From contig JAPDJW010000001.1 of NCBI GenBank assembly GCA_029258885.1, positions 1 to 64,000 on the forward strand: 64,000 nucleotides of DNA. Direction: 5' to 3'. Both the position numbers and the translations under genes were made by a program. The stretch comes from Thermoproteota archaeon. Its GTDB lineage: Archaea > Thermoproteota > Thermoprotei > Thermofilales > B9-G17. The first letter of the stretch is position 1; each line of letters opens with the position of its first letter. The notes beneath the pieces are model-generated. The model was not told the DNA's origin. It was given only the letters and a program-made list of their open reading frames with translations, and ran no database searches. Of the stretch, positions 1-64,000 are shown piece after piece.

Positions 1-1358
1 GCTGAAAATGCTACACCCATTCCATGCTCTTCAGCATATATACCTATTGCAGTCACATGCCATGGAATGTTAGGCCATCCAGTAGCCCATACTGCCATAA
101 ACTCTGCTTCTTGATTAGTATAGTTTGTATAATATTCTACAACAAGTGGATGCTCACTTACTATTCTGAGTCCTCTAAAGTTTTGACGCCAATTTCTATA
201 TCCAGGTAAAGCACTTTCATCATCTAATGGGCTGTCCGGATTAACTCTCTCCTGTCCAAAAGGCCATAAGGCAAACCAGTCGGCCAAAGTCATGACAGAT
301 CCATCATGATATTTAACTTTGCCTAGTATGTCTCCATAATTAACAACTATCTTTGCTTTAGCATATGTTCCAGGTGGAGCTGTTTCAAGTTTCTTTGTCG
401 TATAGTTCCAAGCATACCATGCATCAGTCGGCACCTCCACTTTATCAACAAACTCTAACTTTAGCCAGTCACTTGACGCTCTTGTATATACGCTTTTTTC
501 TACAACCATCGATACACTTTCGAAACGGTTAGGCATCGGAAGACCTGTATATGGGTTAGATATATAGTCAGGATCATTAAGTGTTTGTTGGACTACTGAG
601 TCATATACCCAGTTACTACCTGCTACCGGGTTCCATGGATCCACTAATACTTCTCTATTTGCAGCTCTTATAGTTCCTCCCACTTTTCCTGCAAATCTGA
701 TAGTTCTAGCCCATATTGGGTTGTTAAATCCGGATGAAAGATCTACTGCAACTTCTATTTCTTTTCTTGAAACGAATGGTGATATTTGGTCAACCAGCCA
801 TATTCGTACCGAGTCTTTAAGCTCATAAGCTATACCCTTTCTCATAAGTTCCATTCTTTCCTCCCATGTCTTCCATTCACCGTTCCAAAGTTTTAATGCT
901 ATTTCGTAGAAGACTGGATCTGGCTTGTATGCTTGCCAGAGGGGTACTGGGAATCCTAAGTTTGTATAGAAGAAACCATAATCTCCACTATCGTCTCTGC
1001 TTATTACAGTAGAAATCCAACCTCCCGTATACACATTCCACTGTCCTTCAGCTGGATTTCCGAATAACCATATAGGACTAGCTTCTCTGCTCGACTTATA
1101 CATTCTCTCAACAGTAAAGCCGAGCTTCTCAAGCTGTCCAGCTACATAATCACCTATTTGCTTTCTCTGATCTTCGATTCTTATTAGGAACCTTATTACG
1201 ACTGGTTTATCATTATAATACCATTTACCTTCTTTAAGCGTTGCTCCCATTTTACTCATTTCTTCATAGATGATTTCTTTTCCTTTTTCAAAATTGTAAC
1301 TATATTTGGCCTCAAGTAGCTTTATGACATCTGCCAGCCTACCATATTCTGGAAAATA
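1..1358 (-). CDS. ABC peptide/oligopeptide transporter substrate-binding protein (family 5), C-terminal part; 5' end missing at ~1358, 3' end runs off the window
   Basis: Hand translation is open from 1358 to 1 (FPEYGRLADVIKLLEAKYSYNFEKG...PWNPVAGSNWVYD...YHDG). In-frame TAG at 1361-1359, no N-terminal region. Not in the ORF track. Confidence 0.8.
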
Positions 1359-2370
1359 CTACATCATATCCTACAAATACTACGATAATGCAAGCGACCT
1401 AGTCCACCTGCTAGTGCATCCAAACGCTATAGACCAAGCCTATTATGCTGGCAATATTACGATTTATGCACCTGAACCCTGGATTAGGAAAAATAGGATT
1501 ATTACCTTAAAGCCCTACGATAACACCACCTTACCTAAGGTTATTGAGCCTGAGGAGTATAGGGGTTGGATATGGCTCGGCATGGGTACGGCAAATCCCT
1601 TTGCTAAAAACTATACTGGCTTCAACTATAAGACTAATACTACATTCAATATATATAACATTACACTAAGATGGATTAACGAGACAGATGGCAGCATTAT
1701 TGAGTGGAATCAAACAATAGTAGTGTCTACTTTAGCTATGAAAATTAAAGGAATATATGATATATACGGAGTTACGGTAGTAATTGAAACATTCTTTAAG
1801 CTGCTACCGCCTGAAGAGCTTAATTTAACACCACAGCCTCCATTCGGTGATGTAGCGATAGTGGCATTTGATTCGGAGAATAATATATTGTTTAAGGTGC
1901 CTATGGGTAGTGGTGTAGACGGCTACTGTGGAGTAAACGGAAGCATAGTTATATCTTCAGTTTACCTAAGGCATGACTACCTGACATTCGAAAAATACTG
2001 GGACGAAGGAACAAACTTAACCGTTGAATATAGATGGATTGCTCCACTGGGGGAAAACATACTATTTCGTGTGTGGGATAGTGACCTACTACGCATACAT
2101 CTAAAACCCTTAATACCATGGATAATCGGTAATATAAGTTTCAGTCCTGTTCAGATACGCTTTAGGCTTGAAAATAAACCGCCCGGTTTAGTAGCCATAT
2201 ACATTAGGCTGTGGAACGATACAGGAAGTAGATTTATAGGAACATTCTTATCTGATGATATAACGTTGAAAATCAACATTAACAAAAACTTACTGGACGA
2301 CCTGTGGATATACTTTGTTCCTAGCCAAACCACCAATGAAATAGTATACGTTATTCCGGTGAAGGTGTGA
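1306..2370 (+). CDS. Hypothetical surface/exported-type protein, probably 5'-truncated
   Basis: 354-aa ORF rich in N/Y/W/T with several N-x-S/T sequons. First ~17 codons are antisense to the SBP gene; no signal peptide. Confidence 0.6.
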   Translation: MASSSFMTSASLPYSGKYYIISYKYYDNASDLVHLLVHPNAIDQAYYAGNITIYAPEPWIRKNRIITLKPYDNTTLPKVIEPEEYRGWIWLGMGTANPFAKNYTGFNYKTNTTFNIYNITLRWINETDGSIIEWNQTIVVSTLAMKIKGIYDIYGVTVVIETFFKLLPPEELNLTPQPPFGDVAIVAFDSENNILFKVPMGSGVDGYCGVNGSIVISSVYLRHDYLTFEKYWDEGTNLTVEYRWIAPLGENILFRVWDSDLLRIHLKPLIPWIIGNISFSPVQIRFRLENKPPGLVAIYIRLWNDTGSRFIGTFLSDDITLKININKNLLDDLWIYFVPSQTTNEIVYVIPVKV

Positions 2371-2930
2371 AAATGAGGTTATACACTCTTATCATCATAT
2401 TAGCCATAATTGTATCATCATGTATAGTTTTAACATACTTTTTAAGAATGCCCTTATTTAGGAGAGATAACATTGAATTCGGCGATGTATACAAACTTAA
2501 AAATATGCTATTATCTGAAGGAAAAATTACTATAAATGTCAAAGCTACTATAAAGATTGTCAATGAATACATAGATATATCTGGGCTTCGAATAAAAGTA
2601 ACTCGTGTATATATGTTATTTCATGCATGTAATGCTCCTAGTATAACTTCGGAAATTACAGATCTTATAGGAGTTTATGCTAACCAAACATTCATAGGGC
2701 TAGTCACGGGATTGAAGATTATAGAATATGCCAGTCGGTATGTAGACATAATTTTCGTAAACTCATCCTTAAGCGGAAAAGTGGGCACCCTAAGATTAGG
2801 GAAACAATATGTAGTAGAAAAAATACTTCCTCTCTGGAATGGTCAGATAAAATATCATAACTCTACTTTATTTTCCTGGCAAGGACTGAGAATAGTTAGA
2901 ATAATAACCCTTTTTCTAGAAGATGACTAG
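2367..2930 (+). CDS. Hypothetical N-terminally anchored membrane protein (pilin-locus-like)
   Basis: Basic N-terminus then hydrophobic helix; GTGA overlap with upstream gene. Confidence 0.7.
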   Translation: MKMRLYTLIIILAIIVSSCIVLTYFLRMPLFRRDNIEFGDVYKLKNMLLSEGKITINVKATIKIVNEYIDISGLRIKVTRVYMLFHACNAPSITSEITDLIGVYANQTFIGLVTGLKIIEYASRYVDIIFVNSSLSGKVGTLRLGKQYVVEKILPLWNGQIKYHNSTLFSWQGLRIVRIITLFLEDD

Positions 2931-2975
2931 GGAGTTTTCATCTATGCTTATATAGTTTTTTATTAACAATATAGG

Positions 2976-3257
2976 GTGGAATCATTGATAGATGAAGCAA
3001 TTATACACATATCACAGATAATCGCAGCACTCCTTCTCATATCGCTCGCAATATCTATCAATATGAACGCAATACATAGCTACGATCTGCATACTAACGT
3101 TTTTATTAACTACATCTCCGGATTCATTAGTAAATGCAGCATGATTAAGATACTATTTGTAAGACCCACTAGGATAAGTTCATCCTATTCTAATGCAACA
3201 GTTATCGATATTTCAGTTTACAAAGATATACAGGGAACGGTGGGAGTTAGAATATGA
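2976..3257 (+). CDS. Small pilin-like membrane protein
   Basis: 93 aa with N-terminal hydrophobic helix (IDEAIIHISQIIAALLLISLAI). Confidence 0.6.
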   Translation: MESLIDEAIIHISQIIAALLLISLAISINMNAIHSYDLHTNVFINYISGFISKCSMIKILFVRPTRISSSYSNATVIDISVYKDIQGTVGVRI

Positions 3258-3580
3258 GGCATCTTGAAGCCATAATGATCGTCTTTATCTATGTTCTTTT
3301 CTCCGTTTTTGTTACGCGACTTATAGTACTAAATCAGTCGTTAAGCAATATCGAATACATTGAGGTCACAAAAGCCTTAGCATATTTATTGCTTGTGGAT
3401 AGCAATAGTAATCCTAGGGAAAATCTAATAAAATTGCTAAGCGATAACCCCTATGTCGTATTTTTGGCAGTGAATGATACTGTGCTATTGGATAAAAATT
3501 GTTCGTTTAGATCCATTAATTTTGTTTGGTTCACCGTAAATGGATCAGCATACGTGGTGAGGGTTGGTGTTAAGCATTAG
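3254..3580 (+). CDS. Small pilin-like membrane protein
   Basis: MRHLEAIMIVFIYVLF N-terminus; ATGA overlap. Confidence 0.6.
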   Translation: MRHLEAIMIVFIYVLFSVFVTRLIVLNQSLSNIEYIEVTKALAYLLLVDSNSNPRENLIKLLSDNPYVVFLAVNDTVLLDKNCSFRSINFVWFTVNGSAYVVRVGVKH

Positions 3581-4217
3581 AGGGCAGGTATTAGCCTTGG
3601 CCGTTATCATATTATCCATAATACTAGCTGAGCTGTCGATAAAAACGCTAGTAATAAGACCTGTGGTGGTTAACTATAGGGGAGAATTAATTAGCGCTGA
3701 AATTATCCAATTATCCAGAATCTATGTGGCTAACAGGAGCAGGGGAGGAAAAGCGGACATGAATTACCTACTACAGAGGCTATTAGAGTACAATAGGTCC
3801 TTAAATCTCGGGTTCCCCAATATAACTTTTGATGATGTAGGAATATTTTTCTTTCTAAACACGTCAGATTCGTATGGAAAGGGAGCATATGTTATCGTTT
3901 GGAACTTAAGATTCCGTGAATTTAACTATACTGTAATATTTAATGTAACTTGGTGTTTTGAAAAATCAGGATATTATATTAAGGATCGAGATGGCTTACA
4001 GATAATATATGTTAATTATACCCTTTTCTATGTCCACGAGTATTATGCTCCTCAGTGGGGAAGGATTGTTATCTTTCCAATGATTTACAGTGAAAGTGCT
4101 GATATATTATTAAAAGGAGATGGCATATGGTTCGTAGGCATTCCACTAAATTCTACTCCTTCAATATTTGATATATATGGTATTAAAATAAATATTGGGG
4201 GTAAAGTTGAAGAGTAA
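3564..4217 (+). CDS. Type IV pilin-like protein with class III signal peptide
   Basis: SIRG/QVLALAVIILSIIL fits the [KR][GA]-Q-hydrophobic prepilin motif. Confidence 0.65.
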   Translation: MVLSIRGQVLALAVIILSIILAELSIKTLVIRPVVVNYRGELISAEIIQLSRIYVANRSRGGKADMNYLLQRLLEYNRSLNLGFPNITFDDVGIFFFLNTSDSYGKGAYVIVWNLRFREFNYTVIFNVTWCFEKSGYYIKDRDGLQIIYVNYTLFYVHEYYAPQWGRIVIFPMIYSESADILLKGDGIWFVGIPLNSTPSIFDIYGIKINIGGKVEE

Positions 4218-4590
4218 TCTGATTATTTGGATTACTTTCATAATGCTAAATTTCCTACTTTTTGGTAGCTATCTAATGGAAATAAACAGTTTGTTAAATA
4301 AACATCACTATGATCTAGATCTGCTAATGCAAGATATTAAAATAGTCTTAGAAGCTCCTGGCAGCCGCATATCAAGAATTTACTTCCTACCTTATATAAC
4401 ATTAAGAGAAAATAAAATTATCGTAGATGAAAGGCTAGCCTATTACCAGTTTCTTTTTCCTCAGATAAATAACACTATCTATATACCTATAAAGATAAAT
4501 GGTAGCATAGTCTTGAGAGGAGTCGTTAAAATAACAATATATTCATATTCAAATAATGGAAAAGTATGGGTCGTGGTGAAGAAAACATGA
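4195..4590 (+). CDS. Small pilin-like membrane protein
   Basis: Basic N-terminus, hydrophobic helix, beta-rich C-terminus. Confidence 0.6.
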   Translation: MGVKLKSNLIIWITFIMLNFLLFGSYLMEINSLLNKHHYDLDLLMQDIKIVLEAPGSRISRIYFLPYITLRENKIIVDERLAYYQFLFPQINNTIYIPIKINGSIVLRGVVKITIYSYSNNGKVWVVVKKT

Positions 4591-4793
4591 AATTTTTGAA
4601 GTATATCATAGCAGTTTTATACGGTAAAAATTATAATAAGGAAATATATGATTTCATTAAAGAATTAAAGGCTATATCGGAGAGTAAACGAGAAACCGTA
4701 TCATTCGCTTCAACAATAAGGTTATTTAATGATAGTATAAAGTACATGAAAGTTGCTAATATGAAGTTCTCTTCTAATAAAGAAGTTTCATGA
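4587..4793 (+). CDS. Hypothetical 68-aa protein
   Basis: ATGA overlap with upstream stop; GGTGA SD at 4575-4579. Confidence 0.5.
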   Translation: MKFLKYIIAVLYGKNYNKEIYDFIKELKAISESKRETVSFASTIRLFNDSIKYMKVANMKFSSNKEVS

Positions 4794-5361
4794 CCTCGTC
4801 TACCTTCTTTAGTTCGCCATATATACTTCGATTAACCCGAGGAATTAATGCGGAAATTACGCTTTCTCTAGTTATATCAAGCCTAGAAATAGTACCCTTA
4901 GATAGAAATCCAATTGCACCCATTTTCTCCCCTATTTGTCTTATTCCCGATAACACTTCCATACCTTCCTCTATTTCTCTATATACTCCCTTTAAAACTC
5001 CTCCTATAACTTTTGTAGGAAATTCAAATCCCATGCTTACACCTATTGTAATGCGTTTCTCTTTGTCAACAATAACACATATCTGAAAATCCATATATCC
5101 TGAAATTGTACCAGGAAAATCTATTAAGCCAGCTTCTATCCCAATACCCCAATCAGAGTTACATACATTTTGTGCGTAGCATCCTCTCTCTATAGCCCCT
5201 TGCATAGTTTTCTTTAATCCAATCGGTTGAGGACCTACGCTAGTCCTTACAGAGCAGGATAAAATATCGGCTTTTATATTGAGAAGCTCTAATGCCTGCT
5301 TTACGGCTAACACCTTTACCGGATTTACACTACCTACTGCTACTCTGAGATCTTTTGACAT
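4774..5361 (-). CDS. Non-canonical purine NTP phosphatase (YjjX/DUF84 inosine-xanthosine triphosphatase family)
   Basis: VGSVNPVK, QP, GIGIEAG, GAIG, R..T motifs. Confidence 0.9.
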   Translation of the reverse strand: MSKDLRVAVGSVNPVKVLAVKQALELLNIKADILSCSVRTSVGPQPIGLKKTMQGAIERGCYAQNVCNSDWGIGIEAGLIDFPGTISGYMDFQICVIVDKEKRITIGVSMGFEFPTKVIGGVLKGVYREIEEGMEVLSGIRQIGEKMGAIGFLSKGTISRLDITRESVISALIPRVNRSIYGELKKVDEVMKLLY

Positions 5362-5363
5362 AG

Positions 5364-5990
5364 TTATGTATTTTCCTGGAGCTGAGTGATAACCTTTTCT
5401 TTAACTATAGGATGTTTAATGAGGAAAAACATTATTATGCTAGATACAAAAACATGTAAAATATTAAATAGAGCGGTAAAAATTAATGTTAAAATAAGAA
5501 TAGCATTGCTCGAGGATGTTGAAAATCCTAGATTTGAAAGTAATATACCGGCAAAGTGTAGAAATTGAGGCGCTATAATGAGTAAAACTATTATATTAGC
5601 TATAGATGTAACTATTACTCTAACAGTTATACCTCCAGTAAGGCAAATTAAGAATATTTTTTCTAGCTTGAAATTAGAGGATATTTTTTTATAAAACTTT
5701 GCGGAAATCCAGAATCCCGTTAGCATAGATACTATGGATATAAATTTCATAAAGGGACCCAGTACCCAGCCACGCGAAATTGATAGCATAATCCAGTGTA
5801 GAGTCTCGGCTACAAAGCTTGCTAAAAAGCCTTCTAGAAAGAATAGAATGACAATTGGTATCTCGGCTATGTCAAACTTTAAATAGGGTAATATAGGATA
5901 GGGTATCTCTATGCCGAGAATCGTTATTGCAACTGACAAACCAGCGAATAATGCTATATCCGCTATTTTTCTGGTCTTCATAATACTCAT
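5364..5990 (-). CDS. ECF transporter S component (RibU/PanT-like)
   Basis: Polytopic membrane protein with YLKFDIAEIP motif. Confidence 0.85.
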   Translation of the reverse strand: MSIMKTRKIADIALFAGLSVAITILGIEIPYPILPYLKFDIAEIPIVILFFLEGFLASFVAETLHWIMLSISRGWVLGPFMKFISIVSMLTGFWISAKFYKKISSNFKLEKIFLICLTGGITVRVIVTSIANIIVLLIIAPQFLHFAGILLSNLGFSTSSSNAILILTLIFTALFNILHVFVSSIIMFFLIKHPIVKEKVITQLQENT

Positions 5991-6301
5991 CGTTTCCTAT
6001 AATCACTTCGACTAAAAAATTTGTTGCTACAAACTTTTTAGTAACTAAAATTTTTCCTCATAATCTAGTTATCTATGTGTTGGTTGACATTAGGTAATTA
6101 TCTCTCTAAAATATCCCTATGGGAGGCATTATTTTATTAGTGTTATCATACCTCTTTTTAATCTTTGAGAGAGCATAATATATATAATTTAAATTAATTA
6201 CTCTTAACTCTAGTCCATCGGATTAAGTAGTAAAGGAGAAGTAATATAAATGAGTATTTAATAATTAATTATCTCGACTAAAACTTTTTAGGTGATAGTA
6301 T

Positions 6302-6562
6302 ATGTCTCTCAAGTTAGAACAAATAGATCAAGCAATTAAAATACTAGAAAGGATAGCAGAAGATACTGGAGTGCCAAGAAACATTAGAAGGGCGGCAAGC
6401 GAGTCGATAAATATGCTTAAGAGAGGAGATCTAACGCCAGGATTAAGAGCGGCAAATGCTATAGGAATACTTGAAGAGGTAACTCAGGATCCTAATATGC
6501 CGTTATTTGCTAGAACTGCTATTTGGCAGGCAATAAGTCTACTCGAGCAAGTTAAAGATTAA
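6302..6562 (+). CDS. UPF0147 family protein
   Basis: DTGVPRNIRRAA...DPNMPLFARTAIW signature. Confidence 0.9.
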   Translation: MSLKLEQIDQAIKILERIAEDTGVPRNIRRAASESINMLKRGDLTPGLRAANAIGILEEVTQDPNMPLFARTAIWQAISLLEQVKD

Positions 6563-6639
6563 CTGATTCTAATGTTTATAAATCCTTATATGACCTAATA
6601 CTTATTTACCTTAACGGTTTATTATGAAGGGGGTCTATT

Positions 6640-6894
6640 GTGATGCATACAGGTAAGACTGTTGCTTTCATAATGATTAACACAGAGATAGGAGCTGAAG
6701 AAGAAATTCTCAACAAGCTAAGGGAGTTCGAAAACGTAAATGAGGCATACATAGTATATGGAATCTACGACTTAGTAGTTAAGGTAGAAGTGGAAAACCA
6801 AGATGAATTAAGATCTGTCATCATGAAGATAAGAAAGCTGGAGAGAGTGAGATCCACACTTACAATTTTAACCATGGAGGGATTCCAGAAATAG
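6640..6894 (+). CDS. Stand-alone Lrp/AsnC ligand-binding (RAM) domain protein
   Basis: AFIMIN...VYGIYDLVVKVE...VRSTLT pattern, no HTH. Confidence 0.85.
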   Translation: MMHTGKTVAFIMINTEIGAEEEILNKLREFENVNEAYIVYGIYDLVVKVEVENQDELRSVIMKIRKLERVRSTLTILTMEGFQK

Positions 6895-8258
6895 GTAATG
6901 TTATCCATATAGGACTAGATGATATAGATTCAACTAAAGGTGGCTGTACAACATACCTAGCATATCACATAGTTAAACGTCTACTTAAAATAAAGAATGA
7001 AGTAAAGTTTTTAGATTACCCTAACTTGATAAGGCTTAATCCTAATATCCCTTTTAAGACGCGTGGTAATGGAGCAGTAGCCCTAAGGCTATACTTAAGG
7101 GATGAGAATAGCATCGTCTTGATCAAGTCTATTATAGAAGAGACGCTAGAAAAATACTTATTGTTATCGGGAAAAACCAGTCCGGCTGTAGTTATCCATA
7201 GGGGTACAGTAGGTTCCAGCTATAGGTATGTATACTTGAAGGCGCTTCACGATATCGTCTTATCCTCTGTTGCTAAGGAGATAGTTAAAAAAAACGATGA
7301 TCTCGTTATTATGGTAAACAAGGGACGCGGTATTATAGGAGCAGTAGCGGCTATTGGGGCTTACCCTCTTGTTAACTTTACATACGAGCTTATTGTTTAC
7401 AGAGAGTTTCAAGATAGATCTAGAATGAGAGGTATCGATAAGAATAGTGTGCTAGAGTTTGATAGAATTCATAGGCCTGAGACTTTCGGAAATTACGACT
7501 TTAAACACAGAAGAGTTTTAATAACTCCTCATGGTCCTGATCCGGTTCTTGTAGGAGTAAGATCCTGTAACTTAGAGGAGCTTCTTTCAGCATTAAAAGT
7601 CATAAGAGTAATAGATGGTAAAAGCATCGGAGAATTTGAATGGATAATTTTCAGAACAAACCAAGGCACTGATGCTCATCTAAAGCGGTCAAAAGATAAT
7701 AGTAAGTCGTATAAAGCAGTGTCAATTGTAGGATGGCTTAAAGAAAAGCCAAGAATAATTAAAGGTGGGCATGTAGTATTTAACCTAGTTACGCCAAGAT
7801 CTACTGTCATTACGTGTGTATCGTATAGGGAAACAGGCAGGTTACGGAATGTCTTAAGGCTATTAAAGCCAGGTGATGAAATAGAAGTAAAGGGTGGAAT
7901 AAAACCTTGGACTGGGGGAGTAAATCTAAATGTTGAGAAGGTAAGGGTTCTAAGATCACAAAAACACGTACTTCTCCTAAACCCTTTATGTCCTAAATGT
8001 GGCAAACGAATGAAATCTCGAGGAAGAGGTAAAGGATTTAAATGTCCAGCGTGTGGTTTTTCTTTGGATCTTTCTTCGAAAGAGGTGCGGCAATTAGAAC
8101 GTATAGTTATGCCCGGTCTTTTCATGTCCGATCCACTTGCATATAGACATCTAACTAAACCCGTGAGACTTTACGGACGACGCTTTAAAGACAGGCATAG
8201 GTTAATGGTCATGAGTAGTATTCTTATTGGCTACGGCGAAGAATCGCAAGATATATAA
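6891..8258 (+). CDS. tiaS: tRNA(Ile2) agmatidine synthetase; start probably non-canonical ATA at 6891
   Basis: Frame extends upstream of the ORF-track start through VIHIGLDDIDS..GGCTTY. Also RLNPNIPFKTRGN, TNQGTD, OB fold, CPKC/CPAC ribbon. Confidence 0.92.
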   Translation: MGNVIHIGLDDIDSTKGGCTTYLAYHIVKRLLKIKNEVKFLDYPNLIRLNPNIPFKTRGNGAVALRLYLRDENSIVLIKSIIEETLEKYLLLSGKTSPAVVIHRGTVGSSYRYVYLKALHDIVLSSVAKEIVKKNDDLVIMVNKGRGIIGAVAAIGAYPLVNFTYELIVYREFQDRSRMRGIDKNSVLEFDRIHRPETFGNYDFKHRRVLITPHGPDPVLVGVRSCNLEELLSALKVIRVIDGKSIGEFEWIIFRTNQGTDAHLKRSKDNSKSYKAVSIVGWLKEKPRIIKGGHVVFNLVTPRSTVITCVSYRETGRLRNVLRLLKPGDEIEVKGGIKPWTGGVNLNVEKVRVLRSQKHVLLLNPLCPKCGKRMKSRGRGKGFKCPACGFSLDLSSKEVRQLERIVMPGLFMSDPLAYRHLTKPVRLYGRRFKDRHRLMVMSSILIGYGEESQDI

Positions 8259-8303
8259 TGAGGAGAAAAGCGATATAATTGACTAGAAAACACGGTGAAT
8301 GAG

Positions 8304-8783
8304 ATGGGTATGTATAAATACATTGCAAGGCTGTGGAGAAAGCCGTGGAATGAGCCTCTTAAGTCTCTCCTAAAGGAAAGAATAGCTAAATGGAGGAAAG
8401 AGCCAGTGGTTACTAGAATAGAGAGACCTACTCGAATAAATAGGGCGAGATCTCTCGGTTATAGGGCTAAGCAAGGCTTTATAGTAGTGAGAGTTAGAAT
8501 AAGAAAAGGACCTTTAAACAAGCCACGGCCTAGATCCGGAAGAAGACCCAAAAGAATGGGCATCTACGGGCATGCTCCCCGAAAAAGCATTCAACTTATG
8601 GCTGAGGAAAGAGCAGCAAGAAAATACCCTAACCTTGAGGTGCTGGGATCCTACTATGTAGGTGAGGACGGCGAATATAAATGGTATGAAGTGATTCTCG
8701 TAGATCCCCATCATCCAGTAGTAGAAAGTGATCCCAAAATCAACTGGATCTGCGGATACTATAAAACTAAGAGATATAGATAA
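8304..8783 (+). CDS. rpl15e: 50S ribosomal protein L15e (short C-terminus)
   Basis: [34 protein letters not shown]; GGTGA SD at 8294. Confidence 0.95.
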
Positions 8784-8805
8784 ATTAGTTCATAAAAATA
8801 TATGA

Positions 8806-9618
8806 TTAAATTTGTATGAAGGACTTTATGTAATTTCTATATTCATCTGCTACTTTTCTTGCTATTTCTAAGGCTTCTAAAATCAGGGAGGGCTTAAACG
8901 TACCACAAAGACCTTTCTGTAGGGCACAGATATTCCCATTAGAGGTTATTCCGAAGGTTAGTCTAGCATCCATTATCAGTTCCTCTTCGTATTCGGGATC
9001 TACAACTAGTTTGTCGCCTATCTTAGCGAAAGTTACCGTTACTGGTATATCTGTAATGGGTAGCTTTTCCCTTTCATCAAGTTTCTTTATTTGATCATTC
9101 ACCAATTCTATTTTAGGTTTCTTTGCAGTCAATAGAGCAGCAATTGATGCTAGCATGGATGCATCAATCAAATTTCCACTATGATTTAATGCGTATATAT
9201 CTATATATACAGCCCAAACTTTTTTACCGGGAATAATTACGAGTTTATCTAAGTCTATAGCTTTAACACTTCTTAAAGCTCTATCAATGACCCTCGAAAG
9301 CTCTACATCATCTTCGCCTGGCGGGCCAGGCTCAAATACCGGGGATGCTAAGGGGATAAGCTCAGCATTTACTATTTGAACCCCTTGATTTGGTGTATCG
9401 GCATAAGGGGTAACTATATTTAGTTTTACTCCAGCAATAACTATGGTATTGCCTAAATGAACTATCGCTGAGCCTTCTGCGTTTCCTATAACATCTGTTT
9501 CAATTTTTATCTTTCTTATTTCATCTAATTTTCGACCATCTAACCTTTCTCCTTTCTCTAACATTAAAAGTATAGTGTTCTTCTTCACTGTAGGTATTAT
9601 TTTTTCAGGAGCGCTCAT
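8806..9618 (-). CDS. rrp42: Exosome core subunit Rrp42
   Basis: RLDGR, GSAIVHLG, ELSRVIDR, GNLIDA; start moved to MSAPEK. Confidence 0.95.
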   Translation of the reverse strand: MSAPEKIIPTVKKNTILLMLEKGERLDGRKLDEIRKIKIETDVIGNAEGSAIVHLGNTIVIAGVKLNIVTPYADTPNQGVQIVNAELIPLASPVFEPGPPGEDDVELSRVIDRALRSVKAIDLDKLVIIPGKKVWAVYIDIYALNHSGNLIDASMLASIAALLTAKKPKIELVNDQIKKLDEREKLPITDIPVTVTFAKIGDKLVVDPEYEEELIMDARLTFGITSNGNICALQKGLCGTFKPSLILEALEIARKVADEYRNYIKSFIQI

Positions 9619-9625
9619 CACAACA

Positions 9626-10372
9626 TCACCTGAAGAGAAGACTAGAATACTTTTTCCTAAGAGCTTCCTTTTGAACATTATATATTTTCTCTATTCCCAT
9701 TTTAGCCATATCTAGGGCTGCGCGTACCTCGCTTGGAGTAAAAATTCCATCAGCCTGCAACAAAGTTATTTCGCCTAGCGACGGCATCATTGCAATAGGC
9801 ATGTCACCTTCTCCATATTGATCCTCGTAATGATTTAAATCAAGAATAAGTTGACTATCTACTTTTCCCACGGCTACAGCAGCTACTAGATCTTTCATGG
9901 GTATTCCTGCATCAGCCAACGCTACTGATGCAGCAGTTATGGAGGCTACTCTAGTACTTCCATCTGCCTGGAGTACTTCTATAAAAATATCTATTGTTGT
10001 ACGTGGGAATTTTTCCAAGAATATTGCGGGTGCTAATGCTTCACGTATTACTTTCGATAACTCTATTTCGCGTCTGCTAGGAGCTGGCGATTTTCTCTCG
10101 GGTACAGAAAACGGTGCCATATGATACCTACATCTAATGATAGCCCTATCAGGTAAAGCTAGATGTCTTGGATGTACTTCACGTGGGCCATATACTGCTA
10201 CAATTATTTTATTTCTTCCAAGCTCTATAAATGCTGATCCATCGGCATTTCTTAGAACGCCAACGCTAATTTTTAACGGCCTTATTTCATCGGGTTTTCT
10301 TCCATCAATTCTAGTACCATTTTCCTTTAGCAAAACTATAGGAGTACCTTTTTTAGTGGGCATTCCTATCAT
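9626..10372 (-). CDS. rrp41: Exosome core subunit Rrp41
   Basis: [35 protein letters not shown]. Confidence 0.97.
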
Positions 10373-11040
10373 CTCACATATTTCTTCTTAGGCTTAAAAC
10401 CTTTTCTGATGTAAGAGGGAGCGCTTATGATTCTACTTATCGTTTTTATCGCTTCAACCTCCACATCTTTATTCTTTGAAACTATTACTATCCTACCATT
10501 AGCTCCTTGAATTACATTGCATTGAAGTTTTCTACTTAATTCATGAAGTTTTGCCGATATTTTCTCTATATAATAGAAGGGAAACTCTAACAGAGCACCT
10601 TCCTTGACTATTCCAAGTTTTGATTCTTTAACCGTTAATAAGGGGTCTCTTGTTAAGTCGAATTCTATTATCTTTGCAACTATAATATCGCCTATGTTTA
10701 GGTATTTTTTCAGGTCAGCTTTGGATATGTCTATCGGTCGAGAAAGCGCCTCACCTATTTGTAGAACACCAGGCCAAGGCGAGGCAATATCTACTATCCA
10801 GCTGGTTATTCCAACTTCAACAACTTTTCCAATGACAATGTCCCCTTTCTTAGGTACATATACGCTTTTAAGCGCCTTAACAGATATCATCCTATTTTCC
10901 CTATCTATATCAACTATTCCTATATGAGCTGAATATACACGATTATTTATTCTATAAGTTCCTGAACCTGATTTAAAGGCTCCTTCAGCTATTATATCTC
11001 CAGGAATTGCTAATTTACCTCTTGGAATATATATTGGCAT
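10369..11040 (-). CDS. rrp4: Exosome RNA-binding subunit Rrp4
   Basis: S1 domain ([11 protein letters not shown]) plus KH domain (GANGRI). Confidence 0.93.
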
Positions 11041-11044
11041 CCTA

Positions 11045-11755
11045 TCACCTAATTATTTTAACTTCTCCCCGACCTTTTGTTAAACGAGCTATTTTCTCTA
11101 TTACTTCCTCCTTTATTCCTGCAGGTATTTCGAGCTCTAAACTGAGGCTTCCATCAGATAGATAGTTTTGTAGTAATATTCTCCCCACTTTAGAAATGTA
11201 GCCATAACATTTCCCTATATACTGCGGAGGAATTTTTACCGCCAATACGGCTTTAGCAATCTTCAGTGGAAGAATAGGCCTTAGCTGCTTAATGACATTT
11301 TCTATCTGAATTTCCAGAGGCTTAAACGGATCTAAAGAAACCTTAGCTTCCTTCAGTGCAATTTCCACACGTGAAGGCGGTATAGGTAAATTAGTGCGTG
11401 GATCTATACAGTTCCTTGAAATAAAAGCTATAATCCTTCTCTTGAGATTTTCTATTAGCTCACGACGCTGTTCACTAGTTATCTGTAACGTACCCTTCTT
11501 CAGTATTTTTTCAGCGACTATCCCTATATCGTCGCTACCGAATATTTGTACTATATCGTCCCTAGAGGCTTTAAGCCCTTTTCTAGCATCCGAGTATATT
11601 ATATTTCCCACCAGAACTTCATGTATATCACTTATTTTCCCTTGCTTAAATAACCATGCTTTATCGCTCCAGACAAATACTTCAAATCTCTTACCCTTAA
11701 TATTTAGGCGGGCTATTACCGGAACACTAATTTTTTCTTCGCTTTTTGACGACAA
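11045..11755 (-). CDS. Ribosome maturation factor SBDS/Sdo1
   Basis: GKRFEV, DARKG, DPRTNLPIPPSRVE. Confidence 0.95.
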   Translation of the reverse strand: MSSKSEEKISVPVIARLNIKGKRFEVFVWSDKAWLFKQGKISDIHEVLVGNIIYSDARKGLKASRDDIVQIFGSDDIGIVAEKILKKGTLQITSEQRRELIENLKRRIIAFISRNCIDPRTNLPIPPSRVEIALKEAKVSLDPFKPLEIQIENVIKQLRPILPLKIAKAVLAVKIPPQYIGKCYGYISKVGRILLQNYLSDGSLSLELEIPAGIKEEVIEKIARLTKGRGEVKIIR

Positions 11756-11787
11756 AATTTCACCTGCAAATATTTAACTTTAAATCA

Positions 11788-14541
11788 TTATATAAAGGCA
11801 CGCTTTATTTCATTTAAAACCTTGGATATTATTTCTTTCGGATCACCGCTATAAAGTCCTGTACCTTGTATAAAGTCTTTTCTTCCACCACCTTTGCCTT
11901 TAATCATGCTAAGTATGGTTTCATTTACTTTAAGCGCATTAAATCCTTTTTCAATAACTTTTCTTCCAGCTATTCCTAGATATTCAAGTTTTTCTCCACG
12001 TTTATTTAAGAGGAGTATGAAAACATCGGGGTGTTCTTTAACTATATCACTTGCCAGATTAACAAGCAATCTTCTATCTTCATTGTTATACGCCTGTCCT
12101 ATAAATCTTAGTATGCTACTCACGGTGATAGATTTACCTATTAGCACCTCCTTCTCATGTATTAGTCTCGCTTTTAATAGTTTTTTTGCTTCAGTCTCTA
12201 ATTCGTTCAACCTATTAACTACATTATTTACAGCTTCTACGACGTTCTCCCTGCTAGTCCTTAGTAATTCTGCTATTTTAGATATTTTCTCTTCTGTATT
12301 CCAGACATATTCCAGTGCAGCCTTCCCTACGCTGAACTCTAGTCGTTCTACTCCATCCTGTATTCTCTCTGTTTTTAATATCTTTATTAGTCCTATTTCG
12401 CCGGTGTGCATAACGTGTAATCCACCACATGCTTCCGCATCCCATCCCTCTACTTCGACAATTCTTAAATAACGACCAGGTATGACGCCACCTTGATATA
12501 GCATAAAACCATACTTCTTTTCAGCATCAGTTCTTAACATTACATGACTGAGAACACGCCTATTTTCGAGGACTATTTGGTTAGCTAATAGCTCTATTTT
12601 CCTTATTTCTTCCTTTGATAATTTCTCGAAGTGTGTGATATCTAGGCGACATTTATCAGAATCCTTGCTCGCACCTGCTTGCCAAACATGTTTTCCCAAG
12701 ATCTTTCTGGCTGCGGCTAGGAGGACGTGAGTAGCGGTATGTCCTCTCATTATTTGTTTTCGTCTCTCAGAATCTATTATTCCCTTTACAATTTGTCCCT
12801 CCTTGAATGGACAGCTGTCACAGATGTGTATAATAACATTATTTACCTTACGGGCATCGAGAACACGGCAGGAAGAATCGTCTGAAACTAGAATTCCTTT
12901 ATCTGCTTTGGCTCCTCCTCCCTCAGGATAAAATAGTGTTTGATCCAAGATAACATATCTTCCCTCTATTACTCTTAAAATCTTAGCTTCAAACTGTGTG
13001 TCATAGGGTTTCTCGTAGTAGAGGGTACGTGTAGGAGGTAGGTCTTTGATGAATTCCAATAATCTATCGAGTTCTTCCTCTCTTTTAGTCTCCTTGTCTC
13101 CTTTGTGTCTCTGAGCTAAAGCACCATAAAAGTCGAGGGGTATTTCAACGCTTATACCATACTTTTCAGCTATCTCTTTTACATAATCTGGGGGAAGCCC
13201 GTGAGAATCATAAAGCATAATCAGGGTATCCTGAGGCATGCTCCTGATGCCTTTTTCCTTAAGACTATATGCTATTTTTTCGATGGTTAGTCTTCCCCGC
13301 TTCAAAGTCTTGTTATAGCGTTCCTCCTCTAAATTAAGGATCTTCTTTATTACCTCCTCATTCTCCTTTATTTCAGGAAAATCAGGTGCTATGTGAGCAA
13401 TTACCATATCAGCTAACTCTATCAATGATATTCTGAGATTCAATTTCATCAAGGCCCTTATTATTCTCCTAATGAGTAGTCTAGCTAGGTATCCGACAGC
13501 GGCATTTGATGGAACTACACCATCATTAAGCATTAAAATTACTGATTTCATGTGATCCAGTATTAGGTATATGTTTTCATAGGTCTCTAAGATGGATAAA
13601 ACTTCGTCACTTGGAATATTTAGGAGGGTGGATATTCTCCTAGTGGCTTCTCTTAATGTTTCGGGTTTCTTGGAATCTATGTGGCCTAAGAATCTGGCTA
13701 GCGCCATATACTCCTTACAATTTAGAGGTGGACCGCCAATTAAATTAAACACTTTGTCAATAAGTTTTCCATAAATGGCGTCATAGACTGTAGGAGTGCC
13801 TTTTATCAGCCATAGTATTCTTTCAAGACCATACCCCGTATCTACTATTTCATTTTTCATAGGTATAATTTTATCTGAGTTAAAAACCTTATAGTGCATA
13901 AATACTAGCGTAGCCAGTTCAAGTCCCCTTACGACCACTTCAAAATCTTCACCAGCATTTCCTCCTCCACTCCACCAATCCTCGATGTAGGTCAGTTCCT
14001 CGGGTGGAATTTTAACAGCTTTAGTGAAAAATTCATAAGATAGCTTAACTGTCTCCTCTGTCCAGTATACCCTTTTTCCTCCTATATTGAATGCATGATG
14101 AGCCATCATTTCAAAGCTAGATAAATGTCTCCCTGTCTTGCCGATATTATCTAAGTCGGTAAGTCTTATACAGGGTTGTGATATTACCAATGGATTTGCC
14201 GGCGGAGGAGTTATGCCCTCAGTAACCCACGGTTGAAAGTCATATATTGATGCGCCAACTAAATATACATCTTCTCGCCACCTAGCTACTACGGGATATC
14301 TCTTTACTACTTCATGGCCTCTTTTAGCAAAGAAATTTATGAATGAGTTCCTTACATCGCATGTTGTTTTAAGCGGTGAGTCTAAGCCCTTTCCAATAAA
14401 TTGATACTCAATACAAGAGGAATCCCCGCAATATTCTTGGTCTTCATTTAGTGTCCAAAATTTTCTATTACATTTCTTACATGTCTTTCTAATGAATCCT
14501 TCATCTCTGAAAAAATTAAGTAAATATATTCTTTGATCCAT
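11788..14541 (-). CDS. alaS: Alanyl-tRNA synthetase
   Basis: Archaeal N-terminal Cys motif, SQPCIR, DTGYGLER, HTATH, ACGGLH editing motif, GGG C-Ala. Confidence 0.98.
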   Translation of the reverse strand: MDQRIYLLNFFRDEGFIRKTCKKCNRKFWTLNEDQEYCGDSSCIEYQFIGKGLDSPLKTTCDVRNSFINFFAKRGHEVVKRYPVVARWREDVYLVGASIYDFQPWVTEGITPPPANPLVISQPCIRLTDLDNIGKTGRHLSSFEMMAHHAFNIGGKRVYWTEETVKLSYEFFTKAVKIPPEELTYIEDWWSGGGNAGEDFEVVVRGLELATLVFMHYKVFNSDKIIPMKNEIVDTGYGLERILWLIKGTPTVYDAIYGKLIDKVFNLIGGPPLNCKEYMALARFLGHIDSKKPETLREATRRISTLLNIPSDEVLSILETYENIYLILDHMKSVILMLNDGVVPSNAAVGYLARLLIRRIIRALMKLNLRISLIELADMVIAHIAPDFPEIKENEEVIKKILNLEEERYNKTLKRGRLTIEKIAYSLKEKGIRSMPQDTLIMLYDSHGLPPDYVKEIAEKYGISVEIPLDFYGALAQRHKGDKETKREEELDRLLEFIKDLPPTRTLYYEKPYDTQFEAKILRVIEGRYVILDQTLFYPEGGGAKADKGILVSDDSSCRVLDARKVNNVIIHICDSCPFKEGQIVKGIIDSERRKQIMRGHTATHVLLAAARKILGKHVWQAGASKDSDKCRLDITHFEKLSKEEIRKIELLANQIVLENRRVLSHVMLRTDAEKKYGFMLYQGGVIPGRYLRIVEVEGWDAEACGGLHVMHTGEIGLIKILKTERIQDGVERLEFSVGKAALEYVWNTEEKISKIAELLRTSRENVVEAVNNVVNRLNELETEAKKLLKARLIHEKEVLIGKSITVSSILRFIGQAYNNEDRRLLVNLASDIVKEHPDVFILLLNKRGEKLEYLGIAGRKVIEKGFNALKVNETILSMIKGKGGGRKDFIQGTGLYSGDPKEIISKVLNEIKRAFI

Positions 14542-14790
14542 AGAACTATCATCCCTTTATAGTCGCTAATTAGGTTATTACAGCGTGTAGATTATAAGTA
14601 TTCCTATATTTGATTTTTCCTAGTGCTCATGGATTTATTATATATGAGATAACGAATAATATTTAGGTGTTTATCTAAAAATTTATCTGTGAAATGAATA
14701 AAGTTTCATACATATACTAATTTTAAGTTAATTTATTGACTTTTTATATAACTCTGCTTGTTTGGTAACCACTTTTTTATGCTAAGAAAG

Positions 14791-14798
14791 TTTATATA
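14791..14798 (+). promoter_or_regulatory. BRE/TATA promoter of micro-ORF operon
   Basis: AAGAAAG followed by TTTATATA. Confidence 0.6.
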
Positions 14799-14839
14799 AC
14801 TGGTTGATATCATAAGTGATGCTTCTCTGGGTGATTGTC

Positions 14840-14923
14840 ATGTTTTTCGAGGAAGAGTGGGAAGAGTGGGAGGAGCTAGAAGAGGAAGAGTGGGAGGAGG
14901 AAGAGTGGGAGGAGGAATGGTAA
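14840..14923 (+). CDS. 27-aa Glu/Trp micro-protein MFFEEEWEEWEELEEEEWEEEEWEEEW
   Basis: ATG..TAA in frame, GGTGA SD 5 nt upstream, TATA upstream. Confidence 0.7.
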   Translation: MFFEEEWEEWEELEEEEWEEEEWEEEW

Positions 14924-14940
14924 CACAAAAGTGATAGACC

Positions 14941-15219
14941 ATGGTGGAATTTTGTCCTAAATGTGGCGGTTTACTTATACCATACCTTAAGGACAATATA
15001 AAATATCTAAAATGTACTAGATGTAATTATATTAAAAAAATTTCTGAAAAATCTGGATATGAAGGCGTAATAAAAATAAAGAGAAAAGAAAGAAAGGCAC
15101 CTAAAGTAGTCGAAAAAACTAAGAAAATAGATAAAGAGCAAATGGAAAAAGAAAAGGAATTACTCCAGGAATACTATGAGGTGTTTCTCGAGACAATGGA
15201 ACAAATGGAAGAATCTTAG
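14941..15219 (+). CDS. TFS/RpoM-like Zn-ribbon protein lacking the C-terminal ribbon
   Basis: FCPKCGGLL..CTRC, Lys-rich linker, acidic helix tail. Confidence 0.8.
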   Translation: MVEFCPKCGGLLIPYLKDNIKYLKCTRCNYIKKISEKSGYEGVIKIKRKERKAPKVVEKTKKIDKEQMEKEKELLQEYYEVFLETMEQMEES

Positions 15220-15288
15220 AAGGATTTATCCTTATTTATCACATCAAACTTCATTTTTCTCTTTAATTCACATATGAGGGTTTGAATT

Positions 15289-17076
15289 ATGGTAAGAATA
15301 GCGGTTATCGATAGGTTCCTATGTAAGCCTAAGCGGTGTAATTTTGAATGCTTAAGTTTTTGTCCATTAGTTAGAACGGGGACTGAAGCAGTAATTGTGG
15401 ACAAAGAGAAGAATAGACCTATAATTGTGGAAAACTTATGTACTGGATGTGGTATTTGCACAAAGAAATGCCCATTTAAGGCCATAAAGATAATAAATCT
15501 TCCAGAAGAATATGGCAAAGACATTGTTCATATGTACGGTCCCAATGCTTTTAGATTATACAGACTTCCTATACCTAAGAAGGGTAAGGTAGTCGGCATT
15601 ATAGGTAGAAATGGTACTGGTAAATCCACAGCACTAAAAATTCTTGCAGGTAAGATTAAGCCAAATCTCGGGAGCTATGATAATCCCCCCGAGGATTCAC
15701 AAATAATTAGGTACTTCCGTGGATCAGAGCTCCAACCATATTTTGAAGAACTTTTCAAAGGTAAGTTAAAGGCAGTATTAAAGCCCCAGGAAGTCGATAT
15801 AATACCTAAGTTCATCAAAGGAAAAGTTTGTGATCTCTTAGAAAGGATAGATGAGGTCGATAGGTTAAAAAGGTATTATGTAACATTAAACTTGGAGAAA
15901 ATATGGAATAGGAAAATAAGCGAGTTGAGCGGAGGGGAATTACAGAAAATAGCTGTTACGGCAGCGCTAATTCGTAACGCTGACATATACTTAATAGACG
16001 AACCCTCCAGCTATTTAGATGTCAAAGAGAGGTTGAACATAGCTAAAGCTATTAGAGAGGCTGTATCAGAGGACATATATCTCGTTGTAGTTGAACATGA
16101 TCTAGCAATACTGGATTATATCTCAGACCTAGTTCACATAATTTATGGCGAGCCAGGAGCATATGGTATTGTTTCTCTGCCAAGAGGCGTTCGAACCGGA
16201 ATAAACGCGTACCTACAAGGTTTTCTAAAAGAGGAAAACCTCAGAATAAGGAGAGAGGCTATAACATTTGATCTAAGAAAAGAAGCTCTTAGATTCCCCT
16301 CTAAAGAGGTATTTCTTTCATGGAGCAAACTCAGAGTTTCCTTAGGAACATTTAAGCTAGAGGTACTTCCGGGAGAGGTTCACAGAGGCGAAGTAATAGG
16401 TATATTAGGACCTAATGGTATAGGGAAAACTACTTTCGTAAGGGTTCTAGCCGGAGAGATAATTCCCGAAGAAGGATATGTGGAGAAAAGGGGTTCCATT
16501 GATATTAGCTATAAGCCTCAATTCATATCATACTTAAGGGAAAACGACATCACTGTCCTAAGCTACTTAAGGGAAGTCTCAGATTACGATATTTCATCAT
16601 CACATATAAGGTCCGCAATAATAAAGCCTCTTGATATCGAACGTTTGTATAAGCGGAAAATGTCCGAATTAAGCGGAGGTGAACTACAACGAATTGCAAT
16701 AGCTTCTACAATGCTGAAAAAAGCTGAAATATATCTTTTCGATGAGCCTATGGCGTATCTTGATGTAGAGCAGAGATTTACCGTTGCGAAGATGATAAGG
16801 AGAATATGTGATGAGAGGGAGAGTGCCGCTTTTGTTGTTGAACATGACTTAATCATGCAGAGCTTTATCGCCAATTCTATTATAGTATTCGGAGGAGAAC
16901 CGAGCGAGAATGGACTAGCTAATGCTCCGATGAGTCTAAGGAAGGGCATGAATATATTCCTTAGGGATGTGGGCATTACCATAAGAAGGGATAAGGAAAC
17001 TAAAAGGCCACGTATAAATAGGGAAGGTTCATGGATGGACAGATATCAAAAGTCTCATGGAATATACTACCTCTAG
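15289..17076 (+). CDS. rli: Ribosome recycling ATPase ABCE1/Rli1
   Basis: N-terminal Fe-S Cys motifs (CxxCxxCxxxCP) and two ABC domains. Confidence 0.98.
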   Translation: MVRIAVIDRFLCKPKRCNFECLSFCPLVRTGTEAVIVDKEKNRPIIVENLCTGCGICTKKCPFKAIKIINLPEEYGKDIVHMYGPNAFRLYRLPIPKKGKVVGIIGRNGTGKSTALKILAGKIKPNLGSYDNPPEDSQIIRYFRGSELQPYFEELFKGKLKAVLKPQEVDIIPKFIKGKVCDLLERIDEVDRLKRYYVTLNLEKIWNRKISELSGGELQKIAVTAALIRNADIYLIDEPSSYLDVKERLNIAKAIREAVSEDIYLVVVEHDLAILDYISDLVHIIYGEPGAYGIVSLPRGVRTGINAYLQGFLKEENLRIRREAITFDLRKEALRFPSKEVFLSWSKLRVSLGTFKLEVLPGEVHRGEVIGILGPNGIGKTTFVRVLAGEIIPEEGYVEKRGSIDISYKPQFISYLRENDITVLSYLREVSDYDISSSHIRSAIIKPLDIERLYKRKMSELSGGELQRIAIASTMLKKAEIYLFDEPMAYLDVEQRFTVAKMIRRICDERESAAFVVEHDLIMQSFIANSIIVFGGEPSENGLANAPMSLRKGMNIFLRDVGITIRRDKETKRPRINREGSWMDRYQKSHGIYYL

Positions 17077-17130
17077 GTAGTATTTATAACAATAATACTT
17101 TAATATCATATTCTGGCTTAAGGGTATTGG

Positions 17131-18240
17131 GTGAAAGGTTTGAAAGTAACTGTAAGCTTAATTAAGGCAGATATAGGAGGATGGGTTGGACATAGTACTG
17201 TACATCCAATGTTAATTAAACATGCCCAGAAAAAGCTTAAGGAGGCCCAGGAAACTGGACTCTTAATCGACTTCTTTGTGTTTAACGTTGGAGACGACTT
17301 ACAATTGCTTATGACGCATACAAAAGGAGAATCTAATCCTGAGATACATGGTCTTGCCTGGAATACATTTGTAGAGATAACTGAGAAAGTCAGTAAACCA
17401 TATAAGTTATATGGAGCTGGACAAGACCTTTTAGCTGAAGCCTTCAGCGGGAATGTCCGAGGTATGGGGCCAGGAGTAGCAGAGATGGAGTTTGAGGAGA
17501 GAAAAAGCGAGCCACTGTTAGTCTTTGCGGCAGACAAAACAGCACCGTCTGCTTGGAATCTGCCTCTATTCAAAATATTTGCGGATCCATTTAACACTGC
17601 AGGATTAGTCATCGATCCATCTATGCACGAGGGATTTAAGTTCGAAGTATTAGATACGATTGAAGGTAAGGCCGTTATCCTTAATACACCGGAGGAGATG
17701 TACGATTTATTGGCATTAATAGGTTCATATGAGAGGTATGTAATTAGAAGAGTATGGAGGAAAAAGGATAACCTAATTGCTGCCTCAGCAAGTGTAACGC
17801 GACTAAGCCTAATAGCAGGCAAATATGTAGGAAAGGATGACCCAGTATTGCTAGTACGAGCACAACATGGTCTTCCAGCGGTTGGTGAGGTTCTAGAGGC
17901 ATTTGCATTCCCGCATCTTGTTGAAGGATGGATGAGAGGTTCGCATTTCGGTCCCCTTATGCCAGTAGCACTTAAGAACGCCAAGTGTACTAGGTTTGAC
18001 GGTCCGCCTCGAGTTGTAGGATTAGGTTTTCAACTCTACAATGGAAAACTTCTAGGCCCGAACGATCTATTTGATGATCCGGCATTCGACTATACCAGAC
18101 GTAACGCGCAGGCAATAGCAGACTACATAAGAAGACACGGACCATTTGAGCCTCATAGACTTTCGGCTGAAGAAATGGAGTACACCACACTACCTGGAGT
18201 ACTAGAAAAATTAAAGGATAGATTTAAAGCAGCTGAATAA
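17131..18240 (+). CDS. fbp: Bifunctional fructose-1,6-bisphosphate aldolase/phosphatase
   Basis: KADIGG..GH, VGDD, YVGKDDP, MRGSH. Confidence 0.97.
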   Translation: MKGLKVTVSLIKADIGGWVGHSTVHPMLIKHAQKKLKEAQETGLLIDFFVFNVGDDLQLLMTHTKGESNPEIHGLAWNTFVEITEKVSKPYKLYGAGQDLLAEAFSGNVRGMGPGVAEMEFEERKSEPLLVFAADKTAPSAWNLPLFKIFADPFNTAGLVIDPSMHEGFKFEVLDTIEGKAVILNTPEEMYDLLALIGSYERYVIRRVWRKKDNLIAASASVTRLSLIAGKYVGKDDPVLLVRAQHGLPAVGEVLEAFAFPHLVEGWMRGSHFGPLMPVALKNAKCTRFDGPPRVVGLGFQLYNGKLLGPNDLFDDPAFDYTRRNAQAIADYIRRHGPFEPHRLSAEEMEYTTLPGVLEKLKDRFKAAE

Positions 18241-18425
18241 ATAGGATCATTGGAAAACAATAATGTTAGTATAGTAGAATATTTCCTAAACCTTTTTATT
18301 ATAATCTGTTTTCGAGACAATAGTCCTTCTGCTAGTGTTGCTTTATCTTAAGAAAATAATTTATACAAGCCTAGCTATTTTTCGTCTACAATCCACTGTT
18401 TATCTCCGTTAGATCGGCTGGTAAT

Positions 18426-19658
18426 ATGTCTAAGGTTATTGAAAGATATCGTTTAGAAAGATTGGTGAGAGAATTAAAAAGTAAAAGAGGAAGAGGAACA
18501 GAGTTAATTTCACTGTATATTCCAGCTGGAAGACCAATTAGTGATGTGATGAGTGTTTTAAGAGAAGAATACTCGACAGCCACTAATATAAAGGATAGAA
18601 CTACACGCCATCATGTACTGGATGCCTTAACTGCCATTATGCAGAGGCTTAAATTCTTCCGAAAGACCCCTGAGAACGGACTAATAGTATTTGCTGGCTA
18701 TATTGCTACTGATGTTCCTGGAAGTGAGGAAATGGAGATACATCTAATAGAACCGCCTGAGAAGCTTAGGGCATATTTATACAGATGCAATTCCCGTTTT
18801 CACACGGAGATACTCGAAGAAATGATTAGCAAAAGAGATGTTTATGGCCTTATAGTTATAGATAGAAACGAGGCTGCAATAGGTATTCTTAAGGGTAAGT
18901 CTATAGAAATACTAAAAGTGCTTACTTCGGGCATACCAGGCAAACATCGAGCAGGCGGACAGTCTGCCAGAAGATTTGAAAGAATAATAGAGCAATTGGC
19001 TCATGAATTTTATAAGAGAGTCGGAGAATACTCGACAAAATACTTCTTAGAAATAAAGGAGCTTAAAGGAATAATAATAGGTGGTCCCGGTCCAACAAAG
19101 CATGAGTTCACAAAAGGAGATTATCTCCATTATACATTAAAAGCGAAGGTATTAGCCGTATTGGATATAGGCTACAGTGGTGAAACAGGAATATACGAGT
19201 TGGCACGAGTGTGTACAAAAGTGCTTAAAGATGCAGAATATGCCCGTGAAAGAGAACTAGTAAGAAGATTCCTATATGAAATAGCTAGGGACACCGGATT
19301 AGCAATCTATGGTGAGGAGGAAATAAGGAAGGCACTATTTCAAGGTGCAGTTAGTGTTCTTCTGATATCCGAAGATTTAGAGGCGTATAGAGTGAAGTAT
19401 ACTTGTCCCAATTGTAGTTTTACCCTCGAGAAAACGATTAGAAATAAAGATAAAAAAATAGATATTGTTTGTCCTAAGTGCGGGGAGAAAATGAAAGTTA
19501 TAGAGAAGAAGGAATTGATAGAGGAATTAATAGAATTAGCTAAAAACGTAGGTACAGACGTCGAGTTAATATCAAGAGAAACGGAGGAAGGAGAGGAACT
19601 TAGAAGATCATTCGGAGGTCTTGGAGCTATCTTAAGGTTTAAGGTAGAGATAAGGTAG
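18426..19658 (+). CDS. prf1: Peptide chain release factor aRF1
   Basis: GTELISLYIP, NIKD, GKHRAGGQSARRF. Confidence 0.98.
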   Translation: MSKVIERYRLERLVRELKSKRGRGTELISLYIPAGRPISDVMSVLREEYSTATNIKDRTTRHHVLDALTAIMQRLKFFRKTPENGLIVFAGYIATDVPGSEEMEIHLIEPPEKLRAYLYRCNSRFHTEILEEMISKRDVYGLIVIDRNEAAIGILKGKSIEILKVLTSGIPGKHRAGGQSARRFERIIEQLAHEFYKRVGEYSTKYFLEIKELKGIIIGGPGPTKHEFTKGDYLHYTLKAKVLAVLDIGYSGETGIYELARVCTKVLKDAEYARERELVRRFLYEIARDTGLAIYGEEEIRKALFQGAVSVLLISEDLEAYRVKYTCPNCSFTLEKTIRNKDKKIDIVCPKCGEKMKVIEKKELIEELIELAKNVGTDVELISRETEEGEELRRSFGGLGAILRFKVEIR

Positions 19659-19659
19659 C

Positions 19660-20316
19660 ATGAATATAAAGAGAAAGGAATTAACGAGAATTATTGAAAG
19701 CATTCCTACTTTCAGTAAGCCGAAAGTATATTTTGAACAATATGTTCTTCCAGGAAATGTAGCATCGCGGCTGTTATGGATAGCCGAAACCGTTTATGGG
19801 GATATAAGCAATAACATAATAATTGATTTGGGATGTGGAACCGGTAGACTGAGCGTGGGTGCAGCGCTCCTGGGAGCTGAATACGTTATTTCGGTGGATG
19901 TAGACTTTGATGCAGTAGCCCTATTTAAAAACGTGTTATATAGTGATATTTTCCCTAAAGTTAGCTCTAAGATAGATATAGTATGTGCTGATGTAAGATT
20001 TTTTAACATCGTCAACCGAGAGAAAATATCATCTAATAGGAAAGTAATTGTAATACAAAATCCTCCTTTCGGAGTTCATAGGAAGGGATATGACGTCCTT
20101 TTTCTAAGTAAAGCATTAGAGTTGGCTCACATAGTATATACTTTACATAAATCTTCAACGAAGGATTACGTTATAAACTATATAGAAAATAAAAAGTTTG
20201 TTGTAACTGAGCTCTTCAAGGAAAGCATAAGAATACCTATGATGTATTCCTTTCATAGGAAAAGATTTCATAAAGTTAATATTGTAGCGTTAAGATGTGA
20301 AAGACGGAACTATTAG
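19660..20316 (+). CDS. METTL5-family N6-adenine RNA methyltransferase
   Basis: EQY, DLGCGTG, QNPPFG. Confidence 0.88.
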   Translation: MNIKRKELTRIIESIPTFSKPKVYFEQYVLPGNVASRLLWIAETVYGDISNNIIIDLGCGTGRLSVGAALLGAEYVISVDVDFDAVALFKNVLYSDIFPKVSSKIDIVCADVRFFNIVNREKISSNRKVIVIQNPPFGVHRKGYDVLFLSKALELAHIVYTLHKSSTKDYVINYIENKKFVVTELFKESIRIPMMYSFHRKRFHKVNIVALRCERRNY

Positions 20317-20344
20317 GATTTGAATCCTCAGTTATGGTGGGGCT

Positions 20345-20938
20345 ATGCAGCGAATTAAGCGGGAGGGAATTGTTGTTCCGGGAGATAGGATAGCTGTAAT
20401 AGAGGAGTTTTTTCCAGGAGAAAATACTTACGTTAGTGATGGAAATATATATTCGAAAATTGTGGGTAAACCCGAATATAGCTTGGACGAAAGAATAATT
20501 AGCGTAATTCCCTTGGAAATACGTCATCCCCTTATACCTAGGAGAAATGACATAGTTTACGCCAGAGTTAGGAGGGTTAAGGATTACGTAGCCAGCTTAG
20601 AGATATTCGAAATCGTTAATAAGGGCACTCTCTCCACGCCTTTCTCCGGAATTCTTCACGTCACTCAGGTGAGTAGCACGTACGTGAAAACATTGTTCGA
20701 TGTTATAAGGGCAGGCGACATTGTAAAAGCGAAGGTGTTATCAGACTGGGGGCCACCATATTTCCTGACAATAAAGGGGCGAGAGTTAGGTGTAATATAC
20801 GCTTTATGTGTGAATTGTATGCTTCCTTTAATTAGGAAAGGATATACTTTGATATGCCCCAAATGTAGGTCAGCGTTTAAGCGAAAAATATCGTTCAACT
20901 ACATAAATATCCGCTCATTCTTAGGAGGAGTTATATAA
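20345..20938 (+). CDS. csl4: Exosome subunit Csl4
   Basis: VVPGD, S1 domain, LGVIYA-CxxC..CxxC..KRK. Confidence 0.95.
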   Translation: MQRIKREGIVVPGDRIAVIEEFFPGENTYVSDGNIYSKIVGKPEYSLDERIISVIPLEIRHPLIPRRNDIVYARVRRVKDYVASLEIFEIVNKGTLSTPFSGILHVTQVSSTYVKTLFDVIRAGDIVKAKVLSDWGPPYFLTIKGRELGVIYALCVNCMLPLIRKGYTLICPKCRSAFKRKISFNYINIRSFLGGVI

Positions 20939-21432
20939 TGGAAAAAAGTCTTATTTTTAAATTTTCTAATAATGAATTAACTACATTATTTATAGAAGAA
21001 TTAGAGGAAAACTTAGATGTAGATACTTTTTCAATTAGTGTCAAAGGTAATACCGTAAAAATAACTATAGTAAGCAGAGATAGGAACAAGGTGTTTCATG
21101 CTATGGAGGTAATTAAAGAAACGTATGGAAAGGTAAGAGGCATATTTAGTCGAGATAGAGAGGGCTTATATTCATACCCACTAGAAATACTTTTCAGAAA
21201 TTTCCTAAATCATCCTTTTCCAATCGATATACTTATTGAAATTCTGAAGAAGAGGGGGTATATAGCTTATCTTGATCAAGGCCATTTAAGGACAAACATA
21301 AATTTTTATGAGATTAACGAACTTTTACTAAGAATATTTAAAATTAATCAATCTTTAATTGAGAAAAATATCGACCCATCGACAAGAGAGAAGCTGATTC
21401 TTCAGGCATTTCTTGAGGAATCTGAAAAGTAG
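20938..21432 (+). CDS. Conserved hypothetical protein (DUF2067-like)
   Basis: Position after csl4 and general resemblance. Confidence 0.55.
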   Translation: MEKSLIFKFSNNELTTLFIEELEENLDVDTFSISVKGNTVKITIVSRDRNKVFHAMEVIKETYGKVRGIFSRDREGLYSYPLEILFRNFLNHPFPIDILIEILKKRGYIAYLDQGHLRTNINFYEINELLLRIFKINQSLIEKNIDPSTREKLILQAFLEESEK

Positions 21433-21440
21433 GTGGGACT

Positions 21441-21707
21441 GTGCATGTATTGGAGGAGATATTAAGCGGTTGTAGGAGGCAGATAAGACTAATACGTGTT
21501 CTTCTAATAAGCGAGTATAAGTGGTACAGTCGCTACGAATTAGAAAAAATGACTGGAACGAAGATAGAGAGAAAATTATTGCAAAAGCTTGTTAGGTGTG
21601 GAATATTACAGTACGACGACATAGTAAATAAGTATAGACTAAACAGGGAGAGCGCCATAGTAAACGCATTTAGAAATTTCTTCAGAGAAGTAGGCTATTT
21701 ATTATAA
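21441..21707 (+). CDS. Small winged-helix protein
   Basis: SRYELEKMTG..LQKLVRCGIL..YRLN pattern. Confidence 0.65.
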   Translation: MHVLEEILSGCRRQIRLIRVLLISEYKWYSRYELEKMTGTKIERKLLQKLVRCGILQYDDIVNKYRLNRESAIVNAFRNFFREVGYLL

Positions 21708-22114
21708 TATGGATCACCCTCAATATCCAGTCTACGATCTTTCTCCCTGAAAAATATCACAGAAACGCCTTTTTCTCTCAACTTTCTCCTAAGTTCTACA
21801 TCGTTTGTCGCCACTATTAAACCTAACTTAGTTGCTAACTCAACAATTTTTTGATCAACATCGCCCTCTATCTCTGCATCATTTAATATCACGAGCTTTT
21901 CGCATATCTTTAAGGCCAGCCGCGAAAAACGACCTATCTTCCCTCCCCTCTCTGCAAGTTTCCTTAGTTCTCTGATAGTACTGTATAGTACCACTGGCTC
22001 GTACGATGAATTTAAAAGATCCGCTATACCTTCGATAATGTTTAAATTATATCTCGCAGGTAACAGCAGAAAATTTGTATCGAATAGAACCCTTAGAGTT
22101 TTCTTTCTCTGCAT
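21695..22114 (-). CDS. PIN-domain nuclease (Fcf1/Utp24-like)
   Basis: VLFDTNFLL, EL, DVD, VATND motifs. Confidence 0.9.
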   Translation of the reverse strand: MQRKKTLRVLFDTNFLLLPARYNLNIIEGIADLLNSSYEPVVLYSTIRELRKLAERGGKIGRFSRLALKICEKLVILNDAEIEGDVDQKIVELATKLGLIVATNDVELRRKLREKGVSVIFFREKDRRLDIEGDPYYNK

Positions 22115-22115
22115 A

Positions 22116-22481
22116 TTAAGCTTCCTTAATTAGTTCACTTATGCTTTTTACTCTACCCTTGGATTTATATACTATCCTTGTTTCTAAGCGAATCGGGTAT
22201 CCTAGTTCATAGAATATGCCATAGAGAGTTACACTATCTAATATCCCACCTAGTTTCCTTTCCAAAATTAACTTCGAAATAGCTAATGCTACTTTTCTCG
22301 CTACTTCGGGGTATTGCTGCTTAGCTTTTTCATAAATTTTCTTGGCCTTGCTATCTAAATGTCTAAGAAAGATCTCCTCGTAATCAATCCTATGCTCCTC
22401 TTTTCTACTCTTAGCTAAGAGTTTCCTCTGTAAGCTAAGCAATTTTTTCATTTTAATTATCTCCAGATCCTTCTCGTCCAT
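22116..22481 (-). CDS. PDCD5-like DNA-binding protein paralogue
   Basis: DLEIIK N-terminus, helical core, ETRIVY tail. Confidence 0.65.
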   Translation of the reverse strand: MDEKDLEIIKMKKLLSLQRKLLAKSRKEEHRIDYEEIFLRHLDSKAKKIYEKAKQQYPEVARKVALAISKLILERKLGGILDSVTLYGIFYELGYPIRLETRIVYKSKGRVKSISELIKEA

Positions 22482-22558
22482 TCAGTCACCTTAGGATGAG
22501 TTCTTTATTATTTAGACTGTATAATAAGTGATAGAGGAAGAAATATTTGTAACGGAGC

Positions 22559-23581
22559 GTGTTTTTCTTTGTGGCTAGACTTTTCGAGATACCGCATGAT
22601 TGCCCCTTAATTGGACACGTGGCATTCGGACTAATAGATAGAGGAACTAATTTAATTCAGATTAGACCTACCTCGCTCTGTAATCTATCCTGTATATTCT
22701 GTTCGGTTGATGCCGGTCCTAATAGCAGAAATAGACAAACCGAATATATCGTGCACTTAGATCATCTAATTCATGAGTTCAGAATAGCTATCAGAGAGAA
22801 GGAATTAAGCCGTGTTCATGCATATATCGATGCAGCAGGGGATCCCATAACATATAGACATCTTGTGGAGCTTGTTCAAGAATTATCTAATATAGAGGAG
22901 GTAGAGACGATCTGTCTGGAAACTCACGGATTCGGGCTTTCTTACCATCTTATAGACGAACTTGAAGCAGCTGGCTTAACTAGGGTAAATTTATCGATTG
23001 ATGCATTAGATGAAGACTTAGCTAGATATATTTCTGGAACACCGGCTTACGACGTGAAGAAAATAGCTGAGATAGCCGAATATATAGCTAAATCGACCGA
23101 GATCGATATCCTCATAGCTCCCGTATGGCTACCGGGAGTTAATGATAGAGAGATAGAGAAGATTATTCGGTTTGCATTAAAAATAGGTGCTGGCAAACGA
23201 GTACCACCCTTAGGTATTCAAAAATATATCGCACATAAGTATGGCAGGAAACCTAAGGGTGTAAGAGAGGTATCGTGGAAGAGGTTCTACGTTTATCTTA
23301 AAAGACTTGAAGAAAAATACAAAGTAAGGTTAATTCTAGATCCTGTTCGGGATTTTAATATAGTGAAATGTAAACCCATACCACTGAGATTTAAGCTCAA
23401 CGAAAAGACCACAGCTAGAATAATAGGGCCCGGGTGGTTGAAAGGACAATGGTTAGCTGTCTCAAGAGGAAGAGTAATAACAGTTATTCCGCCCGGTAGG
23501 CAGGAAGCCCCAGTAGGGTATGAAGTCAAGGTCAAAATAGTTAGAAATAAAGACAACATATACATTGGAGTACTAGACTAA
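22559..23581 (+). CDS. Archaeal radical SAM protein with C-terminal TRAM-like domain
   Basis: CNLSCIFC; GLIDRGTNLIQIRP; GWLKGQW..GRVITV. Confidence 0.88.
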   Translation: MFFFVARLFEIPHDCPLIGHVAFGLIDRGTNLIQIRPTSLCNLSCIFCSVDAGPNSRNRQTEYIVHLDHLIHEFRIAIREKELSRVHAYIDAAGDPITYRHLVELVQELSNIEEVETICLETHGFGLSYHLIDELEAAGLTRVNLSIDALDEDLARYISGTPAYDVKKIAEIAEYIAKSTEIDILIAPVWLPGVNDREIEKIIRFALKIGAGKRVPPLGIQKYIAHKYGRKPKGVREVSWKRFYVYLKRLEEKYKVRLILDPVRDFNIVKCKPIPLRFKLNEKTTARIIGPGWLKGQWLAVSRGRVITVIPPGRQEAPVGYEVKVKIVRNKDNIYIGVLD

Positions 23582-23599
23582 ATTTACAAAATTGTTTTA

Positions 23600-23685
23600 C
23601 GCCGGGGGTGGGATTTGAACCCACGAGGGCCGTTTGGCCCACAGGCTCTCAAGGCCTGCGCCTTAGTCCACTCGGCCACCCCGGC
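23600..23685 (-). tRNA. tRNA-Ser(UGA), no intron
   Basis: GCCGGGG/CCCCGGC acceptor stem, CAGGC-CTTGAGA-GCCTG, long variable arm, G73. Confidence 0.95.
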
Positions 23686-23848
23686 GAAATAAATAACTGC
23701 TGTAAACGCTTATATATCTTCTCCCAATGGAACGTTTTTCTGTTAAGTCATACTCTCTTGGGCGAAAAAAGATAAATTAACTGGAAATGCGGAATTTTGT
23801 AGAGAAAACTTAATTAGTATGCCTGAGTAGTGCTTATAGATATAATAG

Positions 23849-24460
23849 GTGCGGAGTATGAGCGTGGAGGCTGAGGAAATAACCACCTTTGATGGTAAAG
23901 AGGTAAAGCTATTTAATAAATGGTCCTTCAGGGATATAAAGATACGTGATCCCGGATTAAGACGCTATATATCTCTTAAGCCAGTTTATATTCCGCATTC
24001 TGAAGGACGGCATGAGCATGTTAGATTCGGGAAGTCTAAGGTAAATATTGTGGAGAGGCTAGTTAATCAGTTAATGCGCCCTGGTAAAAATGCAGGGAAG
24101 AAACATCTTGCCATAAATATAGTTAAGCATGCTTTCGAGATAATCCATGTCAGAACTGGCGAAAATCCGATTCAAGTACTGATAAGGGCAATTGAAAATG
24201 CAGCACCAAGGGAGGAAACTACCAGAATAGTCTATGGAGGCATTCTTTACCACGTATCTGTTGATATTTCACCGCAAAGAAGGGTAGATTTGGCACTTAG
24301 GTTTATAGCGGAAGGAGCAAGAAAGGCTTCTTTCAATAACCCTAAACCCATAGAAGAAGCCTTGGCCGACGAAATAATTAATACGGCGAACGGCGATCCA
24401 AATTCTTACGCCATTAGAAAGAAAGAAGAGATCGAAAGAATAGCTCTAGCAGCGAGATAA
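23849..24460 (+). CDS. rps7: 30S ribosomal protein S7
   Basis: [39 protein letters not shown]. Confidence 0.98.
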
Positions 24461-24523
24461 AATATCTTCAAAAGTTTAGAATAATAATACTTAATTAATA
24501 TCTCTTCAGATAAAATATCGGTA

Positions 24524-25075
24524 GTGGAGGACATGATCATGAAGAAGCCCCATGCCATCAATGTACTTTTTCAATATGCTATTCTATTAATGTTTGCATT
24601 ACTGCTCATTTTCCATGTTCTCGACATAAATTACTTATTATCTCTACCATTAGGAACTGATATTCCATTAGCTGTTGTATCAAGCTATAGCATGGAGCCC
24701 ACATTACATGTAGGAGATCTACTAGTCATTATAGGATGTAATCCGAAGGACATCAAAGTAGGCGATATAATTGTATACAAGGGCCTCTGGGGAAGTCCCA
24801 TAGTACATAGAGTAATAAATAAGACGCAAATAGATAGCGAATATTACTTTTTAATGAAGGGAGATGCAAACGCTTCCCCTGATCCAGGAATGATCCCTAA
24901 CAATCCATATACATGGTTAAAATCTAGTAAAATAAAAGGAAAGGTTCTTCTTATAATCCCATACATTGGAGTAATATCCCTTTTAGCAAGTAAAGATAAG
25001 TTTCTTTTCTATGCAATAGTATTTCTTTTTCTTATACTATTGATTATCTCGATGATTATGGAGGTTAAAAAGTGA
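24524..25075 (+). CDS. Signal peptidase I (S26, Sec11-type)
   Basis: SSYSMEPTL, PIVHRV, KGDAN. Confidence 0.92.
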   Translation: MEDMIMKKPHAINVLFQYAILLMFALLLIFHVLDINYLLSLPLGTDIPLAVVSSYSMEPTLHVGDLLVIIGCNPKDIKVGDIIVYKGLWGSPIVHRVINKTQIDSEYYFLMKGDANASPDPGMIPNNPYTWLKSSKIKGKVLLIIPYIGVISLLASKDKFLFYAIVFLFLILLIISMIMEVKK

Positions 25076-25941
25076 AAATTGGCATTTTTACGCGTAAAAA
25101 AGTCTTTGATAAAATTGCTAATATTATAGCGAGTATTGTTCGAAGGTGTGAGCAGAAAAAATGCGAAGTGTTGCTAGATGAATTTCTGAGGTCCATGCTA
25201 ATGAACAGTTACGTTAGAGGAAAAATGTATTTTGGGGATCTTAGGGCAAACAGACCCGACATACTCATTACGATTGGTGGGGATGGAACTATTCTTTACG
25301 TAACGAGGTACTTTGATTTTCATCCTCCTCCAATACTTGGAGTAAGCTTTAAATCGCTTGGTTTTCTCTGCGAATTCCCTTTATGCGACCTATTAAAATA
25401 TTTAGATGGTATTATAGAGGGGAAGTTCTGTATTATTAAGAGAAGATTAGGTAAGGTAGTATTAGGGTCGTTTAGAGACTACTTATTAAATGATCTCGTT
25501 ATTTTATCTGGGAGCCATGGTAAACTTATAAAGGTGAAGGTATCCGTAGATGATCATACATTATTCCAAACTAGGCTTGATGGTTTAATTCTTTCGACAA
25601 GTACAGGGTCGTCAGCGCATGCTTTGTCAGCGGGAGGTCCAATTATAGAAGAGGGACTTAATATAGTTGAAGTAGTTCCGATCTGTTCTTTTTCAACTTT
25701 TTTAAGACCTGTGATATTATCTCCTAACAGGAAGGTATCCGTTGAAGTTTTATCAGGAAGTTGCATGGCATTATTAGATGGTGGATTGAGCAGAGTAACG
25801 TTAAAAGCGAAAGATAAATTAACATTTAGGTTATCTAGAAGGAGTATAAAATTTGTAAGTATTGGAAAAAGGGACTTCTACAGGAAAATGACTGAGAGAA
25901 TGATGGGGGATTATTATTTGGATGGAATCATAAAATTTTAA
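25072..25941 (+). CDS. nadK: NAD(+) kinase
   Basis: GGDGT, STSTGSSAHALSAGGP. Confidence 0.92.
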   Translation: MKIGIFTRKKVFDKIANIIASIVRRCEQKKCEVLLDEFLRSMLMNSYVRGKMYFGDLRANRPDILITIGGDGTILYVTRYFDFHPPPILGVSFKSLGFLCEFPLCDLLKYLDGIIEGKFCIIKRRLGKVVLGSFRDYLLNDLVILSGSHGKLIKVKVSVDDHTLFQTRLDGLILSTSTGSSAHALSAGGPIIEEGLNIVEVVPICSFSTFLRPVILSPNRKVSVEVLSGSCMALLDGGLSRVTLKAKDKLTFRLSRRSIKFVSIGKRDFYRKMTERMMGDYYLDGIIKF

Positions 25942-26082
25942 TGGCTTTCTGTGCTTATAGTTAATTAATGTAAAATGAGGTGTACTGGCTAAGTTAATTA
26001 TCCAAGAAAGAGCATAGAGCAGCAGGTTTAAACATAGGTCGGATATTTTAACATTTGAAGGAGTACCATTAGTCAGTAAAGG

Positions 26083-26090
26083 ATATATTA
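26083..26090 (+). promoter_or_regulatory. TATA box for tRNA-Arg(CCU)
   Basis: AAAGG then ATATATTA, ending 23 nt before G26113. Confidence 0.5.
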
Positions 26091-26111
26091 GAGAGAAACA
26101 ATATTTTCACT

Positions 26112-26196
26112 TGGCCCGTGGCCTAGTGGATAGGGCGGCGGCCTCCTAATGCAGGGAGATAGCCGTAGGTCGTGGGTTCGAATCCCACCGGGCCCG
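26112..26196 (+). tRNA. tRNA-Arg(CCU), 12-nt intron 26149-26160, U1:C72 mismatch
   Basis: TGGCCCG/CGGGCCC-G acceptor, GCGGC-CT-CCT-A[intron]A-GCCGT, A20, GTGGG-TTCGAAT-CCCAC. Confidence 0.92.
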
Positions 26197-26415
26197 CTAT
26201 CTGGTACTTATTTTTCTGTGGTCGTATAGTGCTCTTAACATTAGAATATCTCCAACTCTTACAGGTCCTTTCACGTTTCTGACGTATATACGGCCTTTTT
26301 CGGGTCCTTCAAGTACTCTGACCCTCACTTGTGTAACCTCGCCAGCGACACCCGTTCTACCAACTATCTGTATCACTTCAGCGGGTGTTGCATCATCAGA
26401 CACACGTTTAGACAT
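26197..26415 (-). CDS. rps28e: 30S ribosomal protein S28e (divergent C-terminus)
   Basis: [37 protein letters not shown]. Confidence 0.95.
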
Positions 26416-26628
26416 GCCTATCCCCAAATGAACTCCCAGCAAGAGACTGATATTCTTTTCGCCTCAATACCAGCCAGACTACTATTTGTATTTATTCTGC
26501 CTTTCACATTTTTCCTTTTTCATCCTAATTGCTACTCATCATCACTCTTTTCTTAACTATTGCTAAACATGATTTCTCGCATAAACGATATTAATGGGTA
26601 TTATAGAGGTTATATATGGTGACGCTTC

Positions 26629-26808
26629 ATGTCAAGAAGAAGACGCCGTGAAGAGGCACCGCCACCTTTGTCAGGAGCTGGACTTATGAGGTTCTTTGAA
26701 GAAGAAATCCGAGGGATTAAAATAAGGCCTGAATACGTAGTTATTTCGGCTTTCATACTCATAGCAACAGTTATATTAGCCCATGCAGGAATATTCACAA
26801 TGCCATAA
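26629..26808 (+). CDS. secG: Protein translocase subunit Sec61-beta (59 aa; below ORF-track cut-off)
   Basis: MSRRRRREEAPPPLSGAGLMRFFEEE..KIRPEYVV plus TM helix; GGTGA SD at 26618. Confidence 0.93.
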   Translation: MSRRRRREEAPPPLSGAGLMRFFEEEIRGIKIRPEYVVISAFILIATVILAHAGIFTMP

Positions 26809-26836
26809 TCCTACTTTCTTAGCTAAATGGTAATGT

Positions 26837-26844
26837 TTATTTTA
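26837..26844 (+). promoter_or_regulatory. TATA-like box for tRNA-Arg(CCG)
   Basis: TTATTTTA ending 23 nt before G26867; register ambiguous by 1-2 nt. Confidence 0.4.
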
Positions 26845-26864
26845 ATCTGATGGCGTAAACATTA

Positions 26865-26952
26865 TTGCCCGTGGCCTAGTGGATAGGGCGGCGGCCTCCG
26901 GTTAATCGTGGGAGATAGCCGTAGGTCGTGGGTTCGAATCCCACCGGGCCCG
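26865..26952 (+). tRNA. tRNA-Arg(CCG), 15-nt intron 26902-26916, U1:C72 and U2:C71 mismatches
   Basis: TTGCCCG/CGGGCCC-G acceptor; body identical to the CCU copy except position 2, anticodon base 36, position 37 and intron. Confidence 0.9.
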
Positions 26953-26958
26953 CTTTAC

Positions 26959-27429
26959 TTATTTAATAGATTCTATAACAACATGTGTAACTGTTTCCTC
27001 TACTCCCTCTATTCTAGATATTTTTCTCAGAAATTCATCTAAATGTGCCTGATTTACTACTATTATTAAATCGATTTCTCCAGTTACTCTATAAATTTTC
27101 TCTACTGGTAGGGCCTTTATCCGTGCATAAGCATGGTTTCTCATTCTAGGCTCTACTCTCACAAGTACAAACACATCAGCTGATTTTACGCCAAGTGCTT
27201 CTAATGCTTTCTCTGTTAAATCTATAAATCCTCGACCTGTTCTAATTAGACCATTTTCTCTTAGTTTCCTCAAGTGGACATTTAATGCTTGTCTAGTTAT
27301 TCCGAGTTCTTTAGCAAGTTCATTTTGAGTCTCAGTTACGGTAAATATCTGCATTGACTTACTCTTTTTCAATAGAAGCTTAAGAAGTTGAAGTTGTTTA
27401 TCGGTTAACCTAAATGATCTTCTTTCCAT
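26959..27429 (-). CDS. Lrp/AsnC family transcriptional regulator
   Basis: HTH (TQNELAKELGITRQALNVHLRKL) plus RAM domain (RVTGEIDLI). Confidence 0.9.
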   Translation of the reverse strand: MERRSFRLTDKQLQLLKLLLKKSKSMQIFTVTETQNELAKELGITRQALNVHLRKLRENGLIRTGRGFIDLTEKALEALGVKSADVFVLVRVEPRMRNHAYARIKALPVEKIYRVTGEIDLIIVVNQAHLDEFLRKISRIEGVEETVTHVVIESIK

Positions 27430-27573
27430 TTATATTCCCCTCTTTTACAAAAGTAAAGAAAGTGATATTAATACTTTTCTATTAGATATGTTATTCAATG
27501 TATTAGACTAGTATATCTTGTAAAAGATATTTGGAAGAGAAGATGATAAAGAAGTTTAAAGAAATACGGAGCT

Positions 27574-27882
27574 TTATCTTAGTTCTATTTCCACTTTAAC
27601 TGATTTAGGCACTCGTACACGCATTAATTGCCTCATGGCTCGCTCGTCAGCAATCATGTCGATAATTCTCTTGTGTATTCTCATCTCCCAGTGATCGAAG
27701 GTATGAGTTCCTTCTCCCGAAGGAGCCTTTCGAACAGTCACTACAAGACGCTTAGTTGGGAGCGGTATGGGACCACGTATTTTTACTCCTGTCTTCTTGG
27801 CTATAGCTTTGATTTCTTCACACACACTATTGAGTTCACTAATTGATGTACTCATTAACTTTATTCTTACGTATCTCGGCAT
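27574..27882 (-). CDS. rps10: 30S ribosomal protein S10
   Basis: [26 protein letters not shown]. Confidence 0.98.
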
Positions 27883-27916
27883 TACTGTGCACCGTTTTTT
27901 CGCTTAGATTCTTACT

Positions 27917-29215
27917 TTATATTTGGGCTTTCTTTACCTCAGTGACTATGCCTGCTGCAATTGTTCTTCCTGAGTCTCTAATAGCAAATCTTCCCAGTGG
28001 TTCAAATTCGGATCTAAGCTCTACCACTACAGGTTTTAGCGGCTTAAATCTTACTACTGCAAAATCTCCTTGTCTTAGGTATGATGGATGCTCCTCAATA
28101 GTTGCTCCAGTTCTTGGATCTATTTTAGCTATTAACTCTGTGAATCGAACAGGTACTGTTGCAGTGTGTATGTGTAAAACTGGTGTATAGCCCACGCCAA
28201 TAGCCGTTGGATGATAGAATATCCAGATCTTCCCTACAAATTCTTCCGCAACTGTGGGTGGATTATTAGTATGTCCGCATACGTCTCCCCTACGGATTTC
28301 ATCTCTAGCAATACCTTTCACGTTAAATCCAATGTTGTCACCTGGTATTGCCTGGTCCACTCTGCGGTGATGTATTTCTATAGATTTTACTTCACCGACC
28401 TTCTTTGGAGGCATAAATATTACTCTATCACCTGGCTTTAATACTCCTGTCTCAACTCGGCCTACTGGTACTGTACCAACTCCTGTTATGGAGTATACAT
28501 CCTGAATGGGTATCCTGAGGGGCTTATCGACAGGTCTTGGAGGCTCTTCAAAGAGGTCAAGAGCTTCTATCAGTGTGGGTCCCTTGTACCATGGCATATT
28601 AGGACTCCTTTCAACTAAGTTATCACCCTTTAAACCTGAGACAGGGATAAACGGTACTTTCGCAGGGTTATACCTTGCTATTTTCAGTAATTTTGATATC
28701 CCTTGCTTAACTTCCTCATATCTCTTTTGTTCATAATTTACTGTATCCATTTTATTTACTGCTACAACCATTTGTCTAATGCCCATTGTTGAAGCTAGAA
28801 ATATATGCTCTCTCGTCTGACCAGCCGCACTTATACCTGCTTCGTATTCACCTTGCTTAGCCGATACCACTAATATAGCTGCGTCTGCTTGTGATGCGCC
28901 AGTTATCATGTTTTTCACGAAGTCTCTATGACCTGGAGCATCTATTATTGTGAATTCATACTTTTTGCTTTCAAACTTCAGGAATGCAAGGTCAATTGTA
29001 AGTCCTCTTTCTCTTTCCTCTTTAAATTTATCCAAGATCCATGCATACTTCCATGACTCCTTTCCCATTTTCTCTGCCATTTCCTCTATTTCCTTGAACT
29101 TTCTCTTGTCAACTGCACCAGTGAGGTACAGTAGGTGCCCCATCATCGTAGACTTTCCGTGGTCTACGTGACCTATTATTATTAAATTTAACCTAGGTTT
29201 ACGTTGGGACGACAA
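27917..29215 (-). CDS. tuf: Elongation factor aEF1A
   Basis: GHVDHGKST, RGLTID, DAPGH, NKMD. Confidence 0.99.
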   Translation of the reverse strand: MSSQRKPRLNLIIIGHVDHGKSTMMGHLLYLTGAVDKRKFKEIEEMAEKMGKESWKYAWILDKFKEERERGLTIDLAFLKFESKKYEFTIIDAPGHRDFVKNMITGASQADAAILVVSAKQGEYEAGISAAGQTREHIFLASTMGIRQMVVAVNKMDTVNYEQKRYEEVKQGISKLLKIARYNPAKVPFIPVSGLKGDNLVERSPNMPWYKGPTLIEALDLFEEPPRPVDKPLRIPIQDVYSITGVGTVPVGRVETGVLKPGDRVIFMPPKKVGEVKSIEIHHRRVDQAIPGDNIGFNVKGIARDEIRRGDVCGHTNNPPTVAEEFVGKIWIFYHPTAIGVGYTPVLHIHTATVPVRFTELIAKIDPRTGATIEEHPSYLRQGDFAVVRFKPLKPVVVELRSEFEPLGRFAIRDSGRTIAAGIVTEVKKAQI

Positions 29216-29550
29216 GCCTAAGCACCCCTATCGTGTTTAAGAAGATTTTATAACCAATTATTTAAAGTTTTTCGTACATATATAGAGGCTTTTTCGAGTA
29301 ACTTGAACGCATTCCTTATTGTTTTAGCAAAAATATACTTTCTTCTCATATAGCTACTCTTACTTTTCTTATCAAAGTCCTCTAGTCGAATCCAGAACAT
29401 CATACTTTACGCAAGCAAAGGAGTTTTCTTAATTAGGAGGCGTTATTTTTAGACACACGGTGATTTATCTAATAAATTAAGGTATAGTCAAAGGGGTAAA
29501 GATAAATAAGGGGCGTGATTTATAGAATAGAAAGCAACCCCGCCTATTAG

Positions 29551-32500
29551 GTGATTCAGATGAAGTATAAGACTATCAGAGAGTTATTTACGATCATATT
29601 TATGGTCACTCTACTCGGAGTATATCCATATATAAATGTCAGAGCGAAAGTAACCCTTATTGTTAAAGGCTACGTGAAGGATCCCAACGGTAATCCGATC
29701 CAAGGTGCTCGTATTTTTCTGCATGACTATTCATTTATAACAGAGGAGTTTTTCATAAGATTACCTAATGGAAAATATTATGTTGAGACGAATGAAAATG
29801 GTTTCTTTGAGTTCTCGGTTGAAGATATATATGCAAGATATCAGGTATATGTAGCACATGTCTCCGCAGAGGGGGAACTTGACTATGTACCTGTAGTTCT
29901 TGACATCCATATGTATGAACATGTTTCTCTTGTTGAACTTAATGTAACATTATATCCCTCCGCGTCTGTAATAGTCAACGGATCTATTGTCTATATTGGT
30001 GGCAATTGGCGAGGGTACATTAAGTGTTCAGTATATGATACTGAGGGAAGACCTTATTCAGAGATATTGAATGCTGGTAATGCTATTATTACGTATGAAG
30101 GAGGAACATTAAATGTAAAGCCTAAACTAATATCAACCTATGACAATACGCTATGGAGAAACTTCGAAAAGGCTATTGAATACGAGATATTACCTAAAAA
30201 TGCCATTTTTGAAAGGCTGGTTCTGGTTCCAGCTAACTATGACTTTCTACTAGTAGTCTACACAAGAGTTGTGGATGTCAAAAGATACCCTAAGCCATAT
30301 GTTGTAGATATAACGATACCCATAGGGAACAGGGAGAGTCCATACAAACTTAGTACACAGAGCCCTCCATTAATCGTGGACATAACACCTTGGTCTATTA
30401 AAAATGCCATTAAGTTAGTCGAGTCAGATATAGCAGTAACTAGAAAAGAGCTTGATGAAATGGAAACCTATGGCTTTTTTATAGCACGTGAAAGGGAAGA
30501 ATTGAGCAGAGCGGAGGCCCTAGTAGAGGAAGCAAGCAATATTCCTGTAACAGGAGAGAACGTGGAATTAATCATTGATAAGCTGGAGAGGGCATACGTT
30601 ATAGCAAGAGAATACTTAGTACTCAGGATGAACTTTATGAGGACCGTGGCTATTGAAGGTGCGTCCCTATTACCAGTGTTTTTGTCAATATTTGCTGTTA
30701 CCTTAGCCTTCTACTTCTTCGAAGATAATAAGAGGAAAATGCTTTCATATCCTCTATTCTACCTAGGGCTTATACTGGTTTTCATACTTGTATACCCTGG
30801 TTTTCATTTAGTTGAAAGAACATTATTCTTAGAGTCGGTGATTGCTTCATTACTTGGAGTATTAGTTTTAATTTTCATACTGCCCAGGCATATTAAGGAA
30901 CCTGATATACCCGGGAAGATTCAAAGAAGAAGTTTAATAGCTATAACATTCTCAGTGGCAAAAAGGTATTCGAAAACTAGGAAGACTAGAACATTGATTA
31001 CAGTATTTTCATTAGCCGCCCTAATATGGGCCTTTACTGTCTTAGCATCTATTTCAACAGTCTACGGCATAAGGCTAGATGAGATACTTAAGAGCAGTAA
31101 GGCTGAGGGAATATTGATAAAGCATCTAAACGCAAGTACAGGGGAATACTTATGGCTCAGTTACTATTCGGATTACAGATGGTTCCTGCTTACAGGTAAG
31201 ATATCCAAGATTTCGCCGAGGATATACACGAGGCCTATAGACGTAGAGAAAGAGTGGTTTACGATAGAGAATAGTGAAGGAAGGAAGGTTAAGCTATATG
31301 CGCTACTAGGATTATCATCTAATGAGGAATACTTCAGTAAAATATCGACTTGCTTGATTTCTGGCGATTTCAATAAAATAAACGATACATACGCTATAAT
31401 CATTCCCTCAAGCATTTCAAGAAGCCTAGGGATAGGCGTAGGAGATACAGTTAAACTAGTTTTGAGTGGAGCCATACCAGTAAAATATGAATTAAAAGTA
31501 GTGGGTATACTCTCGGAGGATGCATTCGATGACCTGAAGGACATAGATGGTGAAAGTCTTAGACCATTAATAGAAATAGATAATGAACTTGTTCATGTAA
31601 ACTCAACTGACATGATCATATTAAACTGGAATTTCATGAGGCAGGAACTAGAAGGTATTTCTGAAATTGCTAGTATAGCTCTCTCAGTTAAGAGCGACGT
31701 AGATCCAATTTCTCTTGCACGGGAATATATAGAAAGAAAGGGTACAGGCTATATTGCATGGATAGCGTTAAAAGATAAATGTTTCAAAGCATATGTAGGA
31801 GAGTATACGGAAAACATTTTCGAGCAGAATATAGCTTTTATAGTCCCCATACTTATCGTCAGCGTCAACGTAATAGTAACTATGTACAGTATTGTTCACG
31901 AAAGGAGGAGGGAGATATTTATATTCAATGCAATAGGCTTTAACCCAACACAAATAGCCATGCTATTTCTTGCTGAATCTATAGTTTATGGGTTATTAGG
32001 AGGTGGAATAGGATACATATCAGGTTTAGCAACATTCAGAGTGATAGCATATCTATCTAAACATCCAATACCCATCCCTATGCTGATAGGTGGGCAACCG
32101 TTAATGGTTCGCCCAAAGCTGGAATGGTTCTGGAGCATTATTATGATAGCCATTGCTATAATGGTTTCAATGATCTCTTCATTTAAACCTGCTATTAATG
32201 CTGCTTTCATGTACTCACCTACCAAAGTTAAAAGGCTAAAGATAGAGGAGAAGGAGAGGGAGAAGCGTGAAGAGGTATACTTAAAGGCGTATACCGGAAA
32301 GAGAGTTGGTTTGCCCGGAAAGATAGGAGAGGCTGAAGCCATCTTATTCTTCTCATTCCTCTACACTAGGCTCAAAGATCTGACAACAGGCTACGTAGAG
32401 AGAGCTAAGGATATAGAGGAACTTGAAGAGGAGGAATACCCTGACGGAAGGAGAGTTAAGAGGTTCAAATTCAAGTACATATTTAGGACCGACGAAAGAG

Positions 32501-32688
32501 AGATAATGACTGACAATGAAATAATCATTACTAAGCTACCCCAGAATGATTACTATACCGTGGAATTGTCTACTAATCCGTTAGGTGGGGAGAGAATTCC
32601 CATCAAGTATATGGATAGGGTAGCATCTGTTATTAGGGATATAGTGAGGGACTGGGAGGAAGAGAGGAAGAGACTTGGAATCAGGTAG
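29551..32688 (+). CDS. Large FtsX/MacB-like permease with N-terminal extracellular Ig-like domain
   Basis: VKGYVKDPNGNPIQGA beta-sandwich start; ERRREI..AIGFNP..FLAES permease motif. Confidence 0.8.
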   Translation: MIQMKYKTIRELFTIIFMVTLLGVYPYINVRAKVTLIVKGYVKDPNGNPIQGARIFLHDYSFITEEFFIRLPNGKYYVETNENGFFEFSVEDIYARYQVYVAHVSAEGELDYVPVVLDIHMYEHVSLVELNVTLYPSASVIVNGSIVYIGGNWRGYIKCSVYDTEGRPYSEILNAGNAIITYEGGTLNVKPKLISTYDNTLWRNFEKAIEYEILPKNAIFERLVLVPANYDFLLVVYTRVVDVKRYPKPYVVDITIPIGNRESPYKLSTQSPPLIVDITPWSIKNAIKLVESDIAVTRKELDEMETYGFFIAREREELSRAEALVEEASNIPVTGENVELIIDKLERAYVIAREYLVLRMNFMRTVAIEGASLLPVFLSIFAVTLAFYFFEDNKRKMLSYPLFYLGLILVFILVYPGFHLVERTLFLESVIASLLGVLVLIFILPRHIKEPDIPGKIQRRSLIAITFSVAKRYSKTRKTRTLITVFSLAALIWAFTVLASISTVYGIRLDEILKSSKAEGILIKHLNASTGEYLWLSYYSDYRWFLLTGKISKISPRIYTRPIDVEKEWFTIENSEGRKVKLYALLGLSSNEEYFSKISTCLISGDFNKINDTYAIIIPSSISRSLGIGVGDTVKLVLSGAIPVKYELKVVGILSEDAFDDLKDIDGESLRPLIEIDNELVHVNSTDMIILNWNFMRQELEGISEIASIALSVKSDVDPISLAREYIERKGTGYIAWIALKDKCFKAYVGEYTENIFEQNIAFIVPILIVSVNVIVTMYSIVHERRREIFIFNAIGFNPTQIAMLFLAESIVYGLLGGGIGYISGLATFRVIAYLSKHPIPIPMLIGGQPLMVRPKLEWFWSIIMIAIAIMVSMISSFKPAINAAFMYSPTKVKRLKIEEKEREKREEVYLKAYTGKRVGLPGKIGEAEAILFFSFLYTRLKDLTTGYVERAKDIEELEEEEYPDGRRVKRFKFKYIFRTDEREIMTDNEIIITKLPQNDYYTVELSTNPLGGERIPIKYMDRVASVIRDIVRDWEEERKRLGIR

Positions 32689-32693
32689 AGTTC

Positions 32694-33284
32694 ATGGCAG
32701 GCACAATTTTCATAACTGGAACGCCAGGCGTTGGCAAGACAACTGTCGCAAAACTATTGTCAAAGAAGCTATCTTGTCCCTATTTTTCGATTGCTGAGTT
32801 AGCTAAAAAATATAATGTATTAATTGGCTATGATAAGGAACGGAAGAGCTATGAAGTAGATATTAATAAACTAAGACGCGTTATTCAAGAGGTCTTAGCG
32901 AATTCTTTGGCGGGGTGTAATATTGTAATTGAGGGACATATCGTTGAAGCAGTACCGCTCGAGTACATAGACAAGGTGGTGGTTTTAAGGCTACATCCGC
33001 TTGTATTAGAGAGAAGGCTTATGGAGAGGGGATACCCAGAAGCTAAGATAAAGGAGAATGTTTTAGCAGAAATACTGGATGTTTTATTAGTTGAGGCGGT
33101 AGAAAAATTTGGGATTGATAAGGTCTTTGAAATAAACACTACGAATAAAAATCCTGAAGAAGTCGTGGAGGAAATTCTAAAAATAGTAGAAGGCAGGGAG
33201 GTAGAAGGGTATAAGCCTGGAAACACTGACTGGATAAAGGCATTAAAAGAAGAGGGGGTTCTGGAGAAATACCTGCTTAGGTGA
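32694..33284 (+). CDS. AK6/Fap7-type adenylate kinase
   Basis: ITGTPGVGKTT, IEGH, LR.HP..L.RRL..RGY...KI.EN. Confidence 0.9.
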   Translation: MAGTIFITGTPGVGKTTVAKLLSKKLSCPYFSIAELAKKYNVLIGYDKERKSYEVDINKLRRVIQEVLANSLAGCNIVIEGHIVEAVPLEYIDKVVVLRLHPLVLERRLMERGYPEAKIKENVLAEILDVLLVEAVEKFGIDKVFEINTTNKNPEEVVEEILKIVEGREVEGYKPGNTDWIKALKEEGVLEKYLLR

Positions 33285-33288
33285 TAGC

Positions 33289-33810
33289 TTGTTAGCTGCG
33301 TGTTTTGACATAGATGGGGTACTGATAGATAATACTATCAGGTTGAAAAAATGTCTAGAGATTGTTGGAGTAAAAGCTATAGAGGAGTTATCCGGCGAAA
33401 GCAAGAGTTTATTCTGGAAGCTTTTCCTAAGCGAAAGGTTTCTCTCCCTAGATAGACCTAGGCCATTAGGTATTTCTTATGTTTATAGAGCGGTTAATAA
33501 GGGCTACAAAGTGGTAATTGTTACAGGTAGGCCTGAGAGGCTGAGAGAAGCTACAATTAATCAGCTTAATGAGTTCAGGATATCGTTTGATGAGATATAC
33601 TTTAGGAGAGATAATGACTTTAGAAAGGATTTTGTCGTAAAGCCAGAGATAATAAGGATGCTAACCTATAAGTATGATTTTAAGGAGTTTCATGACGATG
33701 AAGAAGAAATACTTAGGCGTATAGCCCACTTCATTAAGAATGCGGAGTTTTATCATCATAAACCAAATAAAGTAGTACTCTTAAACAATCTACTGCAGTG
33801 GAGTGAGTAG
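33289..33810 (+). CDS. HAD-family phosphatase (PNKP-phosphatase-like)
   Basis: FDIDGVL, TGR, K, HDD motifs. Confidence 0.8.
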   Translation: MLAACFDIDGVLIDNTIRLKKCLEIVGVKAIEELSGESKSLFWKLFLSERFLSLDRPRPLGISYVYRAVNKGYKVVIVTGRPERLREATINQLNEFRISFDEIYFRRDNDFRKDFVVKPEIIRMLTYKYDFKEFHDDEEEILRRIAHFIKNAEFYHHKPNKVVLLNNLLQWSE

Positions 33811-33812
33811 CC

Positions 33813-34595
33813 ATGAAGGAGAGCCGCTTACTGGCGGTATGTATACTATCCATAATAACTGCAGCTTGCTTAATAGCGAGCTTTACCCATAGACCAAAGT
33901 TCGTTTTTGAGAAATTTTGCGGAGAAATAATATATGATGCGAGCATACCTGATAATTATGTTGCATTAGCTGCGATTCCTGGAAATATATCCGATATTAA
34001 GTTTGAGACAATAGAGCGTTTTACTTCGAGAATAGTTTTCTACGATGAAACTCCAGTAATTATCGTAGGCTTCCCCTTTATTTACGAAGAAACGTTTTTC
34101 CTAAAAACTGAAATCGGAATGAATACAACGTATCTCCTAAAAATTAAGGTGGATTACGAGGCGGGTAAAAAAGGCATTATAGTACTCAATAGGTTCAATG
34201 CTGATATTGTTTTGATACTAATTGAGGAGCATGAAAATGAGTTACACGTAAGGTCCCTAGGATCTATTAGAAATGCCAGTAAGTGCATTGATATCTTCGG
34301 ATATATCCTTAGTCGTAATAGAACGGTACCCCATCAAACAATACAGCTACATATGCTTCGTAATGATACAAATAACCCTATTAATATTACACAAATAAAA
34401 ATACCTCCAGATAATGAAACTGCGATAAATATCTATAGATCGTCTAGCAACGGATTTTATAGAATTAGGCTTTATGTTCCCGAATACCCGAAGGAAGCTA
34501 TCTTTTTAATTTTTGTGGATGATAATCCTTGTGGCTTCTTAATACTTCCTAATACTCCGACTAAAAGAAGGGTTGATTTAATCATAGGGGGATAG
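33813..34595 (+). CDS. Hypothetical exported protein
   Basis: Signal-peptide-like N-terminus. Confidence 0.7.
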   Translation: MKESRLLAVCILSIITAACLIASFTHRPKFVFEKFCGEIIYDASIPDNYVALAAIPGNISDIKFETIERFTSRIVFYDETPVIIVGFPFIYEETFFLKTEIGMNTTYLLKIKVDYEAGKKGIIVLNRFNADIVLILIEEHENELHVRSLGSIRNASKCIDIFGYILSRNRTVPHQTIQLHMLRNDTNNPINITQIKIPPDNETAINIYRSSSNGFYRIRLYVPEYPKEAIFLIFVDDNPCGFLILPNTPTKRRVDLIIGG

Positions 34596-34597
34596 GT

Positions 34598-36100
34598 ATG
34601 TTATCGGAAAATACCAAATTAAAATATTTCTTCGAGCCATCTGTAGTGGCGGTAGTTGGTGCATCAAGAAACCCGTCAAAGCCGGGACATGTAATTTTAA
34701 GCAATTTTCTCGAGAACAAGAAGCGAGGATTATTTAAAGGCAAAGTTTATCCTATAAATCCTAATGCAGATGAAATACTTGGAGTAAAATGTTATTCTTC
34801 ATTATTAGACTTGCCCGAAAAGCCCAACCTATGTATTATAGTTGTACCAGCCGCAGTTGTACCTAAGGTCCTAGAGGATGCTGGGAAAATAGATTGTCCA
34901 GCTGCAGTAATAATAAGTGCTGGGTTTAGCGAGGTTGGAAACAAGGAACTTGAAAATAAGGTATTAGATATAGCGAAGAAATATGGTATTAGAATAATTG
35001 GCCCTAATTGCCTTGGCATACTCAACATGTATACGGGAGTAGACACACTCTTTTTACCTCCTAATAAGCCTATAGAGCCGGGAGTAGAAGTCGAGGCAGC
35101 ACCAAGGCCCCCGCAAGGTTTTGTTTCTTTTCTAACGCAAAGCGGAGCATTCGGCGTTTCTTCGCTTGACTATTTCTCAGGCGAGGGCATAGGAATAAGA
35201 ATATTCGTTAGCTACGGAAACCGTATCGACGTAGATGACGCTGACTTACTAGCCTACCTAGCGGATGACGAAAAGACGCGTGCCATTATGCTATATATTG
35301 AAAGCCTGAAAAATGGACGAAAATTTATGGAAATAGCTAGTCAAGTAACTCTTAAAAAGCCTATAGTTGCATTTAAGGCTGGTAGAACCAGAGCTGGGGC
35401 AAAAGCGGCTTTATCGCATACCGCTTCGTTAGCTGGTCGAGATGAAATATACGATGCTGCGTTTAAGCAGTGTGGAGTAATTAGGGCATATACTATGAAT
35501 GAATTTTTCATAATAGGCAAAGCACTAGTTTCACAACCACCAGCAAAAGGACCTAATGTTGCAATAGTGACGGATGGTGGCGGAGCAGGAGTTATGGCAG
35601 CTGATGCCTGTGAATTACGTGGGTTAAAAGTAGGGGAATTAGGTAAGGACACGAAAGAATTATTTGAAAAATACAAGGATGAAGGAGTTTTTCCGAAGTT
35701 TGCTGTTACTAATAATCCGATAGACTTAACGGGGTCGGCTACGACGGATATGTACATTAAAGCTATTGAAGCTGTCTTAAAAGACCCTCTTGTGGATAGC
35801 GTAATAGTACTAGCCTTACACCATGTTCCAGGTATACAATATCTAAAATCCTTCGTCCATGAGATAGCTGACGTTGTAAGGAAAGTCAATAAGGATAAAA
35901 AGCCCGTGGTAGTGGCGGATATAGGTAGTTCCGAAGGTGCCAGATACATAAGGGAGGAGTTTGATAAAAACTATATCCCATCATACTCTTCTCCTGAGGA
36001 TGCTGCGGTCGCTATAGCGGCTCTAACGAGGTATGGCGAGTATTTAGCCAAGAAAGGAGTTTTCGAAAAACACTTATCAGAATGGAAACCCATTTACTAG
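34598..36100 (+). CDS. ADP-forming acyl-CoA synthetase alpha subunit (ACD)
   Basis: VAVVGAS, GPNCLG, QSGA, AALSHTASLAG, NPIDLTG. Confidence 0.93.
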   Translation: MLSENTKLKYFFEPSVVAVVGASRNPSKPGHVILSNFLENKKRGLFKGKVYPINPNADEILGVKCYSSLLDLPEKPNLCIIVVPAAVVPKVLEDAGKIDCPAAVIISAGFSEVGNKELENKVLDIAKKYGIRIIGPNCLGILNMYTGVDTLFLPPNKPIEPGVEVEAAPRPPQGFVSFLTQSGAFGVSSLDYFSGEGIGIRIFVSYGNRIDVDDADLLAYLADDEKTRAIMLYIESLKNGRKFMEIASQVTLKKPIVAFKAGRTRAGAKAALSHTASLAGRDEIYDAAFKQCGVIRAYTMNEFFIIGKALVSQPPAKGPNVAIVTDGGGAGVMAADACELRGLKVGELGKDTKELFEKYKDEGVFPKFAVTNNPIDLTGSATTDMYIKAIEAVLKDPLVDSVIVLALHHVPGIQYLKSFVHEIADVVRKVNKDKKPVVVADIGSSEGARYIREEFDKNYIPSYSSPEDAAVAIAALTRYGEYLAKKGVFEKHLSEWKPIY

Positions 36101-36106
36101 ATAGAC

Positions 36107-36565
36107 ATGTATATTCAAAGAATTGAATATATATTCGGCATAGAAAAGGAAGTTTTTTATATAATAATTTTCGAGCTTACAGTTCTTTTCCTCATGATAT
36201 TATGGATAAAGACGCGAAGCCTAAGATTAAAGAGAAAAGTTATGAAGTTAATTCAGGAGGCTGAGGTACTTAAAATTCGGCGAAGACCTATGTCTTATGG
36301 GGATAGATTCATCCTATCCTTCTCTTCATCTAGTATAGCTATTATGTACGGGGTGGCGATGATCATCTCTGTGGTGTCGATTTTCATAACAATTATGGCC
36401 TTTCAACCATACGATCCCATATTGCTGGGGTTCAGTTTTTTAATGTATTCGGTAGGTATAATAATAATGTTTCTTTCATGGAGAAAATCTAAGTACTATA
36501 TAAACCGCGAAATAGAGCGACTTGAAAGAGATATTAGAAGATATAAGGCTGATTATAAAAGATAG
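36107..36565 (+). CDS. Hypothetical membrane protein (3 TM)
   Basis: Hydrophobic segments in ORF. Confidence 0.65.
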   Translation: MYIQRIEYIFGIEKEVFYIIIFELTVLFLMILWIKTRSLRLKRKVMKLIQEAEVLKIRRRPMSYGDRFILSFSSSSIAIMYGVAMIISVVSIFITIMAFQPYDPILLGFSFLMYSVGIIIMFLSWRKSKYYINREIERLERDIRRYKADYKR

Positions 36566-36609
36566 ATATTTTAATCTATTTCCTACTAACTAGATTAGCC
36601 CTAAACAAC

Positions 36610-36620
36610 GGGGACATATC
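36610..36620 (+). repeat. 11-bp direct repeat copy 1 (GGGGACATATC)
   Basis: Identical to 40083-40093. Confidence 0.8.
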
Positions 36621-36652
36621 GATAAACCAGGACTTTTAGATTAGGGATTAAA

Positions 36653-39600
36653 ATGAACATTAACTTATGTCTACGTGAAAAACGTAGACCATACCTATAT
36701 TTCTTAGCTATATCGCTTCTTGCGGGCTTTATAATTCTACTATATACTTCCTATACTATTAAGCCGAAAGACACGTACTTCTATATCGGCTGCAAAGTCT
36801 ATTACGACAATTACTTAAGTGTATATGACACTGCTTCTCCCAAGCGTATCGAATCTAATCACTTTATAATTGAATACTATACTGAGGGTAGAAGTGCTTG
36901 TTCCGACGACTATGCGGAGAAAGTTCTTCGATATTTCGAAATAGCGTGGCACAAGTACTTTATAGACTACGGATTCAACTTACCGGAATCACGTGAAGGC
37001 GACAAGATACTAATTAAAGTAGAGAAAATGTATCCAAGCTATGGAGCTACTCATGTTACAACCGATGGAAGCGGAAAATGGTATGTAAACTACATAGCAA
37101 TCGATAATAGTTTAAACGATGAAAAAATTATGGAAACCGCAGCTCATGAGTTATTTCACTGTATTCAAGCAGCGTATGATAGCTATGAAGGAGACACCGA
37201 AAATTACTGGATCATAGAGGGAATGGCCGTAGGAGCGGAGGACGCCATATTTCCTGACAATAACCTCTACATAAGATACATAAATCGTTGGATGAATACT
37301 CCCGATAAATCATTAGTAACTAGGTCGTATGATGCGGCTATCCTTTGGAGATACTTTTGGGAATTTCATGGTGTTGAAAAAATAAAAATTATTCTTAAAA
37401 TGCTTTCTATAGAGGATGGAATAAACGCTTTAATTAAGGCCTTTGGAGGCTACGAGAAATTTAGAAGTGTATACGCAGAGTTTATAAAAACTACATACTT
37501 CAAAGATGTATATAGCGACGGTAAGCTTTTCGCGAAACCATATATAAGTAAAACCATAGATCTTTCGCTCACGGATAGTGCTAACATTTCTGACTTAGTC
37601 AAATATTATGGAATTGATTACTATAGAATTCTACTTAACAATAATAGTGTATACATATGCTTTAATGGCTCATCTTCGTCTGACTTTCTACTAGTTCTTT
37701 TATATCCTGTTAATAAACATATAGTAATAGAGCTAAAAAATTATTCTTTCGGGACATATTTGTTTAAAAACCCTGGGAATATTTCAGAAATAGCGTTGGC
37801 AGTAACTAGAACCAGCGAAGATGGAAGTGGGTACTACGAGCTAAGTATTACGACCCTGGAGAGGGTCTATCGTATAAAGATGATACCTGAGCTTAAAAAA
37901 ATCGTGGCGAATCCCGGGGATAAAATTACTATAGATCTGATACTCGTTAACGACGGAGAAGTGGCTCAAGAGTTTTCATTGAATTTCTCATCGAAACTAT
38001 GTGATATAAAGCTAATAAATAATAATGGTCAATTAATAGGATCCGACGAAAGTATTATTCTAAATCCAGGAGAGAGTAAATCCTTGAAGATACAGATTTT
38101 CACACCTACAACTCCCGGTATTCGGGAGACTATAGGGATAGATGCTTATAGCAAAGGTTTTCTTGTAGGGTCTACGGAAATAGCTATAGTAACTACGGGG
38201 CTAAAGGTGAGGGCGTATCCTCATCCTGGATTGGCCTCAATTATGAATGTCACACATGTTTATGTGCAGTTATTATATTATCATAATCATACACCAATAG
38301 CTCATGGTATGGTAATAGAGGAAATAACAGGTCTCATAGCTTATACCAATGAAAGTGGATGGGCTATTTTTAATCTAACAGAGAATAAGGTCGGTAAAGT
38401 AGTATACAAGTTCTACGGTATTTCAGACAAAAATCACGTTATAAACTACAGCATAAATGTGGAGTATATAACCATAGATTGGACGTACCTTAAGGTGGAT
38501 AAAGTACTATGTGATAGATATGTTGTAAATGTATCTCAACCAGTAATGATTCAGGTTAGGGTTGTATATGCTCATAACGGTAAGCCTGTATCAGGAGGCA
38601 TCGTTAAAGTTCCAGAGTTAGGTATAATTTCAAGTATTAATTCCAGTGGATGGGCTACAATTATAGCTACGTCAAACGTGCCGAGAACATATATTATAGT
38701 AAAGCCCTTAAGGGATTTACTAGGATACGTAACCTACGGTGAAAAAATACGGGTTAATGTTTCCTGGACAGGAATAGTTCTTCATGTGAATGTATTGCCT
38801 TCACATATCGTTAATGTCGGTGATTATGTTAAAGTTGAAGTTTCGGCCGTATGGGCACATAATATGTCTCTCGCTGGTAAATGTAAGCTATACCTAATAA
38901 ATGGGAGCAATATTGAAGAAGTGGAAACAGATGAAAGAGGAGTGTACAGTATAAGGCTTAAAAAGGACGTAACAAGTGTTCTTAACATTACGTTTAAGAT
39001 TGCTGACCAGAAATATAGACTCCTAGGTAATACATCAGCTAGTGTAACAATCATATGGACAGGCATAATTGTAGAGTACATAAACGTCTCCCGAAAAATC
39101 GTAAACGTGGGTACACCGGTAGATATATATGTTAAAATAAAATATGCACATAACAGCGAGCCCTGCGGAAAGGCAGAGATAGTATTAAACACGGGGGCAA
39201 AAGGCTATACTGATGAAAATGGAATAGCATGCATAAGGGTGTCGAAGGCTGTAGCGAAAACCTATACTATTAATGTATCTCATGTGCTTTCACCAGATGG
39301 TATAACCCACATTATGGCTAACCAGCAAGCTGAGATAACATGGACTTACTTATTGGTGGATAAAGCAATTATATTTCCAAATGTAACTGTACTTCATAGT
39401 CCGGTCAATGTAAGGTTGAGAATAGTTTATGCGCATAATTCGAGCCCGGCGAGAGGGGTGACGCTAAGCATATATGGTTTTAATATTTCAACAGACGGTG
39501 ATGGATGGATAAATACTACATTACATTTTGATAAAGTTGACGTATATACCATAAAGCTAGAAGTAATCGAAGCACCAAGCAATATTCAGAGAATAGTCTA

Positions 39601-40081
39601 TCCTCTTCTTAGGGTTGTAGTCTGCAGTGAAGTTACCTATAATCTATGGTCACAAATGAATAATATAAAAGCTAATGGATGTAATGTCAGTCAATTTATG
39701 CGGGCCTGGAATAAGATTATAGAGCTGATGGATAAAGGAAAAGTCGATGAGGCTGAAAATATCTCGAGACAACTGTATAATGAAATAGAGAGAGCCGAAA
39801 GATCCATGGCCCTACTCAATAAGGCAAAGAATGTCATTAGTAAAGCTAAGGGGAGTGGAATACTATTGTTTATCTGGGAAGCGGAAATGAAGCTTCATGA
39901 GGCAATAAACGCTTTTAAGAGAGGGGACTATAATGAGGCAGCAGAATTAGCTAGTGAAAGCATTAAAAGAGCATATAAGGCGGCTGCTTGGTCTACTGCA
40001 TTTACGGCAGTATTTTTAGCAGCTGCGATCCTATTAGTAACCAGCGAATTAATTAAACACTATTCCGAGCCGGAATGGTAA
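36653..40081 (+). CDS. Cell-surface zinc metallopeptidase-like protein with five Ig-like repeats and C-terminal TM anchor
   Basis: N-terminal TM/signal, AAHELFH (HExxH) plus downstream EG, repeated YAHN motif, C-terminal hydrophobic helix. Confidence 0.8.
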   Translation: MNINLCLREKRRPYLYFLAISLLAGFIILLYTSYTIKPKDTYFYIGCKVYYDNYLSVYDTASPKRIESNHFIIEYYTEGRSACSDDYAEKVLRYFEIAWHKYFIDYGFNLPESREGDKILIKVEKMYPSYGATHVTTDGSGKWYVNYIAIDNSLNDEKIMETAAHELFHCIQAAYDSYEGDTENYWIIEGMAVGAEDAIFPDNNLYIRYINRWMNTPDKSLVTRSYDAAILWRYFWEFHGVEKIKIILKMLSIEDGINALIKAFGGYEKFRSVYAEFIKTTYFKDVYSDGKLFAKPYISKTIDLSLTDSANISDLVKYYGIDYYRILLNNNSVYICFNGSSSSDFLLVLLYPVNKHIVIELKNYSFGTYLFKNPGNISEIALAVTRTSEDGSGYYELSITTLERVYRIKMIPELKKIVANPGDKITIDLILVNDGEVAQEFSLNFSSKLCDIKLINNNGQLIGSDESIILNPGESKSLKIQIFTPTTPGIRETIGIDAYSKGFLVGSTEIAIVTTGLKVRAYPHPGLASIMNVTHVYVQLLYYHNHTPIAHGMVIEEITGLIAYTNESGWAIFNLTENKVGKVVYKFYGISDKNHVINYSINVEYITIDWTYLKVDKVLCDRYVVNVSQPVMIQVRVVYAHNGKPVSGGIVKVPELGIISSINSSGWATIIATSNVPRTYIIVKPLRDLLGYVTYGEKIRVNVSWTGIVLHVNVLPSHIVNVGDYVKVEVSAVWAHNMSLAGKCKLYLINGSNIEEVETDERGVYSIRLKKDVTSVLNITFKIADQKYRLLGNTSASVTIIWTGIIVEYINVSRKIVNVGTPVDIYVKIKYAHNSEPCGKAEIVLNTGAKGYTDENGIACIRVSKAVAKTYTINVSHVLSPDGITHIMANQQAEITWTYLLVDKAIIFPNVTVLHSPVNVRLRIVYAHNSSPARGVTLSIYGFNISTDGDGWINTTLHFDKVDVYTIKLEVIEAPSNIQRIVYPLLRVVVCSEVTYNLWSQMNNIKANGCNVSQFMRAWNKIIELMDKGKVDEAENISRQLYNEIERAERSMALLNKAKNVISKAKGSGILLFIWEAEMKLHEAINAFKRGDYNEAAELASESIKRAYKAAAWSTAFTAVFLAAAILLVTSELIKHYSEPEW

Positions 40082-40082
40082 G

Positions 40083-40093
40083 GGGGACATATC
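40083..40093 (+). repeat. 11-bp direct repeat copy 2 (GGGGACATATC)
   Basis: Identical to 36610-36620. Confidence 0.8.
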
Positions 40094-40122
40094 ATGTTTA
40101 TATTTCGTAATTTTATGAAAAT

Positions 40123-40971
40123 TTATCTAAAAGCCCTGAAGTCTATACAGATTTTATATACGCGAGGAGCATAGGGTAAAACCTTTCTTTTATTCAATAT
40201 TTCAATTTTATAATTATGTTTCCTGGCGTGCTCCTCTATTATTGTAATGGCTTCATCGTAGAGATTCTCTTCATGTGCCCAATGATAAAAGTGTATTATT
40301 CCGCCATCTTCTCTAAGACAATTAAATGCTTCGTCCAGGTAGTACTGAGCTCCTTTCGGTAAAGGCATTATAACTCTATCAGCCATGCCATACCACTTGG
40401 AGGTTTCAACCTTCACATCGCCTAGTACAGGCATTATCTTATCCTCTAATTTATTAAGTTTAATATTCTCCACCATATAGTTGTATGCTATAGGATTAAT
40501 CTCTATAGCAACTATTTTTTTAACCAAAGGCTGTACTTTAGCTATCACTATACCATATGGGCATACACCAGCAAACATTAAAACTACGAAGTCCCCAGGG
40601 GCAACCTGTCTCGCTATTCTAAGTCTTTCCGTGCTTTCCCGTGGCGAAAAATACACCTTAGTAGGATCTAACTTGAAATAGCAGCCGTGTTCCTTATGGA
40701 TAACTTCAGTATTAGGATCACCCGCTATGAGTTCGTAATTCCTAGTTCTGTATACTCCCACTCTTGGGGATCTTTTAGCTAAAACCGTTTTTACATTCTT
40801 ATGAATTTTCATAATAGCTTCAGCTATTAAAACGCGCCTATGATATATCTCTTCAGGAATCTCAACAATAGCAACGGCTTTCTCTCTCGATCCTATGATA
40901 TCAAAACTTCTAGGAATGAACCGTAACTCCTCTTCAGGAATTTTGCTCTTTAAATAGCTTCTCACATCCAT
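40123..40971 (-). CDS. Trm5/Met10+ family tRNA methyltransferase, short form (possibly aTrm5a/Taw21-22 type)
   Basis: FDIIG, HKEHG, VYFSPR..ERLRI, MFAGV; MPLPK in place of NLPK. Confidence 0.8.
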   Translation of the reverse strand: MDVRSYLKSKIPEEELRFIPRSFDIIGSREKAVAIVEIPEEIYHRRVLIAEAIMKIHKNVKTVLAKRSPRVGVYRTRNYELIAGDPNTEVIHKEHGCYFKLDPTKVYFSPRESTERLRIARQVAPGDFVVLMFAGVCPYGIVIAKVQPLVKKIVAIEINPIAYNYMVENIKLNKLEDKIMPVLGDVKVETSKWYGMADRVIMPLPKGAQYYLDEAFNCLREDGGIIHFYHWAHEENLYDEAITIIEEHARKHNYKIEILNKRKVLPYAPRVYKICIDFRAFR

Positions 40972-41250
40972 CTTTCTCCTCTCTTTATGTGTATTTCTAC
41001 GAAATTTGGATTTTCCTGTCGGCAGTCTTTGTATCCCTCTATCGTGGAGAGGAGCATATTACCCCTAGCCTCACAGCCTTATTCCTCCGAGTGAACAATT
41101 ACCTGGGGCATTATTCGTATTCTAAGTTAATGCGTATAATAATGTGAATATTTAAACCTTATTATCTCTGAAATTTCCGGTTTTCCTCATTAATATATAT
41201 TATAACTATTAATGCTACTTTGTTATTGATTAATTACATATATTTGTGCC

Positions 41251-41544
41251 TTAACCTCCTTCTATTGAAAAGTTCCGAGGACAGAGACGTCTCGCAAGCA
41301 GGCAGTATTTTTCAGCATTTTCAATATCGCCCTGTAACCTTAATATGGAACTTTTTTTACATAACTCTGCTTCCTGCCTGCAAACTGGATTAGCATTCTT
41401 TATACATAAGCTAGAAACGAAACCACATATTTTACCAGCTTCTTCGTGTCTCCCAGCCTTTGCCAAACTACGAGATACCTGACATAACTTAAGAGCATAC
41501 TGACAGTAGAAATTAACCACTTCCTCCTCAAGTTTTAAAGCCAT
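41251..41544 (-). CDS. Cys-rich helical hypothetical protein with duplicated Cx6Cx18Cx6C motif
   Basis: 97-aa ORF; 8 Cys in two identically spaced units. Confidence 0.75.
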   Translation of the reverse strand: MALKLEEEVVNFYCQYALKLCQVSRSLAKAGRHEEAGKICGFVSSLCIKNANPVCRQEAELCKKSSILRLQGDIENAEKYCLLARRLCPRNFSIEGG

Positions 41545-41657
41545 GGATACTTATTCTCTCCCTTACAGTTTTATACTTTACTATCGGTTATATATGAGAA
41601 TGCCGCGGTGAAAATAAATAGGAGAATCTTAAATAATAGGAGGCGGGGGTAAAGCGA

Positions 41658-42368
41658 ATGAGTATTCTCTTCTTTAAGAAGCTTGCTATAAGAATTAAGA
41701 GATTATGCATGAATCCAAGTGAGGCCTTTAAAAGCATAGAAAAAGACCCCGATTTTCTAGGCCCGTTCAGTATAATCTTGATTACCATAGCCTTTGCCAT
41801 TTTAAACCAATTTATTTTAGCCCAGAATATATTTTTCATGATTGAGGAGTTCAATATAAAGCAGGTGATGCACGGCTTTCTGCTTTCAAATATTCAATTA
41901 CTACTGGCAGTACAATTGATAATTGTAATACTAATGTGGCTAATAATATTCGCAATAAACTATTCTGTATCAAGGATGCTTGGCGGCGAGGCAGAGAGCT
42001 ATGCTCTTTTCTCGGCCTCAGGATACCTTTACATCACGCAGCTTTTACATTTTCTCTCAGATACGGTGGCACTATTGATAGCGATACGTAGTATGCCAGT
42101 ACTAGCTATATTCATGATAAATTCAAAAGTGGACGATATAGCTAAAAGCGTAGGCTTCGGCATATGGTTATCAAATTATGGAATGAATTTATCCTTTATA
42201 AGGGAATTTACGGGATGGCTATTCACGCTATGGGGCGGGCTTCTAAACGTCTATCTCATGAGAGAGGTATGTTACCTAGATTCTAAGAGAGCTATTGTAG
42301 GTGGAATAATAGCATATATTTTAATAACTATCGCAGCAATATTCGTAAATCAAATGTTCTACGGCTAG
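41658..42368 (+). CDS. Yip1-family membrane protein
   Basis: NPSEAFKSI N-terminal motif, ~5 TM. Confidence 0.75.
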   Translation: MSILFFKKLAIRIKRLCMNPSEAFKSIEKDPDFLGPFSIILITIAFAILNQFILAQNIFFMIEEFNIKQVMHGFLLSNIQLLLAVQLIIVILMWLIIFAINYSVSRMLGGEAESYALFSASGYLYITQLLHFLSDTVALLIAIRSMPVLAIFMINSKVDDIAKSVGFGIWLSNYGMNLSFIREFTGWLFTLWGGLLNVYLMREVCYLDSKRAIVGGIIAYILITIAAIFVNQMFYG

Positions 42369-42369
42369 A

Positions 42370-43623
42370 TTATTGGATAATTCCATATCCTATTAATCTC
42401 CATCTTCCGCTTATTCTCCTGCTTATTGCCACACGTGCGCCTTTCTCAGCGCAAACGGGAACCTTTAATTTCATGGTTACAATGTTGTCTCTCGAACCTT
42501 CGACAGTGCCTATAGTGGCTGCGGTACCAACGTTTAGAGCCAATACTTCTCTTTTCCTAATAGGTTCAACCTTGCGCATATCAGGTGTTCCAACGGCTCT
42601 TTCCATAAGAAATGTCTCCATTGTTAATTCCTCCCATATCGGAGGAAGGGTTCCAGGCTTTCCGACAACGTTCCCCATAAGACCATCAGATTTAGTTATG
42701 CTAGGATCCAGCAAGGTACCGACTCCTATAAGACCTCCTGGATAAGCCTCCTCCAGCTCAAATTCTCCAGATTTTAGGCTAGTTATCTCAGTATATAATG
42801 TTTTATACTTTATCTTTCCCGCTTCCATTATCCTAAGGCCAGGCCTAATTTCTATCTCATCGCCTACCCTAAATTTGCCCTGAACTATCGTACCACCTAT
42901 TACTCCTCCCTTCAAATCCTTGGGTCGTGTTCCAGGTTTATTAACGTCAAACGACCTTGCAACGTACATTCGCGGTGGTTTTGTAGGATCTCTCTGAGGT
43001 GTTGGCAGGAATTTTTCCATTGCCTCAATTAAGACGTCAATGTTAGTTTTATGTAATGCAGACACAGGTATTATTGGAGCATCTTCAGCCCATGTACCTT
43101 CAATAAACTTCTTAATTTCCCGATAGTTCCTAAGCACTTGCTCTTTTGATGCAACATCAATCTTATTCTGAACAATGACCATGTTCTTTACCCCTATAAT
43201 TGATAGAGCCATGAAATGTTCTCTTGTTTGAGGCTGAGGACAGGGCTGAGTAGCATCTATAACCATTAAGACTCCATCCATTATCGTAGCGCCAGCCAAC
43301 ATGATTGCCATAAGCATTTCGTGACCGGGTACATCTACAAAGGAAACTCTTCTCGAAAGAATTAAGTCACTTCCGCAGTGCTTACATTTCCAATCCGGAG
43401 CTAGCGCTTCCGTATAATACTTTATAGGTGGGGGGCAGGATGGACATACGAGAATTGCTGTATCGGCATAACCTAGTTTAAGCGTGATACCTCTCTTAAG
43501 TTCTTCAGAATGTCTAGCTGCCCAGATCCCTGTTAGTGCCTCTACAAGTGTTGTTTTGCCGTGATCTACGTGGCCAGCTGTACCTATGTTTATTAACGGT
43601 TGTTTAGCAGTTTCAGTCGTCAA
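42370..43623 (-). CDS. eif2g: Translation initiation factor aIF2 gamma
   Basis: QPLINIG..GHVDHGKTT, RGITLKLGY, DVPGHE, WRLIGYG. Confidence 0.98.
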   Translation of the reverse strand: MTTETAKQPLINIGTAGHVDHGKTTLVEALTGIWAARHSEELKRGITLKLGYADTAILVCPSCPPPIKYYTEALAPDWKCKHCGSDLILSRRVSFVDVPGHEMLMAIMLAGATIMDGVLMVIDATQPCPQPQTREHFMALSIIGVKNMVIVQNKIDVASKEQVLRNYREIKKFIEGTWAEDAPIIPVSALHKTNIDVLIEAMEKFLPTPQRDPTKPPRMYVARSFDVNKPGTRPKDLKGGVIGGTIVQGKFRVGDEIEIRPGLRIMEAGKIKYKTLYTEITSLKSGEFELEEAYPGGLIGVGTLLDPSITKSDGLMGNVVGKPGTLPPIWEELTMETFLMERAVGTPDMRKVEPIRKREVLALNVGTAATIGTVEGSRDNIVTMKLKVPVCAEKGARVAISRRISGRWRLIGYGIIQ

Positions 43624-43631
43624 AAAATCAC

Positions 43632-43976
43632 CTAGTCTATAAGAACGGTATTTACCTGAACTATATCCTCAGTAATAATATTTCCTCTCACTAATTTCCT
43701 TTTCCTCATCCCCTTCTTAGGAGGATGATAGCCAGGAGGGCCGGAAAGAAGTATCCTTTTCTTACCGCTTATAGGTAGATCCGGCCTCATAGGTTCACCT
43801 GCTCTCCCTGAACCGCCTGTAATTTTAAGCTTCTTCCCCCTAAATCCTAGAATGCTTCCGTCAATAACATCTCCTATTCGTAGTCCTACGAAGACACGAG
43901 CTTTCTCTCCCTTTACCTCAATTTGCTGAGCCTTACCCGTCTTAGGATCAGATACAACAACCTTAAACTCAGGCAT
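43632..43976 (-). CDS. rps6e: 30S ribosomal protein S6e
   Basis: FKVVVSDPKTG, LKITGGS, VRGNII. Confidence 0.97.
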   Translation of the reverse strand: MPEFKVVVSDPKTGKAQQIEVKGEKARVFVGLRIGDVIDGSILGFRGKKLKITGGSGRAGEPMRPDLPISGKKRILLSGPPGYHPPKKGMRKRKLVRGNIITEDIVQVNTVLID

Positions 43977-44076
43977 AGAACCCCCATCACTTAGAACTTG
44001 CACACCTATATTTACTTTGCTATAAAGCTATAGTTATATAGGAGATTTAAGATAGCATAACTAGCAGGTGTTTAGC

Positions 44077-44682
44077 ATGAGCAGAGAGTTCATTACAGGA
44101 GCTACAACGGTTGGAATAGTTGTAAAGAACGGGGTAGTACTTGCTTCAGAGAAGAGAGTAACTTATGGCTATAGTTTAATGAGCAAGGCAGGGAAAAAGG
44201 TTTTTAAAATAACCGATAGACTAGGCTTAGCGTGTGCGGGGCTTATAGCTGACATGCAGACTATTTCAAGGATTTTAGCGGCAGAAGTCCGACTATACGA
44301 GATTGAAAACGCTAGGAGAATGAGCGTGAGGAGTGCCGCCAAGCTATTGTCAACAATACTCTTCAATAAAAGGCTTCTTCCATACTTTACTGAGACACTT
44401 ATAGGAGGAATTGATGATAGTGGGCCTCATTTATTCATCTTAGATCCAATAGGATCATTAATTGAGGATGATTATGCTGCATTAGGCACAGGAGCAAAGA
44501 TAGCCATTGGTATACTAGAGTCGGAATATGATAAGAATCATCCATTATCTAAAGCACGTGAAATAGCGATTAAATCCATTAAAACAGCCATAGGTAGAGA
44601 TGCCGTAAGCGGAGATGGAATAGACATATTAGTAATATCGCCAGAAGGGATGAAGGAGGAGTCAATTCTCATTAAAGGTTAA
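44077..44682 (+). CDS. psmB: Proteasome beta subunit, probably the non-catalytic paralogue
   Basis: TG-ATTVG instead of TG-TTTVG; ASEKR, RDAVSG. Confidence 0.92.
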   Translation: MSREFITGATTVGIVVKNGVVLASEKRVTYGYSLMSKAGKKVFKITDRLGLACAGLIADMQTISRILAAEVRLYEIENARRMSVRSAAKLLSTILFNKRLLPYFTETLIGGIDDSGPHLFILDPIGSLIEDDYAALGTGAKIAIGILESEYDKNHPLSKAREIAIKSIKTAIGRDAVSGDGIDILVISPEGMKEESILIKG

Positions 44683-44722
44683 GGCATAAAATATATATCT
44701 AATTTATCTATTTCTGCATTAG

Positions 44723-45127
44723 GTGATGTTCTTGGCTACTCGACCTGAGGAAGCTGGTAGCTTAAAGGTTGGATCTTTCATAGTTATTGATGGAGAGCCG
44801 TGTAAGATAGTTGAATTGGAAAAATCCAAAACCGGAAAACATGGTTCAGCAAAAGTAAGAATAGTAGCAATAGGTTTCTTCGATAATGTAAAGAGAAGCA
44901 TAGTAGCACCTTCGGGGGCTCGTGTTGAGGTTCCTATAATTAATAAGAAGACAGCCCAAGTAATTGCAGTAATGCCTAATGCTATACAGTTAATGGATCT
45001 AACCGATTATAGCACCTTTGAGGTCCTACCGCCTGAAGACGAATCTCTCAGGAGTAAGCTTGAGCCAGGCGTAGAAGTTGAAGTATGGGAGGTCATGGGA
45101 AGACATAAGATTATGAGAACCCGCTGA
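44723..45127 (+). CDS. eif5a: Translation factor aIF5A
   Basis: SKTGKHGSAK hypusine motif. Confidence 0.98.
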   Translation: MMFLATRPEEAGSLKVGSFIVIDGEPCKIVELEKSKTGKHGSAKVRIVAIGFFDNVKRSIVAPSGARVEVPIINKKTAQVIAVMPNAIQLMDLTDYSTFEVLPPEDESLRSKLEPGVEVEVWEVMGRHKIMRTR

Positions 45128-45129
45128 TT

Positions 45130-45708
45130 TTAAAATCTTTTTCTTACAGGTGGAGGTACTACAAAGAGATAATACTTTTGTCCGCCCTTTATTTCCTCAA
45201 GTATTCTTTCAACTATTAGCCTTTTTGGATCGCTTATTCTAGTCCTTTCTTGAATATCCTTAAATGATTCGAAGGGACGCTTCTTCCTTTCTTCTAGAAT
45301 TTTCCACAGAGTCTTTTTCCCTACACCTCTTAGCAATTCTAAGCTATGCATGCGTGTAGTTAGGGGGCTAGCCTTATTGAAGAATTCTACAAACTTCTCT
45401 GCTTTTCTCGTAACTATTTCTTCGATAACTTCAGGAAGCTCTCCCTTCGCTGTCTGTGTAAGCTCATCATACGTTAATCTTCTGGTAATTCGCCTAACTT
45501 TACTTATGTCATGTTTACCAACATATACTCTTTCTCGTATTGAAAGAGGAATACCTTCATACGGTTGAAGCTCCAGTAACATAAAGTAGTCTTCGCCTAC
45601 AGCTTGAGCCAAAGGTCCACGTATAAATCCCCGAGGAGTATAATACCCATATGGAAGGTAGTCAAGAACTATAACATATTCTTCGTACGCCTTAGGCTGC
45701 CTATACAT
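45130..45708 (-). CDS. DUF655 putative nucleic-acid-binding protein
   Basis: EEYVIVLDYLPYG, RMHSLELLRGVGKK HhH. Confidence 0.92.
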   Translation of the reverse strand: MYRQPKAYEEYVIVLDYLPYGYYTPRGFIRGPLAQAVGEDYFMLLELQPYEGIPLSIRERVYVGKHDISKVRRITRRLTYDELTQTAKGELPEVIEEIVTRKAEKFVEFFNKASPLTTRMHSLELLRGVGKKTLWKILEERKKRPFESFKDIQERTRISDPKRLIVERILEEIKGGQKYYLFVVPPPVRKRF

Positions 45709-45734
45709 GACTACCGCCCAAAATCATCAATACA

Positions 45735-46067
45735 TTAACTTCTAATATTATTAAGTAAATTTAGAATTTCCTCTAATTCCTCAGTCTTGAATATCTTTCT
45801 TTCTCTAACAAGAATAGTCCTAAGCTCTTCGATGGTTTCAGGAGCTATATTAAGGAGCTGAATTATTATTTCCTCGCTTAAACCAATATCCTTAAGTTTT
45901 TTAAAAATTTCATCCAAATTATCACACTTTATTTTAGTAAACTTCCTAGCATAATCAAGAGTAGCCTGCTGAATATAGCTCATCTCGTCCTTTTTATCTT
46001 CAAGTAGCTTCTTAACAACTATTAAAGGCACCATTTTTTCTTCAAGTACTTTAACCAAGCCTATCAT
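45735..46067 (-). CDS. rpo4: RNA polymerase subunit Rpo4 (F)
   Basis: SYIQQATLDYARKF, NIAPETIEELR; adjacent to DUF655. Confidence 0.9.
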   Translation of the reverse strand: MIGLVKVLEEKMVPLIVVKKLLEDKKDEMSYIQQATLDYARKFTKIKCDNLDEIFKKLKDIGLSEEIIIQLLNIAPETIEELRTILVRERKIFKTEELEEILNLLNNIRS

Positions 46068-46231
46068 CTCCTCTGCTTAAAGTCTCATATTAATAAATTT
46101 CTTATCGAAGCACTGCTATAAAAATATATTCAAATCATCAAAATCTCAGTCTTATACTAGGACTTAAAATTGTAACTGTAGACTAAGGGAGAGCGAAAGT
46201 TACATAAGGATAAGACGCACTATAAGTACTA

Positions 46232-46316
46232 GCGGGGGTGGCCGAGCAAGGTCAAAGGCGCCGGACTCAGGCTCCGGTGGCGTAGGCCTGCGTGGGTTCG
46301 AATCCCACCCCCCGCA
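46232..46316 (+). tRNA. tRNA-Leu(CAG), no intron
   Basis: GCGGGGG/CCCCCGC-A, CCGGA-CTCAGGC-TCCGG, variable arm. Confidence 0.96.
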
Positions 46317-46321
46317 TGTAG

Positions 46322-46380
46322 GGATGATCGATCAGAGTTAAGATGAACTCTTGTGATGATTAAAAGGCATTTGGGTGACC
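46322..46380 (+). ncRNA. Box C/D guide sRNA directly downstream of tRNA-Leu
   Basis: C=AUGAUCG (46324), D'=AUGA (46343), C'=GUGAUGA (46353), D=GUGA (46375), GG/CC terminal stem; guides complementary to conserved archaeal 23S segments (from memory). Confidence 0.8.
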
Positions 46381-46452
46381 AATTCTCCATCTAAGATAGG
46401 CTACTTTACTTGTGTAGCCAGAAACATATAGCTTTAACAATTAGGAACGGGG

Positions 46453-46758
46453 GTAAGCCGGCTATAGCCCGCTTTCTGTACTTGGGGGATTTATCTTGGA
46501 CCTCGGCCTCTACACGGGGATATCATCCGACCGAGGCCTGCTACAGGTTGGCCGTTTCACCCACTCCTTTAACATCGTCTGCGGGTTAGCTCGTCCCCCG
46601 TTACCGGAGAGACTTCGCCGCGGTCATTCTCATCTGTTAAAGGGGGTCTCGTTTCTGATCCAGAGCCAGGGCTCTCGCCCTACCGCCTTACGGCGGTTGT
46701 AGCCCCCGTGTAAGCGGAGCTTCCTCCGGGCGAACCCGGGCACCCCCAGCCGGCTTAC
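46453..46758 (-). ncRNA. rnpB: RNase P RNA (archaeal type A-like)
   Basis: 11-bp P1 GTAAGCCGGCT, GAGGAAGCTCCGC / ACAGAAAGCGGGCTA P4 strands, CAGAAAC and TGAAAC conserved regions. Confidence 0.95.
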
Positions 46759-46831
46759 ATTTAATTATAGATTATAGAAGTATTTTAGGCTGTCGCTTAT
46801 TCTTTTTATACACGATATTGATTTCTAATAT

Positions 46832-47341
46832 ATGCGAAGCAAGATCTATATAACAGTCATAGGCAGTAGTAAAGATATTTCTCCTAAGGTTTACGAACTG
46901 GCTGAGAAGGTTGGTTTTGAAATAGCGAAAAGAGGTGCAATTTTAGTTTGCGGCGGCAGAGGCGGAGTGATGGAGGCCGTAGCTAAGGGGGCAAGAATAG
47001 CTGGTGGCATAACTGTTGGTATATTACCAGGCGTAAGCAGAGGGGAAGCGAATCAATACATAGATATAGTAATACCTACTGGCATGGGACACGGGAGAAA
47101 TTTTCTGAATATAGTGGCTGGAGATGGCGTTATAGCTATATCTGGCGGTGCTGGCACGTTATCAGAAATTGGTCTGGCTATTGCCTATGGAAAGCCAGTT
47201 GTAGTCATCAAAGGGAGCGGAGGAGTAGCCGACCTATTGGCGGGAAAGAATATAGGTGGTACGTATATAGATTTTGCTCACACTCCTGAAGAGGCTGTGG
47301 AAAAGCTAATTAGCTTGATTAAACTCAACCAAAATAGATGA
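46832..47341 (+). CDS. LOG/SLOG family protein (TIGR00725-like)
   Basis: VCGGRGGVMEA, TGMGHGRN, GGAGTLSEI. Confidence 0.92.
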   Translation: MRSKIYITVIGSSKDISPKVYELAEKVGFEIAKRGAILVCGGRGGVMEAVAKGARIAGGITVGILPGVSRGEANQYIDIVIPTGMGHGRNFLNIVAGDGVIAISGGAGTLSEIGLAIAYGKPVVVIKGSGGVADLLAGKNIGGTYIDFAHTPEEAVEKLISLIKLNQNR

Positions 47342-47387
47342 TGAAAAGCGGGCTTAAATGATTAATGACTGAGCCTGCATCGGCTGA
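47337..47387 (+). ncRNA. Box C/D guide sRNA overlapping the LOG gene stop codon
   Basis: C=AUGAUGA 47338, D'=AUGA 47358, C'=AUGACUG 47365, D=CUGA 47384, ~12-nt guides. Confidence 0.7.
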
Positions 47388-47568
47388 TGACGCATAATGA
47401 ACTACCTTTTTTCTTCAATTTAATTTCAGCTTTCAATGGTTAGTATACAATTGTAAACAGATAGCCTTCTACCGAACGTTAATGATAATCGTCTTTATCG
47501 GCATGTTGGATCGAAAAAGTTTTTAGTTGCTTCTATGTGTAACATTTAAACCACTACGGTGATAATCC

Positions 47569-47856
47569 TTGCGTATGGGTGCTATTATAAGCATTGTAAT
47601 ACTGATACTAGTTACAGTAATTTTCTGGCTACCTGTGCCCATTGTCGTAGGAGACATACCGATTCTCGGTTATGTGGCTTTTTGTATAAGTAAAGGAGCG
47701 CCAGAAATGTTTAAGTTTATAATAGCACTAATAAATGCCGTTTTTGCAGTATTAGCTGTTCTTACATTGTATTTTTCACAAAAAATAAGTAGTTTCGAGG
47801 AACATGCAGAGTACGGTGAATACTATCCAAGATACTCACATACCTTCTATGAGTAG
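47569..47856 (+). CDS. Small membrane protein
   Basis: 95 aa, 2-3 hydrophobic segments. Confidence 0.6.
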   Translation: MRMGAIISIVILILVTVIFWLPVPIVVGDIPILGYVAFCISKGAPEMFKFIIALINAVFAVLAVLTLYFSQKISSFEEHAEYGEYYPRYSHTFYE

Positions 47857-47857
47857 G

Positions 47858-48877
47858 TCATATCTTAATAGGCAATTTATATATTCCTTTTTCTGTTATT
47901 AATCCAGTTACCAGGTCTGGGGGAGTTATGTCGAAGGCAAAGTATATACCGCCTACTCCTTCGGGCACTATTCTTTTACCAAATATGTATAACATTTCCT
48001 TGGGATCCCTTTCCTCTATTTTGACGTCATCTATCGTACTGTTGAAATCTATTGTACTGAAAGGTGCAGCTACATAGAAGGGTACTGAAAATTCCCTAGC
48101 GACAAGCGAAAGAGGAAACGTGCCGATCTTATTTATAACATATCCATCCTTAGTTACCCTGTCGGCACCAGTAACAACTAAGTCTATTTTAATTTTTCTC
48201 ATAACGATTCCAATCATATTATCGGTTATAACCTTCACAGGAATACCTGCTTGCTTCAACTCGAATGCCGTTAATCTTGCACCCTGAAGGTAGGGTCTTG
48301 TTTCCATGACTATAACCTCGAATCTCTTTCCTTTCTCCCAGGCACGATACATAGGTGCTGTAGCTGTCCCATAGTAGCTAGTAGCTAATGATCCTGCATT
48401 ACATATCGTTAGAACTCTACCACCATCTTTAATCAACTTCTCTCCATATTCACCTATTTTTCTGTTGCATTCTTCATCAAGTCTGGCTATTTCCAGAGCC
48501 TTTTTAACTACAATATCCTTTAGATCGTCGACATTCTTCGCTGTTTTTGCGGCATCTAAAATTTTGTTAACTGCCCAGAATAGGTTATAGGCGGTGGGTC
48601 TGCTCTCCATAAATTCCTTAGCTATAGAATTTAACTTCTTAAGCGCTTTCTCGAGATTCTTAATTCTAATCTTAGTAACGGCCAATGCGAGACCATAAGC
48701 AGTAGCTACACCTATCGCGGGAGCGCCTCTAATCTCCATTTTCTTAATAGCCCTTATAACGCGTTTATAGCTGCTAGTTTCTATATATTCAAGCTTATAG
48801 GGTAGCTTCAGCTGGTTGAGGATCCTAACTTTACCGTCAACCCACTCGATTGTCCTAGGGATTTTCAACGAGCTCAC
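47858..48877 (-). CDS. mtnA: Methylthioribose-1-phosphate isomerase
   Basis: LNQLKLP, IRGAPAIG, SRPTAYNL, TICNAGSLAT, ETRPYLQGARLT. Confidence 0.9.
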   Translation of the reverse strand: MSSLKIPRTIEWVDGKVRILNQLKLPYKLEYIETSSYKRVIRAIKKMEIRGAPAIGVATAYGLALAVTKIRIKNLEKALKKLNSIAKEFMESRPTAYNLFWAVNKILDAAKTAKNVDDLKDIVVKKALEIARLDEECNRKIGEYGEKLIKDGGRVLTICNAGSLATSYYGTATAPMYRAWEKGKRFEVIVMETRPYLQGARLTAFELKQAGIPVKVITDNMIGIVMRKIKIDLVVTGADRVTKDGYVINKIGTFPLSLVAREFSVPFYVAAPFSTIDFNSTIDDVKIEERDPKEMLYIFGKRIVPEGVGGIYFAFDITPPDLVTGLITEKGIYKLPIKI

Positions 48878-48937
48878 CGAAACTTATAATTCCTGATTTA
48901 TCTTAAAAGGATTCAGTCAGAGATTTGGGGAGAATAA

Positions 48938-49870
48938 ATGATAGGCGTCGTGGGAGGAGCTGGCTTTATAGGTATACATACTGTTAAAATGCTTGATAGG
49001 TTGGGGTATGAAGTAGTTGTAATCGATAATTTGTCTAAAGCAAGAAGGGAAAACATAGACGAATTGAATAAGATGGGTATAGAGATAAGGATTGCTGATA
49101 TAAGAAGAAGTGATGAAATTAAGAAAGCCCTTAAGGGAGTAGAGAGGATTATTCATTTAGCTGCATTAATTAGTGTTGAGGAATCGTTAAAGAACCCTAG
49201 ATTATATTGTCAAGTTAACACTTATGGTACAGTAAACTTGCTAGATGCATGCGTTGAAGCTGGTGTAGAGAGGTTTGTCTATGCGTCTAGCGCTGCTGTG
49301 TATGGCAATCCCAAATATCTTCCCATAGACGAGAAGCATCCTTTAAAACCATTATCTCCCTATGGAGCCTCAAAGGCTTCTGGAGAATTGTTCTGTTTAG
49401 TATATAATTCACTGAACCGGCTTGAGACTGTAATATTAAGGTATTTCAACGTTTACGGACCTGGGCAAAGTGACGAGTATGCGGGCGTTATTACACGTTT
49501 TATAAAATCTGTAATCAAAGGTAAGCCGCCAGTAATTTATGGAGATGGTCTTCAGACGCGTGATTTCATATACGTTGAGGATGTAGCCCTAGCTAACGTG
49601 AAAGCACTTTTTAAGGAAAATATAGGTGGCTATGTCTTCAATATTGCCAATGGTACTCCTGTTAAAATAAAAGACCTAGCATATACAATCATAAGGCTTC
49701 TAAACATGGAAGGGACAATGGAACCTGTGTATTCGAAGCCTAGACCGGGGGATATTCGGGAGAGTTATGCCGATATAAGTCTAGCCCGAAGACATCTAGA
49801 TTTTTGTCCTCAGGTTAGTTTAGAGGAGGGTTTGGTGAAAACGATAAAGTATTATACTGCCCGCATATAG
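48938..49870 (+). CDS. NAD-dependent nucleotide-sugar epimerase/dehydratase (GalE-like SDR)
   Basis: GGAGFIG, SSAAVYG, YGASK, RYFNVYGP. Confidence 0.92.
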   Translation: MIGVVGGAGFIGIHTVKMLDRLGYEVVVIDNLSKARRENIDELNKMGIEIRIADIRRSDEIKKALKGVERIIHLAALISVEESLKNPRLYCQVNTYGTVNLLDACVEAGVERFVYASSAAVYGNPKYLPIDEKHPLKPLSPYGASKASGELFCLVYNSLNRLETVILRYFNVYGPGQSDEYAGVITRFIKSVIKGKPPVIYGDGLQTRDFIYVEDVALANVKALFKENIGGYVFNIANGTPVKIKDLAYTIIRLLNMEGTMEPVYSKPRPGDIRESYADISLARRHLDFCPQVSLEEGLVKTIKYYTARI

Positions 49871-49888
49871 AAATTCCATGGTGATCTT

Positions 49889-50431
49889 ATGTTTTCTCAA
49901 GACGTAATTATTCTGCCGGGTATGCTAGGAGCTGGATGCACGCACGTAGCTGAGTTGTTATCTCAAAAGTTGGAATGGAGGTACGTTAATTCGGAAAGAA
50001 TTATCAGGCGTATTGTAAGCGAGTCAGGATTATCGTTTAGGGAGTTTCAAGTTGAGGTTCATTCCGGAGAAATAGATCTAGACAAAATTATAAGGAATGT
50101 TCTCTTAGATGAAATTAAGGAAGGTAAAGTCATTGTGGAGGGGAGGATAGCTTTCCTAATTCTAGATTTAGATGTTGGCGTGAAGTTCTTTCTATGGAGT
50201 TCTAAGAGCGATAGAGCTAGAATCGTTTCAAAAAGGCGAAATATACCACTAGAGAAGGCTCTTGAACAGATAGAGGAAAGCGATGAAGATAGGAAGAGTT
50301 TAGTTTGGCGACTATACAAGAAAGACTGGCTGGATTTAGATCTATACGATATGATTATCAATACTTCAAAGTGGAGCTATGAGGGTGCAGCAGAAATAAT
50401 TATCAAAGCACATTCTTACAGGAAACGATAG
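49889..50431 (+). CDS. Cytidylate kinase-like protein with degenerate P-loop
   Basis: GMLGAGCT, VIVEGR, RA, YDMIINT. Confidence 0.75.
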   Translation: MFSQDVIILPGMLGAGCTHVAELLSQKLEWRYVNSERIIRRIVSESGLSFREFQVEVHSGEIDLDKIIRNVLLDEIKEGKVIVEGRIAFLILDLDVGVKFFLWSSKSDRARIVSKRRNIPLEKALEQIEESDEDRKSLVWRLYKKDWLDLDLYDMIINTSKWSYEGAAEIIIKAHSYRKR

Positions 50432-51714
50432 GGCGATTTTTCAATCTCCCTGCCGTCTCTATTTATTTTTATTAAACCCAGTACTATAGCCTTAATCCTA
50501 TGTTTTCTGCAGGAAGTTAAGATCCTTATTTTTCTTTTCGTATAATCTATCTTATCTATTATGCCTATGCCTTCACAAAATCCCTTTTCATTAAGTATAC
50601 CTACTAGGATGTTTTTCTCATCTCCAGCTTTGACTATTTTAACGTTACCAATATGTTGTAATGCCATCTTTATGAGAGTAATACTTGTCTTGTTTACTTT
50701 AATATTGTCGGCAACTATAATTAGAAGTTCATCTTTGTATTTCTCATGATGAATTACTCTTGTATTGAGTACTTCCTCTATTATTTCTTTATCCACAGCT
50801 GGAAGAGGATCTCCATGAAATAGATAAGTATTTAAAATTTTTATCTCATCTGCATTAAGAGTTATCATCGAGGAATCCTGTAGAAATCGCATGTAATTGC
50901 TTTCTCTAAAAGCTTTCCTCTTTGGAGGAGATTTTTTAGCATATACCTTTGGAGAAGGCACTTCAATTACATCGTAATCATAGAGGTAGTTTGCCATAGC
51001 TGTATTCGCGCTTATCTTCCCCATAAAGGCTATAATATTTGGCTCTATAGCTTCAATTAGAGCACGCTTATAGATGTATGCTCTTATACCTTCAATCCAT
51101 CCATCAGTATTTATTATAGTAATATATGGAGAGAGATTTTCTCCTTCTCTTAATATCTTCAATACTCCACTTACGACCTTTTCAGGAGCATAGCTTGGAG
51201 TATCAAAGCCCACAAAATACATAATATCGGGACTACATTCTCTTAACGATACAACGTGTTCTCGTAGCATTGATAACGATATACATGAAGGGGGACCTAT
51301 GTCGGCTTGACCTATATCTGCATCCAGCACTGCCACCCGAAAGCCTTGGGCTAGCGCATTATTAGCTAAAAACGTGGTGAATGAAGTCTTTCCACTATCG
51401 GTTCCACCCAGAATTACTACCCTTAGTGTTTCACCTTTTTTCTTTGATAAAATTTCCTTCGATGCTGCTAGCCACTCATCTATTACTTCCTCATTAGCGG
51501 GTACACTTTTTATATACCCATCGGTACCAACGTTAATCTCAACTAGCCCTTCTGAGAGCGATTTAAAGGCTATAGTTTTACCGCTTTTTAGGATGGTTTT
51601 AAAGTTTAAGCCCGCTGTGAACCCAGCTATTAATATTTTTCCTTCTAGTACCTTAAGCGATAGAGGCCCTCTTAGCCTATACGTCTCATTTTCCCTTATG
51701 GCTATCTTTGCCAT
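50416..51714 (-). CDS. Clp1/Grc3/Nol9-family polynucleotide 5'-OH kinase
   Basis: GGTDSGKTS, DADIGQADIGPP, INTDGW. Confidence 0.9.
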   Translation of the reverse strand: MAKIAIRENETYRLRGPLSLKVLEGKILIAGFTAGLNFKTILKSGKTIAFKSLSEGLVEINVGTDGYIKSVPANEEVIDEWLAASKEILSKKKGETLRVVILGGTDSGKTSFTTFLANNALAQGFRVAVLDADIGQADIGPPSCISLSMLREHVVSLRECSPDIMYFVGFDTPSYAPEKVVSGVLKILREGENLSPYITIINTDGWIEGIRAYIYKRALIEAIEPNIIAFMGKISANTAMANYLYDYDVIEVPSPKVYAKKSPPKRKAFRESNYMRFLQDSSMITLNADEIKILNTYLFHGDPLPAVDKEIIEEVLNTRVIHHEKYKDELLIIVADNIKVNKTSITLIKMALQHIGNVKIVKAGDEKNILVGILNEKGFCEGIGIIDKIDYTKRKIRILTSCRKHRIKAIVLGLIKINRDGREIEKSPYRFL

Positions 51715-51863
51715 TAAGATAGATTATACGATAGGTATCAATTAATATGTTTATTCAAAGGTATTAGCAATACATTAATTATGTCAAAGAATAGGCTATT
51801 TTTTCTAACGATTATTAGGAAATTCTTATATATTTATAAAAACAATATAAACCAGGGGTAAGG

Positions 51864-53072
51864 ATGCCTGAACTCGCGTATAGGCTTTCTCTCATCAAAA
51901 CATCTCCTATTAGACGTATAGCCGCTCTTCTGGATCAAGCAAGACGAAAAAGAGATATCATATCCTTTGGCGGTGGTGCGCCCAGCCTCCCTCCGCCTAA
52001 GGAGTTTCTAGATGAAATTATGAGATTACTTAAAGAGATGCCTCAGAGGGCTTGCGGTTACTGTGGAACAAGGGGCTTACCCGAGCTACGCAGCTTGATA
52101 GCTGAGGATCTGAAGAAGTACTTTGGAGTTAGCTATGATCCGGGTAAGGAGATAATAATAACGGATGGTGGAACTGAAGGCATATTTCTAACACTTTTCT
52201 CTATCCTTGATAAGGGAGATGAGGTAATAATACTTGATCCAACATACTTAGGGTATAGTGAGGCAATAAAGCTGGCGCAGGGCAGAGTTATTACGCTACC
52301 AGTTAGTGTAGAGAACGGGTATCAACCTGACCCGGAGATGCTTAAAGAGAGAATTACAGGAAGAACTAAAGCATTCATTCTACTTTCACCCGATAATCCT
52401 ACTGGTAGAATTATTAGGGAGGATTTCGTTAAGACTCTGGTTGATTTAGCGATTGATAAGGATTTCTGGATAATTTATGATGCTGCATACAAACATATAG
52501 TTTATGAGGGGAAAAATGTATGGGTGGATTCATTCCCCGGTGCCAGGGAGAAGACTATCACTATAAATACCTTCTCTAAGGAGGCCAGTATACCGGGACT
52601 TAGGCTTGGGTATACGACAGGGCCAAGTGAAGTAATCGAAGCCATGGAGAAAATTAAGCAATACGTTACTCTAGCGCCAGATACTTTAGGTCAATATGCT
52701 CTTCTAAAGTTTTATGAGAACGGAGTTAAGGATAGGTATCTTCGTGAAGTGGTGTTACCAACGTACCGTAGAAGAAGAGACCTCATGGCATCATTAATCC
52801 AGAAATATCTGCCGGAGGCAAAGACCGTAGTCCCGGGAGGTGCATTTTACTTCTTCGTGGATATTAGGTATTATTTGGAGAAAATGAATCGTGATGATGA
52901 AGAATTTTGCAATAGATTACTCTATAGAAAGAACGTTGTTGCAATTCCTGGTTCGCACTTCGGTTCAATGGGCAAGGGACATATAAGGCTTACATTTGTC
53001 AGCGAACCCGAAGAAAGAATAGAGGAGGGCATACGCAGAATAGGGGCTTTCATGTTCAGCTATGTCTTTTAA
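51864..53072 (+). CDS. PLP-dependent class I/II aminotransferase
   Basis: SPDNPTG, DAAY, TFSK...GLRLG. Confidence 0.93.
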   Translation: MPELAYRLSLIKTSPIRRIAALLDQARRKRDIISFGGGAPSLPPPKEFLDEIMRLLKEMPQRACGYCGTRGLPELRSLIAEDLKKYFGVSYDPGKEIIITDGGTEGIFLTLFSILDKGDEVIILDPTYLGYSEAIKLAQGRVITLPVSVENGYQPDPEMLKERITGRTKAFILLSPDNPTGRIIREDFVKTLVDLAIDKDFWIIYDAAYKHIVYEGKNVWVDSFPGAREKTITINTFSKEASIPGLRLGYTTGPSEVIEAMEKIKQYVTLAPDTLGQYALLKFYENGVKDRYLREVVLPTYRRRRDLMASLIQKYLPEAKTVVPGGAFYFFVDIRYYLEKMNRDDEEFCNRLLYRKNVVAIPGSHFGSMGKGHIRLTFVSEPEERIEEGIRRIGAFMFSYVF

Positions 53073-53902
53073 TGTTCCTCCCTTTTTTCGGCGATTTTTT
53101 CCAGGATTTTCTCCGCAAACTCAACTTTTTTCTTCTCTCCTATCTCTGAGTAAACTTTTATTGCCTCATTAATCATATTCACTATCTGCTCTTTGTACTC
53201 TTGCGGAGCTTGATCATATATATCGAGTATTTCTTCTTCTTTCTCCGTATTTATGAGAAGAGATATATACTCCTTAATGGACTTAGTGGTTATCTTCTTC
53301 CCCCGCATAATAATAACGTATCCAAGTTCCCAATCTATCTCTTTACGTTCCTCCTCTAATGAAAGAGAAAGAAGTTTGCTTAAAGCACCTGGGCTCAGCA
53401 ATCTACTATATCCGTAAACATTTATTGCCTTCTCAATTTTTTCTATGCCTCTTCTCCCTATGAGAAGTATTCTCTCTATATCATCAGGTTCCAAAGGAAT
53501 CTTGAATTCTAGTCCATGAATTATTATTCTGCCTGTCAGCCCCCTAACCTTTTCAGTAGGTAAATCTAGATCCAGAAATCCATCGTGAATAAGTACTTCA
53601 ATTATCTCTGAGCTTCCATCAGGATATACTACCTTCACCGCTTCATTCCATATTTTAGCGCTTACCTCGCCCAATATTGTATGCTCACCCCACTCAAACG
53701 CAGGACATTGAAACCTATTAGCTAGAACAGATGCTAATCCTTCAACGAAACCCAATACTTCAAATCCTATAAATTCTATCCACCCCATCCTCGTTCGAAG
53801 TTCCAGCTTTATCCTACTACCGCACCTTAGTCCGTTTTCCCTCAAGTAACTAATAACTTCATTATCATTTGCACAGTCTTTCTTTACACCAATATAGCCC
53901 AC
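53069..53902 (-). CDS. Conserved hypothetical protein
   Basis: 277-aa ORF, protein-like composition, own intergenic region. Confidence 0.75.
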   Translation of the reverse strand: MGYIGVKKDCANDNEVISYLRENGLRCGSRIKLELRTRMGWIEFIGFEVLGFVEGLASVLANRFQCPAFEWGEHTILGEVSAKIWNEAVKVVYPDGSSEIIEVLIHDGFLDLDLPTEKVRGLTGRIIIHGLEFKIPLEPDDIERILLIGRRGIEKIEKAINVYGYSRLLSPGALSKLLSLSLEEERKEIDWELGYVIIMRGKKITTKSIKEYISLLINTEKEEEILDIYDQAPQEYKEQIVNMINEAIKVYSEIGEKKKVEFAEKILEKIAEKREEH

Positions 53903-54123
53903 TACACCACCTTCACTAATATTTTATCAAACAAGCTTATTAACACCACTATTTATAAGCTCTTGAATACACTTCGGATTAAGCTATTTTCTCTCTATCG
54001 ATCTCCAGGAATTATTGCTTCGCCTGTATTTGGGTTTATTTCTTCTTCTGCCTGCTAACTCAGAAATAGTCAAAGGGGCAAAAGATAAAAATCTCTCGGT
54101 GTTTTTTCAAATGGTGCGTCTAT

Positions 54124-55449
54124 ATGAGCATAGAGCTTTTCCAATTAGAGGAAATAACCGACTTTGATATATCTTCAGTATATGCAAGGGAAATTCTTGA
54201 TTCTAGAGGCAATCCCACGGTAGAGGTTGAGGTAACGACTTTAGGAGGTGGATTTGGGCGTGCAGCTGCTCCTGCGGGAGCATCTAAAGGTGTCCATGAG
54301 GCGCTGGAATTAAGAGATGGAGGAAAAAGGTATCACGGTAAGGGGGTAAGTAAAGCCATTAAAAATATTCTTGAAATAATAGCGCCTGAGATACTGGGCA
54401 TGGATTCTAGGAGGCAAAAGGAGGTAGATTATAAGATGATAGAATTAGATGGCACGAAAAATAAATCTAAATTGGGGGCTAATGCGATACTTGCTGTTTC
54501 TCTTGCCGTAGCTAAGGCGGCAGCGAACACATACGGTATGCCGCTGTTCCAATATCTCGGAGGATCTAGAGCATGTATTCTCCCCACGCCACTTATGAAT
54601 ATATTGAATGGAGGTAAGCATGCTGGCAATGAATTGAGTATACAAGAATTTATGGTAGTGCCAGTCGGCGCTGATACCTTCCGGGACGCGCTTCGAATAG
54701 GGGCTGAGGTTTACCATGAACTTAAGAAATTCCTGAAAGATAAGTATGGAAGGAACGCTATAAATGTCGGTGATGAAGGAGGCTTTGCTCCGCCTATGAA
54801 AAACACTAAAGAAGCTCTAGATGCATTAGTTGCATCAATAAAGAATGCTGGCTATGACGCTGGAACAGATGTTCTCATAGCATTAGATGCTGCGGCTTCA
54901 AGCTTTTATGATGCTAAAAAAGAAGCATACTACATAGATGGAAAATATCTGAACAGGGAGCAATTGTTAGAACTCTATAAGGAGATAGTTAATGAATACC
55001 CAATAATATCAATCGAAGATCCGTTTCATGAGGAGGACTATGAGGGCTTTACATTAATAACTAAAGAGCTAGGCGATAGAATTCAGATAGTTGGAGACGA
55101 TCTTTTTGTGACAAACATGGAGAGATTAAAGAAAGGTATTGACCTAGGAGCTGCTAATGCGTTATTGCTAAAGGTCAATCAAATAGGAACATTAACTGAG
55201 GCTCTCGAAGCAGCGGACTTAGCTTTTAAAAACAATTATAAGGTAGTAGTTAGCCATAGATCGGGAGAGACGGAAGACGTAACGATAGCTCATATAGCAG
55301 TAGCCCTTAACTGTGGGCAAATAAAAACAGGTGCTCCAGCTAGAGGTGAACGGACAGCAAAGTATAACGAATTACTGAGAATAGAGGATTACCTAGGCTA
55401 TAGCGCTAAGTACATGGGTTCAGAGGTTTTTGCTCTGAAAAGACTATAA
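54124..55449 (+). CDS. eno: Enolase
   Basis: EILDSRGNPTVE, GDEGGFAP, LLKVNQIG, SHRSGET. Confidence 0.99.
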   Translation: MSIELFQLEEITDFDISSVYAREILDSRGNPTVEVEVTTLGGGFGRAAAPAGASKGVHEALELRDGGKRYHGKGVSKAIKNILEIIAPEILGMDSRRQKEVDYKMIELDGTKNKSKLGANAILAVSLAVAKAAANTYGMPLFQYLGGSRACILPTPLMNILNGGKHAGNELSIQEFMVVPVGADTFRDALRIGAEVYHELKKFLKDKYGRNAINVGDEGGFAPPMKNTKEALDALVASIKNAGYDAGTDVLIALDAAASSFYDAKKEAYYIDGKYLNREQLLELYKEIVNEYPIISIEDPFHEEDYEGFTLITKELGDRIQIVGDDLFVTNMERLKKGIDLGAANALLLKVNQIGTLTEALEAADLAFKNNYKVVVSHRSGETEDVTIAHIAVALNCGQIKTGAPARGERTAKYNELLRIEDYLGYSAKYMGSEVFALKRL

Positions 55450-56022
55450 CTTATTATTTTTAGCATAAATAAGGTGGTATAGATCGGCTAGGCATCTCCA
55501 GCAGTATCTAGCATTGCTGTATATTTTTACTCCACACCTTGGGCACTCTATGGGTAGGCTTACCTTTTTTACATAGGCTGGATCTATTCTTACTCCACCT
55601 TCCTCTAGCTTTTGGAAGAAAGTTTTCTTTGGACGTTTTTCCTCTATGAAGGCGCCTATTAGCGAAAATATCAGGGAAGTTGTGATGAAGGGGAAGGGAT
55701 TCGAAGAAAACAGTACATATACTTTTTCCTTGTACACCAAATATGCGCATATCATGAGAAACGAGAGCAGCGGATATAGAATTGCGGCTTTTAGATCTCT
55801 AATCCACGTGCCCATTACTAAATATGATAGGGCTATTGCCACGATTAGAAAGGCTATATTCACCTCTTCCGTCAGTAGTATCCATTCAATAAACTTCCAG
55901 ACAGTTACTGGTTCTCCTCTATAGAAGCCACATGACGGAAAAATTATAGAAAGTAGTATTAAAGATACGAATGTCAATATTAACGATAGAAATGCTGCTG
56001 AAAAAATTTTTCCTTTATTCAT
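55444..56022 (-). CDS. Membrane protein with C-terminal Zn ribbon
   Basis: ~4 TM then CPRC..CWRC. Confidence 0.75.
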   Translation of the reverse strand: MNKGKIFSAAFLSLILTFVSLILLSIIFPSCGFYRGEPVTVWKFIEWILLTEEVNIAFLIVAIALSYLVMGTWIRDLKAAILYPLLSFLMICAYLVYKEKVYVLFSSNPFPFITTSLIFSLIGAFIEEKRPKKTFFQKLEEGGVRIDPAYVKKVSLPIECPRCGVKIYSNARYCWRCLADLYHLIYAKNNKL

Positions 56023-57728
56023 AGCTTTTTCCTCTTCATATTAATGATCAGTAGGACTAGCGGTATAAGGGAAATAAGCACTCCGATAACGATCGATGCA
56101 TATATTAGATTCCATGGCAGAGGGAGATATCTTATCTTTACGGCGAATATCTTAGACGTTGCACCACCAATAACTTTGCCGTCAGATAGTATTTTGACTA
56201 ATACCGTATGTTCGCCTTCCTCCACCTTAATTGATACAGTCTCCGAAAATTCTCCGCTTATATCGGATGATTTAATCTCTTCTTCATCTACGTATATGTA
56301 TAGTTTAGATGGAACTTCAACGTTCCCATTTACTAAAATAGTTGATTCTGCATAGCTATCCGTAAGCTCTATCACGCTGGGGGATATGCTTACTTTAAGC
56401 GAAACCTTTGGTGCAAAGAAGTAATTCAAAGTTTTGCCCTTAAAGCTTTCTGGAATAGGTAGGCCTAGGAATTCGCATATCGTTGGAGCAACGTCAACTA
56501 TGGACACTATCTCGTTACTATATGTCAATTTACTAGATATTACCCCACCGAGCATAAACATGAAAATCTTTTGCGTTGATACGCCACCGTGAGCTCCCTC
56601 ATTAGGATATGAGAACTGGTATCCATTTTTGAGGGATACGAAGATATCTCCTGCAAACGGGGAATTTAACCCTACATCTTCTAATGTTCCATTCACGCTG
56701 TTGATGGGACTTATAGAGTAGATAGCATCCGCCAAATTACTTTTAAGAATTAACTTTACGGCTTTTTCCAAATCTCTTTTGTCCTTCAGATATATGAAGG
56801 CGGCAGTACCTCCAGTGTCAATTAAGTAGTGCCTTATTCCGGTTAGTACTCCCCAGTGATGTTTATCCTTGGATGGAAGGAGCATTTTGCTTGGTTTTGT
56901 ATCACTCATTCCATGGTCAGCTAATACGAACATGAGCGTATTGTTCCATAATCCTTCAGCTTTAATAATATCAACTAATGATAGAACTTGTTGGAACGCA
57001 TGTCTCGCTACAAGATAATATTCCTCACTTTCCGGACCACAGGCATGTCCAGTCCAGTCTAAAGCAGGAAGATTGACTATCACTAATGCATACTCTCCTG
57101 AATGTATAAGCTCCGACCAGGATCGTATGACTGAGATAGTTTCATTTATTATCCATTCATCCTGCCTATATCTAGCTTCTATAGGTAGGTTTGGGTCATA
57201 GACGCCATAAGCCAGTTCTGACGGAAGAATTTTAAGGACGTCAGCTACCTGATTTAATCCCATCATGACTTTCAGCTTCTCTTTACCTACTATAAGTGCT
57301 GTCAATACTCCGTTTTCTCTGGCTACCTCCACTATACTCTCAGACATTATCTGATCATACCAGCTAACGGTCTTAGGGATATCTTCTTTCGTTACATGAT
57401 ACTCTTCTCTATCAACAGCATAGGTATACACTACTCCGCTTACATTAGGATACGTTCCGTAGGCTAACGCTGTATGTGCAGGAGTAGTAGCCGAGGGGAG
57501 GACAGTATATGCATTACTAAAGTATATTCCATAATTCTTTAGTAGGTTAAATTCCTCAAGTCCATTTACAATGGATATTTCAGCTCCATCTACAACAATT
57601 ATTAAAGCTAACCTACCTAGACATATTGAGTGCTGGGGCTCCGTGAAGGTTAGTGGTACATAATATAGCACGTATGACAGCACTAAAAGTATAAGGAGGC
57701 TTGTTTTCCTGACAATTTTCAGTCTCAT
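56019..57728 (-). CDS. Surface-anchored alkaline phosphatase/NPP superfamily enzyme
   Basis: VVDG, PSATTPAH, DWTGH, ADHG, HGG; C-terminal Ig-like domain and TM. Confidence 0.88.
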   Translation of the reverse strand: MRLKIVRKTSLLILLVLSYVLYYVPLTFTEPQHSICLGRLALIIVVDGAEISIVNGLEEFNLLKNYGIYFSNAYTVLPSATTPAHTALAYGTYPNVSGVVYTYAVDREEYHVTKEDIPKTVSWYDQIMSESIVEVARENGVLTALIVGKEKLKVMMGLNQVADVLKILPSELAYGVYDPNLPIEARYRQDEWIINETISVIRSWSELIHSGEYALVIVNLPALDWTGHACGPESEEYYLVARHAFQQVLSLVDIIKAEGLWNNTLMFVLADHGMSDTKPSKMLLPSKDKHHWGVLTGIRHYLIDTGGTAAFIYLKDKRDLEKAVKLILKSNLADAIYSISPINSVNGTLEDVGLNSPFAGDIFVSLKNGYQFSYPNEGAHGGVSTQKIFMFMLGGVISSKLTYSNEIVSIVDVAPTICEFLGLPIPESFKGKTLNYFFAPKVSLKVSISPSVIELTDSYAESTILVNGNVEVPSKLYIYVDEEEIKSSDISGEFSETVSIKVEEGEHTVLVKILSDGKVIGGATSKIFAVKIRYLPLPWNLIYASIVIGVLISLIPLVLLIINMKRKKL

Positions 57729-57847
57729 GCGAAAATACTAACCTTATGCGCTTATATAACTTACCACGGACGTGTTTTCCATGGGAATGTTTAATATAGA
57801 CTAAGTGTAAGAATACGTAAGAGGTTCGTTTCATATGTTAAGAGCGC

Positions 57848-59602
57848 TTGGAGGCGATATTGTTGCCTTTAGTTGAGATCAAGAACCTAAGCTTTCGATA
57901 TCATGGACACGAAAATTATGTGCTTAAGAATATTAATTTAGATGTTCATGCGGGTGAATTTATACTCATAATAGGACCTAGTGGTGGAGGTAAGTCCACG
58001 TTAGTAAATTGTATAAACGGTATAATACCTCACGTTATAGAGGGAGTTAAGAAGGGTAAGGTTATTGTAGACGGCTATGATGTAGATGAAACTCCAATTA
58101 AAGAGATGGCTAAAATAGTTGGCACTGTTTTTCAGAATCCAGAAACTCAGTTCTTTTCGCTTAGCGTTTTAGATGAAATAGCGTTTGCTATGGAAAACCT
58201 GAAGTTTTCTCGAGAAGAGATGGAGGAGCGAATAAATTGGGTCATTCAAGAGCTTGGTTTAGAGGGACTATTGAGAAAGGAAGTAAGCAGATTATCTGGT
58301 GGGCAGAAGCAGCTTGTCGCCATAGCATCTGTGCTAGCATTACAGCCTAAACTGTTAATATTCGATGAGCCGACAACGAACTTAGATCCTCAAGGTGCGT
58401 ACGAGGTATTGAACATTATAGAAAAAATTAAGGAGTTTTATGGTAGAGCTATAATTTTAATTGAGCATAAACTTGATAAAGTTGCACCCCTTGCTGATAG
58501 GATTTGGGTTATAAGCAACGGTGAAGTAATAATCGATGATACGCCGCAGGAGGTCTTTAAGAATCCAGGTAAAATATACGAGCTAGGGCTTAAGCCACCC
58601 AGTATCGTAGAGATATCCATTCGGCTTAGAAACGAAGGTTTAATTGAACCCAGTGAATTGCCATTAACAGTTGATGAGTTCATGGACATTATTCAAAAAT
58701 ACAATCTAAGAAATGTGAGTAGTAGAGATTTCACTTTTACCACAGATAGGATTACTATCAATAGTTCAGATAAACCCTTGATAGAGGTTAGAAATCTATG
58801 GCATCAATATCCTGATGGAACTGTAGCTCTGAGAGGTATTTCCCTGGACATATATAAAGGCGAATTTATTGGGATAATAGGGCCAAATGGTTCAGGTAAA
58901 TCAACGCTGGTCAGCCATTTTCTGGGTCTCTTATCTCCAAGCCATGGTTACGTGAAGATATTTGGAAGAAATGTTAGAGAGTACTCAGTGTCACAATTAA
59001 GTAAAATAGTGGGCTTTATATTTCAAAATCCTGACCTTATGCTTTTTCAAACTACTGTATGGAATGAACTAGCTTTTGGACCGAGTAATCTAGGCTTACC
59101 GAAGAAGGAAATCGAGAGAAGAGTCAAGGAGGCATTAGCTATGATGAGGTTAGAGGGCTTTGAGGAGAGACATCCCCATGCATTGAGCAGGGGGCAAAGA
59201 CATAGAGTTGCCGTAGCCTCTGTACTCACAATGTATCCTGAGATTCTGATCGCTGATGAACCGACGACTGGACAGGACTATGGCGCATGTAGGAAATACC
59301 TGGATTTGCTGAAGAAAATGAACGAGGCTGGAAGGACCATCATTATCATAAGTCATGATATGAGCCTAATAGCTGAGTATGTTGAAAGGGTTATTATAAT
59401 GGTCGATGGAAGGATATTGATCGATGGTCCGACAAGGTTAATCTTTGAGAAGGAGGACCTGTTACGTAAGGTTAGAATAGAACCTCCTCCTCCAACCCAG
59501 CTATCGCTTAGGCTTAAAGACAACGGATACGATGTTCCTGTATGTCTAACGGTCGACGAAGTACATACTGTAATTAGATCTCTATTAGCCGCCGATAAGT
59601 GA
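57848..59602 (+). CDS. ECF transporter tandem ATPase (fused EcfA-A')
   Basis: Two NBDs with FQNP, LSGGQKQ and LSRGQRH. Confidence 0.92.
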   Translation: MEAILLPLVEIKNLSFRYHGHENYVLKNINLDVHAGEFILIIGPSGGGKSTLVNCINGIIPHVIEGVKKGKVIVDGYDVDETPIKEMAKIVGTVFQNPETQFFSLSVLDEIAFAMENLKFSREEMEERINWVIQELGLEGLLRKEVSRLSGGQKQLVAIASVLALQPKLLIFDEPTTNLDPQGAYEVLNIIEKIKEFYGRAIILIEHKLDKVAPLADRIWVISNGEVIIDDTPQEVFKNPGKIYELGLKPPSIVEISIRLRNEGLIEPSELPLTVDEFMDIIQKYNLRNVSSRDFTFTTDRITINSSDKPLIEVRNLWHQYPDGTVALRGISLDIYKGEFIGIIGPNGSGKSTLVSHFLGLLSPSHGYVKIFGRNVREYSVSQLSKIVGFIFQNPDLMLFQTTVWNELAFGPSNLGLPKKEIERRVKEALAMMRLEGFEERHPHALSRGQRHRVAVASVLTMYPEILIADEPTTGQDYGACRKYLDLLKKMNEAGRTIIIISHDMSLIAEYVERVIIMVDGRILIDGPTRLIFEKEDLLRKVRIEPPPPTQLSLRLKDNGYDVPVCLTVDEVHTVIRSLLAADK

Positions 59603-60613
59603 GTAGTATAATTTTAGATACTTACGGAATACTTTCTCCCAATTATAATATCTAACTACTTTCTCCTTGGCTTTGTCTGCTAGCGACTGTGCAATTTTCC
59701 TATTATTTACGAGAAATATTATATCTTTAATGAGTTCTTTTTCATCGCCGGGTGATACTAGCAATCCTGTTACTCCGTCCTCTATAAGCTCAGTGTTTCC
59801 GCCTACCCTGCTGGCAATTACTGGAGTTCCACAAGCCATTGCTTCGAGCAATGCGGTACTTAGGCCTTCGTACCTTGACGGTAAAATGAATACGTCTGCT
59901 CCCTTTATAAGCCTCAGGGCTTTCTCTCTTTCCACTTTCCCTAAAAAATGTATATTTTTATAGTGGCCGAATTGTTTTCTTAAATATGGAAGTAGGGGGC
60001 CATCACCTACTATTAGCAAATCGATATCCTTTAGCTTGGTGAACGCCTTAACTAAGATATCTACGCCTTTTTCTCTGGATATTCTGCCGACGTAAATTGC
60101 CTGTTTCTCATAAATCTTATCGCCTTTTAGGGGTATTATATCTAGATTTATTGCATTTGGAATATATGTAACCTTATCCGTATATAGTCTATAGTGTTTA
60201 TATGCAGTCTTACTAACAACGGTAACATAATTCACTATCCTTACGCTAGCTTTTTCATAGATGTTTGATAGACGGCTTACGAGCGGACCATGTAATTTTT
60301 CTACACTTTTGCTATAAACTCCATGTATCGTGAGAATGCGTTTTCCTCTAAAAAATCGTGTAGAAACAGCTGTAACCGTTCCGTGCGCATGTATAATATC
60401 GTATTTTGGCTTAGTGTATATTAATCCCTTTAATGAACTGGAGATAACGAATGACACGTTTTTTAAGTTCCTAACATTTACGTATGGTGTATTTTCGCTG
60501 GAAATATAATCTACCATGAACCCCCTATTTTTCAGCCTACAATATAGTTCCTGTACGTGTTGAGCTACACCTCCTATCCCCGAAATTTTCGGAGTTATTA
60601 ATAATATTTTCAT
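59585..60613 (-). CDS. GT4 family glycosyltransferase
   Basis: GGVAQHV, IHAH, PSRYEGLSTALLEAMACG. Confidence 0.92.
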   Translation of the reverse strand: MKILLITPKISGIGGVAQHVQELYCRLKNRGFMVDYISSENTPYVNVRNLKNVSFVISSSLKGLIYTKPKYDIIHAHGTVTAVSTRFFRGKRILTIHGVYSKSVEKLHGPLVSRLSNIYEKASVRIVNYVTVVSKTAYKHYRLYTDKVTYIPNAINLDIIPLKGDKIYEKQAIYVGRISREKGVDILVKAFTKLKDIDLLIVGDGPLLPYLRKQFGHYKNIHFLGKVEREKALRLIKGADVFILPSRYEGLSTALLEAMACGTPVIASRVGGNTELIEDGVTGLLVSPGDEKELIKDIIFLVNNRKIAQSLADKAKEKVVRYYNWEKVFRKYLKLYYSLIGG

Positions 60614-60633
60614 TGGAGTCCGAAGTTATCTTA

Positions 60634-62004
60634 TTATCTAACTAATATAGGTTTTTCCTTCTCAATCTTTATTATCCTATTATGTATGGATTCAAAGAGC
60701 GCTAGCTCGGATTCCTCGTGAACCTTATGATTGATGAGTGTTATTACAAGAGTTTTTTCGGGGAGATTTTCATATATATGTTGGATAAATTTAAATACCG
60801 TTAGGACACCTGAGGCTAAAACCAATTGTGTAATGTCTTCTATAACCAGTATCTGTGGTTGTTCACGGTATCTTTTAACGTTTTCTAGAATGCTATATGA
60901 AAGAAGCGATAAGTTTGTCATGGATATTACATGTGGAATTTCCGAGGAAGGTAGTCTAGCCATCAGTATAACACTGAGATGTAAACGTCCTAGTTTATGA
61001 ATCCAGCTTCTAAGTCGGCTTGTGACTGGTAGTACCACTACACGGTTCGCGAAGATTTCTTGCTTTAAAATTGAGGAAATTAACTGTTCGTAGGGTTCTT
61101 TTGGATCGTATTCAATTAATACTTTTTCGAAGTTATTTATCTCTATTTTGCCTATGCTAATTTTTACGGTAGCTCTTGTAGCGGGGCTTATTTGTGTAGG
61201 TACTTCATAAACATAAGATAGTTTCTCGCTAATTAACGTCTTAGCATAGAGGAACGCTATGTATACAATTGTAGCGAGAAAGAACGTGTTCATGGCAGGA
61301 TATATATTGTACTCAGTTAATGATGCCATATACATGCCGACTAAGCCCACTATCGATTGAATAAGAATTGCTACTATGAGTCTCTTTACAAAAATGAAGA
61401 GTCTAGGATTTAATAAAATTGACGTGAAGTCCTTAATTTTCTTAGATAGCATAAAGAGTGGAATCAGCCCCAGCGAGACAACTATAAGGTATAGGTAGTT
61501 GTATCTGGGCTGTAGATACTCTTGCCCCACTAGAGGATCAACAACCTTTTCATACCAGCTTACTGGAAGAAGCCACGTTACCAGTATGAGGGATAACATA
61601 TAGTATAGGCACAAGGAAGGAAGGAAGTATCTCCAAGATAAAATATATTTTAGTGCCTCTGAAAGGTTCCACCTAACTTCTAAACAGACAGCTAGGATAG
61701 CTATTATGATCCATGCCGAGTAAAAGATTGTCAATGCAATCATTCCGGGAGTACTCTTACCCCCTATTGAGACAGATAATGTTGTATGATGGGGGTCGAA
61801 ATATATGATGTATATATAAATTAAGTTTAATAGTCCGAGTCCTATTGTAATGATTGAGCTTAGGGCTATGGTTAAAGTAGTTAATGCTTTAGGTTCTGCA
61901 TGTCTATACCCGTAGTATAGGTGTATTACTAGCATTAGGTAAAACATAAACACTATCTCAATGACTATCTGTATTATCTTTACGGCTATAATTTCATATT
62001 CCAC
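60634..62004 (-). CDS. 7TM membrane protein with C-terminal DUF835-like degenerate RecA/KaiC-type domain
   Basis: Seven hydrophobic segments; LVIEDITQLVLASG..FKFI..HEESELALFE. Confidence 0.7.
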   Translation of the reverse strand: MEYEIIAVKIIQIVIEIVFMFYLMLVIHLYYGYRHAEPKALTTLTIALSSIITIGLGLLNLIYIYIIYFDPHHTTLSVSIGGKSTPGMIALTIFYSAWIIIAILAVCLEVRWNLSEALKYILSWRYFLPSLCLYYMLSLILVTWLLPVSWYEKVVDPLVGQEYLQPRYNYLYLIVVSLGLIPLFMLSKKIKDFTSILLNPRLFIFVKRLIVAILIQSIVGLVGMYMASLTEYNIYPAMNTFFLATIVYIAFLYAKTLISEKLSYVYEVPTQISPATRATVKISIGKIEINNFEKVLIEYDPKEPYEQLISSILKQEIFANRVVVLPVTSRLRSWIHKLGRLHLSVILMARLPSSEIPHVISMTNLSLLSYSILENVKRYREQPQILVIEDITQLVLASGVLTVFKFIQHIYENLPEKTLVITLINHKVHEESELALFESIHNRIIKIEKEKPILVR

Positions 62005-62050
62005 GCTTGGTACACCTATATTATTAATTTTTAGATATGTTTCCTTAATA

Positions 62051-63442
62051 TTAACTTTCTCTATACGGTGTAATAACTATCTTTAATTTTCTCGGTTTTA
62101 GGAGGTAGTAATCTTTCTCTATTCTCAATACTTTGCCGAACATTTCCTCTATCAATTCGAGTTCCTCCTCTCTATGATACATATAGTTAACTAATGCTAT
62201 CATTAGTGATTCTCTAATATTTTGGCTTAAGTATAATATGAAGTCCTTTACTCTTTCATAGCCATTATATATGATCAGGTTTGTAAGATCATCTATGATG
62301 ATCACCGTGTGAAGGTTATGTAAAACTACGTACTTTACTAGCAGACTTGCCAGAAGGGATAAATCTGTTACGGAAATATCTGTACTGCTACCTTTCTTAG
62401 TTTTTACAAAGATATCTACGTAACAGTAACCCTTTTCCTTAAGCTTCTTTAATTCTCCTGCAAGGTTACTATAGTTTCTCGATACGAGAATTATTAAGGA
62501 TGTATCGATGAAGTTTTCTACGATAAGTTTTATGAAACGGAGGTAGTTTACTCTGGGGTTATACTCTATCAGTATTCTGTCGTTGGCATTTAGTTCGATA
62601 TTTCCAATTTTATACCTTGTTTTTATTGGCTCTGTGGGTAAGGGTATAGGTTCAACGCGGCTTAATACTTCGAGTCTTCTTTGTATTGATATAAGATATA
62701 TAGCAACAGTTACTGCCGATACCAGCGTGGCTAGAGTCATGTTTACGGGAATGAAGTAACATGGCGATAACAACGCTATGAGTATTGTCGTTTGAATGAA
62801 CACTATCAATATTAGCGACCTGAAGAGTTGCTGTAGGTAGTATTCGCCAATCATACGCCCGATCTTGAAAAATAGGCTTAAAATATTGAAGAGGGGCGGT
62901 ATTAACATTATAGCTGCTAAAGTAATTATGGGAGAGCGTGCCCTTACAAGCGTAATCCTTAGGCCGGCAGTATCATAAAAAAAGAAGGTATATTCATCTT
63001 TAAATAAAGCCAATAAGAAGAGCTCTATTGAGATTATTGGAAATAGCAAGTAAAGATACTTTTCTAGTTTTTTCCCTAATTTTTCAGTTCCAGAAAGCCA
63101 TGATCTTAACGACATAATATCCGTACAGAGTAAGGAGAGTATTACCTGCATAACTAGTATTGTAAGTAAAACAGTACTTCTAGAGTATATTTCTCTAATT
63201 AAAGCATCATGTATTCTTCCTAAATTTGCCGTGGCTAATATTATTGTATTGATCATTAAGTGCGTAAATCCACTCGTCAGGTTTATCGCAATAATTATCG
63301 TTATGAGATGTTCCATTGTTTTTTCCTTTATCTTATCCTTGGACATTTTTTCTATTTTAAGTAAGGTAAGTAACATAGCGGCAGAATAGAGTAGGCCTGC
63401 GATCAGGTATATCGTATGTGTATATATTATTGATAGTATCAT
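62051..63442 (-). CDS. Paralogous 7TM plus DUF835-like protein
   Basis: Same layout; IIIDDLTNLIIYNGYERVKDFI..HREEELELIE. Confidence 0.7.
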   Translation of the reverse strand: MILSIIYTHTIYLIAGLLYSAAMLLTLLKIEKMSKDKIKEKTMEHLITIIIAINLTSGFTHLMINTIILATANLGRIHDALIREIYSRSTVLLTILVMQVILSLLCTDIMSLRSWLSGTEKLGKKLEKYLYLLFPIISIELFLLALFKDEYTFFFYDTAGLRITLVRARSPIITLAAIMLIPPLFNILSLFFKIGRMIGEYYLQQLFRSLILIVFIQTTILIALLSPCYFIPVNMTLATLVSAVTVAIYLISIQRRLEVLSRVEPIPLPTEPIKTRYKIGNIELNANDRILIEYNPRVNYLRFIKLIVENFIDTSLIILVSRNYSNLAGELKKLKEKGYCYVDIFVKTKKGSSTDISVTDLSLLASLLVKYVVLHNLHTVIIIDDLTNLIIYNGYERVKDFILYLSQNIRESLMIALVNYMYHREEELELIEEMFGKVLRIEKDYYLLKPRKLKIVITPYRES

Positions 63443-63469
63443 GGTACATATGTAGTTATAGTTATTAAC

Positions 63470-64000
63470 CTATATACGTTTGCCTATGGTTTCGTGAATA
63501 TAAAGAACTTTAGCATTTTCCTCCATTATCTCGGCTTTTGCATAAGCTGAGTATATATCTTCGGCTATGCATATTACTCCATGTCTTTTAAGAATTAGTG
63601 CTCCTACCATCTTATTGCGTGCTTTTTCTTCAGCTAGGCGTGCCAGTTTTAGGCTGCCTGGAGGGGCATACTCCACTACTTCTATTTTTCCCACTATTTT
63701 CTGGAACTCTGCTACTTCCTCAAGGTATTCTATTAGCCTTTCAAAGAGAGATAATGTATATGGGCTATGTGTATGAACTATTGCATGGACATCGTTTCTT
63801 ACGCTATATATAGCTAGATGCATTCGCCGCTCGCTCGAGGGAGCATGTATTCCCCATAAAACATTTCCTGAAAAATCTATTTTCACAATGTCTGCTGGCC
63901 TTAACGACCACTTAGGTATGCCCGATGGAGTAATTAGAATTCCGTCATCCATTCTAATGCTGGCATTTCCTGTAAAACTAGAAATAAGTCCGCGAAGGTA
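63470..64000 (-). CDS. Class II aldolase/adducin family protein (FucA-like), 5' end outside window
   Basis: GNAS, ITPSG, SSE..MH, HTH; frame open to 64000. Confidence 0.9.
   Translation of the reverse strand, partial: YLRGLISSFTGNASIRMDDGILITPSGIPKWSLRPADIVKIDFSGNVLWGIHAPSSERRMHLAIYSVRNDVHAIVHTHSPYTLSLFERLIEYLEEVAEFQKIVGKIEVVEYAPPGSLKLARLAEEKARNKMVGALILKRHGVICIAEDIYSAYAKAEIMEENAKVLYIHETIGKRI

Follow-up and report, generated by a model that had tools for sequence, protein, structure and literature searches.

Editing of tRNA 5' ends is known from the mitochondria of amoebozoans and chytrid fungi, including those of Acanthamoeba and Dictyostelium (DdiTLP3), and is the closest described system to the one reported here (PMC6471195). 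The mismatched bases of mitochondrial tRNAs are substitutions that are transcribed and then excised. The closest enzymology is the in vitro repair carried out by MaTLP of M. acetivorans and BtTLP of B. thuringiensis. Such Thg1-like proteins (TLPs) complete 5'-truncated tRNAs in vitro with Watson-Crick specificity, non-His tRNAs included (PMC3061083, PMC6471195). TLPs occur widely among archaea and bacteria, and which substrates they act on in nature has been an open question since 2010. Sequenced archaeal and bacterial tRNA genes were stated to contain no 5' mismatches (PMC3061083), a 2019 review found that TLP substrates 'remain to be identified' (PMC6471195), and a 2025 preprint called TLP function unknown where no source of truncated tRNAs could be predicted (PMC12632743). 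The templated repair role is so far shown for archaeal TLPs only in the test tube. Two further systems are relevant. The addition of G-1 to tRNA-His by Thg1 belongs to the same superfamily and uses the same 3'-5' chemistry. Leaderless tRNAs have also been mentioned in this context (PMC3061083, PMC10100707); those of Nanoarchaeum equitans, which is without RNase P, have complete encoded 5' ends.

We describe here an archaeal genome in which tRNA genes lack pairing bases at the 5' end of the acceptor stem. The genome resembles the mitochondrial systems in that the defects are encoded, are confined to the first three 5' positions and affect many tRNAs; in that an intact 3' strand usable as template is kept and a TLP is encoded; and in that the set of affected tRNAs varies between related lineages. 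It differs in that the host is a free-living archaeon rather than an organelle, in that only tRNAs with a G-rich start are affected, and in that promoter spacing suggests bases that were deleted and perhaps never transcribed. No natural substrate of MaTLP or BtTLP is known, whereas here substrates can be predicted from the genome: tRNAs without G1, G1-G2 or positions 1-3, which are the substrates of the MaTLP and BtTLP assays (PMC3061083). The encoded protein is a close MaTLP homologue. Unlike G-1 addition by Thg1, the additions proposed here would fall at positions +1 to +3 of non-His tRNAs. As with the leaderless tRNAs of N. equitans, the promoter lies at a short, nearly fixed distance from the tRNA 5' end, so transcripts should start at the mature end or within about 2 nt of it. 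In contrast to N. equitans, a full RNase P RNA is present and 13 genes begin inside the acceptor stem.

The DNA analyzed (the window) is a stretch of 64,000 nt in which four tRNA genes, Arg(CCT), Arg(CCG), Ser(TGA) and Leu(CAG), were placed using ARAGORN, the Rfam tRNA model and direct reading of the sequence (Table 1). An earlier note on this DNA had described a clash between the acceptor 3' strands of the two tRNA-Arg genes and their 5' ends, bodies that are otherwise intact and identical, and perfect stems in the tRNA-Ser and tRNA-Leu genes. ARAGORN, Rfam and direct reading agree with this description, the two bodies being identical save for anticodon and intron. CCA is absent from the encoded 3' end of tRNA-Arg(CCT). 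The Rfam model matched this gene with 51.9 bits and marked its 1:72 pair as non-standard, and the T at that place probably belongs to the spacer and not to the tRNA. The match to tRNA-Arg(CCG) was clipped to model positions 3-68 because of the unpaired end.

Table 1. Positions of tRNA, promoter and RNase P RNA features in the 64,000-nt window
Feature	Position	Strand	Description
tRNA-Arg(CCT), nominal positions 1-73	26112..26196	+	5' strand TGGCCCG, 3' strand CGGGCCC + G73; intron-containing
T at nominal position 1 of tRNA-Arg(CCT), facing C72 (26195)	26112..26112	+	
tRNA-Arg(CCT) intron, 12 nt, after position 37	26149..26160	+	ARAGORN with introns; Rfam alignment gap
BRE/TATA motif AGTAAAGGATATAT of tRNA-Arg(CCT)	26075..26088	+	23 nt to nominal position 1; G2 (26113) is the 25th nt after the motif
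tRNA-Arg(CCG), nominal positions 1-73	26865..26952	+	5' strand TTGCCCG, 3' strand CGGGCCC + G73; intron-containing
TT at nominal positions 1-2 of tRNA-Arg(CCG), facing C72 and C71	26865..26866	+	
tRNA-Arg(CCG) intron, 15 nt, after position 37	26902..26916	+	ARAGORN with introns; sequence
BRE/TATA motif GGTAATGTTTATTT of tRNA-Arg(CCG)	26829..26842	+	22 nt to nominal position 1; G3 (26867) is the 25th nt after the motif
tRNA-Ser(TGA), internal control	23599..23686	-	Perfect 7-bp acceptor stem GCCGGGG, fully paired
tRNA-Leu(CAG), internal control	46232..46316	+	Perfect acceptor stem GCGGGGG, fully paired
Archaeal RNase P RNA, full length	46453..46758	-	Rfam RF00373, 153 bits, model 1-288 of 288

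The mismatched bases are upheld by independent data. Metagenome contigs from four public runs, belonging to four studies of hydrothermal vent and sediment, span positions 25600-26143 and 26169/70-26896; they carry 0-1 other letters overall and none at either tRNA-Arg 5' end. The same letters in four studies indicate that the T and TT are real DNA and no assembly slip. A search of sequencing runs for this stretch listed no RNA run that contains it. The neighbors of the tRNA-Arg genes are housekeeping genes, among them, as judged from their translations alone, those for ribosomal proteins S28e and S10 and Sec61-beta; the locus is not a mobile element.

The genome is that of an uncultured hydrothermal archaeon and consists of a 2.10-Mb draft in 26 contigs, scored 99.9% complete. 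Acceptor stems were tabulated for 45 tRNA genes, comprising the Rfam hits, one gene recovered by a T-loop scan and four whose introns are unusual. Non-pairing acceptor bases were present in 13/45 genes and solely at 5' positions 1-3 (19/135 cells at positions 1-3 vs 0/180 at positions 4-7; Fisher p = 5e-8), so that the confinement first noticed in the two tRNA-Arg genes holds for pairs 1-72, 2-71 and 3-70 across the genome. The shortfall is a single base in Arg-CCT, Arg-TCG, Val-CAC, Lys-TTT, Gly-TCC, Ala-GGC and a CAT tRNA, two bases in Arg-CCG, Arg-TCT, Ala-CGC and Pro-GGG, and three in Gly-GCC and Pro-CGG. The 3' strand is untouched, being the same in affected genes as in intact paralogues and in the orthologues of relatives. 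Truncation depends on the expected start of the tRNA: it was found in 11/20 genes expected to begin with GG, in 2/3 with GCGG and in 0/22 of all others (p = 2e-5). This bias is compatible both with mutational shrinkage of G runs and with a requirement for a purine at the transcription start.

The affected genes are needed, since each of the 13 is the sole gene for its anticodon and codon use is heavy. Two truncated tRNAs are the sole readers of AGA and AGG, which together make up 85% of Arg codons, and affected tRNAs likewise read large shares of the codons for Gly, Ala, Pro and Lys. No intact spare copy of any affected tRNA was found when the whole genome was scanned for T-loops, and the only extra tRNA recovered in this way was the truncated tRNA-Pro(GGG), overlooked by Rfam and ARAGORN alike. 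No tRNA-Leu(GAG) was recovered by Rfam, by ARAGORN or by the T-loop scan. Three truncated genes were clipped by Rfam to positions 3-68 or 4-67. Genes of this kind are under-scored or clipped by tRNA gene finders.

In order to compare promoter positions, a de novo motif search was performed over the 70 nt that precede each of 40 tRNA genes, and genes were aligned on the motif end. An upstream BRE/TATA element with the consensus AGAAAAATTTATAA was found. Between the motif end and position 1, 23 intact genes had a mean gap of 24.7 nt and a median of 24 nt; the gap was 24-27 nt in 21/23, with five further genes that have gaps of 29-35 nt left out. In 12 defective genes the gap was 21.6 nt to nominal position 1 (Mann-Whitney p = 5e-6 vs intact genes) and 23.2 nt to the first pairing base. 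The motif thus stands about 3 nt nearer to nominal position 1 in defective than in intact genes. This shortening suggests that the first bases were deleted and not substituted, i.e. that the defective genes are 5'-truncated, and the bases that seem mismatched resemble promoter spacer. The gap to the first pairing base would place that base at the expected transcription start, a position to be read with an uncertainty of about 1-2 nt from motif alignment in AT-rich DNA. The RNase P RNA and SRP RNA genes were considered as calibrators of the distance from TATA to start; their motifs are weak (scores 2.3 and 5.1), the gaps are 23 and 28 nt, and the calibration is accordingly a weak one.

The archaeal start signal is a pyrimidine at -1 followed by a purine at +1. 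A T or C precedes the first pairing base in 13/13 affected genes here and in 5/5 of a sister genus (about 0.59 expected; chance about 8e-5), which fits that signal. Position -1 is a purine in 21/28 tabulated intact genes, and in the other four, judged by eye, it is A in all, giving 25/32. The aligned 5' G of the RNase P RNA is itself preceded by a T and is the 24th nt after its weak TATA-like motif. Retention of a full RNase P RNA indicates that the usual 5'-leader nuclease is still present, and leaders may well be made and cut.

The 64,000-nt window contains no TLP gene, as the earlier note had stated. An HMM search for Thg1/TLP found a single full-length Thg1-like gene elsewhere in the genome (G000:C2:186889-187683). 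Its product of 264 aa has Thg1 and Thg1C domains (PF04446, 98.5 bits, plus PF14413) and matches the M. acetivorans TLP (5AXK) over residues 14-259 of 264 (E = 4e-54), and it retains the RxDG and SDE motifs. The G-1 of tRNA-His is encoded in this genome, as a g before GCCCGGG with C73, so the textbook role of Thg1 would be dispensable here. A DUF72 gene (G000:C2:187686-188399; L001:2262-2975) begins 3 nt past the TLP stop codon. The pairing was not seen beside the TLP genes of 12 relatives, and the adjacency is probably incidental.

We consider it probable, from the arrangement of genes, promoters and enzyme, that the truncated tRNAs are completed by templated 3'-5' polymerization by the TLP. 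The DNA would omit the first 1-3 nt of the acceptor 5' strand and keep the 3' strand (C72, C71, C70...). After transcription the TLP would add the missing nucleotides by Watson-Crick pairing to the 3' strand, which serves as template, and would continue as far as position 1. We infer from this scheme mature tRNAs with non-encoded bases and the TLP as the enzyme that adds them. The earlier note had read the two tRNA-Arg genes as substrates of editing of the protist type. The checks made at the level of genes all favor a substrate role; the likeness to protist genes gave way in one respect, as the genes look truncated and not substituted. Transcription may start directly at the first pairing G, a step that we regard as quite possible and somewhat short of probable. 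The predicted substrate would then be a leaderless 5'-triphosphate tRNA, for which neither RNase P nor ATP activation would be needed. By an alternative route, of the mitochondrial type, a few extra 5' nucleotides would be transcribed and then removed. In its fullest form, the proposal is that reverse (3'-5') polymerization is an obligatory part of tRNA biogenesis in this free-living archaeal lineage, with about 29% of tRNA genes giving leaderless 5'-triphosphate transcripts from position 2, 3 or 4 that do not pass through RNase P and that the TLP completes on the 3' strand; we put this form forward tentatively.

The distribution of the trait among relatives was assessed by pattern scans limited to tRNAs with a GGGCCCG-type acceptor stem. 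The tRNA-Arg orthologues of 29 relatives all start GGGCCCG. Among 41 genomes of the order, real matches were found only in this genome and in G001, a sister genus that is the sole other genome of the family; the scans found no truncated tRNAs in the other 39. Two bases are missing in five tRNAs of G001 (Val-GAC, Val-TAC, Val-CAC, Arg-GCG and Met), and its remaining readable tRNAs, including Arg-CCT, Arg-CCG, Arg-TCT, Gly and Pro, are intact, two Rfam hits left uninspected aside. The two sets share only Val-CAC and the CAT tRNA, each with one base missing here vs two in G001. Differing truncated sets in relatives are the pattern expected where a repair activity allows 5' ends to decay. A TLP is encoded in 23/41 genomes of the order, both family members included, and most of these have perfect tRNA genes. 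Co-occurrence, which the earlier note had proposed to examine, is weak: truncated tRNAs occur in the order only in the family in which both members carry a TLP, whereas 23/41 genomes have a TLP and only 2 have truncation. The TLP is needed for the model and is not specific to the truncation trait.

Across 120 genomes of the class, scanning added only four single-base cases, in three genomes, and a Thg1 domain was not detected in two of these three. The two belong to another family of the class, and each has a single mismatch at position 1: Val-GAC with TGGCCCG (L102; G101:C1:872219-872309) and Arg-GCG with CGGCCCG (L103; G103:C5:27108-27198). A lone mismatch is thus possible without a TLP, and the promoter spacing of the G101 case is compatible with plain substitution. 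When 185,579 species were scanned for two-base truncation of this stem type, only G001 had more than one real case among the matches listed, which may not include records of the window's own genome. In Archaeon HR01 (L164, CT|GCCCG), an unrelated archaeon, and in the complete genome of the bacterium Ca. Lucifugimonas marina (L177, AT|GCCCG), isolated tRNA-Met genes were seen in which two 5' bases do not pair. Most matches outside the family were rejected as false, such as those in which a leader CGCCCGTGG abuts a normal GGGCC start or in which a D-arm intron is present.

Among the competing explanations, the one that survives best is that no repair takes place and the tRNAs function with an unpaired or missing 5' end, an acceptor stem of 4-6 bp and a longer single-stranded 3' tail. 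Mismatches at 1:72 are tolerated in some tRNAs, such as bacterial initiator tRNA. The lone N1 x C72 mismatches in the two class genomes with no detectable Thg1 domain, and singletons in a few unrelated genomes, speak for such tolerance. We nevertheless judge it unlikely for the genome at hand. Three bases are gone in Gly(GCC) and Pro(CGG) and two in four or five others, and a stem of 4-5 bp is implausible in a hydrothermal organism whose stems are otherwise all G-C. The unpaired 3' bases, 22 positions in the 13 genes, are without any drift, and a compensating change of the 3' strand was seen in no lineage.

Slippage of RNA polymerase at the start could add G's before an encoded G run with no separate enzyme, and reiterative transcription at G runs occurs in bacteria. 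The restriction of truncation to tRNAs with a G-rich start agrees with such a process, and 11/13 truncated genes need only G's before a G. Slippage cannot yield the G-C-G of Gly(GCC) or the G before C of Gly(TCC), and five genes hold a single G before C (TTG, GTG, ACG, TATG, TTCG) and so offer no run. It would also produce ragged lengths where tRNAs require an exact end, and we regard it as improbable.

Still less probable, to the point of being very doubtful, is a supply of the missing bases by splicing from a tiny upstream exon, a trans-joined 5' piece or a permuted gene. Split and permuted tRNAs occur in related archaea, and this genome is rich in odd tRNA introns, including D-arm introns and one of 86 nt. 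The promoter motif, however, lies 20-23 nt before nominal position 1 and thus leaves no room for an upstream exon or a bulge-helix-bulge helix, no conserved element or partner sequence is present in the flanks, which are AT-rich spacer, and the 3' trailers contain no candidate sequence. Split, permuted and acceptor-stem-intron genes were rejected on the promoter position and the lack of a conserved flank. Finally, assembly errors, or pseudogenes with working copies in unassembled DNA, might be imagined for a 26-contig draft, and are least credible of all given identical letters from four independent studies, a completeness of 99.9%, strong promoters, intact bodies, 13 anticodons with no other copy, and like defects in related genomes and many metagenome contigs.

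Templated completion by the TLP is thus the reading that we favor. No earlier description of 5'-truncated tRNA genes in archaea was found in the openly accessible literature searched. This genome and its relatives supply predictable substrates, namely 13 named tRNAs with defined missing bases, together with a matching enzyme, and the question of TLP substrates therefore becomes directly testable. If the reading is true, archaeal TLPs gain their first natural substrates, and tRNA 5'-editing would be carried from protist mitochondria to a cellular genome. It would also mean that decay of 5' ends is in progress, the loss in the same tRNA being a single base here but two bases in the sister genus, and reaching three in other genes here. 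These genes offer a natural series of decay states for the study of gene erosion under a repair activity.

Metagenome scans found G001-like strains in eight samples. Contigs of further relatives, with 66-76% protein identity to this genome, carry truncated Arg-TCG, Arg-CCT and Arg-TCT, and more distant contigs carry truncated Lys-CTT. The trait may extend beyond the family. Three AT-rich contigs (L183, L191 and L207) combine archaeal-type promoters with a tRNA-Lys(CTT) or tRNA-Arg(TCT) truncated by 2 nt; the proteins of L183 and L207 are about 50-57% identical to those of this genome, and L191 has no protein match.

Two near-duplicate tRNA pairs were also observed in this genome, Val-TAC/GAC (G000:C2:375824-375927 and C2:347371-347474) and Glu-TTC/CTC (G000:C3:131649-131760 and C2:377920-378032). 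Promoters, 5' halves and D-arm introns are identical within each pair and the anticodon differs, which suggests recent duplication or gene conversion. The tRNA-Arg(CCT)/(CCG) genes of the window form a similar pair, but with an unequal number of missing 5' bases.

Follow-up and report, generated by a model that had tools for sequence, protein, structure and literature searches.

Does the short stretch behind a tRNA-Leu gene of this uncultured, Thermofilales-like archaeon encode a working guide RNA, and if so, which nucleotides would it modify and how would it be made? The initial annotation of the window, i.e., the whole stretch of 64,000 nt that was analysed, read this stretch as a box C/D sRNA with unusual but compensated boxes, probably cut from a tRNA precursor and aimed at two adenosines of 23S rRNA that are methylated in eukaryotes. 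We followed up this reading in the host genome and across related archaea. The locus is an ordinary, previously unannotated archaeal C/D guide with a known type of job at known hotspot sites, and is predicted from its complementarities to direct 2'-O-methylation of two subunit-interface adenosines in 23S rRNA.

Anatomy of the sRNA

The gene order first proposed, tRNA-Leu followed by an intact C/D sRNA, is borne out by the ARAGORN and Rfam calls of the tRNA and by a match to a strict C/D scanner written for this analysis (Table 1). The scanner combines UGA cores, spacers of 11–13 nt, pairing of box C position 6 with box D position 1 (C6:D1) and of the corresponding inner positions (C'6:D'1), and a 2-bp terminal stem; it found 15 loci in the 2.1-Mb genome, including the tRNA-Leu-linked sRNA, versus one in a reversed-genome control. 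The sRNA displays the features of its class, with UGA...UGA cores forming tandem G.A pairs, a GG/CC stem, a D'/C' motif and two spacers of exactly 12 nt. One box had to be reassigned: GUGAUGA (46353-46359), initially read as box C', gives way to the overlapping AUGAUUA, which both homology and the 12-nt spacing favor, and the C'/D' pair (U-A) that results is compensated as well. The host also encodes fibrillarin, Nop5 and two L7Ae-family proteins.

Generic tools had little to say about this RNA. No Rfam family matched the sRNA at gathering score, the search returning only weak generic C/D matches (E 0.2 or worse) with sR11 as the best (16.1 bits versus a threshold of 39). Its free-energy fold was not better than that of shuffled sequences (z -1.1), which is uninformative because a protein-scaffolded RNA is expected to behave in this way. 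The sole open reading frame over the tRNA/sRNA stretch is an antisense frame of 53 codons across the tRNA itself.

Table 1. Positions of the tRNA-Leu/sRNA unit, its parts and other features; plain numbers are window positions, and C1 and C3 denote contigs of the host genome (G000), C3 being the contig of the sRNA.
Feature	Position	Strand	Remarks
Likely BRE/TATA promoter of the tRNA-Leu/sRNA unit	46196-46209	+	AAAG + TTACATAA; probable, from reading of the sequence
tRNA-Leu(CAG)	46232-46316	+	ARAGORN; Rfam RF00005, 58.7 bits
Spacer UGUA	46317-46320	+	4 nt, between tRNA-Leu(CAG) and sRNA
Box C/D sRNA, double guide	46321-46380	+	60 nt, whole gene including 2-bp terminal stem GG/CC; strict scanner; covariance model R1, 66.2 bits, E 8e-13
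5' stem GG	46321-46322	+
Box C AUGAUCG	46324-46330	+	C at position 6 pairs with G1 of box D
D' guide spacer	46331-46342	+	12 nt; 46332-46340 (UCAGAGUUA) pairs with 23S H69 loop
Box D' AUGA	46343-46346	+	A1 pairs with U6 of box C'; aligns with CUGA/AUGA/GUGA of orthologues
D'-C' linker	46347-46355	+	9 nt
Box C' AUGAUUA	46356-46362	+	homology alignment; 12-nt spacing to box D
D guide spacer	46363-46374	+	12 nt; 46364-46374 (AAGGCAUUUGG) pairs with 23S
Box D GUGA	46375-46378	+	covaries with box C position 6
3' stem CC	46379-46380	+
Archaeal RNase P RNA	46453-46758	-	153 bits
Second C/D sRNA candidate	47335-47390	+	box C ATGATGA, D' ATGA, C' ATGACTG, D CTGA
tRNA	26112-26197	+	tRNA-Ile(aat) without intron mode; tRNA-Arg(cct), 12-nt intron, with introns allowed
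tRNA	26865-26953	+	tRNA-Ile(aat) without intron mode; tRNA-Arg(ccg), 15-nt intron, with introns allowed
16S rRNA	C3:67677-69174		outside the window
23S rRNA	C3:69313-72455		outside the window
tRNA-Ser(GGA) and tRNA-Thr(GGT)	C3:100664-100850	+	outside the window
Nop (Nop5)	C3:169682-170359
Fibrillarin	C3:170461-171138
RNase Z	C3:175514-176395		TIGR02651, 352 bits, above cut-off
tRNA-Leu(CAA)	C3:218212
Further sRNA candidate	C3:233502-233559	-
Further sRNA candidate	C1:23931-23986	+

Predicted targets and conservation of the two guides

The 23S segments that the initial annotation had given as complements of the two guides are present in the host's own 23S rRNA, which is encoded on the same contig, 25 kb downstream of the sRNA, and contains UAACUCUGA at C3:71437 and CCAAAUGCCUU at C3:71460, 23 nt apart. 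The D guide forms 11 contiguous Watson-Crick pairs (guide positions 1–11) with A2152 as the N+5 site. The D' guide forms nine (positions 3–11) with A2127 as the N+5 site in a Watson-Crick U-A pair, and its two bases adjoining box D' (positions 1–2) are unpaired with 23S rRNA. Both guides thus reach, in the host's own 23S rRNA, the nine or more contiguous Watson-Crick pairs around N+5 used as a criterion in Pyrobaculum (PMC6009581). Among 5000 shuffles of the guides, at least 9 bp arose 66 times for D', at least 11 bp four times for D, and at least 9 bp for both guides only twice.

Alignment to an E. coli rrl allele placed A2127 and A2152 at positions 1914 and 1939 of that allele, which we take to run one ahead of the canonical numbering, judging by the known U1911, U1915, U1917 and U1939. 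The sites therefore correspond to canonical E. coli A1913, in the H69 loop, and A1938, the two adenosines that the +5 rule had yielded at the outset. Their proposed eukaryotic equivalents hold up as well: yeast Ψ2258 and Ψ2260 are equivalent to E. coli 1915 and 1917 (PMC2794176), so that yeast Am2256 corresponds to A1913, and the 25 nt between yeast Am2256 and Am2281 (PMC11542601, table) equal the distance between A2127 and A2152. A1938 would accordingly match yeast Am2281, assuming no indel between the two positions. Two further sRNA candidates of the host genome (last rows of Table 1) have 23S targets at G2116 or G1965, G2164 and U2181, implying that H68–H71 is densely targeted in this organism too.

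The sRNA belongs to a large family. A BLAST-type search of 40 relatives with tRNA plus sRNA as query matched only the tRNA part, and the sRNA was not found in the flanks downstream of the relatives' tRNA-Leu genes. A pattern of C' core, D guide and D core matched 16 of 120 genomes of the class, most matches carrying the H69 guide in the D' position, and a covariance model built from 12 pattern matches (R1, alignment A1) found the double guide in 59 of the 120. Listed by family, all 23 scored genomes of f4, all nine of f9 and 25 of the 27 genomes of f2, f3, f5, f6, f8 and f10–f13 had matches, as did three of 31 in f14, where the matches were weak and the D guide divergent, and none of 29 in f15. 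Three loci of family f14 (L105–L107, genus g36) keep the H69-loop D' guide with a different, AACAUACCCGG-like D guide, and look like cases in which one guide was kept and its partner exchanged.

Beyond the class, a two-guide pattern scan of one genome per prokaryote species returned at least 119 records, at least 116 of them archaeal and all of these Thermoproteota by title, with three bacterial records among the matches listed, about the number expected by chance. Carriers among the matches listed include Thermofilales, Nitrososphaeria (with Nitrosopumilales, Nitrosocaldus and Caldarchaeum), Methanomethylicia, Culexarchaeia, Nezhaarchaeales and Bathyarchaeia. The survey of Thermoproteota that the initial annotation had suggested thus revealed a double guide for the H69 loop and A1938 that has been retained in hyperthermophilic Thermofilales and mesophilic ammonia oxidisers alike, with the proviso that all counts across relatives refer to related genomes and not to independent events. 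A near-identical locus was also present in a DNA contig of another sample (X2 record 21); the runs containing this DNA are hydrothermal-vent and marine-sediment metagenomes.

Within the family, the most conserved part is the core of the D' guide, CAGAGUUA. Guide changes in genus g24 are wobble-compatible, with the target unchanged, and no guide-target covariation is visible among the three genomes compared (G011, G045, G047) because their H69–H71 target segment is identical. Covariation is instead pronounced within the K-turns. At this locus C6:D1, the 4b:4n pair of the K-turn, is C-G and the inner D'1:C'6 is A-U. Among the matches listed, C6:D1 is a Watson-Crick pair in 125 of 128 distinct members with boxes in register (G-C 71, U-A 27, A-U 15, C-G 12, unpaired 3). 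The class-level alignment has U-A 21, C-G 13, G-C 13 and A-U 9 at C6:D1 and C-G 37, A-U 10 and G-C 9 at D'1:C'6, and the 12-member alignment UA 6, AU 5 and CG 1 at C6:D1; at class level 95% of cells pair, versus 20–48% when the partner column is slid by 1–3 columns. Its closest look-alikes, G005 and G012 of family f5, have the same box C, AUGAUCG, and the same inner motif, AUGA/UGAUU. The deviation of boxes C and D is therefore compensatory and preserves the K-turn, as had been proposed, and the presence of all four Watson-Crick types across the family makes such compensation real but routine. Among the 15 candidates of the genome, a non-G-C pair occurs in four at C/D and in four at C'/D', and a catalogue of K-turn and K-loop variants among archaeal sRNAs exists (PMC6009581). 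The non-G-C pair is thus informative on the K-turn and not unusual.

The D'-C' linker is a feature in which this sRNA departs from most of its family, with 9 nt versus 3–4 nt in 96 of 128 members (among the matches listed). It can be read as a mini-hairpin, with an AC/GU stem, a UCUU loop and one further base, G, before box C', which would convert the internal K-loop to a K-turn. About ten members with linkers of 7–12 nt have a layout of a 2–3 bp stem, a 3–4 nt loop, the second stem strand and one base before C', and such stem-forming linkers, apparently turning an inner K-loop into a K-turn, seem to have arisen several times; L082, L099, L103, L182 and L185 (alignment A2) are among the long-linker members, and one loop is GCGA. 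In addition, AACUCU (46346-46351) is complementary to AGAGUU within the D' guide (46334-46339), and pairing between the two would compete with box D'. We considered a self-inhibiting hairpin of this kind and preferred the K-turn mini-hairpin because about ten long-linker orthologues have that layout; the AGAGUU/AACUCU pairing is probably incidental.

These peculiarities bear on whether both guides are active. Methylation could be directed by the D guide alone, at A1938, with the D' side serving as a folding aid on H69 or being inactive: its 9-bp duplex is at the lower limit and leaves positions 1–2 unpaired, its AUGA box is degenerate, its linker is longer than in most members and can pair with part of the guide, and conserved guide-target pairings without methylation have been described (PMC6009581). 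We nevertheless consider this unlikely, given that the D' side holds the most conserved guide core of the family, a D'1:C'6 pair that is intact here and covaries among members, a spacer of exactly 12 nt and a Watson-Crick pair at N+5. Methylation of both A2127 and A2152 is the reading that we prefer.

Junction with tRNA-Leu(CAG) and probable route of synthesis

The tRNA-Leu(CAG) gene has no intron, ends at the discriminator A46316 and does not encode CCA. The UGUA spacer behind it lacks a T-run and is too short for a promoter, and the 40 nt upstream of the sRNA belong to the T arm and acceptor stem, which are G+C-rich and contain no A/T-rich box, so that a BRE/TATA element has no space, in agreement with the original argument. 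The likely promoter of the unit is centered about 28 nt upstream of the tRNA 5' end; an identical AAAGTTACATA element lies at equal distance upstream of tRNA-Leu(CAA), and similar A/T-rich boxes precede most tRNA genes in this genome (n = 40). A T-run (at least 3 T) occurs within 25 nt past the 3' end of 31 of the 40 tRNA genes, whereas the first one behind tRNA-Leu(CAG) does not appear before +53. The other clear exception is tRNA-Ser(GGA), which is followed after about 13 nt, with no T-run between, by tRNA-Thr(GGT); these two likely form a tRNA-tRNA dicistron. RNase Z is encoded in the genome, and the absence of CCA from the tRNA-Leu(CAG) gene, as in RNase Z substrates, counts toward processing by this enzyme.

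Linkage to tRNA genes recurs among the orthologues. A same-strand tRNA lies within 100 nt in 24 of 61 class-level matches, involving seven or more distinct partners or arrangements, these genomes being related and not independent. Some junctions are both tight and independent of the one in the host: one genome (G034) has tRNA-Phe 9 nt ahead of the sRNA orthologue, and two others (G014, G018) have the orthologue 4 nt ahead of tRNA-Gly(CCC), with a TATA-like box upstream of the sRNA; in this order, a cut by RNase P would release the 3' end of the sRNA. The sRNA-first mirror arrangement corresponds to L087, L091 and L092 (G018, G014; about 1001-1061, minus strand), with two near-identical copies on small contigs in G018. 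In Culexarchaeia and relatives, tRNA-Gly(CCC) lies 11–48 nt downstream of the sRNA (among the matches listed). Orthologues without a tRNA in front mostly have a TATA-like box about 25–35 nt upstream, which is absent at the host locus. None of the other sRNA candidates of the host genome (strict scan, 15 loci) is flanked by a tRNA.

We take the junction itself to be young, because the only other genome of the host's family f1 (G001, 93% complete) yielded no orthologue (best R1 match E 0.19) and carries an ORF behind its tRNA-Leu(CAG). A short look-alike of the D guide in that genome lies inside the ORF and was dismissed.

The precedents invoked for such linkage in plants and Nanoarchaeum are published, and Pyrobaculum can be added to them: sR44 lies no more than 8 nt behind elongator tRNA-Met and is taken as co-transcribed, with linkage varying between species, and tRNA-linked C/D sRNAs are also known in N. 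equitans and plants (PMC6009581). According to the account given in the same paper, plant tRNA-snoRNA dicistrons were described by Kruszka et al. (2003), and maturation that needs only an intact K-turn has experimental support from Tripp et al.

Because promoter space and a T-run are lacking, RNase Z is encoded and orthologues show tight tRNA junctions, we judge it likely that tRNA-Leu(CAG) and the sRNA are co-transcribed, and comparative and sequence evidence favors release of the sRNA from the tRNA precursor by RNase Z. The sRNA might instead be transcribed independently, from an unusual start within or just behind the tRNA, its proximity to the tRNA reflecting a clustering of small-RNA genes in a scarce intergenic gap. 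Such a scenario would fit the concentration of tRNA-Leu, sRNA, RNase P RNA and second sRNA within 1.2 kb, the TATA-like boxes of most orthologues and the independent transcription of most archaeal C/D sRNAs (PMC6009581). It appears distinctly improbable at this locus, where the upstream 40 nt are G+C-rich without an A/T-rich box, the spacer measures only 4 nt and the tRNA unit is not ended by a T-run.

Over positions 46150-46800 we compared assembled contigs, drawn from one DNA run and three metatranscriptome runs. RNA contigs covered the RNase P RNA, and the T-arm of the tRNA was covered by contigs of other organisms; positions 46326-46369 were covered by no RNA contig in this comparison, which, being one of contigs, speaks neither for nor against expression. 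A low-depth metatranscriptome contig (X11 record 4) spans 46375-46733, from box D of the sRNA through nearly the whole RNase P RNA.

Several neighboring features were noted in the window. The RNase P RNA gene is convergent with the tRNA-Leu/sRNA unit, with 72 nt between the 3' ends. The second C/D sRNA candidate has guides matching 16S rRNA G839 (10 bp) and U781 (10 Watson-Crick pairs plus one G-U), and its box C includes the TGA stop of a 169-codon ORF (46832-47341). The two tRNA genes near 26 kb change identity when introns are allowed (Table 1).

Taken together, the anatomy, the targets in host rRNA, the conservation and covariation of the family and the encoded enzymes lead us to propose with good confidence a working C/D sRNA, presumably expressed from a two-gene tRNA-Leu(CAG) precursor, that has both A2127 and A2152 methylated. 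L7Ae, Nop5 and fibrillarin would assemble on the C/D K-turn and the internal C'/D' motif; the D' guide, bound to the H69 loop, would position fibrillarin at A2127 (E. coli A1913), and the D guide, 25 nt further along the 23S rRNA, at A2152 (E. coli A1938). The two adenosines belong to a part of the subunit interface that is poor in protein, and one RNP binding both segments probably aids folding there as well. Lacking its own promoter, the sRNA would most likely be transcribed from that of tRNA-Leu(CAG); an RNase Z cut after A46316 would free the tRNA for CCA addition, and exonucleases would trim the trailer to the protein-protected K-turn. That the locus is a chance look-alike or a decaying, functionless pseudogene, as its off-consensus boxes C and D and the lack of an Rfam family match might suggest, is close to refuted by the 15 scanner matches versus one in the reversed genome, the two double-guide hits in 5000 shuffles, the R1 score of 66 bits with all covarying positions paired and the near-identical locus in the DNA contig of another sample.

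Comparison with known guide systems

The novelty implied by the initial annotation was overstated. H68, H69 and H71 are conserved methylation hotspots, with predictions dense around E. coli A1912, and for Sulfolobus and Ignicoccus guides to exactly these two adenosines are already on record (Dennis et al. 2015, PMC4644070). Directly before box D, as here, S. acidocaldarius sR125 and I. hospitalis sR109 carry the D guide AAAGGCAUUUG, and their predicted target, 23S A2204 of that alignment, is the same E. coli A1938 (PMC4644070, supplement). Both are likewise double guides with a second target in the H69 stem region; their D' guide is directed to G2172 at the base of H69, whereas that of the host is directed to an adenosine of the loop. 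Their boxes are nearer to consensus and, as far as the table shows, they have no tRNA link. S. acidocaldarius sR113 and I. hospitalis sR91 carry CAGAGUUAC before a CUGA box (PMC4644070, supplement); the listed target of sR91 is 23S A2179 of the alignment, equivalent to E. coli A1913 in the H69 loop, and we derived the same site for sR113 from its sequence. In these two, a separate sRNA carries the H69-loop guide in the D position, whereas the host has it in the D' position of the RNA that bears the A1938 guide. Neither GGCAUUUGG nor GGCATTTGG occurs as an exact 9-mer in the Dennis 2015 supplement, where shorter strings retrieved sR125 and sR109. Our literature search found nothing relevant on C/D sRNAs of Thaumarchaeota or Thermofilum.

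In eukaryotes, the same two adenosines are methylated under the direction of C/D guides, namely yeast snR63 (Am2256) and snR13 (Am2280/2281) and human SNORD46 and SNORD15 (PMC2794176, PMC11542601), as two separate long single-site snoRNAs versus one archaeal double guide. SNORD15 gave an Rfam match over the D-guide half of the sRNA with 9.2 bits versus a gathering score of 75; there is no family-level similarity, and so faint a match is what a shared target would produce. In a bolder reading, the double-guide family would be ancient, vertically inherited and Thermoproteota-wide and could share an ancestral guide with snR63/SNORD46 and snR13/SNORD15, and its repeated fusion to tRNAs in both orders could be a selected RNase Z/RNase P maturation route rather than clustering; we regard this as rather unlikely.

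The value of the locus lies mainly in annotation: an uncultured hydrothermal archaeon gains a C/D sRNA that had not been annotated, with two 23S targets assigned confidently. What is mildly new appears at the level of the family: both Am sites shared with eukaryotes are addressed by one RNA, Thermoproteota-wide, with a rich series of covariation at the K-turn 4b:4n pair and a recurrent, unusually frequent association with tRNA genes. Cultured relatives (Thermofilum, Infirmifilum, Nitrososphaera, Nitrosopumilus) would allow tests of the methylations, of K-turn assembly with a non-G-C pair and of maturation through tRNA processing. If co-transcribed, the sRNA would be a further natural example of a guide RNA carried on a tRNA transcript. 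Pyrobaculum sR44 and the cases from N. equitans and plants resemble it in that a C/D RNA gene follows shortly after a tRNA 3' end, and differ in the tRNA, the sRNA family and the targets; unlike in those cases, the orthologues of the host sRNA are linked to several tRNAs and in both gene orders.
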